Assembly: GCF_964204865.1 (NCBI RefSeq)
Contig: NC_135252.1
Coordinates: 6,634,001 to 6,698,000, forward strand
Length of the DNA: 64,000 nucleotides
Reading direction: 5' to 3'
Origin: Styela clava
Taxonomy: Eukaryota
Part shown: positions 1 through 64,000 of the stretch, one piece after another
Position numbering within the stretch: the first letter of the stretch is position 1
Layout: each line of letters opens with the position of its first letter
Made by a program: the position numbers and the translations under genes
The notes under the pieces: model-generated
Told to the model about the DNA's origin: nothing
The model's database searches: none
The model's input: only the letters and a program-made list of their open reading frames with translations

Positions 1-169
1 TAGAGCTGTTTCATGGTTAAAATCATGTTTTAGATGAAAATAATATTTTTTTCACCTGAAAGAACAACAATGATGGGTCTAATCAAAGCCCGAAATATAA
101 TATTCCAATTATATTTTGTTTTCAATTTTACCGGTAATACAGTTTTAATATTTAATAACTAGGAATATT

Positions 170-3100
170 ATGTTGTGTGACAAAATGAGGTATAATTTGC
201 CTATAGCCGGCATTGTATTGATTTTGATACTACTATTTTCAATGAAGACAGAACTCAGGTAAATTTCATTGTATAACCTACGAGCAAAACTTTTTCTTAC
301 CTCCGTTGAATCTAGGTAATTACTACTATTATTTGAAAGAATCTGTTCTTTCTTTTTTGGTATGGTTTATCAAGTTAAATAATAAGCCAATTAATGAAGA
401 TATGGACCGATACTGAAATTCTAAATTTTTAACCGGTGTTGGCTGTTTTGTGTTTTTGTATCAGCCGATTTTATATTGCAATCGTAGCCCTAATTTTGAC
501 AGGACATCATTATCAGCAATTGCATTTGGTATCAACACAAAAACAAGCGCTTCAGTACTTGAGTATACACTTCAAGCGGAGGCCATGACTGACTTAGACC
601 CAAATACTTTTCGATGTGAAGGTTTGTGTTCCTACTTGACTTAATCGTTATCATGATGGAAGGTAAAAAAAAGTGTAGTTCAAAATTAAAGCTCGATTTA
701 GCGCTTTAATCAACACAGTGGAATAAAAGAAGTAAGAATTTGTTGGATTGAATATCTCATCGAAAGTTAAAAGACCCGTAATGTGCCAAACACTTCAATA
801 TTTTATCATATATTTTGGCCAGATTTGATGTTATGTTCGTTTAAATTTTTTTTTATCCCTATGGTGTAGCAAGCGAAAACCATTAGCTCAATTTACCAAG
901 CTGGCGAAACTGGTTCTTATTTATACCTAAAAACCAAAACGAGGAATTCATTTATTTGTTTCAGTTCATGACATGGGATGCTTTATTTTGGTTCCTCCAA
1001 GTCAAAAAATATTTGGAAAAAAACACCCTAAAATTACAGATGTAAAATTTGACGAAGAGACACTAATAACAAGAGAAATTTGCATAAACAGTTGTTTTCA
1101 GAAGTAAGTGAATGAATACGCTCCTGGCAAACTTGTTTCCCGTCTAATAGTTCAGTATATTTACGCAGTACATAATGTATGTGACCTCGAACGTACGTTT
1201 CATTTTAGACAGTGGTATCTGTATTACCATTACATAATCTGATCATAGATTTTGAATTAGCAGATACATGACACCTTTTGATCAAGGCTGCCCAACCCGC
1301 GGGCCGCATGCGTCTCGCCGAATAAAGTCTGTGAGAAGACTATTTAAATTTTTATAATGTTATATATCAATATATAGGCTTAAGTATGTTTGGTGATTTT
1401 GGTGTGATTATTTCTGCCATCTATCCACATTCAATTGCCGGTTCTTATTATTACGTATTTGTCAAGTCTTGCACTCTGGTGGGCATCGACGTCAGTTTTT
1501 ATTTTATTTTTGGATAATGTGCGATCATTGGGGACAAACTCTGAGCGCAACTATAGGAATGAATTTGGAGGCTGATGGCATTGCCAAATATTAGTACTTA
1601 TTAAATACTTGTATTGGTGTTTCGTAACAGCCCACTTAAACTTGATATTCCCGCGACATTGGCGCACATTATGCTCATTTAAACCCTGAGATAGTATCGT
1701 AGCTACTCAAAGTAAACGGATGAAAACACTACAACCCAAATATAACACTCAATTTGACGCAATTGTGTTGTGTTATACAACTTTAGTAATGATTGATTCT
1801 TTGATTCGGTGGCCCGCAAGTGTCATGTCCACGCCCCGTGGTACCAGATATTCGAATAGTAAACTGCTATTCTAATATTCAACTTGATATTCGAATAATT
1901 TGCCAATCCTACCCAGTAACCATAAAGCAATTATTAACTTGATTGATTGCATGTTAATGAACTTGCGTTTTTTGTATTATGTAAATTATCTACACCGAAA
2001 TTAGGAATTAGCTGGTATTAATGTTTGGTATAAACGTTTGCGGCCCGCAACAAATTTCGTCATTTGAAAGTGGCCCGCGAGACCAAAAAGTTTGGGCAGG
2101 CCTACTTGGACCGCTGGATGGGGAAGTAAGGAATAAATTAGAATGTGATTTACATTTTTTTAATCCGTTTTCTGTGAAAGTGATTATATCTCCTTTCCAT
2201 CTATCAGTAGTTTCTACTTAATAAATGCTTTTGAGTACAACCGGTTGATAGAGTCATCCGTGAAACCGAATGTTTGAACAAATAATCGGTAAAGCTATTA
2301 TCGATAGGTATTAAAGTATTCCTTCTTGGTATTCCACAATTGTACAAAGGAAACCTTTCACAAAACATGTCAATATGTTCTTCAACATTATCCACGTGAA
2401 GTCTGAGGGCGTCAGTTTTATTTTAATCACCACAAAAGAAAGTGCGTGCTTTTGAGAATTTTTAATATTTTTTGAAAAAAGCTTCCGCTGGGAAATATTT
2501 TTGTAAAATGCAAGTGAAAAAAACATAGTCGACGAAGTCACTTCTCCTAATCGATTTTCTCTATTAAATTCAACTTAAAATGTAGCTTTGGCAATGACAA
2601 ACCGCTTATATAATATCATGAAATAGCAAATATAATCAATTGAATCATATACATAATTTTGGCAAAACATTCGATGATGATAAAAATTATCGCATTCAAT
2701 TTTCCAAACGCTTACAGGTCATGATTTGCAAATTTTATTAGAACATCCAGAATTGAGTTTCCTTTGTTAATAAGTTTTCTACAGTTTTAAAATCGTATTT
2801 TGATTATAGGCAATATACTTTGTCAGCAATAAACGCAGCACAGAATTGTTGCATGTGCAGCACCGGATTTGAGGGATTTATTTCTAGCAGAGAAATAAAA
2901 GCTGATACAAGTTTTGTTAAAGCTGAAAAATGTAGATCGTCAAGTACCTTCCACGTCTATAGCAAAATTAGGGATTGTGAAAAGGGTAAGTTAATATATA
3001 TTAGTTTTACAGTGTCACGCAACGACATTTATTTCAGTCTATAAATTTCTGAGCATCAACTTAGAAAATACGAATTTACCTAACTAATTACCAAATTAAA

Positions 3101-6100
3101 TTTACATTTATTCATTTGCAGGGGTGTCAAAAGAATCGTTGCAACAAAATAGGGTGGGTTGCTTGGACATACCAAAAACATTGAATCAATTTATGATTGC
3201 ATTTTCATCCCCCCAGTTATCAATAGAGCAATGCATTTTGAATTGCGAAATGAGAAAGTACACTTTTGCAATACCTGTTAAACAAAAAGGTATTTGTTTG
3301 TGCTCGGATTCTTATTCATTGTAAGTATTTAACGCTTCAACGATTTCACTTTTTCATTCCTTCATGCTAATTCTTCTTCTCAGGCGCTTTTGCTAATGTT
3401 ATCAAGTGAATCATATTTTTGTTTCACGACTCTAGGTTTAGAACAGTGGACAACATGACTCAAGCAATGGCCAGATGTGGTGATGAAAATAACCTTTCAA
3501 ACTCAGATGAAATAGTCGAAGTTTACCGAACAACAGTAAACGATGAACATTGCGAACCAAGAAGGTAACTTTTGCAATTAAATGTTGGTTATTAATGCTT
3601 TTGCGCGTCCTTTTTTCACGAAAACTTATACTGAAAAGTTGCAAACCATACAAATTTATAAGCTAGAAACTCAAGAAGAAACTATTTAATCACAATGAGC
3701 CATAACTAGTAAATTTTATATAATATTAGTTTTCGATTTTTATAAACATTTCTAGTTTTTTTTTGATATATATTATAAAGTCGGGTCGTTAACGTGATAT
3801 ACATATATAAAATATACATATAGCGCTAACTAAATAAGCATATACAATCAAAGTCATATGCGTATACAGTCAATTAATATACAAATACAGTCATTTCTGT
3901 GATGTACATATACAGCCAATATCATATGTATATACAGCCGATTAGATATACAAACACGTCCATCCCAGAAAAGTACACATCCAATTCCATATGTATGTAT
4001 AGTCACTCAATAAACACATGTGATGCACATACAAAAGTCACTATCAGACATTTAATTAAGTGATGTACAAACACCACCAATTCATTGCAAATCCGTGCAC
4101 TTACTGTATAGTATGTACCGATGCGGTTACATCGACCAGTTGCAAGCTTGGAAGTCATATTGATATAATGAGTGCGTTAAATATTACTCACAGAAACTCC
4201 AAAACGGATTTTAATGAAAGTTTCTTACAATAAGAGTAAAGTATATGTAATAAATTATTTTGATATCAGCATCATTTAGTGACAAATCTTTAGATGTTAT
4301 TTGTGCCTAACGATGCGTACAATGTAATCCCGCTTGTGATAAATGAACACATACAATAGGTTGCAACTATTCCTTAGCCATTGTCAGTAAACTGTCGACA
4401 AAATAATCAAATCAAAGTTTAGCAAACTATCATTACTCACGTTACATATTGATGGAAGCATTGCCTGATTATTTTTATGGAATGTGGCCATGCTCGCTGA
4501 CAAATTGGAGTAGTGTGCTTACGCTTACACAAACTCCAAAGCTGTTATTGATTAAAGTATGAAAAACAACTTGCAACTAGCATAAAGTGGATGTAATAAA
4601 ATGCCTTGATATGAGCATCATTCAGCGGTAAGCCGTTACATGTTGAATGCGCATAATAAGACATAAAGTTGCGGGTGTACGTGGTTAAGAAGGAAATTAA
4701 ATTAGGAAATTAATGTTAAGCTATCAGTTTGTTAAATGGAAAAACGATTGAACTGAAAATGTCATTCAATATGCAAAGACCTTTGTAACAGAACAAAATG
4801 TGGAAATGCCATTAACATGAGAATAAAACGGTGGTAATGCTGAAATAGGTTGTATGTACAACAATTTTCATTGCTCCATTATTGCCCATCGATGTTTTTG
4901 TGAGGAAATAGTCGCTTTTCTCTGCAACTGATTAAATAATAAATTTACTTCAAATTTAGAGTACTCGAAAATAGGCGAGTTGCTATAAAGCTAACTTTCA
5001 TCTCAACAAATTTTATTAGAACATTCAGAATTGAGCTTCCTTTGTTAATAAGTTTTCTACAGTTTTAAAATCGTATTTTGATATAGGCAATATACTTTGT
5101 CAGCAATAAACACAGCATAGAATTGTTGTATGTGCAGCGCCGGATTTGAGGGATTTATTTCAAATTGTAGTTGAGACCCATATGGGGCCAGATATTTCAT
5201 CTAAATGCTGATGTCGTATTTTATTCGCGAGAACACTTTTATATGACATAAGAGAATAAGTCATTCGACCACGCTTCTTCGTCGATCTTTATTAAAAAAC
5301 TCAGTGACCAGCTAAGGCCTTATACGCGATATTGATGTCAATATATTTTAGCATTGCTTTCCCATATTCAAGGTAGCCCACCCAAACTATTTTCTAAAAA
5401 AGGCAATTTTTTTTTAAATATAATGCTCACTGTTCACTCCCAATTCTTGATTTTTCACGAACAAAATCAAAGTAAATAATGCGTACGAGGTTTATAATGA
5501 TTCCGTAGATGTGCTCTGAGATCAAAACGTGTGAAATTGGTTAAATTAAACAAACTTTAATTTGATGAGTTTGTGGAAAGTTAGTGCCAATAGCCAATAG
5601 AGGAAGATGGGCCACGGAGGGACATGTATGGTGACCCATCGTTGTCACTAGTGAAAATTAAAAGGGAAAACTGAAAATGAAAATAAAATTGATAAAAAAT
5701 TTGTAAAAAATGCAAACAAAATTATAAAAAATAATTGGAGAAAAAAAATGCGAATAAAATGACAACGAGAATATCGTTCAGTGACCGAAGACTTATCGAT
5801 CGAAAGTTAAGGTATACCCCAAAACAGCACTCTTACTCCATAGTGACACCTTGTGTCCCATCACTAATTAATTATTAACTCGCTAATTATACGACATAAT
5901 TCATCCAAAGTCAATAGGCTTCTGGTCCGACATATGATGAATGCACATGCAAAATCTGGAGCAGATTCAATCTTGCTTTCGTGAGATATCGCGTGCATCT
6001 AACAGACAGACAGACAAATACCTATCAACATACTTACCGATTAAAATCGATAAGTAATAATGAAGGTTGGCAACGATGACGGCTTACGTACGTACCGTAC

Positions 6101-9100
6101 CGTACGTGCAAATCGAGGGATAAATTGAATGAGTGTTTGAGAACGCGCGATTTTATCATTTGTCGGTACCGGTACCTATTACTTTGCCCCTAAGAATACT
6201 GATTAACAGACCAACCATCCTACCCTATCGCACATCCGAGGTACCCATATATATTAATAAAATATTGGACATAACTTAAATTGGACTTATAATTTTGGGA
6301 ACACCGTTTGAGCGCGTAGGATGACAACGTTGGTCCCAAGCAGAAGGCATTTTTTTTTGCATTTTTTTTATTTATTTATTCTGTTTTTTTTGTTTTTCGT
6401 TTTTATTTTTAATTTTTTTTTCCAAGATTCTTTTTAATTTATTTTTATTTTCAGTTTATATCTTTTTAAATTTCACTAGCGACAACGTTGGGCCAACATA
6501 GACATGGAGCAAGGTGGAAAATCAGCTCTCGCATTCACACAATATCAGTCATTCGTTTCGAAGTTTGACTCCGCCTTCCAATGAGTTACGACGTCCGCGC
6601 AAACGGGCAGCGGGCGTGCAGAGCGAATCAACGTATGAGTTGAAATTGGTTTTAGGGGTCGAAACTAAAATTTCGCCATCTTCATCGTTACCCAATTCGG
6701 CCCAATATATTCCAGATTCAGAAAATATTTTTTTAAAGGGTATTAAAATGAGTAAATTATTTGTATTTGGCCGAATTCGGTCATTTCATTTGGTAATATA
6801 TAATGTGAATTTTGCTGTTTTATTGAACACGGTGAACATTTCAGTAATTGAGAAAAATACACTTTTTTTTATTTTGATCACTCAAAGCCCGTATTTAATG
6901 TTTATAGCCTTTTTAACAAAGAACTGTCGAGAATGAAATTTACAGAACTCATTTTCAGTCGAAACTAGGCATAATCCAAAGTAAATCAATAAATTTGTTT
7001 CAGATGTAAGCATAAGAGTCTAACTAAAATATACATTTAGTAATTATATAATGACTATTCAGATACGCATGTCTGCAAAGTGGTTTTATGTTGCCAATGC
7101 GGAAATTTTGTTTAAAGAATTTCTTGAAAAAAGATCTGAAATATTTCAGTTGAACAGTAATTTCAAAATTACTAAATCTCCGAAAAGTCCAAAAATGGTG
7201 ATGCAGACCCGTTGCTAATTTTTTAAGGCATAATTCGTTGAACTTAATAGAATGCAACATTGTGACTCACCAAGGGGTGGTACTGAAAAGAGATTTTCAG
7301 CCAGTACATTTGTCATTTATCATGTTATCCACGATGAGCTGATGTGGGATATTATGACATCATAGATTGGTACCTATTGTACATTTATCAAGAACTACGC
7401 GGACCGGCAGTTTTATGTCTTATATTGTGGACAGTTTATTACCGATAGAGAGGTTTTCATCCAGCACATTCCTCGTGTTATCAACGATCAGCTGTTGTGG
7501 GGTATTAGATATCATATATAGATATCATATCTGATTGTTCAATCAACATGTGAAGCCTTAACCCTGAAAGCTGTCACCGTTTCGATCACTTGCCGCTTCG
7601 GAGTTTTTTTTACGCGTTTTAAAGTAATTATATGAACGACCAACTGTTGTGAGATATTATTTTATTGGATTGCGATTTTCCATATATCTGTCCATATGCT
7701 CGGATCTGCGAATTTTTATGTATCGTGATCTGCATATAACTCGTAGATGCAACCGCATATACATACATTGTATCTTATGAAATGATCGGGCAATATTTGT
7801 ACATCAACAAAATGGCTGTATTTGTATATTGAGTTGGCTATATATGCATGTGACTTTGGCAGTATATGTATGGCACGTTACCAACCCTTTCGATATATTG
7901 AACATATTGACGAAAACTCTATTTAAGAAATTATATTCGATTTAATAATATAGTTGAATTAACAAAATGTCGATTCAGATTTCTCCCTCCAAAACAAAAC
8001 AAGCCTATTTTTCTTGCAAGTTATCCTGGATCTGGCAACACATGGATAAGACATTTGATAGAAATTGCGACAGGAATATATACAGGAAGTGTGTACAACG
8101 ATGCTGATTTATATGAAGGAGGTATGGATTAACGTTTCTCTTGGTATGCCAAACACTTTTGCTTATATCCAGTTCCATTTACAGTTATTTAATTACACAA
8201 ACACTTTGGAGGCATCATGGCAAACATTTACTAATAAACTCCCATTCGTAAGCTCCATTAAGATCATTAAAATAAATCTAATACCTAACCTTTTCAACGC
8301 TAAATATAATGTTTGTCGTCAGCCGCGCTGCACATTTTTAGTTAAATCTGTAATGAATTATTATCACAACAACAACCGCTTGAACATCACCTCAACGTTA
8401 ACAGTTAGGCCCCTACTTCGATTAAAGGCAACTCACAAATTGTGGGTTTGAAGTTCGTTAACTGAGATTCGACAGATGGCACAAATAAGTTACGTTGTCA
8501 CTATTCTGTTTATGGAATGGTACAATACAACCATATATAAAAATATAATATTTTTTGCAACGATGCAATTAAAGCTAAAAAGAATTTGTAATTACACAGT
8601 GAAACGTCCTTTTTGTGAAAGGTAGACACAAAATGATTTATATTGTAGCAAGAGACGACATGAGCTGACAAATTCCAATCAATGCGCCACCAAGTCCACA
8701 TCGGAAAACATTGCCAACAAGTACCGCAACAGAGGTTGATAAATCCGGAATGATTCCGTTCAGTTCGGGACGAATGTTGGGAAATTCTGAAACAATAATA
8801 TAATATACCAAAAGTAGTTTATGGGTATTTTGAAATCTTAAACAAAACAAACATCCAAAGCATAACCTCTCTTTGGATTTTGAGTGGTTTAATTTGCTAA
8901 ACAATCGAAAAAATGTATAACTTCTTGAATAGTTAAATGTACGGGGGTACAAATGTCCGTGGATGCAAATGTACATAGGTGCCGTTGTATGTGAGTACAA
9001 ATGTCCGAGGGTGAGAAATGATAGTGACCATGGGTGCAAATGTACGTGCGTGCGAATCTTCATGGGTGTCATTGTACGTGGGTGCCAATATCCGTGGGTT

Positions 9101-12100
9101 CAAATTTTGCGCCAATGTTCATCCTCCACGTGAATGTAAAAGTTAATATTTTAGCATGCGTGACCGTTTGTTGATACCGCTATGATGGTAAACAGTACAA
9201 CCTACAGTGGCGGCGCGTCAATAGGGCCAACCGGGGCAATGCCCCGGTTGTTTTTTCGGTATAATAAAAAATATTCGAAAAATATCTCAATATCGGTTGC
9301 ACAGACTGTCTACACTAGCCATATTCTCCCGACATGGTTCATTTTTCGCTCGCAAAGCCTTCGCCGAACGTCGACGGGGCGACGCCGATTTTGCCCCGGT
9401 TGCTCATTGTATATCGTATTCTCTTTTTTATCTTCCACTCGCCGCGTTTGTCTCGTTTGTTTTCTGTTTCTTTTACTAAATCATCGGGGCTAGCCCCGAA
9501 ATTATGACGACACAATGCCGACGTTTCTTACAACAACGTGTTGACATATTCACGCATTCCTTCTCGTTCGTTGGTTGCTTGAAGTGTTGATAGTTTCCTC
9601 GCCTTCGTTTTTGTCGCTTGTTTCGCTATTTGAATCAGTTAGAGAGCTTTAGTCCATTTGCTTTCGATTTTCCACATTCCTTTTGTGCTCCTCACTTCTT
9701 TCCGGCTTCGCATTTCTTAGCCTTAGACCTCATAATGAATAAGGTTGATGCACTACTTCGCACTCCGTTTTCGCAGCTGCCGCTGGAACAAAAATTAGAG
9801 GTACAACGTCTTGGGCCTTATCAACCAAAAAATTGTTCACTGGAACAATCCCATGACGGAGGAAAGCGTCGGCGTACATTCTGCGCAGAAACTTAGTATA
9901 AAAGCCACGAATGGTTGTGTTACAGCAAGGACAAAAATGCACTTTTTTGTTTTTATTACCTCCTTTTTGCTACCGCCCGTGACTCACGTTGGTGTCAATT
10001 TGGTTTTAGAGATCTTAAACATCTTTCCGAGCGTGCCAGAGATCATCAATCTTCTATGGAGCATCTGGACAATGCAGTAAAATACCGAACATTCGGAAAT
10101 GTTAATATTGCAGCACAGTTGGATGAAGGACGCGCGGTTTCTATTCGTCGGCACAACCAAAACGTCGAGAAAAACCGCCATGTTCTCGGTCGATTGATAG
10201 ATGTTTTGAAGTTCATTGGTTGTCACGAGCTGTCCCTCCGTGGGCACGATGAACGGGCTCTTCTAATAGAGGGGTATTTTTGGATATGGTGGAATACACC
10301 GCATCCCTAGATACAGTATTGAGAGATCATCTTGATGCCGCAACTGTTTCGAAAGGGACATCTAAGGATATTCAAAATGATTTGCTCGACTCAATGTATA
10401 AAATTTATTTACAATATTTGGCTCTGGAAATTGAGAATTGCCAGTTCCTTTCGATTCAGTCTGACGAGACAACTGACATCACGTGCGTTTCCCGACTGGC
10501 TGTGATTTTTCGGTTTGTGAAAGATGGTAAACCTACCGAGAGATTTCACAGCTTTGTACAAATCGTTGATCGCACGGCTTGCGGGATATCGGCTGTTCTG
10601 AAAGAAGTGTTACAGCCTTACAACGCGAAGTCCAAATTTATAGCTCAAACTTATGACGGCGCGGCAGTCATGAGTGGGTCGAAACATGGTGTTCAAGTTT
10701 ATATAAAAGAAGATTTTCCTCATGCGCATTTTTTACATTGTTATGCACACCAATTTAACCTCGTTATTAAAAATATGTGTCTTGATACCCCTCTCGTCCG
10801 TATATTTTTTGCAAATGTTTCGGGGTTTTCTTCATTTTTTTTCCGTTTCGCCGAAGCGCTCTGATCTCCTTCGCCAGATATGTAGCCGCCGTCTCCCAGC
10901 TTGTGCACCAACACGTTGGAACTTCCAATCACGCGTGGCGCAGGGCGTGTCCGAAATTAGGTCTGAGCTCATTGAGTGTTTCAATGGCATTCAGAGCTCT
11001 CCGGGTTGGGACGAACGCTCTGTGAGGGGGCGGCAGGTCTAAAGCGTCTGCTAGAAGATGGTGAGTTTTCATTTTTTCTCCACAATATTCTATCACGTGG
11101 ATGTATTATACGGCGCATTGCAGTCAAGGCTAATGGATGGAGCGTCTGTGCAGTCGTGTATTTCAGACTTCTGCGATGCTGTATCTCGTATCCGGGAAAC
11201 AATAAAATACGACGACACATGGAATGCTTTATTACGCCGCGGGCAAACAACGCAGCGTTTGATTTTGTCTGCAAAAGAATGCTGTGACATTCTGGTGAAT
11301 CAAATAGGCGATCGTCTGCGCACTGAACACCTTGCCGCGTTCTCTTTGATGAACCCCAAAAATTTTTCAAAATTTGCACGTTAATTTCCCATCCATTTGT
11401 TGGCTACTGTCTCCAAATTGTACCCCATGATTAACGTGGGTAAATTGGAAAATGAATTGCGATGTATATACACAAATCAAACTTTTTTGAACATCACATC
11501 AACTTGCGCGCTCTATGGGTTCCTCATAAATAACACTCTAGTAACTACCTTTGCGGCGTCTGCAAAATTTCTGGACATCATTTTGACGACGCCTATTTCT
11601 TCCGCCGACGCAGAGCAAACATTCAGAGACGTTATTTCTGGGATGCATGACTTTAATCAGCGCGTTATTGAGCATTTTGCTTCCAAGAAACCGCGGCGTG
11701 TTGCATATATGTTCAAGCAGTAGAAGTCTAGCAGCATATATATCTATGAGTGAGCGACGCATGTCCTTATCTTTGCATTAACTTTCCTTTCTTCATAGTA
11801 ACGTTTTAAACCTTATTATAGGTTTTGTCTGCTTTCCCGAAGTTTCTGTTAATATGTCATTGTATTTATCTGGGTAAATATTGCCTTTCCTTTTGAAAGA
11901 GGTTTTAAAATAAACTATGTCTATATTTATTAATCCCTTGACTTGGACCGGTTTTAAAGACACTTTCTTATCGTTAAAAATTGTCGCTTTTTTCCGATTG
12001 GTTGTTACCGATGGAATGGTTTTTATACTCATAAAATGATGGGAGAACTTACAGCGCTCATCCTGTCCCCGTAGATGGGGGTGACTTGGTCCCGCAGTAG

Positions 12101-15100
12101 CTTGCCCCGGTTGTCAAAATGACCACGCGCCGCCACTGACAACCTAATATATGCCACGGGGATCAAGGCGGTGGACAGTAAGCTCTGTAGCATGCTAGGC
12201 CAACAGCTTCGGGTTGCTGGGCCTGCAGGTTGGGTAATGGTCCACGCGGAAGAGTAATTTCTTCCAAAAACTGCTTTAGCATAGCTTGGTAACCACACTA
12301 TAATAAAGATGCGGTAAAATATCCCAACTCTCGTCTGGGGTAGACACTACATCTTGTAATTATAGTTCATTTACATGTGAATTTTTGCTGTTTCCACGTT
12401 TTCATTTATATTTGTTTCATAAAAAAGTCATTTAATCGAATTGCGAGGAGGCTCTAAGAAGAAGAACCCCGCGGTTGCAATTGGAAATTGTCACATTGCT
12501 GTCACTTAAATATATGCTATGCAAATGTCCGCAGGCTGAGGTGGAAATTCTCATTTTTGACTGATGTTTTTGCTCTTTGTGAGATAAACCTTGATCACTT
12601 TCTCAACCTCCTCATAACGTTACCTTCGTCTTCAATCTCGCTCTGTATCTCGTATCAGTTTCTGCCTTCGTCTCCTCAATTTCTGACCATATTTCGTTGC
12701 AACTTCAGTCAAAATCCATTGCATATCATGAGTAGTTCCTCCGGACCTTTTATGATTAAAAGAAAGGTGACTGGGACAGAAAACTTTTGCGCCATGGACA
12801 CATTTATATATAACATTCCCTTTGGATCGAAGTAATGTCCTGCTGCGACGTTAGCGTAACAAAATAGATCTTTCCACTGTTATCGATGCATAGCATCTAC
12901 CAAAACAATAGTCGGAATTAAATGCAGATTTTAAATGCTATTTGATAAAGTCACAAAGAAGACATATTGAACAAAAACTACGTATTGCTGAATAAAAAAC
13001 AGATCAAACAAGGGATATTTGCCATTTCTGACGCAAGGCAAGAAACTACTGTATTACACCTTTAGTATTGTATCATGTTCAATTTTTTGATTTTTTTTTC
13101 ATTCTGTTTAATTTATTTTCAGTGTTGCTATTCTAACACTACTGCGTTGACTAAGTGCTAATTTTAGTAATATTTTCAAAAGGCTGTATGTAACTGACCC
13201 GATGACCTAATGACTGTATTCGGCTGTATTCAATTTTTTGACTTTATAAATGGGAAATATTTGTCACAAGAATTAACCAATAAACAAATATTCGTTTTAA
13301 AATGTTTTAAACCGGTTGAACTCGTCTTTACAATTCAAAGACATATTTAACATAAAAAAGACAGCGATGGTCAAATATGTGGACACGAAGACCAAAGCGA
13401 AGCAGTATCATACCGGGTACGGTACGGTCAAAAAACGTTTTCGAAGTGAAAAACGAATGGCATAGAGCTTACAGAACGTTTTAAAATAAATAAAAGTAAT
13501 AGAGACAAATGACTACTGGAAATTTCAAAGCAATTGGTCCAGTAGTTATAGAGAAAAAATATTTTTTTATAACAATAACAAGAAAAATATTAACGACAAG
13601 AACAACAACATAATAACAAAACGATCCATATGTACACTTTGTGTCCAAAAATAAATAATAGATCAAACATGATGACGATTTGATGTTGACCTCTAATGCT
13701 TGAGGCTTGAGCCTAATTTTCGATCTTGCTCCTGAAATGGTACAGAATCTCTTGTCCTAGCTACAAACTCTCTTCCATTGAGTATTTTCCATATCTTATA
13801 ATGGACTGTGTTTTTATGAACACTTGAACACTCGTTCCTCTAAAAAAGTTCTCAGTAAACAAACTCGGTTGGCTGTGAACTCGCACCAAGTCACTGTCAG
13901 TTACATTTATGCTTATTTTTTTGAAGAACTTCAGTTTTGTGGAATTCACAACCTCAAGCTGCTTTCTTGATCATGTTGACATGAACTGCCGTAAGTCTCG
14001 CTTCAATAGATATTTACTAAAGCGCAATCTTACACTATGATTATTCATAGTAGTACAGTACATAACCACATGTTGCATGGCGAGCAAAATTAAATGAAAA
14101 CAGTTTTTCCTTATAGAAATTACTTCAAAGTGAGAAATTATGCAGCAATCAGCGTCGTATCACACGAATGTTACTAGCTTTTTGGGCCTGCAAAGAATGT
14201 ATTTGCGCGTCAGTGCACAAACCATATAAACAATAAATGGAGAAAAATTGACGTCTTCAAGAGAAAATATTAAAAATATATACTGAGGCTTGCTTCGAGG
14301 GTCATGTGATCACATGATTTCTGTAATAACAAGTTTTTACTTCATGACAGAGTAGCCATGTGAAATTCGCGCGAATAACGAAAGTCTAATATTCAAAACC
14401 TTACGGGATTAAGTTTCAGATATTGAATCTGATGCAAATTAAGTAGCAATGTCATGTAGCTAAAAAAAGTCTTATTGTTATGATTCATTGTCGTGTCAGA
14501 TCATGCTCTATTAATCTACTGTTGTTATATTAACTATATGCGGAAATACAAGTTCGTTATGCTTATAATGGCGTATTTATTTCACCCTCGTGTCTATATA
14601 CTGTATTTGTAAATTGTTTCCTTGTTTGAGGATATTATAAAGTACAAACGAACTCGGAGTTTTCTCATATTTTTCGCAGATATGCTGGGAGGATTTTTGT
14701 CAGCGATTTCTGGAAGAACCATCGTCATCAAGGATCATCTGTTCGGACTTAAAATCTCAATTAACTACACGATGGCAGTCTTGCTTATACGCAACCCGTA
14801 CGATGCGACATTAGCCGAGTTTATGAGAATGAATACTCAGGGCCACATTGGAGTTGCAAACAACGATATATTTCGAAAACCAGGTAAAAAGGATATCCAA
14901 ACAAATTAAAATAGTGTACTCACGGATACTCATTAAGTCAGATATATTTATAACTGCATTTAACTTGAATATTGGACAACTTGGCAGGTGAGGTACCGTA
15001 TTCTGTCAGTTAAAGTTTCATTCCTAATTCCATGCCTTTAATGCTTACAGACGCATGCATGCTAATACGTCAAAATATACGAATCTAAATCTTTATTTTA

Positions 15101-15502
15101 CAATTGTTTCAAGGTTTTAAAGCTTTTTGCAAAAACCAACTACCATCTTTTTGGTTCGGCATCACGAAAGTAGTTTTGAAAACTTTTGTGGACAAAGTTG
15201 TTGTTGTTTACTTTGAAGATCTGGTGAAAAATCCAATAAAAGAAATACGTCGTATTGTTGAATTCTTACCTAAAGAAATTGTTGGATCGGACGAAGAATC
15301 GTTGGAACGGAGATTAATGTGTTTGAACTTGGATTTGGCAGGAAAGTTCAAACGACCGCCACGAAAACTGAACTTCGATCCTTTTGATGAATTACTGAGA
15401 GGAGAAGTTGACAAAAGTATTGAAAACATGAACGAATTATTGCTTGAGCGCAATCATCCCCCATTGCCTCATTCGTATTTTTTACCATATAATGTGACCT
15501 AA
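170..15502 (+). CDS. WSCD: WSC-domain-containing sulfotransferase (WSCD1/2-like), paralog 1; 9 exons, ~528 aa
   Basis: GT-AG exons 170-258, 503-621, 965-1103, 2810-2985, 3122-3320, 3436-3564, 7979-8121, 14680-14883 and 15114-15502 join in frame (1587 nt). N-terminal type II TM anchor ([12 protein letters not shown]), two Cys-rich WSC-like repeats, PAPS-binding motif [20 protein letters not shown] and a C-terminal RLMCL...GKFKR...FDPF segment typical of WSCD proteins. Confidence 0.9.
1283..2104. mobile_element. hAT (Charlie-like) MITE, degenerate
   Basis: Termini caaggctgcccaa ... ttgggcaggccta with internal ggcccgc motifs; TSD degenerate. Lies in intron 3 of WSCD paralog 1. Confidence 0.6.
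5007..5161 (+). pseudogene. Duplicated copy of the WSCD paralog 1 intron 3/exon 4 junction (pseudo-exon)
   Basis: Near-identical to ~2730-2884, including the acceptor AG; the CAG codon has become TAG (aacgcagcacag to aacacagcatag). Confidence 0.85.
5623..6506. mobile_element. MITE with long TIRs and CATG termini
   Basis: catgtatggtgacccatcgttgtcactagtgaaaattaaaag matches the reverse complement of tttaaatttcactagcgacaacgttgggccaacatagacatg. No TSD seen; interrupted by a HINE. Confidence 0.65.
5764..6057 (-). mobile_element. Helentron-associated element (HINE/DINE-1-like), family A
   Basis: Reverse-complement copy of 15774-16082, with (CAGA)n microsatellite, subterminal IR and terminal stem-loop. 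Confidence 0.8.
8935..9112. repeat. ~15-bp tandem repeat array (gggtgcaaatgtacgt-like), remnant of a MULE/foldback family
   Basis: Repeated gtgcaaatgtacgt/gtacaaatgtccg units; the same unit occurs at 52710-52790, 54325-54480 and 59812-59998. Confidence 0.75.
9205..12138 (+). mobile_element. hAT DNA transposon, near full length, with ZMYM1-like transposase
   Basis: Perfect 14-bp TIR cagtggcggcgcgt/acgcgccgccactg; perfect 8-bp TSD acaaccta (9197-9204, 12139-12146); subterminal caaccggggcaa motifs. Inserted in intron 7 of WSCD paralog 1. Confidence 0.95.
9735..11723 (+). pseudogene. hAT transposase (ZMYM1/TTF-zinc-finger/DUF4371-type), disrupted
   Basis: Motifs WLCYS..NALFCF, LRGHDE, DETTD, YDGAAVM, HCYAH, TRW and SSADAEQTF are split across several ORFs by a stop (TAG 9894) and frameshifts. 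Confidence 0.9.
13355..13652 (-). mobile_element. HINE-like element, family B
   Basis: Shares ends (ctcaaatat-like...ggacacg and aacaacataataacaaaacgatccata..gtgtcc) with copies at 33876-34217 and 44483-45437. Confidence 0.7.
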
Positions 15503-15773
15503 GATCAATTATTGTGATAGTTCCCAAGTTATGTTATTGCTGAGATTTAAATTTTTGCCATTCTTCATTAGCTATTTAACTGCTTGGTCACGGACTCGAA
15601 AAATATATTCGTGAAGAGATCAGGTCGACATAACGTGATCCAGGTCGGTTCTCACTTTTATGTACTGTCTGCCGCTTATAACACTCTATCGTCATCGCAA
15701 TATAAAAATTAACTAATTACAAATCATAGTGTTTACAACGAGATAGAAGCGCTTGGTATCTTCAACGAGTTTT

Positions 15774-16082
15774 TACTTATCGATTTTAATCGGTAAGTAT
15801 GTTGATAGGTATTTGTCTGTCTGTCTGTCCGTCTGTCTGTCTGTTAGATGCAAGCGATATCTCACGAAAGCGAGATCGAATCTGCTCCAGATTTTGCATG
15901 TGCATTCATCATATGTCGGACCAGATCCCTATTAATTTTAGATGAATTATGTCGTATAATTAGCGAGGTATTATTCAATTAGTGATGGGACACAAGGTGT
16001 CACTATGGAGTAAGAGCGCTGTTTTGGGGGATTCCCTAACTTTCAATAGATAAGTCTTCGGTCCCTGACCGATATTCTCGTT
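15774..16082 (+). mobile_element. Helentron-associated element (HINE/DINE-1-like), family A
   Basis: Starts after a T-run with acttatcgat and a 5' hairpin, then a (TCTG/CCGT)n microsatellite, 3' subterminal IR gataagt, stem-loop tcggtc-cct-gaccga, ending ttctcgtt. This is the canonical DINE-1 layout. Confidence 0.85.
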
Positions 16083-16210
16083 TAATATTTGGAGACATTT
16101 TGGTCAGATAAAATCTTAAATCTCCCCATTCTCTGGTGGAAAGGCATTTCTTCGGTTTGATAGTGGTCTCGCGTCTAAAACCCCCTTTTATACGAAATAA
16201 TTCTCTAAAA

Positions 16211-16611
16211 CACCGGTTCCCAAAGGGGGCTCTTTATATGAATCAATAAATTCATTTTTCCTTTCTATGTCATTTACTTTCTGTCACATATTTTCCCCTA
16301 TTGTACGTACTAATAGACGTGGGCACTGTTTGCTGCAAATCCGTGAGCTTCAGTTCATTTATCTGGTGTACCGAGTTTAGCGAGTTATATTTAAGAATTT
16401 CTAAAAAATCGAGCAGATTTGAGAAAGAAGAGTTGACCTATTCTCTTTATTATTTATGCTTACATGTTTAAAAATTTCATATTGCATAAACATTAACGAT
16501 CACAAAATTGAGATTTATTCATAAAGGCAGCAATTTATTTTGTGTAATTGCGCCCTATGTTCATTCCCTGATAATTTGGCGCCTCACGAACAAAAAGTTT
16601 GGAAACCGCTG
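16211..16611. mobile_element. hAT (Charlie-like) MITE
   Basis: TIR caccggttcccaaa / tttggaaaccgctg; TSD ctctaaaa/ctctaaag (7/8 match). Confidence 0.8.
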
Positions 16612-17935
16612 CTCTAAAGAAATCTTGGAAATGGAATAAGCCATGGTTCTACTTTGTCAAAAACGCGGGTATTGGTCATAAGTAATTGAATTCGTCTCGC
16701 ATTTGTAATCGAAGACGCGCACTTGTAGACTTTGTCAAGAAGCAGAATAGTCGAAGGCGGAATCACAACCTTTTTAACACATTCGGATTTCCGAATCGCA
16801 TTGACTAACTGTAGAAAAAATGTATACAAAGGTCGTTCACTATATTCTTTAAGATAGATCGACGTCTCTGAAAATAACGAAGTGTTAAATGTTAGTGGAA
16901 CAGGTTGATCAGTGGATGATAATATCCACAAGTACAAATCAGAGTTCACACAAATGCTATTGCTCTCAATTGTCAGCATTGGTGAGTTTAAAGTTTAAAA
17001 GTACGTACCTGAAATGTCATGTTTATTTATAAGTCTTCTGATTCTTGTAAAGTCGTGAAACATGTTTGCATATTTTAACCATATTCTACTCAAAACGTCC
17101 TTTTTACGAAATGGTTTTTCCCCTTCAATTGACGAAATAGATAACATTTTATGTAGACAAGTATATTTTATATATTGGTAAAAGTTGCAACATCTTCAAT
17201 CGCTATGAACTTCTGTCTATCATATAGTGCCGTGAAAGTGGTATGCCAGAACATTTTCTCAGAAGAAAATATACCAGAAGTTAGGGTTTTGTTTTATATC
17301 AATTCTAAAGAAACATCGTGTTTAAAACAAGGGCTTGTTTTAAATCAAATTTTTTTCTGTATTTTTTTTATTTTTTATTGAAATACCCATTGCATCGCCG
17401 CGAAACTACGCCAAAATGTTGCATTCTGGCAGCTGCACACGCAGCCGGAGTTATAATTCCAAAAATCAAAGGAAAATTTTTTATTTTTTATTTTACTTCT
17501 ATTGCGTATATTTATCGCCACGTTTGTATCTCCACCAAAGTCATAAGATTTTACCAGGAATGTTTAGCCGAGACTTCAGAGAGACGTTTTGAGTAAGAAA
17601 AATCATGAAAATTAGCTCACGAGCCTACTACAAAAGCAATTATATCGAGTGCAACCCTTCGGCAAAACAAGTGGGTTGCGGTTGCGTCTTACTGCGCCAA
17701 CCACTGAACTACAGCTTGAGAAGGTGTGCATGAGCCTATATCGATATTTGTGGCGTTTTGAACAATTTATTGCAAATAAGAAGCGCTTGGCAAATTTTTA
17801 CATTCATTTTTCTTCAATCTATTCAATACAAAAAAATCAAATAGTACAGCTATTTTAAACAAAACAGGCAAAAAAAACTTGATTTAAAACAATTGTTTTT
17901 GAACAAATCCCTACCAGAAGTATTACCCATTGATG

Positions 17936-18171
17936 GGGGCTCCCGAAGTATGCGAACCAAGATGGCGGACATCGGAATGTAATATGTGTACTAGGTTAGG
18001 GTTAGGCCATAATTTTAGGTATAAATACTACGGGAGGCTCTTGGCTAGTCTTCGAACTGATAATAGGACTAAAATAAGGAAAATTGGAAAAAAATTATCG
18101 CCTAACCCTAACCTGTTACCCATGTTACGTTCTGATGTCCACCATCTCGGTTCGCATACTTCGGGAGCACC
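17936..18171. mobile_element. Merlin-like MITE (GG termini, long TIR, 8-bp TSD)
   Basis: Long TIR gg(g/t)gctcccgaagtatgcgaacc(a/g)agatgg; perfect TSD cattgatg; internal ttagggttagg/cctaaccctaa motifs. Confidence 0.85.
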
Positions 18172-19106
18172 CATTGATGTCATAAAACGCCTATAATAGT
18201 ATAATTTTACATTCTTGAAATTAAAAATCCGGAACAGCCGAACACATATACCTGTTGCAAATGAAAGAGCATTTATGCGGGATGACGAACGACATTGTAT
18301 GCAAGTAAATTAGGAGTGTGTTTGAATGAGCGTAATTCCACATTTCTGAGCACGGGATAAATATTGTTACAAAATTGACTTTTGCTTCGACTACCATTCT
18401 ATTATTGACATCCGCGACCTGTGTAACAAAAAGCCTTTGTATTTTGTTTCGATCTCCGCTTGTTTATATAGCGTTCTATTGTTGCGATACTTCGAGTATG
18501 CCATTACGAAAACACGATAAATTAACTAACATTCAGCAGTAATTCAATCATGAATCCTTTATTAATTGCTATCACTGGCATACATATGCTACCGATAAGT
18601 TATAGGTGATGGATAGTTGATTGCTTTATCAATAAATAGAAAATATCTGTTAGTCAGCTTTTTCATCTTGCGGAAGGTTACAATGGCCTGAATATTGCTC
18701 GGCTGGAAATGCTCACGATTTTGTCTGATCGACGAAGTTGAACGATTCCGAATCAATGCGTTGGTGTTTCTAAGCATTCAGCAGCACCCAGAGCATATCT
18801 GATTTACTAAAATGTACTAAATAAAACTACCTTGATAATAGTCTGAGGGAAGGAAAATGAGAAAGGAAGGAAATTGTAAGTCTAGTATGCTCTTTTGATG
18901 ATACAATAGAGAGGCCAAAAGTTTTTTCAAAGCACATATATAGGAGATGAGCCTAAGATCGAAATCATTTTCAAAGTTCTAACAAATTTCCATTTTTAAC
19001 CGCTATTGATAAATTTGAGATCAGATAACATCATCGCTGTAAAATGCATGATTCAACAAATTATATTGAAAATGGCATTTCAGGTCACGTTCTTGTAGGC
19101 TATAAC

Positions 19107-19285
19107 CAGTGGTGGGATTCAGCCGGTTCGCACCGGTTCTATAGAAACGTCTCATGGAATCTTATGAGATCAGCGAACCGGTTAGCATTACTGGTTACTC
19201 TCAATGACTTTTTGTAACAGAACCGGGTGAAAAATGTGACTTTTGTGATGGAACCGGCTGACAAAAAATTTGAATCCCAACTCTG
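19107..19285. mobile_element. hAT MITE (cagtggtgggattca family)
   Basis: TIR cagtggtgggattca / tgaatcccaactctg; perfect TSD gctataac. Confidence 0.9.
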
Positions 19286-20247
19286 GCTATAACTATATGT
19301 GGCGGTTGAAAATTATAAAATATGTGCTTTACCGAAAATTCTTACAGGAAAAATAAAAGGACTAAAGTTATGGATAGCACGGAATTACACTTAGTATATA
19401 TAGCGGTCAACAGTTTGATATTTTAATGAATAAAATCAATCTCTGTAACCGACGCTAAGCTCATATAAAACGATATCGCTATGCTGGTGTTTGAGATTGC
19501 TAGTATAACCGGTGATACAAAATATTGATTTTAAACACGACCTTCACTTTCGAGTGAATAAAGAATTTGATGTTTTAGAAATATTCTACATTTTTTGTGG
19601 CCACTTGATAGCAGTATTCCAAGAATATAATGTGCTGATAAGCCTGTGATATAGTCAGGTTTTATTATCATTGTTAAAATCTTTTACGTCATTATAAGTT
19701 GAACTGGGAATGTGATAAACATTAACAGCGTACTCATACGACTATCGAGAATCCATTGTTCCAAGTACCCACTCGTCTTTCAAACAACTCCATGGCTAGA
19801 GAGTGTGCTTACTGTATGGTCTTTTTTGTCTACTATCGCCGTTGAGTAATCTGAACAAACAGCGAAGCATGTGCAGTGTGATAGAGGGTTTGTGTCTGTT
19901 AAGAGTTAGTAAGCATAAATCCTTTGTTGAAGATCAGTAAAGTTATTTTTGAGTATAAAAAATGTCACGATATAAGATAGGTAGATAGGAATTGTCAAAT
20001 ATGAAACGCAGTCAACAAGCCACGGGTAAATTTCAGTGTGTTATGCGCCTATCAATCGTTATTTTATATACAAATTTCGAAATTAAATCTTAAGAAGATA
20101 ATTAAAAAATATTCAAACATTACTAAGAATTTGGATTAGCATTTTCATTTTGCATTATTTCTTTTAGAAACAAAAATTGAGTTTTATGAAAGATTAATTC
20201 GTCACTGCCTCTCCCATTTGAATAGGAGAAGTCTTAAATGATTTTTG

Positions 20248-20484
20248 GGTACTCCCGAAGTATGTGAACCAAGATGGCGGCCACCGGAACGTAGTATGTG
20301 TACCAGGTTAACGCTAGGCCATAATTTTATTCCAATTTTCCTTATTTCAGTTCTATTACGAGTTCGGGGACTAGCCAAGTGACTCCCGTAGTATTTGTAC
20401 CTGACATTATGGCCTAACCCTAACCTGATGCATATACTATACGTTCCGGTGTCCGCCATCTTGGTCACATACTTCGGGAGTACC
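20248..20484. mobile_element. Merlin-like MITE, same family as 17936-18171, inverted
   Basis: TIR ggtactcccgaagtatgtg; TSD gatttttg/gatttttc. Confidence 0.85.
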
Positions 20485-20813
20485 GATTTTTCTTTATTTT
20501 TACTCTATTATCTTTCTCACTCACATTTGTAATATCGAATGAACTTGAATGCTCCAATTTGAACTACATACAGGATGCAAGTAAACATTTTACATTTTTT
20601 TTATTGTTAAATTGTCAAATAATGCAGAATACTTGTGTACAGAATAAACAACTATACAAAGCACAAGAAACCACTGATTTTGTGTTATGATTTCATGCAG
20701 GTCATCAGAAAAAGAAAAGTAACTTTATTGAATTCCTTCCTAATTACTATTTTATATTATTTGCATGCAAATTTCAATAGTTTATTTATGTAACTTTAAA
20801 TGGTAAATTCAAC

Positions 20814-22138
20814 ATGAAAGCATTATCCAGCGGTGGAAGTTTTCCACCAGATAGTTTTGATGTTGATTTAATTGCTCATGCAAGAACAGGATTAGCCCGA
20901 GTTCATCAATCAATTGCCAAACAATCCATAGAAGAAACAAAAAGTAAGGTTTAAAAAAAAGGAAACTACTGGAACGAATTACTGTTTATAAAAAAATTTC
21001 GTGTTAAATATATTGCTTTGATAGCTGTAAATAATTTTTTGCTGAAGAACAGCATTTAGTGTTTTATTCCCATGTAATAAATGGAGTTGAACTAAACCAT
21101 ACAGGTATTAAATACAGAAGTATACACTATACATGTTCTCCTTGCGAATAAAATAATACAAAGCAATGGATTAAAGTATATTATGTCGTTTTGTGCGTTC
21201 TTTCTTCCGAAAATTCGGTTTATAATTTAACCAGTCGGTGTCCATTTTCGAACAAAACCATTTTCGAACAAATTTGAGTGAATTTTTTTCAATTCTTAAC
21301 AGAACAGAAACACGTTTCAAAAAATAATAATTCTTCAGATAAAGAGGTGGTAACACTGCCAAAAACTGCTAAAGATAAGGAAAAAACAAATTCTAACCAG
21401 AAAAATGACGGAAAAAAGACAATAAAGTATATCAGTATTAAAGAACCTCCAAAAAGAACCGCCTTTTATGAACATAGTAAACAAGGAATGAAATACTGGT
21501 ATGATGACCGACAATCAAAGAGATGTAAGTTTTATTCGTTTAAACCATAGCCAAAAACAGTAACTACTTTTGGGCACTATCGAGACTGTTTGTATATCTG
21601 TCTTATTTTCATGATTTTGGCGCATGATTTTTTTTTTTCTATATATTCACGTTACATAAAATTGAAATTGCGATAACAAAAATGTACGTGAAATGAAGTG
21701 TCACCGCGATTATATAATTTAAGAACACTTATTAGTTATTACAAAGCATCTGGCTCCTTCAATCAAATTTTGATCGATGCGATTTAGCAATCAAGATATA
21801 CTGGTGAATGGTTAATGGTCATGCTTGATTTGAATCGCGTAAAATTTGTCATGGTTTCATACTGGATTTAATCTTGTGTCCACAATGCCACTTTTGGAGA
21901 AATACATCGGATAAGAAATATTAAATTAGAAAGATCAAAGCAAGTACAAGCGATTTAATGAAGCTTTCATTTCTTTGCGTTCATTCCAAGAACTGAAGTG
22001 GTCATCTCATGTGGACTCAATAAAAAATGTCATATGCTCACGTAACGATTTTTTTTTTCACATCTCCCAGTTCTCAGCAAAAACGTACTCGGAAGAACAG
22101 GGACATTACTTGGACTTGTTGATTCACCATACAAATAG
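20814..22138 (+). CDS. Putative 3-exon uncharacterised gene, 139 aa, Lys-rich
   Basis: Exons 20814-20943, 21303-21524 and 22071-22138 have good GTAAG donors and pyrimidine-rich AG acceptors. Both introns are phase 1 and the exons join to a 420-nt ORF (MKALSSGGSFPPDSFDVDLIAHARTGLARVHQ...YWYDDRQSKRFLSKNVLGRTGTLLGLVDSPYK*). No homology recognised. Confidence 0.6.
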
Positions 22139-24562
22139 ATACCAGCGATAATATATGAATGAATCGTATTATTTCAAGTTTTGAAATATTCAACAATGAA
22201 CGTTCAGCATCAATTTGATATGTAAAGCTGTGATACCACACAAAACTGTACCAAAGACAACGTTTATTCACTAACCTTTTGACTAAGATAAATAATAAAA
22301 TGTTTTAATATATACATTCGTTGCCTTACTGAAGATACTGATTTATTTCCACCACTTCAAACTATTCTGTTTGCGGAATATGTAAAAACTTTTTGCCGAA
22401 AGGCTGTATAAGTATAGAATGCTCCCTGTTTAACCGTCTTTACATTTTCTTAATGTTCTAATTTACAGTATATCAATTGTTTCAAAAAAATTTTTGTATA
22501 AATGAATTTTATTTCAAACAAAATATATATTATCTTTTAACTCATTTTTATGTATTACTAAACGCACAGACAAATATCCAAATTGTGTAACATCCACGTA
22601 AATATCGTATAGACAAAAAATTATATAATAAAAAAACGCTTGAATTAAATTTTAATAATACAGCTTTATTTTGTAATACCTCTATATTTTATTAATTGTA
22701 CTTTGTGTCTGGCTTTGTCTATGTTTTTAAAAAATAAACCAATCTTGATTTGTATAACAAATCTTAAATATTATAATTTCATATGGTTTATTATTCTTGC
22801 ATTTGTATAGATTTTCTTCTGTGTGCTATCTTATATCTCCTCTCATACTATTTACAAGGTAAAGTGTGTAGGAAGTCGGTTGCTGAAACACAGTCCAATA
22901 TATAGAATAAACAAGAATTCAAATTTTTGTTATTCATGTTAATTATTTTCTTATAATAAACCAATATTTTTGCTGTATTTTTCTGATATTTAGAGCTTTT
23001 TGATGAAAAAAAAAAATTAAAAAATACTGTTCCTTTACTCGAATTTTGATCGGATCTACTTGATTCATCCAGATGAAAACATACCGTAAGTATGAAAAAC
23101 CACCAAACGTGTAGGTGATTACGTATTGAGAAATGCACATAGGAGAAACGGAGAAAGGTTGGATAAAGCTAAAGGTCTAAATATAAAATTTTAAAATTAT
23201 TCCAACAGATTGTCAATAAAAATGCCACATTTATGCTTCAAGAACCTCTAACCACGCCCGATAAGCATCTAATGATAAGATATATATTAAGATAAGATAT
23301 ATATATTATGTCGATTTGAAATTTAAAAATATTTAATTTACTGTTAAATATCAATGCGTTCTTGCGAAATTACCCGCCATAACGGAAGTTTCCGAAGTAC
23401 GTCATAGATAATATAATGATTATCTTGAAACACGTTTACCTAAAATAACCAAAGCCAGATAATTAAAATGCAAAACTACTCTTTAATCTGAGATGGACTT
23501 AATGAAACGGACTATTGCGCTATTTGCCCGGAAGGCATAATTGTCACTACACAGCGCTTGACAAGCTCGTTTTCAGACCAAATTTGTTAAAATATACTAG
23601 TCAAGTTGTTGCGTCAAATAATCCAGTTTATAGGAAGTGAAGAATAGTACTTATTCATAATAATTCGTTATTAAGTAAAATGCTGTTTTCACCGTGACGA
23701 TATTTGCTAGAAAGGAATAGTCACTGAAAACTGGGAAATAGCTAGGAATAAAATTCGTATCTGAAACCATGATTCATTGATATCACATATTTGGTGGGCG
23801 GTTAGAACCATAGTACATGTGGCCTGAGTGATGCGTGAACTTACAGAGATGGCAGAATTGTAAGAACAGGCTACAGAACAGATAAATTAAGGGGAACTGA
23901 AAACTCTCAGGAATTGGGATAATTATCCATTTTTTATTGTGAATTAGTGCAGTGAGGCTTAGTGCTATATGCTGATAAACCTTTTGTGCCAACATTACTT
24001 TTCGTTCGACCATTACATAACATATCACTTAATTTTACCTACCTTTCAGTAGCATGCTTATGCTATACACACTTAATAAATAAAATCCTGCTCAAATATT
24101 AGTTCCATGTGTCGTCTGATAGTTGTCAATACATATAAATTGAAAACTTTTCTTAAAAATAACATTTGCTAGACGTCTAAACTACTTTTCTGATCTTTGT
24201 AGACTGTGAGTGAGTAAACAGCAAAACACATTGTCAGGCGATGAGACCTGTTTTAGCCAATCAATGGCTACTTAATAGGAAAGAAATTAAACAAAATTAA
24301 AAATTACAATATCAAAATAAGTTTTAAACTTTCATAGTTTTTGAAATGCAGATGTTTTTCAGTTAGATAGTTTACAAAGTAGCAAATTCAAAATGTATGG
24401 CAGCATTTCCGCTAAATTTGAAACGATAAGAAATTTTAGACCATAGCACGGTGGTTAGAATATAAGATATATAGCCTAACATGCGGTATATATATAAGTA
24501 TATATATATGCGGTAATGGGCGACTAATCTACGATCATTTGTTTAAAATTAGCAGTTTCAGT

Positions 24563-27500
24563 ATGTTATTTGCACGTAAATTATTACGATATTTTTGTGT
24601 TATCGTCATTTTTATATTCGTCATTTTAACGGTTGATTTCTACATACCACGAAGGTAATATTTTTTCACTAATTTAGTGTATAATTTTTCTCACCATAAA
24701 TAAGGATATATATCTATATATACAGTCAAGAATATTTCTATCCTATCATTAATTGCATTTTTGGATTTTATAATGGACTGCTTTTGTAATAAGTAGATCT
24801 TAGTTCAAAAAATCCCGGACCATTTCCTGAAAAATGCCACGTTGGCAGTTATAATGACATATTTTAGTTTTGCGAACTTGATTGACACAACTACATGAAT
24901 GCATTTATGGTTCCTTTATTTACTGACAAACTGATATCAACAATTTATGATGTTAATGATATTTAAACAGCATTGATGTGTTGAAGAAATTTCTTTAGTG
25001 TAAAGAACTCGGTTTTCATTGTTTTATTTTGATTTACTATTTCTTTATCTGCACTCTCGATATTTTCTGATTGTTTTTTCTTTTTCTTTAAAGAGTGATA
25101 GACGATGAATTGGACGAAAATTCCGTACGGGAAGACAACACAATGGTAGCTCTGGTAAACAATGATGAAACTCTTCCTGCAATTTTGAGAGAAGCCGATA
25201 AATTCCTCGATCCATCAGAAAAACCATTAATCCTCAAAGAAAATAAGAAAAGTAGTCCAAAAATAAAAATTCAAAGAAAAAAGAAAATTCAAAGTAAAAT
25301 GAATACCTCATTCAGTACATTAAAAACAACCAGTACCTCACCTAGGTTCGATCAAGACCAACTTAGTATAAATGAAATGATAGAGTGGGAATTACCTCAA
25401 AGGAAGACAAAAGTGAAAGTTAACCCAAAAGGCTGGGCCTATAAAGGACCGAACAATATAAGATGCAAGGGTAAGTAAAATATATATTTCAACAAATGTG
25501 TATTTATTTATAGGATTATCTGACCCGAAGTGATGTTATATATAACTTGGGCAGCCACATAAACTGTCTTAACGTCTACGGTAATATGACCCTGTCATTT
25601 TCCCATATTTATCCATTTTTAATAAGGCACCGATGTGATTTTATTTGATACTCAAATTTCATTACAAAGTTCAATCCTTTTTTCTCCTGATAAATTTCCG
25701 AACTCATTAAGGTAATTTTTTATTTACTTATAGTTAACAGCAATTTTATTATTTTTCTTTTAGTGTCTAAAATTTTCACGTAGTTTTCATTCATCGTGTA
25801 TACTAAATTTTTGGTACATATAGAAAAGCACTAACAGCAATTTCCATATCACTGCCATTTTTATTTTTCAGTGAGTGAAGTTGGTTGTTTTTTACCTACT
25901 GAAAATCTGGTAATAACTGAAAAAATAAAAAGAATAATATTTTCGAACATGACCGATTGGATTTGTATAGAGATGTGCTCAAAAAGGTATGTTAACAAAT
26001 ACATTTGCATTTCTTCTTTTCAAATTTGGAAATTGTGGAAAAATAACTTTACGGATCGCATCATCTTCACTTACATCATTTTATTATCTGGAAAATGATC
26101 TTCAAACAGTTTTCTTGCTTGTTTTGTGGAGCCTTCGCTAAATACTACAGTTTAGGACGGTATTTGATTTATTTTGTATTGCTATGGAATTGTGGGATAT
26201 TAGTAACATTGGCAACACCCGTAATCAATCCGATTCAGGTACATGTATTGTAGATATCAATATATATAGTTCTGTAATTCTTCAAAGAATGAGGTATGCA
26301 CAGATGCAAAATATACATTATTATATGAATGGAATATTCGAGAAAAATAAATTTGTTCCAATCATCGTCTTTTAAATGTGAGCAAGGTTAGAACTCGTTA
26401 AATACCACAGAATGAAAAAAAGAACCTGATTAATCTTGATGACACTTCAAATTTTTAATAAGCTTTGAAATATGAGATTATTCTGTATAATTGTACCTTT
26501 ATTTCTTTTTTTCAAGCAAATCATTTCTTTGATACTTTATTTCAAGCATGCCAACTAAAGGTCGCAAGCTGTTAGACATCGTGTTTGCAAATATCAGAAA
26601 TGGCAATGAATGTTTATGCAGTTTTGGAACATCTTCATTTGAAACAATTGTATCACTAGAAGAAGTAAATAAATGTGATGTACCGTGTGTCGGAGATTCA
26701 TCGATCAAGTGCGGCGGAAGAAGAAATATCACTATGGTTTATAGAGTATTGCCAAAATGTTTACCGGGTAAGTACTACACTTAACAAAAATAGATTTATA
26801 TTTGGGATAGGAGGAGTAGGGATGTCAGCGAAACGTTGTAAATCGGCGTATCGAATTTCTACACAGAAAAGCATAACCTGGGCATGATATGGTAGATTTA
26901 CATTAATATCGATAGTTTTTTTATAAAAGTTTTGCTCACAGGCAACTTTCAACTACGAGTAGAGTTTACAATTATTTTATATGGCAATCTTGATTTGTAA
27001 ATATTATCAAATTCAATGTTAGCTGTACTAAATATATAGATTGTACTGAAAGATTAAATTGTTTTCGTTGGGTCATTTCTATTTTATTTGTTTTAGCACC
27101 TACACTAGAGAGAGTAATCACCGAACAAGTGAAACTTGGTTGTCATTGGAAACCACTGGATTTTGAATCATACATGGAAGAATATTTCATAACTGCTAAT
27201 CAGTCAACGCTTGCTGCAAAATGTCTTTTGCTCTGTGAAAGTAAAGGATTGATTATCGCAGTTCCGCTTTTGCATGATCGTTGTTACTGTGGACTAACTA
27301 CTTCCAGGTACATACGTTTTTCAAATCTGAATCTATTTGGGATCGAGCATGAAATGAAAAATGTAAACTAAAAAAGATAGCAAATAGCAGACTATAATTT
27401 TCTAGATAGTTCAGCATTCTGACCGATGACATGAGATTAAAACGTTTAATGGGCGTTTAAAAGAATTCTTTAGGAATTTTTGGGCGATCTGAGGCCAGTT

Positions 27501-29330
27501 CCAGCTTCGAGTTTATGTCGATTTGAATATGTATTTATACTTTTGAGCAACGTTCTTGTGTACTATAGAGTTTTTTATGAGTGAAAATTACTTCAAACGA
27601 ATTGTTCTTGTAATCCTTTCATTCTTGTACAAATTAACCTGTTTTTCTTTCTGAATAGCTTCAATTTACAAAATCCTGTTGAAGATACTTTGTGCAAAAA
27701 GCATAAAAACGATTATGTGATGGTATATCGAACGCAAAGCGAAGACCGTAGGTGTGCTAAAAGACGATTTCTTAGAAAGGGAGAAATGTACAGAAAAATT
27801 GCTCTGGCTACTTTCCCAGGATCAGGAAACACCTGGATGCGTTATCTTATCGAATCGGCAACGGGTATATATACTGGTAGCAAATATGGCGATCGTAGTT
27901 TAGCTGCAGGAGGTAATTATTTAGGAAATATATATTTTTCTGTATATTACATGAGATCGTTTCAAAAGTCACAAAATAATATGACATATTGTGAGAAAAA
28001 TCAATTTTTACACTTTGCGACATTCCTCACTCTGACATAGTTAATTTAAAAGTTGGAACGCGAAGTTAATATCACTATAATTGAACATATACGATTATTA
28101 TTCTGAATACGTTTTCACTTATTAACGGTAACATTGCAATGTCACATTACTCCATTTTTGCAGGATACATCGGAGAAATACCTTCCATGCATAGCTACAA
28201 ACTAGCAGTAATTAAAACTCATCAACAAATCGACATAAATAACTCGTCTTTTGATGCCGTAATAAATGTTCATCGAAATCCGTATAATGCAATTCTATCA
28301 GAATTTAATAGAAGATCGACAAACAGACATACCGCTGCTGTTGACTCGGACAACTTTGACCGAGAAGGTATTTTAAGATTTAGAATAAATCAGGGGGTGC
28401 ATTGAGATCATATAGTCGAGTTACAACCTAAAAAGTTATTGTCAATTGCCATTTTTCAAGGTTCGAATCAAATAAAATGTACGGTCAATCACATTACAAA
28501 ATAGACGTGGGTGTCGTAAGTCAAATCACAAAATCACCACTCGTTAAATAAGTTTCATACAAGAGCAGATCGGCATCGTTTGGATTTGTATAGATGTCCA
28601 GTTATAGTAGAAGATCAAATAATATTCATATAACTCATTATTTACCATGTATTTTCACGCACGTAACTTTGATTTTGTTAATGTCGTATATAAACACCAA
28701 ATCTCATTTACGCCTGCCGGCATTTCCCATATGACCAAGACCCAAACATTGCTAATTGTAAGTATATATTCTTTTCCAAATTTGACGAAATCGCACTATT
28801 TAGTGATGTGTAAAAATGGCCTCAGGGGCGCCAGAAAAACCAAAGATGTGCTCACTTTCCACAAATTCCCATCTAAATATACTGAGATGTATTAAATTTG
28901 AATTTGATCAAAATAAAAATTAGACAAATCACGATTCTCAATATTTTTTATAGCATTTTCAGGAATAATCATGGGACAGTTTCCTAAAAAATGGAGATTC
29001 ACAACAAGAGTTGCAGTTGAAACTAATAAATCAAAGTTGATATTTGCATTCGAAGATGCCGTGGAAGATCCGATTAAATACGCTGAAAAAATGGCAAGAT
29101 TCATAATGGGAGATCATATAGACGAAAATGATTTACAAAATCGTCTTCTTTGCTTGCAACTAGCTTCCACTGGTGATTTTAAAAGGAAAAAAAGACCATT
29201 AAAATTTGACCCGTTCCCAGATGAAGCGAAAATACAAATTAATGAACAAATCGAACTGCTCGATTCTACATTGCAAAAAGCTGGACTAGAGCCGTTGCCA
29301 GACTACAAGAGGTCACCATCAAGTAGGTGA
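24563..29330 (+). CDS. WSCD: WSC-domain-containing sulfotransferase (WSCD1/2-like), paralog 2; 8 exons, ~616 aa
   Basis: Exons 24563-24654, 25094-25470, 25872-25986, 26547-26767, 27097-27307, 27659-27912, 28164-28367 and 28954-29330 join in frame (1851 nt). TM anchor, WSC motif ECLC...[37 protein letters not shown] and RLLCL...GDFKR...FDPF. Confidence 0.92.
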
Positions 29331-31949
29331 TAATGTATTTGCAATATATGAATCTTTTCACTGTCAATGCAACAGAGTGAGAAAATCTCTCCTAAAATGA
29401 ATGGAAAGACAACGAGACTCAAAATACAATCTAACTAAGTCTTTGCCCTGTTGTTGTCAAAGGCTACTGATATCAAATCTACGAAACGCAAATACAAATT
29501 GAATATCACAAATATTTTTATGTGGCTTATAGCAAGCAACGCAATATCATTAGCCGTTTGATGAATGTCGTATATTTGTTTCGTAATTTGAATAATTGTA
29601 ATTTATTTCGCTTATTGTTTGATATTCAAACACATCGTTCGTGTATTAATGTTTTTCAAATTATTTATTTATATTTATAGTTAAAGAGTAGATGAGACAA
29701 AATAAATACCTCTTATTCATGTTTATTTGAATCCTATGAATGGCAGAAATTATAGCTACAGTACACATAATATAATATCCAGCTAATGTAGATTTCGTCA
29801 ATTTCACATAAGAAACGATAATCCCTAGCAAGTTATATAACTTCAAGCTCTCTTTGTCTTATTGTTTATTTATCAATACGTCTCCAGGTAATACATGACA
29901 TGCAAGTTATTCAAAATAAGTCTAAATGCAATTCAAAAAAGTAAATCGCACGGATTGCGTAAATTATGATCTATTTTGTTATTCCATATGAGAGTAAATT
30001 TGATTAGCAAATAAACTAGCAACAATAAGAGAGAAGATAGAAGCTATACCGACACAAAGAGAAGATGGAAAACGCGACAAAGTTAGCTTCGCATGAATTT
30101 GCAGAGAAGCCGGTTTTTCTTCCCGATCAGCTAATTTTGCCTCGCGAGCAAGATTTGAATTGCGCGTCAGTGGAATTCGAGTACACGTTTTAGGTTAGGA
30201 TGGTTGAGAGAGAGCCATAAACTTTGCTGACTATCCAAATTTTTTTATCGTGAAAGGCACTAATGCATAAAAACATTACCTACACAAAAATAAGCATAAA
30301 AAAGCTCTTCCGTATAATAATTTTTCACAGACAAACAGTGATGCCAGATAAATATATTCAGACGATTTGAAACGGGTCGCGAAACGGATATTATGATGTC
30401 ACGCTTTCTTATGTTTTGGGATATCAGTTCTTCAAGTTAAGATGATGTTTACTGCGAATATTGTTGAAAGACAAATATTTTATCTCATCCGTCCGTGCAT
30501 TGAAGATCAATATATATATATATAAGTTTATGGAAATTACATATTATCAGAATATCGGTAAATTGAAGTATCGGTATCGACACTTCTCCAGCAGTAATGG
30601 TATCGGCGAAAAAGTGATATCGTAATATCTCTAACTTGTAGTTCGAATGCAAAGTTCTCCTAGCGGATCTAGCCTAACCTGATACAAAGTCGTTATAACA
30701 CGGGTACTCGAAAAAGCAGGAATGTGATTGTCTTTGTATTTATGCGCACTCAACAACAGGGCATGTTTTCTTGTCTTAAATACTTAGTACGTGAAAAATA
30801 TGCGTTCTAACTTCTGAAGAAAACATAATTTTGAAAACGGATATAAATACTGCATGCAAGCTCGAAACTATATAATACCAAGATTTGAACTTTTTTGATA
30901 TATTCACATTCATCCAACAAGATCCAAGAACGAGAACATTGAATACACTGGCCTCGTATTTTTTGTCTTTAGCAACTCATCTTCAATATAAAATATTTAT
31001 ATTTGAGGATGAAAATTGAATGTCACGCGCTTCTGCATCTCTCTACTATTTATATCATCTACAGAACAAATAATTCTTCTTCAATAACTATGCTTAAACA
31101 ATGTGGACCTAAATACCATTCAAAGATATTGAAGCGTATATATATTTACTTCCGAAAATACTTAAAGTATGTGCTGCATGGTCTTAGGAGTAAAAGTCTT
31201 ATAATTTAAAACATGCTTGCTAATTATGTAATATCCCGTTATAAGAAACAACATTGACAGAAAAAAGGCCATGAAGGAGTTCCGTTGAAATTGATTTGTC
31301 AAGCAAGACTTTAGTGACTAAATTTGTATTTAAAGTCAATAAGGCATGATTACATTTTTTGCTATTCCAGAATGATTAGAATTTTGTTTTTGTCAATCTT
31401 GACATAGAAATGATAATAAGAATAAAATGAACTTGCAGTATTAATATTGCACGCAATAATTTTATTCTCATATATAAAATAATTTTCCTTTTGTGTACCT
31501 CGATACAAACAAATTATTGTTGCAGTTTAGTTCAGCGTTCTAAACTAAACTATAAGTTTCTATCGCATTGTTGACACATTTCAAAATATTTCGCACGAGT
31601 TTAAAAGGGAATTATCAATGTAATGTGGAATATTATCATACTTGAAGGTATATTTCACACAGAAATATAATAAAGATTCAATAGTTTCAAAGGCATGTAC
31701 AATATCAATACCAGAGATATCGAAGACACATCACTCAAAGTATCGTCCTGTCGTAACAACGATACAAATGTTCGTAAAGGATTAGCAACTTGATATTGCT
31801 CTAAACCAGATCAACTGAAATTGGGAATGTTTATGTGACATTCTTGAGAATAAAAATCTTGATATTGAGATATATATAGCCTACAAAGTCAAGTTCATGT
31901 AACAGAACCGCTAGCGCAGATGTGTATTCGGTCAATGACGAAGCATATA

Positions 31950-33480
31950 GCTTTGTGTCATCAAACTATTGCCATCATTTAAGATATTTGGACCAAAGTA
32001 GGATGACATTGAAGCTGATCTGTTGTGGTTGTGGACACTACTATGCTTCGCGAAGTATTCGAATAATGGATGTGGAAGGCGACAACTATTGTATTGAATT
32101 AAATATTTCAAGTTTATAACTATCACCAAATTCGGGTATACCAGTTTTTTTATAGTATACATCATATTCACGTTAACACGAGTAGGTAAACTTTTATACC
32201 ACTTAGAGTCGCTTTGGGAGCAGATCCCCGGGCAACAATTGCATATTGAATATAAGTCTGTAAAAGTGAATTATAAACTACTTTTAGTGTACTTTAGTCT
32301 GTATAATGTTGAAGTTTGCTCAATGCACCGACTGAGCGTGAAATTTTTTTCCGCGATTCTTTGACATCAATGTTCAACCCTAAATATTTGTACAAACAGG
32401 AAAGGTTCAAGTTCGATTTCATTAATTTTGATTGTCGGAGCCGTTTTCGAATGATTGCGGCTTAGGCATATATGAAATACTTTGGATTTTTCGATGGAGA
32501 GCTGGCAACAGAACATCCGACCATACCCTCCTTCCATTTCGAGGTTGAAGAACTTTTGAAGATCAGATGTAGATTTGGAGCTACCCATTATCATCTGCGA
32601 ATAATTTTGTCAGCAATTTCGAACAAAATAAGATGTCGTTTAGAAAATATAAGAAACAATAAGGGCGAAGGAAAGAGCCTTGAATCACATCGGAATCAAT
32701 TGAAAGAACCTCGGAATGATTAATTCAACTTCCACATATTGAAATCGGCCTTATAGGTCATCTTCAAAAAGAGCATTTGCACGACCTAAAACACCTTAAT
32801 GATAACGTTTGCGTATGACAGGGGTCGGAAACCTTTTGTCGCTCGCGGCTAAAATTAAAGGTTGCAAGTCTTGGCGGGCCGCACGGAACAGCGTGCGAAG
32901 AATGCGACAATTCGTGAACTGAACTCAGTCGTTTTATTGAAAGAAAAAAATTGCAAATGACATTTAATGTGACATTGTCTTGCTGTTGCATCGCGCTCGG
33001 TAGCTTTTTCGACATCCGCAGCACACTGAATGATGCCAATATTAGAACATTTTCCAAATGGACATCACTAATAATAGCAGTGATACAACTTTCAATTAAA
33101 ATATTGCTTTTTTTCCTCGTTGCATTGCATCTAAAAGAGCCCCATTTGAATATTTTATGCGCCATTGGGCCCCGGGTTATCTTACTCCGTTGGCCGTTGG
33201 TTGCCGATTCCTGGCGTATGAGTATGTTATAGGACTAAAGATATAGAAAGATTTTTTATATATAAAAGTCCCAACAAACATGTTTTCCTTTCTCATATTT
33301 GTCATAAACTTTTTCTGATAGATGTATAATTGCATGACTAGCTGAATGATTTGTTTGAAAACCAAACTGGGATTTATTAACTAGTCTGCTATTTTCGAAA
33401 AAAGTCACTTAATCTACCATACAAGGGTTTTCAAAAACATTTGCAAACTGCACGTGTAGGTAAATTGTAACCATGAAATT
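31950..33480 (-). mobile_element. Degenerate non-LTR retrotransposon (CR1/L2-type) reverse transcriptase remnant
   Basis: Minus-strand fragments QFGFQTNHSASHAIIHL, SPLLFLIF, KLFADD and YKYLGLNI in the expected RT order; interrupted by the MITE at 32819-33213. Confidence 0.8.
32819..33213. mobile_element. hAT (Charlie/Buster-like) internally deleted element
   Basis: TIR caggggtcggaaacc / ggttgccgattcctg; perfect TSD gcgtatga; possible transposase C-terminal remnant on the minus strand (ISDVHLENVLILAS). Confidence 0.85.
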
Positions 33481-33875
33481 TTTATTATCCAGTATCTGAT
33501 TGCAAGGGATGTGCCGTTATTTTATACCAAGAGAATTTCGTGTACAATATGGAGTAAACAGATGAATGCTTCTTGATAGCACTCGCTGGTGAAGCCACCT
33601 TAAAAGCAAACCTGCCGTCTAACCCCATACTTTCTGCGATACAATTTAAATTGGCAAAATGATAAAAAAAAACGGATCTTGTAGACAGAACACTTATACT
33701 ACTGACGCAGCAAAGCCACCTAGCAACGACCAGTAAGTTACGTTTCTGTCGATAGATTGGCAAAAAGTAGGACATATATTTAGTTCACATGATCTTGGTC
33801 ACCTGAACTTTATCATTTGACACATTCCTTCGTAATACAACGTCACAAACAAAATTATAACCTGCAGGTCATACC

Positions 33876-34217
33876 AAACAAGAAAGCAATGCTCAAATAT
33901 ACGCACACGAAGCCAAAACTGAGTAGAACGGTACCGATAGTCTTGCCGCTTTCGACTGACACCCATACCTCACGGTACGCATTTTTTAATCCTGATGACG
34001 CCATCGCTCAAATCTTCAGTGGAAGTGGAAAACGAATTCTATAGGCATAGAGCCCACAGGAGTGTTTAAAATAAATAAAATAGCCTTCTAGTGACAACAA
34101 CAATCTTTCCCCACTGAAAATCTCAAAACAATTGGTTTAGTAGAAGAAAAGCGATTTTTTCACAACAACAACAACATAATAACCAAACGATTCACAATTC
34201 CATTGCGTGTCTAATAA
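33876..34217 (-). mobile_element. HINE-like element, family B
   Basis: aacaagaaagcaatgctcaaatat...aacaacaaacataataaccaaacgatt..gtgtctaataa; homologous to the copies at 13355 and 44483. Confidence 0.7.
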
Positions 34218-34447
34218 CACCTTGGTCTCGTTGGGACGTTGACCAAAACGTTGCGTAATTTTCAGTTTTAACCAAGTTTGCTATTATAGATTATAGAGCA
34301 TGAACAAATAATTTGGTAATACCCTGCTCTTGAGACATTACAGCTTGTTGTTGTGTTTTACTTCCTTCAATTGAATCAGGTAAATTGGTAATATCTCGCA
34401 CCTTGAATATCGGTGACTGTATACATACTACTGTGTACTGTATATAG

Positions 34448-35261
34448 CAAGAGTGGCCAACCTACTTGCGGCCGCGATCGACTAAAATCGTCAAAATATC
34501 TCGCGATCGACTGATCGGTAATAAGGTCATTCCGCCGCTGCCAATAAGCTCGGTTTTTTGGGCGTAATTTTTAATGAAATCGCCATAAAATTTGTATTTT
34601 CTACGTCCCATTTTATTTGTTGATTTGATTATGTAATTGTATCCCGAGTAAAGGCTTCATCATGCATTTAAGATTTATTCAAAGCATACAATTCAGGCTT
34701 AATTTTTAGTCGTAAGTGTTGAAAATCCCTCAAAAATCCATGTATTATCTAAACAGCAAAAAATAAATATTCCCAAACCATAAATGTTGCGTGACCGCTC
34801 AAACTTACTTATTTACAATTTCCTCCGAGTCCGATTCTCTGCTCGCTTGGAATTAGGAAGAATCGGACATTTTGATGCCACTGTGAGTGAAACAATTACT
34901 TTCGCATACTGCAGAAGTTATTGTACGATTGTTCGCCAGTCAAGGCTCACGATATTCGGCAAGTTCATTTCTTAAAATTGGCAGCGGCGAATCTTGCTTT
35001 TGTTACGTAATAATATGCCCTATCGGCCTTGCCAGGCTCAAATACTATATGTGTATACTACTATACTGTGTCGTATTTTGTGCGTACACAAAACTGTATT
35101 ATTCTTGTTTGAAAAGCGCATAACATGCGGGCGCTGCATGAAACTGGTTCTAAGCAATATTTTGAGGTATGTTATCGAATTCTCAGACGTGGCGATGCGA
35201 TCGACTACTTAAGACGTGGAGATCGACCGGTCGATCGCGATCGACGTGTTGGCCACCCCTG
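34448..35261. mobile_element. hAT (Charlie-like) MITE
   Basis: TIR caagagtggccaac / gttggccacccctg; perfect TSD gtatatag; subterminal gcgatcgac repeats. Confidence 0.9.
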
Positions 35262-36080
35262 GTATATAGGATGGCGCCGAGATCTAAGTTATAGTTCGAT
35301 TAAAAAACGAGATGTTAGTCATTGGAATCGTACGCCCTGGTCCACGGATGCGGGCTCGTAGGTTTGAAAATGTTGATGTCGAAGTCGTTTTTTTTTAAGT
35401 TAGGAATTCATTCGAGTCTTCATTTCGAACTCTTCAAAATAAAATATGGGAGTCAAAATTGGCGTTATAAATTTAGAATTAGTATAAAATTTTAGCTAGT
35501 CACGTTTCGCGTTTAGTGGAGTAGTTGAAGTTACCAAACGTGGAACAATTCCAAGTTTTATGAATGACCTGCATTCTACAGGTTTCTAAACATTTGACTC
35601 GATTTTTGCATTTGCGACTTCTAATACGTGATCTCAATTCGTATACCGATATTTTGATTATAGGCCTTCAAGTCAATAACTGGAAGTATGACAATTGTTG
35701 GATCGTGGCATCTGCAGACAATCTGGACAAGGGACTGGCTAATAGCCAGTGGCTATACGTTTCATAGTTTCAGACTGGTTGGCCTTTTCTGTAATTTATG
35801 TTGCAAAAATTTTACTCACTGATCACCTGATGTTAACTATGACAGCTCCCGATGAAATACGATGGATACCACCCTCATTCGGTAAAAACGATTTCAACAT
35901 ATATATACAATTATTTCAGTAATTACATTTGAAATTTAAAAACCAAGTTCATTTATGCATCCATGTTGTTAAGTCACAATCACCGAACGATGTAACAGTT
36001 TCAACGGAAACTTTGAATGTCAGCTTTGTCCTCTAGCTAGCATGAGCAAAGCAAGTTTTTTCACTAAGTAGAGGCATGCA

Positions 36081-36246
36081 CAGTGGTGGGATTCAGCCGG
36101 TTCGCACCGGTTCTATAGAACCGTCTCGCGGAATCTTATGAGATCAGCGAACCGGTTAGCATTACTAACAAAACATATAACAAAGCGGCCTAAAATGTGA
36201 CTTCTGTGATGGAACCGGCTGACAAAAAATTTGAATCCCACCACTG
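36081..36246. mobile_element. hAT MITE (cagtggtgggattca family)
   Basis: Perfect TIR cagtggtgggattca / tgaatcccaccactg; TSD ggcatgca. Confidence 0.92.
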
Positions 36247-38527
36247 GGCATGCACGATATCATTGTTGCAATAATATCTCATCTCTCAATTTAAATCAGT
36301 TGGGCAAATATGGCCCATACTAATACACGGCAGAATAACCGAAATGTTTCAAATATTTTATCTAAGCTACGCATTTTATTTTTGTTCGACCAACTCAGAA
36401 ATTTGTAGCAAATTTCACACGGCAGTACTCTCTTGCCCGAGTATGAATACAGTATAGGTTATTGAGTATGGTAAACATAAATGGCTCAGTTTTGTTTTCT
36501 TAATTTCAAAAGGCCACATAATTAAAAAATATACAAGTTTAATCGAACATAAGCAAATTATAAAAACATTGGTGTGAAATTTCCTGTGATTTACTACATT
36601 TATGAAAATGTTTTCAGAGTTATTTCAAATCTATCGCGATAAATCTTGTTATCATTGTGCCTGACCATGCTTTTTGCTATCGGTTTTTCAAACTCAGCGT
36701 GTCTGATTTACAGCGAAAATGAGTGAACACCCATCCATCGTTCCAGTATCGCCTGAACGACAAACACAGAAAATGACTAATCGCTCCGTCGCACAATGGA
36801 ATTGAGGTCAACTGGGTTGAAATACCAAAGACCAATTATCTCCCGACTAGAGGGCTTGAGTTAATTAGCAGAGAATTCAGATCATCGCCTAACAATGTAA
36901 ACAACATTGAGATGCAGATTACAAACAATGGACATTGGTCTCAGCGAAAAACGACCGGAATTGGCATATATATATTACAAAGGAAATGAGGTGAATACCC
37001 AATAGCAAGACAATTGCAGTTAGAAGAACAGTATTTAGATAAATGTGAAGACGAATGACATGAATTTTCAGATGTCTCTACAGTTTCCAAGTTGGCTACT
37101 ATTGGTACCTTATATATTGTTCTTTCTTCACTACGTTAATTTAATCAGGCAGTGATCGTAGTTAGTGAAAATATCAAAATTATTTATGATTAATATTGTA
37201 AATATGTTACGACCTCAGTTACGGATTGGAGATTTTAAATGTATAGGATATCGTAAAGTTTAAAACAAGGGCAACAGGGGGCCACAAAACGGCCCGTTAA
37301 GCTATTTAGGCACTTGTCAACATTCAGATTTTGTCCCATCAATCATAAAATCCCAATCCAACAATATATGTTTAAGAAGGCGCTCACGTGGGCAAAAATA
37401 CATAATGTTTTTTAACCTTGTCGCTGCGTCTTTCGTCCTTTTGCTCGATGCCTAAGCGATAGCCGCATTCCTTCCTCTTGCCTTTACCGCGGCGCTCTAG
37501 TTGTCGCTACTGCATTTCGTTGCTGCAGGCTTTCATAACGCTTGTTTACAATATCAATTGTGACCTTGGTGTTTGTTTATATGGCACACAGACAAAACTG
37601 TTGCACACCACTAGCTTAATCGCATTAGTATTATTGCAAAACAAATTATCAACAGCACAGTTTTTATTTTATAAAATCAAGATACTGATTCTTATTAATT
37701 TTTTTTAGTAAGGTTAGAAATATCAGATGCAGTAATGAGCGGCTTCTGATTTAGAAAAAGGCATCGCTTTAAACTTCCTCTTCATGGAAAATATTACGAT
37801 TAACCTCAATAAACAGCAAAGTATATACAAAGCCCAATCACTATAAGCGGTCTTTTGTTTATTAGTTTTACACATGTTTAACAGTCTGGCAAGCACTGGT
37901 AATAGCCTACTGTATAAGTTTGTCACAATTTATTGGCGTTCTAAGCATGTAACAAACGATTTTGATTTCGCAATGTTGTCACGTCATTATAATCGCTGCG
38001 TCGATTTAGCACGTCGGTAACCCAGTTTGAGACGGATACTGACGGCATTATATAGTAATGAGGTGCCTAGTATAAACATTATACAAGACGAGAACTGGGT
38101 AATATTTATGTGACATAAAACCGTGATGAAAGTGCAAATTCCATAGTTGTATTGATCTTTGGATTCATGAAATGCTTAGAAATTTTGATTTGCGAAGAAC
38201 ATCATCCACAGACTGATTTTGTGAATCAACGAGATCGTGCGCTTTGTGTGGATAAGCCAGTATCATTACTAATTAGTGTTCAATTGTGTAACAAGGCGTT
38301 TAAAAACGATTGACCTCCTTAACATATTAAGGTCAATCTCTCGAAGTAAAAAGTTTTAAAGACTTTTATACGTCGAAATTATGTTGATCTGCAATGCATG
38401 TTTCCTATATAGCGTTATATTGGTTACCATTATTGAATACATAGTTTTTGTTTTCATATTCTTGCGTTGATAATTTTTTAGCAGATTTTCGTGTTCTTTT
38501 CTTATATTTTCTTCTGTAAGCTTTACA

Positions 38528-41500
38528 ATGACATTATCATCTCAAGAAAATACACCGCTTCTTAGTGGAAGAAGCGACAGCACCGACTCGGGAACTTATT
38601 CGAGCATTGAAAAGTAAGTCCGTTAGAAGTATAATGTTTTATGGGAATATTTCTCTTAAGTATAACAACTCACTCCCAAATTGAAGTCTAATATGGGTTT
38701 TATTCGTTTGTCTTTATTTAAATAAAATGACCGCGTAGAATAAACAGAGATGATGTTATGGATACTGGAATAGGATGGAAAACCATTTTGTATCTTACTG
38801 TAACTATTTTAGTAAACGTACGGGAAGCGGCATTTTGTATGAACATATCTTAATTTTCACGAGATCGTTCTATGCGTGTATGACGTACTGCAGTTGAAAC
38901 ATTAGTGTGAAAAATTGTACTGTCAGTTGAAATAGGATGAATGCTCCACGTGTTTTTATATGATAAATGAATTATATGATTTAATGATCAGAAGTAGCCC
39001 CCAATAAATGCATATTTATTCAATGTGAGTCTTACAGAATATTTATTTTGTGTTGCAGTGCAATTGAAGTGGATCCAAAATACATGGACGAAGAATCATT
39101 TCTCCCGAGCACAGAAAATTCAGAGCCAACAAAACAGGGCACTTTAGTCACAATGTACGTATGACGTTACGCAAATTTATCCCATTTTGTTTTAGTACAT
39201 ATATACATCTGAATGTATATATACGGATATGAAATATGTTCCCTTTACTGTAAATATAAATGAAGGGGTTAAATTGGACATGACCATGATAACTTACAGG
39301 CGCTAATGTGTTTTGCAATGGCTTTACTTCTATACTTTGCAAGTTGACCATGCATTTTTAGGTGATTTCTCTCCAAAACCCTATGTTTTTAATTCTAGAT
39401 TTGCCGTTTGGAGTTCTATGATGGGAACATCTCTTCTGGCAATGCCATGGGCATTTCAACAAGCTGGAATGATACAAGGGATCGTGATTCAGCTCTTACT
39501 AGCCGCGCTATCCGCATATACAGCTGTGCTGGTTTTAAAAAGCAGCAAGAAATTCGGTGAGCCCAACTTTTTATGACGACAAAGGCATACATGATTACGA
39601 TCAAATATGCTAGTTTCAGGCGAAAAACGACTTAAATTTGTATCACTTTTCACAGCCGATCCGGTCACTGGAAGTATTCCCGAATTCGCCGTTGTTTGTC
39701 AAGTAAGTTTGTTTTCGTGAGTTCGTATACGACTCAAAAGTTATTTGTGTTAATTGACTGGTTTGCACAAACAAAATAAAACAACAAAGAAAGTAAAGGA
39801 AATGCTTACATGTGAATGTAGGCTTTATCGTGAATGTGGTTTATCATCTTACCTTTTTACAGGAAATGCTTGAATTTTAATCATTTTTCAAGGTATCAAA
39901 TTATTGTTTTCCAGAAACTATTTGGAAAATTCGGAACTATTATTACAACACAATGTTCCGCCATATTGTTTGCCGGAGCTTTAATAGTATATTGGATACT
40001 GATGTCCGAACTTTTGTACAACTCAGTGAATTCTATACATTGTAAGTTCATACACTTTCATATTTGTGTCGTTGCATAAGCAGCCTGTGTTCGCATTGTT
40101 CTTGTTTGTGCGATATTAAGTATTCTACTTGCATCCTTTCAACTTCTTTCGTCATTTTTCTAGACTTTTCAGCAAGGTCTTCTGCAAACCAATCAAATTC
40201 AACCAATCCTAAAGAAACCTCATCAATGGAAAACAGTAATGGCGTTCTTCTCAACAACCACACTATATGTCCAGATAGAGAAAAAGATTGTAAGTAGCCT
40301 TAATTTCCTAATGCGACGTGTAGATAAAATTACCCACACAAATAACAGAAAATATACATTCCGTACTAATATTATAAATCAACTTGAAATTACATCAGCA
40401 GTTCATGAGTATAAAAATGAGAGTAATGACCGCATTTTATACATCAAGGTACTATTCGTTTTCGCTGTCTTGTAACAAAACTTTAAAACATATAATACAG
40501 TTCAATTAAATTCAATAACGATTTGCCCCTCCCGGGATTATATATTTCTTCTGCTTCTTTCCCCACTGTAAAACAAAATAACTATTGCATTGAAACTAAC
40601 ACACAGCCTGGAATATACATCATGATCATGTCCATAGAATGCTCAGGTATCACCCAATCAAAAATTGTTTTGCTGAATCAACAGTATCTTCTACGTTTGT
40701 TTTATGTATAATTATTCATGGTATTTTTATAATCGAATTTAAGTAAGATTATTCAGCTTAAATATTTTCAGATTTTTGGAGAGAATTTCATTTGCTGACG
40801 GCTCGCCACTGATTTATTTATGGTGTACTTTGGACATTTACTTACCTATTTTTTATTTGTCTATAGCCTCACAGCAGTTGACACCTATTCCCGCCTGGTC
40901 GGAAAATCATACAGTTCCATTTTTCCTGGTGGTTTTATTTGCTCCACTCATACAGTTGCGATCGGCATCTTTTTTTACACGATTCGGAGCTGCCGGATGC
41001 ATTCCTGTTATATTCTTAGCTGTATATTCCGTCATGAAGAGCGCGTTGTGGGGACTGCACGTTGATTTCAAAAATACTGACAGTGTTCACCATATTCAAT
41101 GTAAGAGTTTGCATCATTATCGCAATTATTGTTGCACCCCATGAGCAGAAAACTAAACGTTTGAGATAACTGGTTATATGCGTGGACCAAACAAATATTG
41201 AATTTTTTTGCCATTTTAGAATATTCAATATATTAGGATAAAAATCATTGGTGTAATTATTTTATTCACTCTTTTCTAAAAATGTGGAAAATTTCCATCT
41301 ATTTATAAAAAATGTCTTTTTCAGTATTCAGTAACAACTTTCCGGCATTATCAGGAGTTTTAACAATGGCATTTTTCATGCACAACTCTATTATTACTTT
41401 TTTCAAACACAGCGAAAAACCTCAGAATAACGTAAGTGCTTTTATTTTGTAATTTATCGTGTATGGGTAATTTAATGATAAATTAAAAAATATATTCATA

Positions 41501-43416
41501 TAATACATATAGGCAATAGGCATGCCCAACTATCCAGGATGATGCTTTTCCTGTGATATATATATAGCGTAGTATAAATGCTTTTGCCAGACATTCAGAT
41601 AAGATCACTCATATCCTCACTTAGTGATAAGATTTGTAGTGTAATTGTAATGTTATCTATCTATTGTCTTATCTATAAATATTTCTCAATTATGTTCAAT
41701 ATGCTTTCAGGTCCGAGATTTGTCTATATCCTATTGTCTAGTTGTTGCTACATACGGAATAATTGGTATGTCAATCTATATGTCATTTCCAGATGAAAAA
41801 GCATGTCTCAGACAGGTATTATTTTATATGGTCATCAAGAAAGGATAAAAATAATTGCAACTGACTACAACATAATAAAACGTCCATTTCCGCAAAATGT
41901 CTAAGCAGTGGTTCCCAAACTTTTATTAACGTTACCCCCAAATCGAAATACCCAAAACTCAATTACCGGTTTCATAAAAATATAGTAGTCATAATCGTTA
42001 TCACTTTTTCTCTGACCAAGAATAGCAACAATACTTACAGCTATTGCATCTTTCAGTCTTGCTTTAAGATGATAAACTTGTGCTAGCTTAGCGTTTTAGC
42101 CCACAATCTGTATGGTAAAGTATTGTTATTATGTCCCCAACTGTCTAGATGCGATCATTGTGTGTCCATTCAACAGACTAGTCAAAAATAAAGGGATCAA
42201 AATATAAATTGTTAAAACAGTGAACGCCTGGATTGCCCCCTAAAATTTGACAAATTATCCCTTTGGTGGTGATTACCCTCAGTTTGAGAACCACTAGTCT
42301 AAAGCATAGCGCCTCATGAAGTTCATTACAAGGTGTCAGCTTTTGATATATTCTTTATCATGATTTTTAGAATTTCTTCGAAAACATATCAGTAACGGAT
42401 TCTGTATCACTTGTAGCCCAGCTGATGTTATTTTTCCGATTGGTCACACTATTTCCACTCGTGACCTATATTCTAAGAGTACAAATATTTGTTCCTACAA
42501 CGGGCAAGGAATACCCCGGGTAAGTGTTCAGCATTTTGAAGTTTCACCTATATAGGCTACACTATAATCCAAAATTTTTAGTTCACGAGTTCTTATTTGC
42601 TTGGGTTTTACGTAGCAAATTTGTGTTGCGAATTTAAAGTTAGCGCTGTTGACTGGATAGCAAATCTACTCATGATATTCTGCAACACTGAATTGCAATT
42701 GTGAACTGTTGTACATTACATGAGGAGAATTTGAATTTGTAAAAATGCTGTACAGCGTTGAAGTTCTTTGATATTCTTTTATATTGCAGACATCTTCACG
42801 TTGCTGTATTGAATATAATCGTCGTAGCACTGTGCGTTTTTTGTGCTGTATTCTTTCCAAACATTGGTGACATAGTGAGGTAATAGTTATCATCTTTTGT
42901 ATAAATCTTTGGTAAATACAAATCAAATACAAAACATAAAAATATTGGAATGAACATCTTGTGATTTTAATATAAAGTAATTATCGGTTTATAGTTTGAT
43001 TAATAAATTTGTTTTCTTGGGTTATACTGTGGCTATCATGAATTGCTCAACTCATGTTTAGATTTTTCAAGGGGAAATGCTGAGACATCGCGATATGTAT
43101 ATATTCGACTTCGTAGTTTGAAATCGATAATTATTTGATTGAGTAATACTGCACTGTTTCAAATGAAGAATAATCAAAATTCGTTTGCTGAGATATCTCA
43201 TGTTTTCTCAAACACAGATTGTTTTTCAGATACGCTGGTGCTTTCTGTGGCATGATTTACATGTTTTTATTGCCTTGTATTGTCGACGGAATACTTGAAT
43301 GGCGAGAAGATAAAAGACTCAAGCAGCGATCAAACATTTCGCGGCTCGCAATTCATTTGGCTATTTGCATCTTCGGGGTCGGAAATTTCTTTGCTCAATT
43401 CGCCGTGAATGAATGA
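38528..43416 (+). CDS. SLC38A9: SLC38A9-like lysosomal amino acid transporter; 12 exons, ~503 aa
   Basis: Exons 38528-38613, 39059-39154, 39399-39556, 39656-39702, 39915-40041, 40164-40289, 40867-41100, 41325-41431, 41711-41815, 42371-42519, 42790-42879 and 43230-43416 join in frame (1512 nt). Motifs [44 protein letters not shown] and [15 protein letters not shown]; N-terminal dileucine motif ENTPLL. Confidence 0.9.
41906..42296. mobile_element. hAT (Charlie-like) MITE in an SLC38A9 intron
   Basis: TIR cagtggttcccaaac / gtttgagaaccacta; TSD gtctaag/gtctaaag. Confidence 0.8.
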
Positions 43417-44482
43417 AGTAAATCACTCATGTTGTCACTTTGGAACGTTCTTAAACTTGAATTGTACAAGTGTCATGACCACAAAAATGCAAAGTTATGC
43501 ACAATGATAGTTGTACCGTGCATGAAACTATTTAGTTGTATTGACGTATAATAAATACTCAATGTGAGGTTGTTTCACGTCAAGAAAAAACAAAATAAAT
43601 GAATTTTGTGAGCTTATTTCATGTTACATCCTTCAATATGCATATACTGCCACTACCATTAATCGAAAGAAAATACATGCAACTTAAATGTGATAATCCT
43701 CGTCATATTGCATGAAATAGCCGAGTCTGTGTGTACAATAAAATATCTGGACTACCTGTCATACCCCATATATTGAAGATCTATAACTCACTAATTCGCA
43801 AACAAGTTTCGGCACGTGTCATGACAGTAACTAGAATATGGTCAAGCAAATCTTCAGAATACTGGACTGCCTGTCATACTGCGTGGTTAGAATACCTTTC
43901 TTATTCGTAAACTCCAACGATAAACACACACACGCACGTATAGGTAATACGTGTCATAGCAGGGAAAGTAGCACAATTTGATTAGATCAACAGGCAAATT
44001 GAATATTGTCCAGCTTTTCTCGTGAAATAAACACGAGTGACGTTAATTAATTTATCTATGGTATTTCGGCCACCACGGCCACAGACGCTTGACTCGGGCA
44101 TCTAGCCTACGAAATCCGTCTTCTACTCAAACCAACGGAGGGCAACTAACTCGCCTTTTTGAGGTAATTTGGCTTTGAAGCTGGCGTCGGCGCCATGTCA
44201 TTTGATGTGTAACACAACTCGGATACAGTAGTTGGGTATTTTGAAGCTTTGCAATCGAAAAATGTAAGCTTGGAAAAACAGGATATGACGCGAAGGTGAT
44301 TCGACCTTTAATTTTGTCAGATAAATCAGTTATTTTAACCGATGTACCGCGGTTTATAAAAATTGCTAAATTTAGGTTCAGCGTCTACTAAATAGGACCA
44401 CATGTACAAAGAGACACGCACAACGGCAAAATTTATTGTATATTTGTTAACTATGAAAATTTAGAACTATTATATAACTAAT

Positions 44483-45437
44483 AACAAGAGAGCTATGCTC
44501 AAATTTATGGACACGACGTCCATAACGAAATGTTTTACCATCAATGGACCTTTCCCCGACCTTTGACCCCCGGAAAATGATTTCTATACTTTACCATTGC
44601 AAAATTTTCGGGGCTATTTTAAGAGTGATTTTGCGAGTTGGCGCCTGTAAAATGGGGTATGTGTTTCAAACCATCATTATGATTCATCGCATACAACAAT
44701 CTGATTTTTAAAAGTACCAGTAAAGAATTTTAGCATGGGGTATCACAGCTATTTCCACACTAGTTTTTTATTACTGCAATTAAATTAAAACTCCTGGGAA
44801 GACATGGTGATCATTGAATTATCTGATTTATATTTAAGTTTCCGAAACACGAATGAAAACTAACGAATAGAGTTCAAAAACAAGGTAATGTTTACGACCA
44901 CGCTTGAAAATATGTCTGAGTGAAAAAAGGGTCTGAGCGGATGCGAAAAGGGAGCATTGTTACGTCACTGTTTGCATCTTGCTGATTGGCCAATGTCACG
45001 AAGTAAACATGGAAGTCGATGCTCGGGGAAAGGTCCATTCCCCGAAAATCATACGGTATCCTAAACGAACCTGAACAGCCACGGTAACTTACCAGTACCT
45101 GTATCAGGGTATCGCGGACTGTCCTAGCTTTTTCAGGTCCTGTGAAGATGATCTATGATACATGATTCAGTTTTTAAAACCGTGTTCCCATGAGTAAAAA
45201 ATAATACAGCGAAATTTTAAGTGAAATATCAGGTTCTATGGAAAATTTAGAAATAAATAAAATTAATAATAGCCTTCTAGTGTAAAATCTTTCACCAATG
45301 AAAATTTCAAAGCAATTAATTGGTCGAGTAGTATAGGACAAAAGCGATTTTCTCATAACGATAAGAAGAAACGTTCTAACAACAAGAATAACAACATAAT
45401 AACAAAACGATCCATAGGTCCACTCCGTGTCTAATAA
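44483..45437 (-). mobile_element. HINE-like element, family B, with a nested MITE
   Basis: Ends aacaagagagctatgctc (hairpin gagc-ata-gctc on the minus strand)...ggacacg and cgtgtctaataa; degenerate (AAC)n tract. Confidence 0.75.
44543..45039. mobile_element. MITE with 17-bp TIR (Academ-like termini; class uncertain)
   Basis: Perfect IR aatggacctttccccga / tcggggaaaggtccatt; no TSD seen. Confidence 0.75.
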
Positions 45438-46132
45438 CTCAGAAATTCCGTGTCCCATGGGAAACACAAATATGTGCTGTCCCATCCCATGGACAAGCCT
45501 GGTTTTTGCAGTGAATTGAAACAACAACAATTATGATGACAAAAAAACAGTTTTAAATTTGGGAACCTATTTTACACAACTCACGCGTAAAATTAGGCTA
45601 AGCGTAATTATTGTGCCGGATTATTGTGTACCATTCTAAATTTTAAGTACGCTAACGCATGTTATGTGCATGTGTGCAAATATCTAATAAAGCGACGTGA
45701 TAGATGACAGAACAATTGTCTCTATGGATGCTTCCCCGACTCACGAGCCCAGAAACATTCTTTCTATCGTCTACCATTGCAAAAATAATTAACGCTTATT
45801 TTGAAAGTGTTTTAAAAAGTTAGCATTTATAAACTAGTTTCATATGTTCAGCAGCATTGTTTTTGGTAAAAACAATTAACTACATGCCGCTTACAGGTAC
45901 TGATATCTAATTTTAGACTACAGTTTATCGCAGCTTTTTCGGGACTAATTTTCGATTATTGCAACTAAACTAACGCTCTCTGGAAGGCATAATGGCACTT
46001 GTGTTGTTTGATTGACAAATAATTTTTGGAAACACAACTGAAAACTGATAAATAAGACAAAAATCCACGAAAAACAGGCATTGTTCACACCACGGCTTTC
46101 CAACTTTTTTCGCATTGTTCACACCAGGGCTT

Positions 46133-46478
46133 AGGATAGGATAGGATTTACATATTTATCCCGGGGGAGAGGAAAGCCGATAAGACGGCTTATCCATATG
46201 GCGAACCACGGCCTCTCGTCCGGTTACCATTCCAAGTCGGGCATGGGATTAGTTTTTACTGTATTGTTTGTTTTCGGAAGCATGGACTTGGTGGTGGAGG
46301 AAGCCGTAACCGACCAGCGGTTACGTGAACCACCCAACGACGGCGAGGAGTCCAGCAATCCTCTCGCACATAACCATCCCTGCATGGGATTCGAACCTGC
46401 GAACCCACGCAGAGTAATTAGAGGTGCGGTGGCGAGCGTATTCCTAACGCTTAGCCCGCTGAGCCACACCGCCGCGCC
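46133..46478 (-). mobile_element. tRNA-derived SINE
   Basis: Minus strand begins ggcgcggcggtgtggctcagcgg (A box), has B box ggttcgaatcc and ends in a short (ATCCT)n tail. Related fragments at ~54560-54665. Confidence 0.88.
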
Positions 46479-46875
46479 AACTTTCCAACTTTTTTTCGCT
46501 GTGAACTCCTAAATTTTCATTCAAAGTAGTATGGATCATAAGTGTTTATTGAAGATATCCAATGTTGAATCAATAACTGTCTTAATAAAATTATTCAATT
46601 TTAGTTTACTCAGTATTATTACTATATTCAATTTTGGATAGACAGAAAAATATGCTTGATGACCTTGCTTGCCGAGTTTAAGTGTTTCATTTAGAATTTT
46701 GGTCAGACGAAACGTTACAGAAATACATTCGTGTTAATGTGAAGCAGGACTCTTGAATTGCTCAGTAATCTAACAGGTGCCCTTTCGTTTATTTCAGTTT
46801 AAGGTCTGGTATAGTTTAGTACCACATGCACTTCTAGTTGGCCTGGCTCAACAATTTTTGCAGATGTCAATCCTA

Positions 46876-48841
46876 ACCCCCACCGGACCACGTCACCGAA
46901 AAATTACGTCATTTCGATGTCACGGTGGCGTAATGAGACCCACCAAAGTATGCAGATGCTCGACCAAAACGCGCAGATGATAACCCGAAATCGAACAAGT
47001 TATTTTTCTCCACACAACGATCACAATAGGAGAGAGATCGCCAGCTTTAGCGAGCTCGTTATGGGCGGCGCAGATGCCATTTCGGGCGATCGTAATTATA
47101 CTTTGGCAAGCTATATGACGTGATGGTGACGTCGTAGTGACGTAATTTTTGGATGGCATAGTCAGGTGGGGGTAGGGTTGCCAACATGAGTCTCAAGTCT
47201 CAATAAAGGACATAGATTACCGTCATCATTTATTTTGTAACTTGCAGGAAAGAACAATATAAAACAATGAAATACAAATTATATACAAGCTAAAAAGATA
47301 TATTAGAAAATCTTCATGTGTTTTTCATTTAATTCTTATTTAACATTGACCCAATCAAGCTCTAATTTTCCAGTTGCATAAGTTTATATTTCTTAAAGTT
47401 ATATCAGATCTGACTCTTTGCTGACTTCAGCAATTGTGGGTCACGTTTTATTTTTTCCGGAAATTCACGACACGTGTCTTTCAAGTTGAAGTATATTATT
47501 AAAGCTCACTTTTCATTAGTTGTTGTATTCATATTCAAATTGGGTTTGTTTTTAGCTTCAAATGCTCTACAATTTTTACAAGTGTCTGATATTATGGAGA
47601 AGAATTATCCAAAAGAGATAATTTTGTAAATTTTCCAAATGTTGAATTTTCATAAAAGTCAAATTTTTTTTCTAAATACGTTATTGCAGAGTTGAGAAAT
47701 AATATAAAATCTTCCGTTGCCTCTTGAGCTTCAGCAGCACTCACATTTGCAAGAAGGTAGTGAACATCATATCCAAAAAATTCTTCATCAGATCGAGATT
47801 TTAACCTATTTCTTAATTTAGTGAGAATAATGAATACATCTGCTGTTGAAGTTTCATTTTTTGCAGTTCTTGAACAGCTGATTTAAACATATCCATTACA
47901 TGTTGTGAGAATATTAAATTCATTTTAATAAGCTGAGGAACTTCTGTTGACTCATTGTCAATCATAAGGAGTTTAAGTAATTGTTTGGAACATTCACCTG
48001 GTCTGCTCAAGAAATAAGAACTTGAAGCTTTCCAAGAAAGTAAGATTCTTCCCATGCATGGGTGCAGAGATAGCCACCTAGTAGGTACATGGCGCAGAAT
48101 TTCATGAAATTCCGTCTCTACAAATATATGAAATTATATAAGTTTCTCGCCTTTTTGCTGACATTGAGACATGATTGTAAATTTCCAAGACAATATTTTC
48201 AATGCCAACATTCAAATTTCATAAAGCAAATTTTAATTTATTGTGTACTATGTGTGCAGTGCAGTTAGCCTTAATAATACCATCATTTAGTGTGCGAACA
48301 TTAGTATATATAAAGAGGTTGTTTTTCTCCAAAGTTGCAATTTGGGTTATCTGCACTTAAACAAGAAACTCTTTTCCAATCTAGTTGTAAATTGTTCATA
48401 GTGTTTTTCAAACAAGTAAACTTCCATCCGCACTTCCATCTGCATTCTCGAAGAAATCGATAATATAAGTAACTGTGCCATGTTCCAAGCTAAAATACTG
48501 AACACAGACTTGAAACATTTTCATGTTTTTGTGATTTGAAGCATCAGTTCGTGTTGCCACTTGCCATCTTCGGGAAATTAATGTAAAATATTTGGAATGT
48601 TAATAAAATTGGTATTTCTTTGGCTATTTGAGCCGGACTAAAGCGGAATTAAAAAGAATAAATAAAAGCTTCAAATGAACGGAGGCGATTTAAGAACGGA
48701 ACAATATCAAACACAGTATTATAACTATCGATATTGGAAAAAATAAAGGACAATTATCATCTTAAAAAGGACAAGGACAAAAATCTCAAATAAAGGATTG
48801 TCCTTTGAAATAAAGGACGGTTGGCAACCCTAGGTGGGGGT
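46876..48841. mobile_element. TA-flanked long-TIR MITE (~300 bp) whose right TIR is split by a hAT element
   Basis: acccccaccggaccacgtcaccgaaaaattacgtca matches the reverse complement of tgacgtaatttttggatggcatagtcaggtggggg[hAT]t; flanked by TA on both sides. Confidence 0.7.
47173..48832 (-). mobile_element. hAT (Blackjack-type) transposon with degenerate transposase
   Basis: 13-bp TIR tagggttgccaac / gttggcaacccta; perfect TSD ggtggggg; minus-strand motifs TDASNHKNMKMF, NCTAHIVH and LRHVPTRWLSL. Confidence 0.92.
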
Positions 48842-49398
48842 TAGAAATAACATATGCAAAATCGTTATACTACGCCCAATGGAAGTACTTGTGGTACAAA
48901 ACTATACTAGACCCTCGATCAGTTTATCCAAGAACATATGAGAAGAGCAACAACTTTAATGAAATGTACCAATTCAATATATGTAGCACTTTATCTGTAA
49001 CTGCGACCTTGTTGGGACGACCTGGTTCATTCCCATGCTTGAGCAACCGCATAAATTTCAATTGTTACGTCATTTTGAATTTATTGCTAATTTGTCATTG
49101 TTGCGGAAATAAATAGGAAAGTCGATTCTCGGGGAAACATCTATTGTCTGGCGTTATGCTCTTCGGTTTGAAACGCGGCTCGGACAGTAACAGTACGTTT
49201 TCGTATGCCTTCTTGGTAGATCCGCAGTATCACCTAAAAATTCGATTGCCTGACTCGAACTGTGTCTGAAAAGGCATACCTGCAAGAAGCGATTGATAGT
49301 ATAAATTCTTAGATTTATTGAGTAATAAATTAGTAAAGATTTGATTTAAAAACCATATATTTATTTATTATTCACCACGAAAACTCCATAGATGTACC

Positions 49399-49555
49399 CA
49401 GTGGTGGGATTCAAATTTATTGTCAGCCGGTTCCATCATACAAATGTCATATTTCAGGCGGTTCTGTTACAAAAAGTCATGTAATGCTAACCGGTTCGCT
49501 GATCTCATAAAATTCCGTGAGACGGTTCTATGGAACCGGCTGAATCCCACTACTG
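49399..49555. mobile_element. hAT MITE (cagtggtgggattca family), inverted
   Basis: TIRs plus perfect TSD gatgtacc; ends 125 bp upstream of the aminopeptidase ATG. Confidence 0.92.
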
Positions 49556-49679
49556 GATGTACCGCCATTTGGAATGTGAACATTTTTATTGTTCGTGTGG
49601 GATGTGTGTTAAAAGTTTGATTTATAAAGTTGTTTGTTTGATCATATATCGATTGGTGGTCATGTGATTTGCAAAACTG

Positions 49680-51781
49680 ATGCTGTCAGCGCATATTTTG
49701 CTGACGCGGCGGCATATTTGTTTTTTACCTGCTACCAGAAAGTGGATTAATCATTCACTGAAGGATCGTCACTTCAAACTTTCTGGAACTCTTGTAAGCA
49801 GACATATCAGTTACAAGTATTCAAAAATGAAGCTCCCTTGTGAAGTTGTACGATGTTCGTCGTTTGACGAGGGGGACTGGGATGGAATTTTGGTGGTGAC
49901 TGACAGTCTCGCTAAACTAGATGGCCCACTGGTGGGTCTGAGAAAAGCTCTTGAAGATTTAAAACAGGTGGACGCCGCTGTTGGAAAGGATGTTTGCGTT
50001 GCTGGATTGGCAGGAAAAATCAAACGAGTTGTGTTTGCCCCAACTGGTCCACTGAATCGTGATTATGATGACGTTAGACGGTTTAGTGATGCTGCTGAAA
50101 AGGGGATCAAAAGAGCAATTAAGGCTGGTTGTAAATCTCTAGTTGTAGTTACTACCAATAATGAACCATATCCTCAAGCTAGGATAGTGACAGCATTGGG
50201 TGCATTGCAAGCTCTGTATGTTCCTATCGAAATAAGAGATGATTGTCCAGACAGAGTGACTAAAATGAACAAGGTTGGTCTTTGGAATATGGATAAATCA
50301 CTGCTTCTAGATGAAGCTTTAAAGGCGTTGGAATCTGGAAGATTGGTGTGCAGAGATATTGGGGGTTCTGATCCAGAAAAAATGGCAGCACCCAATGTCG
50401 CTGAATATGTACAAAAGGTGTTTGAAAATTCATCTGTTTTAGTATCTGTCATCTCAGATGTTAATGAAATCGAGAAAAGCTACCCTTGTTTGGGAGCTGT
50501 GAATCGCTGTGCAAAAGTTATTCCTAGACATAATGCCCGTGTTATAAAATTGCAGTATTCTGGTGAAGGACCTATCACTGACACTTTGTTCCTGGTTGGA
50601 AAAGGTGTAACCTATGACACTGGCGGTGCTGATATTAAAGCTGGCGGAGTGATGGCAGGCATGCATCGAGATAAGTGTGGTGCTGCTGCAGTTGCAGGGT
50701 TTTTTCAAGTGTTGAACGTAATGAAGCCGAAGCATCTAAAAGTTATTGGAACAATGTCAATGGTTCGCAACAGCGTCGGTGCCAACTGTTATGTCTCTGA
50801 TGAAATTATTACAACAAGGGCAGGAGTCAGAGTTAGAGTTGGCAACACTGATGCTGAGGGCCGTATGGCCATGTTGGAATGTTTATGCGAGGCCAAGGAG
50901 ATTGCATTAAACGAAGTCAATCCCCACCTCTACACTATCGCCACACTAACTGGTCATTCTATCATTGCAATGGGGCCCAATTATTTTTGTGCAATGGATA
51001 ATGGCCCCGCAAAGATAACTAAAAATGTTCAGAAGCTACAAGAGTCTGGAGAAGCATTTGGCGACCCATGTGAGATATCGACTATTCGAAGAGATGATTA
51101 TGAATTCCACACTGGCAAGTCAGAATATGAAGATGTTCTTCAGTGCAATAATCTACCATCTACACGAACACCGAGAGGACATCAGTCACCGAGTGCGTTC
51201 ATGATTATGGCTTCTGGACTAGACAAGGTATGTGTATTTGTCAGTCAAGTTTATAGCAGATAGAATAGATTTGTAAACGAGAGAGCAATGCTCAAATATA
51301 TGTACACATGGGTTAGGCATTGGTATGCTAAAGTCTGAGACCCCAGAGTTTGCTGAATGGGCAAGCAAATTTTGAGGCGATCAAGCAATACAAAATAAAA
51401 AGTGATATACCTAAATTCAAATAAAGCAGCAAAATTTTTGTGGAAATGTCGATATCGAGAAATAAAGTAATAGCCTTCTACCTACTTTTTTAAGTATTGA
51501 AATTTTGAAATCTATTGATTCATTAGTTGCAGTGAAAATAATCTATTTCCCAACAAAAGGCATTTGGCGAAACAACCCATTAGCCCACTTTTTTCTCGAT
51601 ACTGCACATCTATTTTACCCACACTATATAAGCCGAACCTTTTATTTTTCAGCATGGTGTAGATTCAGAGAAGCCGTTGAAATATACTCATCTTGATGTA
51701 GCTGGATCAAGTGGACCATTTCCAGGTGTTCCTACAGGATCTCCTGTTGTGGCTTTGGCTGCACATTACAAAGTATTCTAA
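49680..51781 (+). CDS. M17 leucyl aminopeptidase (W07G4.4-like putative aminopeptidase); 2 exons, ~558 aa
   Basis: Exons 49680-51227 and 51653-51781 join in frame. M17 motifs VGKGVTYDTGG, MHRDKCGAA, NTDAEGR, IATLTG and YTHLDVAG. Alternative in-frame ATG at 49827. Confidence 0.95.
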
Positions 51782-52848
51782 TGGAAACACAACTGACCAA
51801 GCTAAATATTTTAATCATGATGTAATATGATTCTAATTTACGCCAAATTTAAAAAATCTTGAAATTATTCCTGTTATCCAAATTGTGCAAATATACTTGC
51901 CTGTGAATCAAATACTATATTGGTTAGCTGACTTATATCTGGAATTGTGGCCGAGGTTATGTTAAAACACCCAGTTAGACCATTCACTCAGTGTATAGAT
52001 ATCATATACTCCTTCGCGGTACGTTCATGGATATCATGAACACCCTCGCAGTAGAAAGCCTATGTTGAGCGTTGTTAGTTGGGATTTGTGGACAGCTTAG
52101 TTGCCATTGACATGCTTTTGGAATGTCTGAAATTATTTTCAAACAAAGCTTACTGTTAATTAGGTGTGCTTCATATTATTATGTGTATATGTAGCTGATT
52201 TACCTCACCGCTCCCAAACCAAGGTTCATTCGAAGTTTTATTACCGGTAAGTGATCGAGAGTGATTCTTAATATGAGATCACGAATTCGTGAGAAAATAA
52301 ACACACCGTAATGTTTGAAATACCCGTGGAAGCCAAGGTTTTCGGGGAAAGATAAAGAATTTTTACTTATTTATCCTGTGGTCTTAATCTGTATTAGTGT
52401 CAACTGCACGCCCTATGTCAAAACACAAAATAGTACCATTGTCGATGTGTGTCATTCCATCGAAAGTCAGCACGATTTACTGTCGATGAAGGCTCAATAT
52501 TTCCAGTAGTTGCCGAATATACTTCACCAGATGTCGGAGATGATTTTTCAGCCGGTAGGGGAAATTTGTGAATGGCGACAGTTCTCCTTGCCTAGACTGA
52601 GACGACGGAGGAACCTATTGATAGTGGGTTATGTGCAAAGGAGAACCCGTTCCCAAAATTTGGTACCCCAACTCTAATGTCAAAGTACCAGGAAACGTTA
52701 TGTTACAGCTTTTGCACCCACCGACATTTCCACCCATAGATTTCAACACCCGCATATAGATTGCACTTGCACCCACGGACATTTGTACCCATAATATTCG
52801 TGTCCATATATTTGAGTATAGCTCTCTTGTTAGTTGTAAAGAGAAAAA

Positions 52849-52958
52849 GGTACTCCTGAAGTATGCGCACCAAGATGTCGCGCAACTTGGACCCTAACCT
52901 GTTACACATCCTGAGTTTAGGTTATGCGCCATCTTGGTGTGCATATTCCAGGAGGTCC
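52849..52958. mobile_element. Short Merlin-like MITE
   Basis: TIR ggtactcctgaagtatgcgcaccaagatg / catcttggtgtgcatattccaggaggtcc; TSD gagaaaaa/gacaaaaa. Confidence 0.75.
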
Positions 52959-54324
52959 GACAAAAAAAATATATATATAGCATTAACAATATACTTTGTG
53001 AAGGGGCTGATGATCACATGTATATATAATAGTTATGGAATAAAGTCAGTAAATATTGTTGTTTTGCATGTCTCTTCGTACATGTAGTCCTGTTTAGTAG
53101 ATGCTAAACCTAAATTTAACATTTTTTATTGAATTGTATTTCAATGGGAATAAGAGAAAAACAGGGAGCGAGAAACGACCTCAACTCGGCCAAAGCTTGA
53201 TTTATATGAAACAAGTTGTTTACAGCATAGGTTCTCAAAGTGCTCCACACGAAGCCTCAGGCCTCCGTGAGAGAAACTAGGGTTTCGGAATCGGAAACAG
53301 AGTTATTTCAACACTGATTGACTTCAGATTATTTTTAAGCAAGATATCGCCATTACGAAACATTTCAAGGTCGGCGTTAAAATCTCAATGAGTACAATTC
53401 GCAATTGCGCAAAGTATTCAATCCATGTCCGATACGGGCATATTCAAAATGCCCTGCTTTATTGGTTTAATTGTGTTCAATGTAACCTGCGGTTGCATCG
53501 ACGACAATATAAAAAAGCATTACCACTCAAAATTACCACCGCAATTCGCGGGCATAAAAATGTTTGGCAATGTGTCAGATTATATCTTGCCCTATGACAG
53601 TGCTGCCACTCAGATTTTTTTTTGAAACATCATCGTTTGAATAATCCCCAAATCGGGAAAAAATACCAAGGATTGAAATTTGTCTTATTGCAATGAAATT
53701 GATTGATATACTTTCCACATTAATTATCTTATACAGTGTATCACACTTGAAAAAAGTCGGGTGGGGCTCCGTCGGTAGTTTCAGAATGGCTACAGAGTTA
53801 CATCGCGCGCACAATTGACTGTTTTTCAGTTTCAGTGACTACGGTATAATTTCTAAAGACAACCTAACATATATAACACCAAATTTTGTGATTTACAATG
53901 TCTGAAAAAAGCGTTTTTAATCCGGCGCGAGCCTGCTGAACCAAAACTTCTGTCATTATCCTCCGCTTTAGTTTTAGTATTTTGTAATGCCGCCTTTCAA
54001 TCACGAAATATGGGTTGAGGATTCACCCTTTTGTTAACTATTTTTAGCATATCGTCGCCGTTGATTAGAATATATTAACCCCTTCTTCGCACTGAACTCA
54101 CAATTCCGTGCGAGAACAAAAAAGTAATTATCGTCGTCCTCGTGGAACAATACCTGCATATTTCGAGGAAAATTTGTGATTTAGGGAGAATAGGTACCGA
54201 ATTTTATCAGCGCAACTTTTTTAGTTATCCAAAAATACTTTATTAATGTTTGTAAAGTACTTTTTTATGTTTGTAAAGTGTCAAATGTACAGCCCTAATA
54301 TATATAATTTATTTCGGGTTTAAA

Positions 54325-54480
54325 AGTACGTGGGTGCAAATGTACGCGGGTGTAAATGTACCGGGTGCAAATGTCCGTGAGTGCAAATGTACATGGGTGC
54401 AAATGTCTGTGGGTGCAAATGTACGTGGATGTAAATGTATGCGGGTGGAAATGTCCATGGCTGCAAATGTCCGTGGGTAC
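54325..54480. repeat. ~15-bp tandem repeat array (gggtgcaaatgtacg-like)
   Basis: About 10 degenerate units; explains the spurious repetitive ORFs at 54309-54602. Confidence 0.8.
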
Positions 54481-54986
54481 AAAAGTATGCAGGTGATATT
54501 GTTACTGGGTGCAAAGATAAAGGGACCGAGCCAACTATCCCGTGGAGGGTAATCACTAATCACAGGTGCGAAGGCAAGCGTGTTTCTGACGCTTAGCAAC
54601 ACGAAGCCACTATCAGATGGGCTTCATGTATCTTAAGCTAGGATTCACATATTTATCCCCGGGGAGAAAACTAATGGACCAATTGCTTTGAAAGTTTCAG
54701 TGGTTAAAGATTATATTTTTCGCTAGAAGGTTAGTATATATTTATATTTATTTCAAAAATTCCTGTGGGCTCCATGGGATTCGTTTTTTGTGTGCGAAGT
54801 GTCAAACTTCGTACAAAAATTCTAAACCGGCATATTTTGACCAAAAAGCGCCGTATTTGCAGATTCCTCTCATTACAGCTAGCGCAGTTATGTGTGCGTG
54901 TATTTTTTTAACGCTGCATATTAAAGTTATCATTAAAGTTTGCCAAAAATGAAAGCCTGCTATTCGTCACAGAACGTCGCTCCCTC

Positions 54987-56050
54987 TTAACCTGATCTAG
55001 ACTACCAATCGAGCCCAATTTTGTATACCCATTTTTATTCATGTCATTCGACCCCCCAAATTTACCCAATATACAATAATTATATGTCATTGGAAAAGTC
55101 TTTTAGAGTACTATACGCTAGATGTCACTGGAGGACCGTAAACTAAAACCGGTGTTCAAGCGTTGTGGTAATTTTCCGTTTGAGAAGTCACCGCATCGAA
55201 TCAGGCCAGGCTAAGCTTGATCAATCGTTAGGTTGTTTGTGCTTTATCGCGTTGAAAGCTTTTGTGAGTCATAATAAAACATTTATTATGAATCATGAAA
55301 GCTTATAACCGTGAGACAAGGAGAATTCGCGAGACAAAACGCTTATTTATGTGAACTCACTTATTTTCGGTGATCAAACGACTCGATATTTTTATAACTT
55401 CCTGATGTTGTAAAAGGCCCACTCTTATTATATTATGTAGCATATGAATGGAGCTTCAAAAAAAGACCTTATCATACTAGCTTTTGTTATTGGTTAGCGC
55501 GCAACGCAAAGTATTATTGAATTATTTTCTTGTCGTGCGACGTTTTTCTATCGCAGCGTTTTTCAAGTACACGCGTGAAATGTAAGCGATATTTTATCAC
55601 TTCCAAATGTCATACAACGTTCATTCTTATATTGCTGGATAGGAAATGAGCTATTCTTCCAAACAAGACCAAAACAAACATTCCAGACCTCATGGTTTAC
55701 ACATTTATCCTACATTTATTTGTGTGCCATTGCGTAAAGCAATCTTTTCCGCGAGCTACACAAAGATGTACGCCACATTACACGCGATCTTGTAACATAT
55801 TTAGGGCCGCCCCTTCTCTTCTTATGTAATTCTTTTACAGAGCAAACCTTGCAGGTTCGCAGGGCATTTTGGAATGACGGCAAATGAAGCCCTACATTTT
55901 GGAGTCTTAGATCGAGTTGTTCACTAGAGCGACGTGGTGGCACGCGCGCAGTCCTGAAATCACCCAACAATTTAGTTATCAAATCTTTTCGCCATTCTAA
56001 TGGCACGAATTTCTTTTCTTCATTTTCAGGCAAAATAGCTTTTGCCACCA
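54987..56050 (-). mobile_element. piggyBac remnant (transposase C-terminal Cys-rich domain)
   Basis: Minus strand reads HLP...RTCKVCS and, after a frameshift, CGVHLCV..KDCFTQWH. Candidate TTAA-cc terminus at 54987. Confidence 0.75.
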
Positions 56051-56702
56051 CGCAGTGGCGCAACCAGGCCGTTTTCAACTTTGGGGGGGGGGGGAGTCCG
56101 ACCGGAATTTACCCAGTGCAACCACGACGTAAGTCGAAACGCCACTAGGTGTCGCCCCGCTGAAACACGATAAACTGCTCGTGGTTAAAAGGGAAACGCC
56201 ATCGATTATATCCCAGCATTTCGCTTACCTTGCCCTCGTTCAATAACGGCGCTTCGCTAGGTCTTGCACCTCGTGGGTAGCAAAACGCCGTTCATTACAT
56301 TCCAGCGAATTGCTAACGAAAAGCAGTTAATTATTTTCAACGTTTCCCTCGCTTTGCGCCTCGTGGATAGTGAAACACGGCTTGAATAAATTCCAGTGTT
56401 TCCCTCGTGCCGCGCCTTGCTCGTTAGGTGAAACTAAACTGAAGCTCACCGGAAGACATAATGACAATTAAAATAATTGATTTACAACTAATTTTTGGAA
56501 ACACAACTAAAAACTTACTAATTTAATGCAGGGATGTCCAAATCGAATTTAAATTCAAATATCGCAAACTTCAAATACTGTTTTTCGTGTTTATAATAAT
56601 CCCGAATATGGCGCACATATCCTAGCGTCGTCGTCCATGTGTGGTTCGGCAATATATTACAGCTGACATGAAATAATTTCGATAAACGCCGACTTGAAGA
56701 AC

Positions 56703-57561
56703 TTATAAGACTTCAAGGACGTTTTTGATTGAAAATATTTTCTTATCGTGTATTTTAACTTAGTCGAGATGGTTTAGGCGTCCTCGGCAACTTGTGTCTT
56801 AATTAGTTGTTTTCATCCTCAGTTTCGAAGGTGACCGAACATAACAGGAAATTTTTTCATTTCTTGTTATTTAGCGCGTATAAAATAGCTCTTAAATAGT
56901 ATTTAATATCTATCGCGGATTTCGTCGGCATCCGGCGTTGATGACAACATCGTTCAGTTTAAGTTATTCATTTACAAACAAAAATACATAACAGTCGACA
57001 TGAAATATTCAAATCAGCGCAGAGTTCAAAAATAAAACACGTTTTATGGTCTTAATATGCACATAGAAAGAAGAATAGACAGAGAAATAACGACTAAAAA
57101 ATAATAAAGAAAATAAAGATTGATTATTATTAAAAACGGTATGGTATGTTGGTGTACTTTTATTTACCATCGTCATCATAATCAAATTAATTAAACCCGA
57201 TTCCCAAATTTCCGTCGGCCAATAATGGAGAATAAAGATGGAAAAACGTGTTATAATTTTTTGATTATAAACCAATACCTCCAACCTAAAATGAACGATA
57301 TTGTTATCAACGACGTCGGGATAACGATAAAATCTCCGATAGAAACCAAATAATATTTAGAAGCTGTTTTATAGATTGCAAGAAATTAAAAAATTTCCCG
57401 TTAAGTTCGATAACTATCGAAACTGGGGATGAAAACAATTAATTAGGGCAGGATTTGCTTTTAGGTTTATTGCCGAGACGCACAACATATCTTGACCAAA
57501 TTGAAATATACGATAACAAATGTAAAAATTTTCAACCAAAAATGTTCTCGACGTCTTATAA
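56703..57561. mobile_element. Foldback/long inverted-repeat element
   Basis: Arms of ~260-280 bp (56703-56965 and 57283-57561) are degenerate reverse complements, e.g. taattagttgttttcatcctcagtttcga / tcgaaactggggatgaaaacaattaatta. Confidence 0.8.
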
Positions 57562-57942
57562 GCTATCCTGTCAAAATACCATATATAATAAATAACGATC
57601 TGGGTACGAGTACCCTATGCCATTCTCAAGTTACTTAACTTATTTTTACACAGACGAGATGGATGGTCAGAGATTGCGTATTATTCCGACTAGAAGTTGC
57701 ATATCATCTCAAATTGTTGCAGCACTGGACGAAAGAAACATTTGCTGGTAACTGCCCATACTGTTAACTGTACAGGTACCAAAGTTGTATGAAATGGTTG
57801 CAATTGCAAAGCTGAAAGAAGTGTATACTGATTGAAGAGTGAAATCGAATCCACCAGCATGTAGCAGTGATAATTGGTTCAATATGAAAAAATCAAGTAT
57901 ATGTTACAAATGATACCAATACTAGTATTATATGAATTAATG

Positions 57943-60900
57943 TTAACTTTTTGTTGGAGAATAAAGAAATAAAATATCTTCATCTGTCCCATAACTTTTC
58001 CGGGCTCTTTCAAGAGTTTCAAAAGTGCATTGAACGTGTTCACCTGGGATAGAAAAGAACATAAAATCAAAGGTCAAAATTGTTATTCAAACAAAATGAC
58101 CTTGAAGCACAAAAGCAGGGGATTACCAATTATTTTACTTCTTTACAATTCAGTTAACACAAAGACACGATTTCATAAAACAAATGCAATGCAACCTATC
58201 AAAATGAAAATTTGGTCTCACCGTCAGGGCTAGGGTCATTTAGGAAAAATATTTTTCGGTTCAAGTCATAGCCTACTATGACAACAAAATGACCCCAATA
58301 ATCCGAACTCATTTGATTATTTTCTGCGTTCAATTGTTGTGATGTAATGGTAGAGTATTCGCCACCATTCCAGCAACAAAACCAAAAACAGCATGGAATT
58401 TCTTGAGGTGAGTTTGATGCCAAATTGCTGCTATCCACTGGATTACTATGCAGTTCTTTGTCATTGATGAGAACAATTATTGGCTGTAAAAACGAATAGC
58501 GGTACTGAAAATCATATGCTGCATAATTGACACACAATAAAATCGGTTGAAATCCAGGTAAAACACACTGTCTTAAATCATAATATATTAAAAGATGACT
58601 ATAATAACTTAAGCCTGTGATTCTTGTGAATGGAATATCAAATTTGATTTGGAAGTACAAAACAAATATTCCAATCCTCGCTTGCGCAACAAACATTGGG
58701 ACAATGGATAACCAGGCCTTATGTTAACACTCTGCCATTGCTACAAAATACTACATATAACTTTTTTGTATCAATATTTTGCAACAAGCCTTGAGCATAA
58801 AGAGTATAACCTCATATCTACAAAACTCCACTCTAGTATCGAATTTAAAATCATCATATTCCTAGCTTAATGTAACATTACCATTACCACGATGACCAGA
58901 TCAACCCAAAGCTTTAATATAACTGTTACAGCAAAACAGTGCCTTATTCTATTCAGTGAAAAATAGGAGTGAGAAAGTATCTCAATCTTGACACTGCCTG
59001 ACTGGAGCAATTTTTAGTACTCGATTTTATGAAATTCATTTGCGAAAACATGGATGCCTTGTTTTTCAAACGCTAATGCATTGCAAACTAGTATGTTATT
59101 TTTGCCATCCCCCTTGGTTCATGCACCTAGGAATGGGAACTGTCGTAACTAGACAAGTTGCGGGAAATGAACATAATCAATTATATTCTTATGTCATAAA
59201 CGTTGTATCAGTGTTGCCGCTGGTAGCTGCATACCGGTATACTACAGTAGCTCGCTTATTGTTAGATTGAATTGAGGCAAGTTTTATTATGAATTTTAAA
59301 TGCTGAAATGTTTTTTGCATTTTTTTACCGAAAAAACATGGTGGGTCAGCAGTTCGCCATCTCTGCTAGCCCTATATAACAAGTTGCATACATTGTCAAA
59401 ATTATTATGTTTCCTGACATTTGTGTGGTTGATGACAATTTCATGCACAATATTGAATAAAAATCACCTGTTCAGTTTCGAGATGCTTTAATATACAAGA
59501 CAAATCAACAGAACGTTTTTCAACTTTGACATTTTTATCATTAGCTGTTGAAAATGACAAGTTAACTCGTTTTTCTTCTTCAGATAAATCTGATTCCATC
59601 TCATTCATATAAAATGACTCAGTTCTATAATTGCTGTCTACACCCAACGTTTTGGTGCAAAATTGGTGAGAGATATCTACAAAATGAATGTTGAAATTAT
59701 AAGTTTTCTCTTAATTTTTACTATTGCTTGACCTTATCAAACTATGAGGAATATTTCAGAAATATGAACACTTTTATTCACAATTTTATAATATTGCTAT
59801 TAGTTATAAAGGGTTCCATTACATTTGAACCCACGTACATTTGAACCCATGACAATTGCACCTGTATGCTATTGCACCTATGGAATTTTTTTTGTTTCAC
59901 GGATAGTTAAACCCATACTAACCCTAACCCATGGGTTTTAGCACCCGCATATAGATTGAACCCGTGGATATACGCATGGGTTCAAATGTACGGTGACCGT
60001 TATAAAGTGGTAATAGGCGAGACCTAGCTTTAGCAATTGCATGAATAGATCATGTACAGAAATAAGATTACTTAGTATTACAAATAATGAATGGCGTGCA
60101 CGAAGCTAACTCCAAATTCATGTTTGCCAATGACTACCTGCCGCCAGAGCCTTGTTTGAATCAATAAAACCATTTTATAAAATATGTATTTAATAATCAA
60201 AATCTGATTAGAAAATTACCAGGCTTTTGATTTTGAGCAGCCTATACATTAATATGACATAAAAAGGTAGGGTCAGCAAGTTTACATTTTTTCGAAGTAC
60301 AGGAATGAAAAAAAAATAAATGATTATGCCCACATATTGCCGAGAGAAAAACGCGCATACAGGTACAGTGATAACTTAACAGGTGTTGGCATGATTTAGA
60401 TATGCTAATACAATCAACAGATCTACAAGATTATAATGCAGTAAAATATAAACAAAATACTAAAAATATTACCTAAAATTTGACAAAGATAAGCCAAGTC
60501 AATTGTCCAAACACTTTTGCCCAAGTTATGCTCTTTGCAGGCTTCTTCAATGGTATTTACTGGCGACAAGGGCTTCAAGTATCTGTTTTAAAGTAGAACT
60601 AAACTGTGAAACTCGAGAATTGAGAAATGCCTATTTCCTGGCTCTGAGTAATATCCTAATTGTGTTGCCAGAAACACAGACGATTTCATGTTTTCAGATT
60701 TTGGCATCGGTTTGTTTCTCAGAATAAAGTTATATATTGATTCTAAATGAGTGAATAAAATAATAATGGGCAACTGCGCTTAGTACCGTAGCAAGGCGAG
60801 AGGCTGTGTCTCACATTATAGAGACATTATACAGTTTGTTGCCCTGAAAAATTAAAAATAAATTAATCAGATTAAAAGTATGTACCGGTATGTGTATTTA

Positions 60901-61368
60901 TTCTGTTATTTGTATCATGATGATAATATGAATAAGAAGGCAATATTAATGTTGAACACAGATAAATATGTAGATCCTACCCTATAATCGCAAGGCCATA
61001 CAGGTATAGTCTACCGTACCGGTACCGTATGCCAAAACACATATAGCCTATGCCACATTCATTTCTGATATCCAGACTTCCACATCTAACTTTTTCAGGT
61101 CACACCCTTAATAGAAGTCAAAAATACTGCTTCAGTTCCATTAGGCCTTAATTTTGAATGCAACGGCGCTCGTGGAATGTACACTGAACAAACAGACAAA
61201 TGCAGAATCCAAGTTAACGGATACTTGTACCCGGCACCGTACCAACCTTGTCGTCATTCTTAAGCAAGCCAGGCCACAGTCCCACGATCCTTCTTGCGGT
61301 ATATGCGGGACGTCTTCGATAAGAGTGAAAGTTTTCCCAACATTGGCGAACATGCTAACCCCCGCCAT
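57943..61368 (-). CDS. GUCD1: GUCD1 (guanylyl cyclase domain containing 1; papain/C39-like fold); 5 coding exons, 267 aa
   Basis: Exons 61368-61247, 60582-60473, 59676-59468, 58483-58222 and 58043-57943 join in frame (804 nt). Motifs VPHIPQ..SWDCGLAC, SVWTIDLAYL, GHFVVIVGYD and ARKSYGTDEDILF. Confidence 0.93.
59812..59998. mobile_element. MULE-like MITE with 9-bp TSD and 15-bp subterminal repeats
   Basis: TIR ggttccattacatttgaaccc / gggttcaaatgtacggtgacc; perfect TSD gttataaag. Confidence 0.85.
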
Positions 61369-61566
61369 CTGCAATGAACTTAGTAAGAAATGCCCCGGCA
61401 ACCTGGCATTTTCAAATGTTATATGAGGGTTTTCCCCGTGATTTGTACGTTGCTCTTTCGTGCCAGACACTGCACAAAAAGCATTTAAATTTTATTCAAA
61501 TGAAATTTGCGCAAGGAGCGATAATATTCAATATACAGAAAACAAACACGTTTAGTAAAAAAAACA

Positions 61567-62136
61567 TTAAAATAAGCCATCCGCAATTTGTTGCGAAACA
61601 CTCATGTTCCGTAGCTTTGCAACTTGACGAGCTCCACGAGTTACGATGTTCAGGATGTTTTCTTCTACAGGATCTTTTTTGTCGGCTCTTTGCAATCTAC
61701 TAATTACAATCAAAAACTCTTCAAAATCGACCGTACCAGAATGGTCAATGTCCATAGAGTTGAAACATCGCCAGCGTTCGTTAGGTTTACTTGATTCTCC
61801 GAATTCATCTAAAACGCTGTTCATCTCGATGAAGTCGAGAATGCCATCGCGGTTAGAATCAAAGATTAGAAATTGCGCTTTAAAATTGCTTATCTCAGCA
61901 GGAGACCAATGAGGAAACTTTTTAGCATACTCTTCATCGGAAACATCTAAAAGCTTTCGCCGAGTGTTGCTGTTTTGGCGGCTTGCGAAAACCTCTTCTA
62001 AGTGAGCATAGTGAAGTTTTTCTATGACGTTTTCTTCTTTTGGGATGTTTTTCCTTTCCCCGAATGAATTATAATCTTGGGGCCTGTGGTAGCTGATGAT
62101 CTCGGGCTGCAAAGGGTAGGACATAAGATTTCCCAT
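61567..62136 (-). CDS. Intronless EF-hand Ca2+-binding protein, 189 aa (EFHD/swiprosin/AIF1-like core) with N-myristoylation motif
   Basis: Two canonical EF loops, DSNRDGILDFIE and DIDHSGTVDFEE; starts MGNLMS; AATAAA on the minus strand at 61496-61491. Confidence 0.88.
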   Translation of the reverse strand: MGNLMSYPLQPEIISYHRPQDYNSFGERKNIPKEENVIEKLHYAHLEEVFASRQNSNTRRKLLDVSDEEYAKKFPHWSPAEISNFKAQFLIFDSNRDGILDFIEMNSVLDEFGESSKPNERWRCFNSMDIDHSGTVDFEEFLIVISRLQRADKKDPVEENILNIVTRGARQVAKLRNMSVSQQIADGLF

Positions 62137-62149
62137 CCCGATCTTACGT

Positions 62150-62420
62150 CGTGCAAACCTCGTGACAATCAGTCACACGCAGCGTAAAGTGCGATGGCAG
62201 ATAACAGTTGCATCCCGGCTCCGATAGATCAGCGATTATTGCGATGCAAATAAGATTTTATGACGTAACAATGCAAATTCCCCCGACCTGGGTGACGCAA
62301 TAATGGATATTATATTACGTGAAGTCGGTTTGGACACGAATGGCGCACGCCCATCTGTCAATGATGGCGTCTGCTGATTGTGGTTGTAAATTATAATGTT
62401 GAGTTCCCTTCTCACCTTTT
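62150..62420. promoter_or_regulatory. Putative CpG-rich promoter between the divergent EF-hand/GUCD1 and REEP5-like genes
   Basis: Locally CpG-rich; CRE/ATF-like tgacgtaa and tgacgcaa, and YY1-like atggcg motifs; positional inference. Confidence 0.4.
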
Positions 62421-63518
62421 ACCTATCGGGTGTGCACCGCACTCCTTATCGTAGTTAATTTGCCATTGCTGGAGGAGGTTGGGCATTTGTCGGAAACCAA
62501 CGCTGTTCTCATTTAATAAATGAACTTTTGACTTCAGGCTGTCAGACTCAGGACTATTTCTCTCTCAGTTGGTTAGCGATAGGTACCGGTACACCGGTGT
62601 GAATATGTTAGGGAAGGTTATTTTCAGATTTTGGATGGATACTAAAGGTACGGTAGGCACCTGACAGCCTGAGGATTGCCAATGTCAAAAAAAAAATTTC
62701 AGTTCTTGCTTAACTGTTATAAATTACCAATCTTCTGATCTTGATTACCGTACCGGTACCGTACAGCCGTATGTGACACCAGATCCAAGCAAACAAGTAA
62801 ATTAGCCGTCCAGCGAACTGCGCTTGAATACCGTAGGCTACACATTTACTTTCTGAAATATGTTATAGCCTAGTCTACTGCATTCAAGCATTAATATCCA
62901 GGTATCTGAATATGATCTCATGCACTAAATTCTTAATGGCAGAATGAAGTAATTTTGAAATCAGACATCCTCAGACGAGCAGTTTACATCAATCAGTCAA
63001 TGGGAAGAAAAGAACAAGCATGCGGTTCAAAGTCTGATTTTGGGTTGGCGAAACGTTACAGAAATACATTTATGTCTGTATGTTAGTGTGCAGCAGGACT
63101 ATTAAATTGCATAGTATAGTATTTTTATTCTTGCAGCCGGACAGTATCCTCGCATTATACGAATACACTAGCGAAAAGGCATTGAGAGAAGAATTGGAAA
63201 TCAGTCCTGCGAAACCTCTTTTGATAAATGATTTTTTGATTATTTTGTTTCTTAATAATGAATCAAAGCTGCTCTAAAGATACATTTAACTTATACAATG
63301 CTTTTTTTGGTCGGCATTGGCAGATTGGTATGCTCACTAACCTGCAATGTCAACAAGCTTTAGGTGCATAATGTATCTGCATTGATATTAAAATTTATAT
63401 ATTATATTCGCAGGGCACACATCAGCTTATCCCAATCATAAGAATAGTAGACTTATTAATTCTTACAACAAATAATAGAATTATCTCGGCATCTTTAAAA
63501 TACTACTGATAGTTGAAT

Positions 63519-63678
63519 ATGGCCAGTGAAGAAAAAACAGCAACCTCCGGGTCCATTGTGTCACCAAAAACCTGGGTGCAAAAATTGGATGAACTACTTG
63601 AAAGCAAAAATTTTATCACTGAAGGATTTGACAAGGTGGAAAAGAAGGTTAACGTTAAAAAACGATATCAGGCCATTG
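63519..63678 (+). CDS. REEP5: REEP5/6 (DP1/Yop1)-like protein, first coding exon; the gene continues beyond the window
   Basis: KLDELLESKNFITEGFDKVEKKVNVKKRYQAIG resembles the REEP5 N-terminus ([32 protein letters not shown]) and ends at a phase-1 GT donor. Confidence 0.72.
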
Positions 63679-64000
63679 GTAGGTTAAAAAAGCAATGTTT
63701 AATTTTGATAACATGATTAGTAATGTTTTTTCAATCGTTTGCTGTATGTATGCCATAATGAGGATGTTTAAATGTAAGTGATAATATTACTGCGTAAATA
63801 TGTTTTTTTAGTATTTTAACATGGAAGAGAAATCTTTTTTTTATCAAATATTTCTGTGCTGTGATCTAATGCTTTTGTATGCATCATAGATATTTTGTTT
63901 TCAACCCTAAAATTGAATCTATGTCATTTGTAGAATATCAACTGCAGCACCATTGGAAACAAATACTTGTAATAACACCTGTACACATTGAGAAAAAAAA

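What the first reader, a model, noticed from the sequence alone, without database searches (positions are those of the whole stretch)
61247..62260. EF-hand gene nested in a putative 5' intron of GUCD1: bicistronic or alternatively processed locus
Seen on the minus strand: a strong donor (gac|GTAAGA, 62147) lies 11 nt before the EF-hand ATG (62136). The whole 189-aa ORF follows, then its stop (61567) and an AATAAA (61496). Next come a branch-like ttactaag and an acceptor ttcattgcAG directly abutting the GUCD1 ATG (61368). Inference: one promoter could yield two unrelated proteins, EF-hand mRNA by intron retention plus intronic polyadenylation and GUCD1 mRNA by splicing out the entire EF-hand gene. 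An alternative is a tunicate-style operon resolved by SL trans-splicing. Either way, a Ca2+ sensor with a myristoylation motif would be co-regulated with GUCD1, which retains a papain-like Cys/His pair (WDCG...GHFV). I do not know of this pairing having been described.
Basis: partly seen in the sequence, partly recalled or inferred. Interest (0 to 1): 0.82.

Follow-up and report, generated by a model that had tools for sequence, protein, structure and literature searches.

The report
Sea-squirt operon-like pair: EF-hand gene, GUCD1
In the sea squirt Styela clava a small intron-less calcium-binding gene sits about 80 bases in front of GUCD1 on the same strand, and this looks like one of the many ordinary two-gene "operons" of sea squirts, not a gene hidden inside a GUCD1 intron.

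Summary
The window is Styela clava, an ascidian. The upstream ORF (62136-61567, minus strand) is a single-copy, single-exon EF-hand gene of an ascidian-restricted family. The downstream gene is a five-exon GUCD1 orthologue.

Spliced RNA contigs from three studies recover GUCD1 introns 1-3 each time. None shows a 62147-to-61369 junction, so the "5' intron" model is not supported.

One run has a contig running unbroken from 62259 through the EF-hand ORF and the gap into spliced GUCD1. Another run has separate mRNAs. There the EF-hand contig ends at 61451, 40 nt past AATAAA. The GUCD1 contig ends exactly at the G of the AG that abuts the ATG (61369), and nothing covers the 81 nt between.

This meets the working definition of a Ciona operon: same strand, under 100 bp apart, single-exon 5' gene. 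It differs in having a spacer and an AATAAA. The spliced leader itself was not seen, and I could not identify the S. clava SL RNA gene.

The adjacency is absent in another ascidian, where no GUCD1 lies within 5.5 kb downstream. Contig depth ratios differ widely between runs.

Verdict: probably a lineage-specific ascidian operon, a new member of a known kind and of low interest. The scan's first readers noted other candidate operons in this genome; these are unchecked.

The parts
62224..62279 (-). Promoter-proximal and TSS region of the EF-hand gene. It holds two octamer-like ATTTGCAT motifs (62278-62271 and 62251-62244), a CRE-like TTACGTCA (62268-62261) and a TATA-like cataaaat.
   Evidence: Sequence. 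RNA contigs begin at 62259 (X1) and 62224 (X5), with no coverage further upstream in X1. That these motifs act as a promoter is inferred.
62142..62147 (-). Donor-like GTAAGA in the EF-hand 5' UTR. It is not seen to be used.
   Evidence: It is the only GTRAG in 62300-61369. It is retained in all contigs that cross it (X1, X5, X10), and no joint starts here.
61567..62136 (-). Single-exon EF-hand gene of 189 aa, starting MGNLMS, with two EF-hands at residues 86-145. NCBI labels it 'calmodulin-like protein 10'.
   Evidence: It is 99% identical to the S. clava protein P0001 and single copy in G000. Contigs cover it in 4 runs.
61451..61566 (-). EF-hand 3' UTR with AATAAA at 61496-61491. The apparent mRNA 3' end is near 61451.
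   Evidence: The X5 contig 62224-61451 (774 nt) ends 40 nt after the AATAAA. A contig end is only an approximate 3' end.
61370..61450 (-). An 81-nt spacer (intercistronic region) holding the branch-like ttactaag, the pyrimidine stretch and the AG acceptor at 61370-61369.
   Evidence: It is uncovered in X5 and covered without a break in X1. Sequence.
61247..61368 (-). GUCD1 exon 1. The ATG is at 61368, and the exon holds the WDCG motif.
   Evidence: PF09778 positions 1-38. Joint 61247 to 60582 in X1, X5 and X9.
60473..60582 (-). GUCD1 exon 2.
   Evidence: Joints in three runs. PF09778 positions 31-57.
59468..59676 (-). GUCD1 exon 3.
   Evidence: Joints in three runs. PF09778 positions 61-124, E 5e-15.
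58222..58483 (-). GUCD1 exon 4. It holds the GHFV motif.
   Evidence: Joint 59468 to 58483 in three runs. PF09778 positions 127-183 and Peptidase_C39_2. The donor G|gtgaga was placed by reading frame.
57943..58043 (-). Coding part of GUCD1 exon 5, with stop TAA at 57945-57943. The protein is 267 aa.
   Evidence: Acceptor cccag|GTGAAC and reading frame. PF09778 positions 189-212 of 212. This exon lies outside the stretch laid, but the X1 contig has 421 further letters after exon 4.

Best explanation
This is a two-gene, operon-like transcription unit of the ascidian Styela clava. Transcription starts near 62260-62224 on the minus strand. Most transcripts are cleaved and polyadenylated about 40 nt after the AATAAA, near 61451, and give the monocistronic EF-hand mRNA. 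Transcripts that read on carry the unpaired 3' splice site ttactaag...ttcattgcAG at 61369. There a short spliced leader is trans-spliced onto GUCD1 exon 1, so that the GUCD1 mRNA consists of the leader directly followed by its ATG.

Shown: the gene models; RNA that runs across the gap; separate mRNA contigs whose ends lie at 61451 and at exactly 61369; no cis junction.

Inferred: the leader itself; that GUCD1 depends on the upstream promoter; the exact poly(A) site.
For: The organism is an ascidian: the EF-hand ORF is 99% identical to a Styela clava protein. In X1 a 2029-nt contig is collinear from 62259 to 61247 and then spliced through GUCD1 exons 2-4, with no coverage upstream of 62259. So RNA crosses the gap, and it is not even DNA contamination. 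In X5 the EF-hand contig 62224-61451 and the GUCD1 contig are separate. The GUCD1 contig ends at 61369 with all 972 letters aligned, which is the G of the AG that abuts the ATG. There is zero depth over 61370-61450. Ending within 1 nt of that AG by chance in an ~80-nt gap has odds of roughly 3 in 80. An RNA starting at 62259 carries 17 ATGs before the GUCD1 ATG, so the read-through RNA needs 5' processing to be translated. Literature on Ciona: operons are defined as same-strand pairs less than 100 bp apart; there are 1,310 operons holding 2,909 genes; 60% of 5'-most genes are single-exon (PMC2760879); dicistronic cDNAs plus SL on the downstream gene are the accepted evidence (PMC1488885). Here the 5' gene is single-exon and single-copy.
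Against: No leader letters were seen on any contig. The Ciona SL followed by GT is not in this genome above the control count, and I could not find an S. clava SL RNA gene. Typical Ciona operons have no intercistronic DNA and mostly lack AATAAA (PMC1488885), whereas here there is an 81-nt spacer and a canonical AATAAA. A contig across two genes does not prove a single molecule (tool caveat). Only one of three runs bridges the gap. If the leader ended in AAG as in Ciona, a fork in the assembly graph would be expected at 61370, not 61369. In Botryllus, a relative, a similar pair (fuhc sec/tm, 227-bp gap) shows read-through RNA but no SL (PMC3691228).
Confidence: 0.6

Rival explanations
1. These are two independent genes that merely lie close together. 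GUCD1 has its own compact promoter in the gap, with a very short 5' UTR or a short outron. The X1 contig reflects occasional read-through past the EF-hand poly(A) site, or overlapping RNA ends joined by the assembler.
For: The sequence around the start, gcagATGGCGGgg, resembles the vertebrate YY1/TISU short-5'-UTR initiator. That resemblance comes from my own knowledge and was not tested. RNA-seq covers extreme 5' ends poorly, so a contig can stop near the ATG without any leader. A canonical AATAAA and an 81-nt uncovered spacer suggest efficient termination of the upstream mRNA in X5. Contig depths differ about 13-fold (X5) and 70-fold (X9) between the genes. The Botryllus fuhc pair is a precedent (PMC3691228). 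The adjacency is not conserved in another ascidian.
Against: The GUCD1 contig ends exactly at a good 3' splice site (branch-like tactaag, pyrimidines, AG), which is a coincidence under this model. The 81 nt would have to hold both the upstream cleavage region and a whole core promoter. In Ciona, same-strand pairs less than 100 bp apart are overwhelmingly SL-resolved operons (PMC2760879).
Confidence: 0.27
2. GUCD1 mRNA starts at the EF-hand promoter and cis-splices 62147 to 61369, removing the whole EF-hand gene as a 5' intron. The EF-hand mRNA arises by intron retention plus intronic polyadenylation.
For: A consensus-like donor GTAAGA at 62147 and a good acceptor at 61369 are both present. Contigs can drop rare isoforms (tool caveat).
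Against: No 62147-61369 joint appears in X1, X5 or X9, although all three recover the three other GUCD1 junctions. In X5 the GUCD1 contig ends at 61369 with no extra letters. A cis-spliced form at that depth would have carried up to 30 letters of 62148-62177. One GTRAG in 932 nt is what chance gives.
Confidence: 0.04
3. The mRNA is a stable, functional bicistronic one. The X1-type RNA is the mature GUCD1 message, and GUCD1 is translated from it by reinitiation or internal entry.
For: The X1 contig joins the full EF-hand ORF to correctly spliced GUCD1 exons.
Against: Seventeen upstream ATGs and a 189-codon ORF precede the GUCD1 ATG. X5 has a GUCD1 contig without the upstream part. This would not be the usual tunicate mode (PMC1488885).
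Confidence: 0.04

Closest known systems
Ciona intestinalis SL-resolved operons (Satou et al. 2006, PMC1488885; Satou et al. 2008, PMC2760879)
   Same: Ascidian host. Same-strand pair less than 100 bp apart. Dicistronic. Single-exon protein-coding 5'-most gene. RNA spanning both cistrons. The downstream gene begins at an acceptor with no used upstream donor. The two genes are functionally unrelated and their RNA levels are not tightly coupled.
   Different: Most Ciona operons have no intercistronic DNA: the upstream poly(A) site abuts the acceptor AG. Sixteen of 18 lack AATAAA. Here there is an ~81-nt spacer and a canonical AATAAA 40 nt before the apparent 3' end. The SL was not observed here, and the Ciona SL gene sequence is not found in this genome.
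Caenorhabditis elegans SL2-type operons (as summarised in PMC1488885 and PMC7986045)
   Same: AAUAAA-directed 3' end formation of the upstream gene, followed by a spacer of roughly 100 nt and a trans-splice acceptor for the downstream gene.
   Different: The phylum differs. Tunicates are reported to use a single SL for both monocistronic and operon genes, with no SL2 specialisation. Nothing here shows spacer elements that recruit a leader.
Botryllus schlosseri fuhc-sec / fuhc-tm pair (PMC3691228)
   Same: A styelid ascidian. Two same-strand genes separated by a short, featureless gap of about 200 bp. [quoted passage not shown]
   Different: In Botryllus, 5'-RACE found no SL on the downstream gene, and the authors favour read-through. 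Here the downstream 5' end coincides with a splice acceptor, but it was not sequenced to its end.

Membership tests
Ascidian (Ciona-type) SL-resolved operon | Same-strand neighbouring genes with an intergenic distance under 100 bp (the working definition in PMC2760879). | tested here: met
   The EF-hand contig ends at 61451 and the GUCD1 contig ends at 61369, leaving 81 nt. The distance from stop codon to ATG is 198 nt. The ends are contig ends, so the figure is approximate.
Ascidian (Ciona-type) SL-resolved operon | The downstream mRNA carries the spliced leader at an unpaired acceptor. | tested here: inconclusive
   The X5 GUCD1 contig stops exactly at the acceptor G (61369), but no leader letters are present. 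The S. clava SL is unknown. Searches for the Ciona SL and its Sm site in G000 gave only background or a decoy upstream of tRNA genes. Raw reads were not available.
Ascidian (Ciona-type) SL-resolved operon | RNA representing the unresolved polycistronic transcript. | tested here: met
   The X1 2029-nt contig is collinear from 62259 to 61247 and then spliced into GUCD1 exons 2-4. This is one of three runs, and a contig is not proof of a single molecule.
Ascidian (Ciona-type) SL-resolved operon | No intercistronic DNA, with the upstream poly(A) site abutting the acceptor AG, and usually no AATAAA. | tested here: not met
   There is an 81-nt uncovered spacer in X5 and an AATAAA at 61496. This is typical of Ciona operons but is not part of the working definition.
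Ascidian (Ciona-type) SL-resolved operon | The 5'-most gene is often single-exon (60% in Ciona). | tested here: met
   The ORF is uninterrupted, and the contigs are collinear with the genome over 62224-61451. The orthologue in L036 is also uninterrupted.
Gene nested in a cis-spliced intron of its host gene | A host-gene splice junction that spans the nested gene (62147 to 61369). | tested here: not met
   No such joint appears in three RNA runs from three studies, and all of them show GUCD1 junctions 1-3. Rare isoforms cannot be excluded from contigs.
GUCD1 / Pfam PF09778 (Guanylate_cyc_2, peptidase C39-like fold) | A match along the whole family profile, with the Cys and His motifs. | tested here: met
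   Exons 1-5, searched separately, hit profile positions 1-38, 31-57, 61-124, 127-183 and 189-212 of 212, in order. Exon 4 also hits Peptidase_C39_2. WDCG and GHFV are present. Catalysis was not tested.
N-myristoylated EF-hand Ca2+ sensors | Gly2 with a small or hydroxyl residue at position 6, plus functional EF-hand loops. | tested here: inconclusive
   An MG(N/Q) start occurs in all 13 family members with a full N-terminus. Residue 6 is S in Styela but Y or Q in most others. Two EF-hands are detected. Neither the lipid modification nor Ca2+ binding was tested.

The most novel reading that the evidence does not exclude
Styela, a stolidobranch, may resolve operons differently from Ciona. It would use a canonical AAUAAA-directed 3' end and a spacer of about 80 nt before the trans-splice site, a nematode-like geometry, and possibly a leader unlike the Ciona SL. 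If so, this locus would be a handle on how operon architecture diversified within ascidians.
Probability: 0.25. Interest if true: 0.4.

Novelty: new member of a known kind. Interest (0 to 1): 0.2.

Why it matters
It matters little beyond annotation. About a fifth of Ciona genes lie in such units, mostly unrelated gene pairs with a single-exon gene in front. One more pair in Styela is therefore expected and does not imply a functional link between a Ca2+ sensor and GUCD1. The locus is useful in three modest ways. It is a clean test case for the S. clava spliced leader. It warns gene-prediction pipelines not to fuse the two genes or to model the EF-hand gene as an intron. It also hints that some Styela operons keep a spacer and an AATAAA signal.

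Tried and rejected
1. The cis-intron model was rejected, because no 62147-61369 joint appears in three runs.

2. Retrogene origin of the EF-hand gene was rejected. There is no paralogue in G000 beyond generic EF-hand hits at 30-34% identity. Single-exon orthologues exist in other ascidians.

3. The search for the S. clava SL RNA gene failed.
   - The Ciona SL followed by GT, with up to 1 mismatch, gave 2 hits against 3 in the control.
   - TAAGGT...AGCTTTGG gave 42 hits against 92 in the control, with no recurrent leader.
   - With up to 3 mismatches, an array of more than 45 copies of ATTCTATTTGCATAAG appeared on contig C3. It lies about 38 nt upstream of tRNA genes in a tRNA array and is followed by TT, not GT, so it is a decoy.

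4. Rfam found no RNA family in 59600-62600.

So the neighbours of the Ciona, Clavelina and Logan orthologues could not be read. Synteny rests on one unnamed ascidian found in JGI metagenome contigs.

6. The literature search found no paper on Styela clava operons or trans-splicing, and none linking GUCD1 with an EF-hand neighbour.

7. I guessed that the divergent + strand gene is REEP5-like. Pfam on its first exon did not confirm this.

8. The search of protein representatives, structure prediction and complex prediction were not used. Nothing in the claim rests on them.

9. The joined GUCD1 coding sequence was translated only inside scripts, to fix frames and exon ends. It was sent to no search; exons were searched one by one by reference.

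Full report
**Observation.**
- A donor-like gac|GTAAGA at 62147.
- An ATG at 62136 opening a 189-codon ORF that stops at 61569-61567.
- An AATAAA at 61496-61491.
- A branch-like ttactaag and the acceptor ttcattgcAG ending at 61369, directly followed by an ATG at 61368.

Pfam finds an EF-hand pair at residues 86-145 of the ORF and the GUCD1 family PF09778 in the peptide that starts at 61368. The donor-like site is the only GTRAG between 62300 and 61369, and about 1.8 are expected by chance, so it carries no weight on its own.

**Organism and genes.** The ORF is 99% identical to a Styela clava protein that NCBI labels 'calmodulin-like protein 10'.
- The EF-hand gene is single copy in this genome. 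The only other hits are generic EF-hand matches at 30-34% identity.
- It has no intron.
- A profile search finds 17 clear relatives (E below 1e-49). Those with names are all ascidian (Styela, Ciona, Clavelina). After them the scores fall to generic EF-hand level.
- All 13 members with a complete N-terminus begin MG(N/Q). Residue 6 is Ser only in some of them, so N-myristoylation is plausible but not established.
- The PDB and Atlas searches give only calmodulin, troponin C and AIF-1-like EF-hand resemblance.

GUCD1 has five exons: 61368-61247, 60582-60473, 59676-59468, 58483-58222 and 58043-57943. It encodes 267 aa. I searched the exons one by one by reference, and they hit PF09778 positions 1-38, 31-57, 61-124, 127-183 and 189-212 of 212, in order. 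WDCG and GHFV are present. The joined coding sequence was translated only inside scripts to fix frames and was sent to no search.

**Transcript evidence.** No run is on record as RNA. However, contigs of X1, X5 and X9, from three different studies, skip GUCD1 introns 1-3 at GT-AG borders, so they are RNA. Four results matter.

1. No run shows a 62147-to-61369 junction.
2. In X1, one 2029-nt contig is collinear with the genome from 62259 to 61247. That stretch covers the EF-hand 5' UTR, the ORF, the 3' UTR, the whole gap and GUCD1 exon 1. The contig then splices through exons 2-4, with 421 further letters that fit exon 5. Nothing is covered upstream of 62259 in X1, so this is not even DNA contamination.
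3. In X5 the two mRNAs are separate.
   - The EF-hand contig spans 62224-61451 and ends 40 nt after the AATAAA.
   - The GUCD1 contig has 972 letters, all aligned, and ends at 61369, the G of the AG that abuts the ATG.
   - The bin depths leave exactly zero coverage over 61370-61450.
   - Had GUCD1 mRNA been cis-spliced to 62147 at that depth, the contig would have carried up to 30 letters of the upstream exon. It carries none.
4. Contig depths of the EF-hand and GUCD1 parts are about equal in X1 (one contig), 256 against 20 in X5, and 5585 against 80 in X9. The tool warns that depth is a poor measure of expression. At face value, though, the two RNAs are not tightly coupled.

**Comparison with what is known.**
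- In Ciona, operons are defined in practice as same-strand pairs less than 100 bp apart.
- There are 1,310 such units holding 2,909 genes, about a fifth of the genome.
- Single-exon genes make up 60% of the 5'-most members (PMC2760879).
- The accepted evidence is dicistronic cDNA plus SL on the downstream gene (PMC1488885).
- The Ciona leader is ATTCTATTTGAATAAG, and a single SL serves both monocistronic and operon genes (PMC1488885, PMC7986045).

The Styela locus meets the definition: an 81-nt gap between the contig ends, a single-exon 5' gene and RNA that spans the gap. It departs from the typical Ciona operon, which has no intercistronic DNA and usually no AATAAA.

An RNA that starts at 62259 has 17 ATGs before the GUCD1 ATG. 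The read-through RNA therefore looks like a precursor that needs 5' processing, not a translatable GUCD1 message.

**What is not shown.** No spliced-leader letters were seen.
- The Ciona SL followed by GT is not in this genome above the control count.
- A search built on the Ciona Sm site gave fewer hits than its control.
- A relaxed search found an array of more than 45 copies of ATTCTATTTGCATAAG. It sits about 38 nt upstream of tRNA genes in a tRNA array and is followed by TT, so it is a decoy.
- If the Styela leader ended in AAG as in Ciona, an assembly fork would be expected at 61370, not 61369. That is a one-base misfit I cannot resolve without raw reads.

The main rival is that GUCD1 has its own compact promoter in the gap and the X1 contig is read-through. 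The start context gcagATGGCGGgg recalls the vertebrate YY1/TISU short-5'-UTR element. That resemblance comes from my own knowledge and was not tested. In the related Botryllus, the fuhc pair shows read-through RNA across a 227-bp gap without any SL (PMC3691228).

I put the SL-resolved operon at about 0.6, the independent-promoter reading at about 0.27, and the cis-intron and functional-bicistron readings at about 0.04 each.

**Conservation.** A scan of metagenome contigs found two JGI contigs, L036 and L037. Both carry a 191-aa, single-exon orthologue from an unnamed ascidian. It is 56% identical to Styela and 80-85% identical to the Ciona-like members. tblastn with each of the five Styela GUCD1 exon peptides finds nothing there (best E 0.19). 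The search covered 5.5 kb downstream and 2.1 kb upstream. In Styela the whole GUCD1 gene spans only 3.4 kb. The pairing is therefore not conserved in that species. This argues against a selected functional link between the two proteins and fits the lineage-specific turnover expected of ascidian operons.

**Verdict.** The favoured 'gene inside a 5' intron' reading is not supported. The alternative operon reading is the best explanation but lacks the decisive leader read. The arrangement is ordinary for an ascidian, so I rate it a new member of a known kind with interest about 0.2. The one mildly novel angle is the AATAAA-plus-spacer geometry, which differs from the Ciona norm. The scan's first readers noted other candidate operons elsewhere in this genome (s1-807961, s1-817540). 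I did not check them, and they did not change my scores.

Noticed in passing
window 59800-60010 (GUCD1 intron 2): A dispersed element of about 190 bp with terminal inverted repeats. The genome holds at least 1,423 candidate copies at 97-99% identity. RNA-contig depth over it is in the thousands, with many variant contigs. It looks like a young, high-copy MITE-like element that is widely transcribed or embedded in many transcripts.
   Followed up: partly
window 63416-63678 (+ strand): A divergent neighbouring gene. Its first coding exon has an ORF from about 63513 and ends at 63678. There, contigs of three runs continue with the same non-local sequence (CAATTTTGTCTATCC...), meaning a splice to an exon beyond the window. 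An adapter-flanked contig end at 63416 suggests a TSS there. The gene shares an intergenic region of about 1.1-1.2 kb with the EF-hand gene. My REEP5-like guess was not confirmed by Pfam.
   Followed up: partly
window 62213-62169 (minus strand): The EF-hand 5' UTR holds a short upstream ORF: an ATG at 62213, 14 codons, then TGA. It ends before the donor-like site and the main ATG.
   Followed up: no
window 61515 (minus strand, EF-hand 3' UTR): In X9 one contig leaves the reference at 61515 and continues for more than 255 unrelated letters. This may be a divergent haplotype, an alternative 3' UTR or a chimeric contig (table 7).
   Followed up: no
G000:C3:24847563-24923046 (L116 = 24905000-24914999): A large tandem array of tRNA genes, with 28 tRNA matches in 10 kb. 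Each unit has ATTCTATTTGCATAAG about 38 nt upstream of a tRNA gene. That sequence matches the Ciona spliced leader at 15 of 16 positions and contains an octamer motif. It is probably an upstream promoter element and not an SL gene.
   Followed up: partly
L036 2174-2749; L037 1794-2369: Two JGI 'metagenome' contigs are ascidian nuclear DNA. They carry the single-exon EF-hand orthologue with no GUCD1 nearby. This shows host DNA in those metagenomes.
   Followed up: partly
window 62259 (5' end of the X1 contig): The X1 2029-nt contig has 10 unaligned letters before 62259. The tool did not show them, so their nature (adapter, leader or chimera) is unknown (table 8).
   Followed up: no
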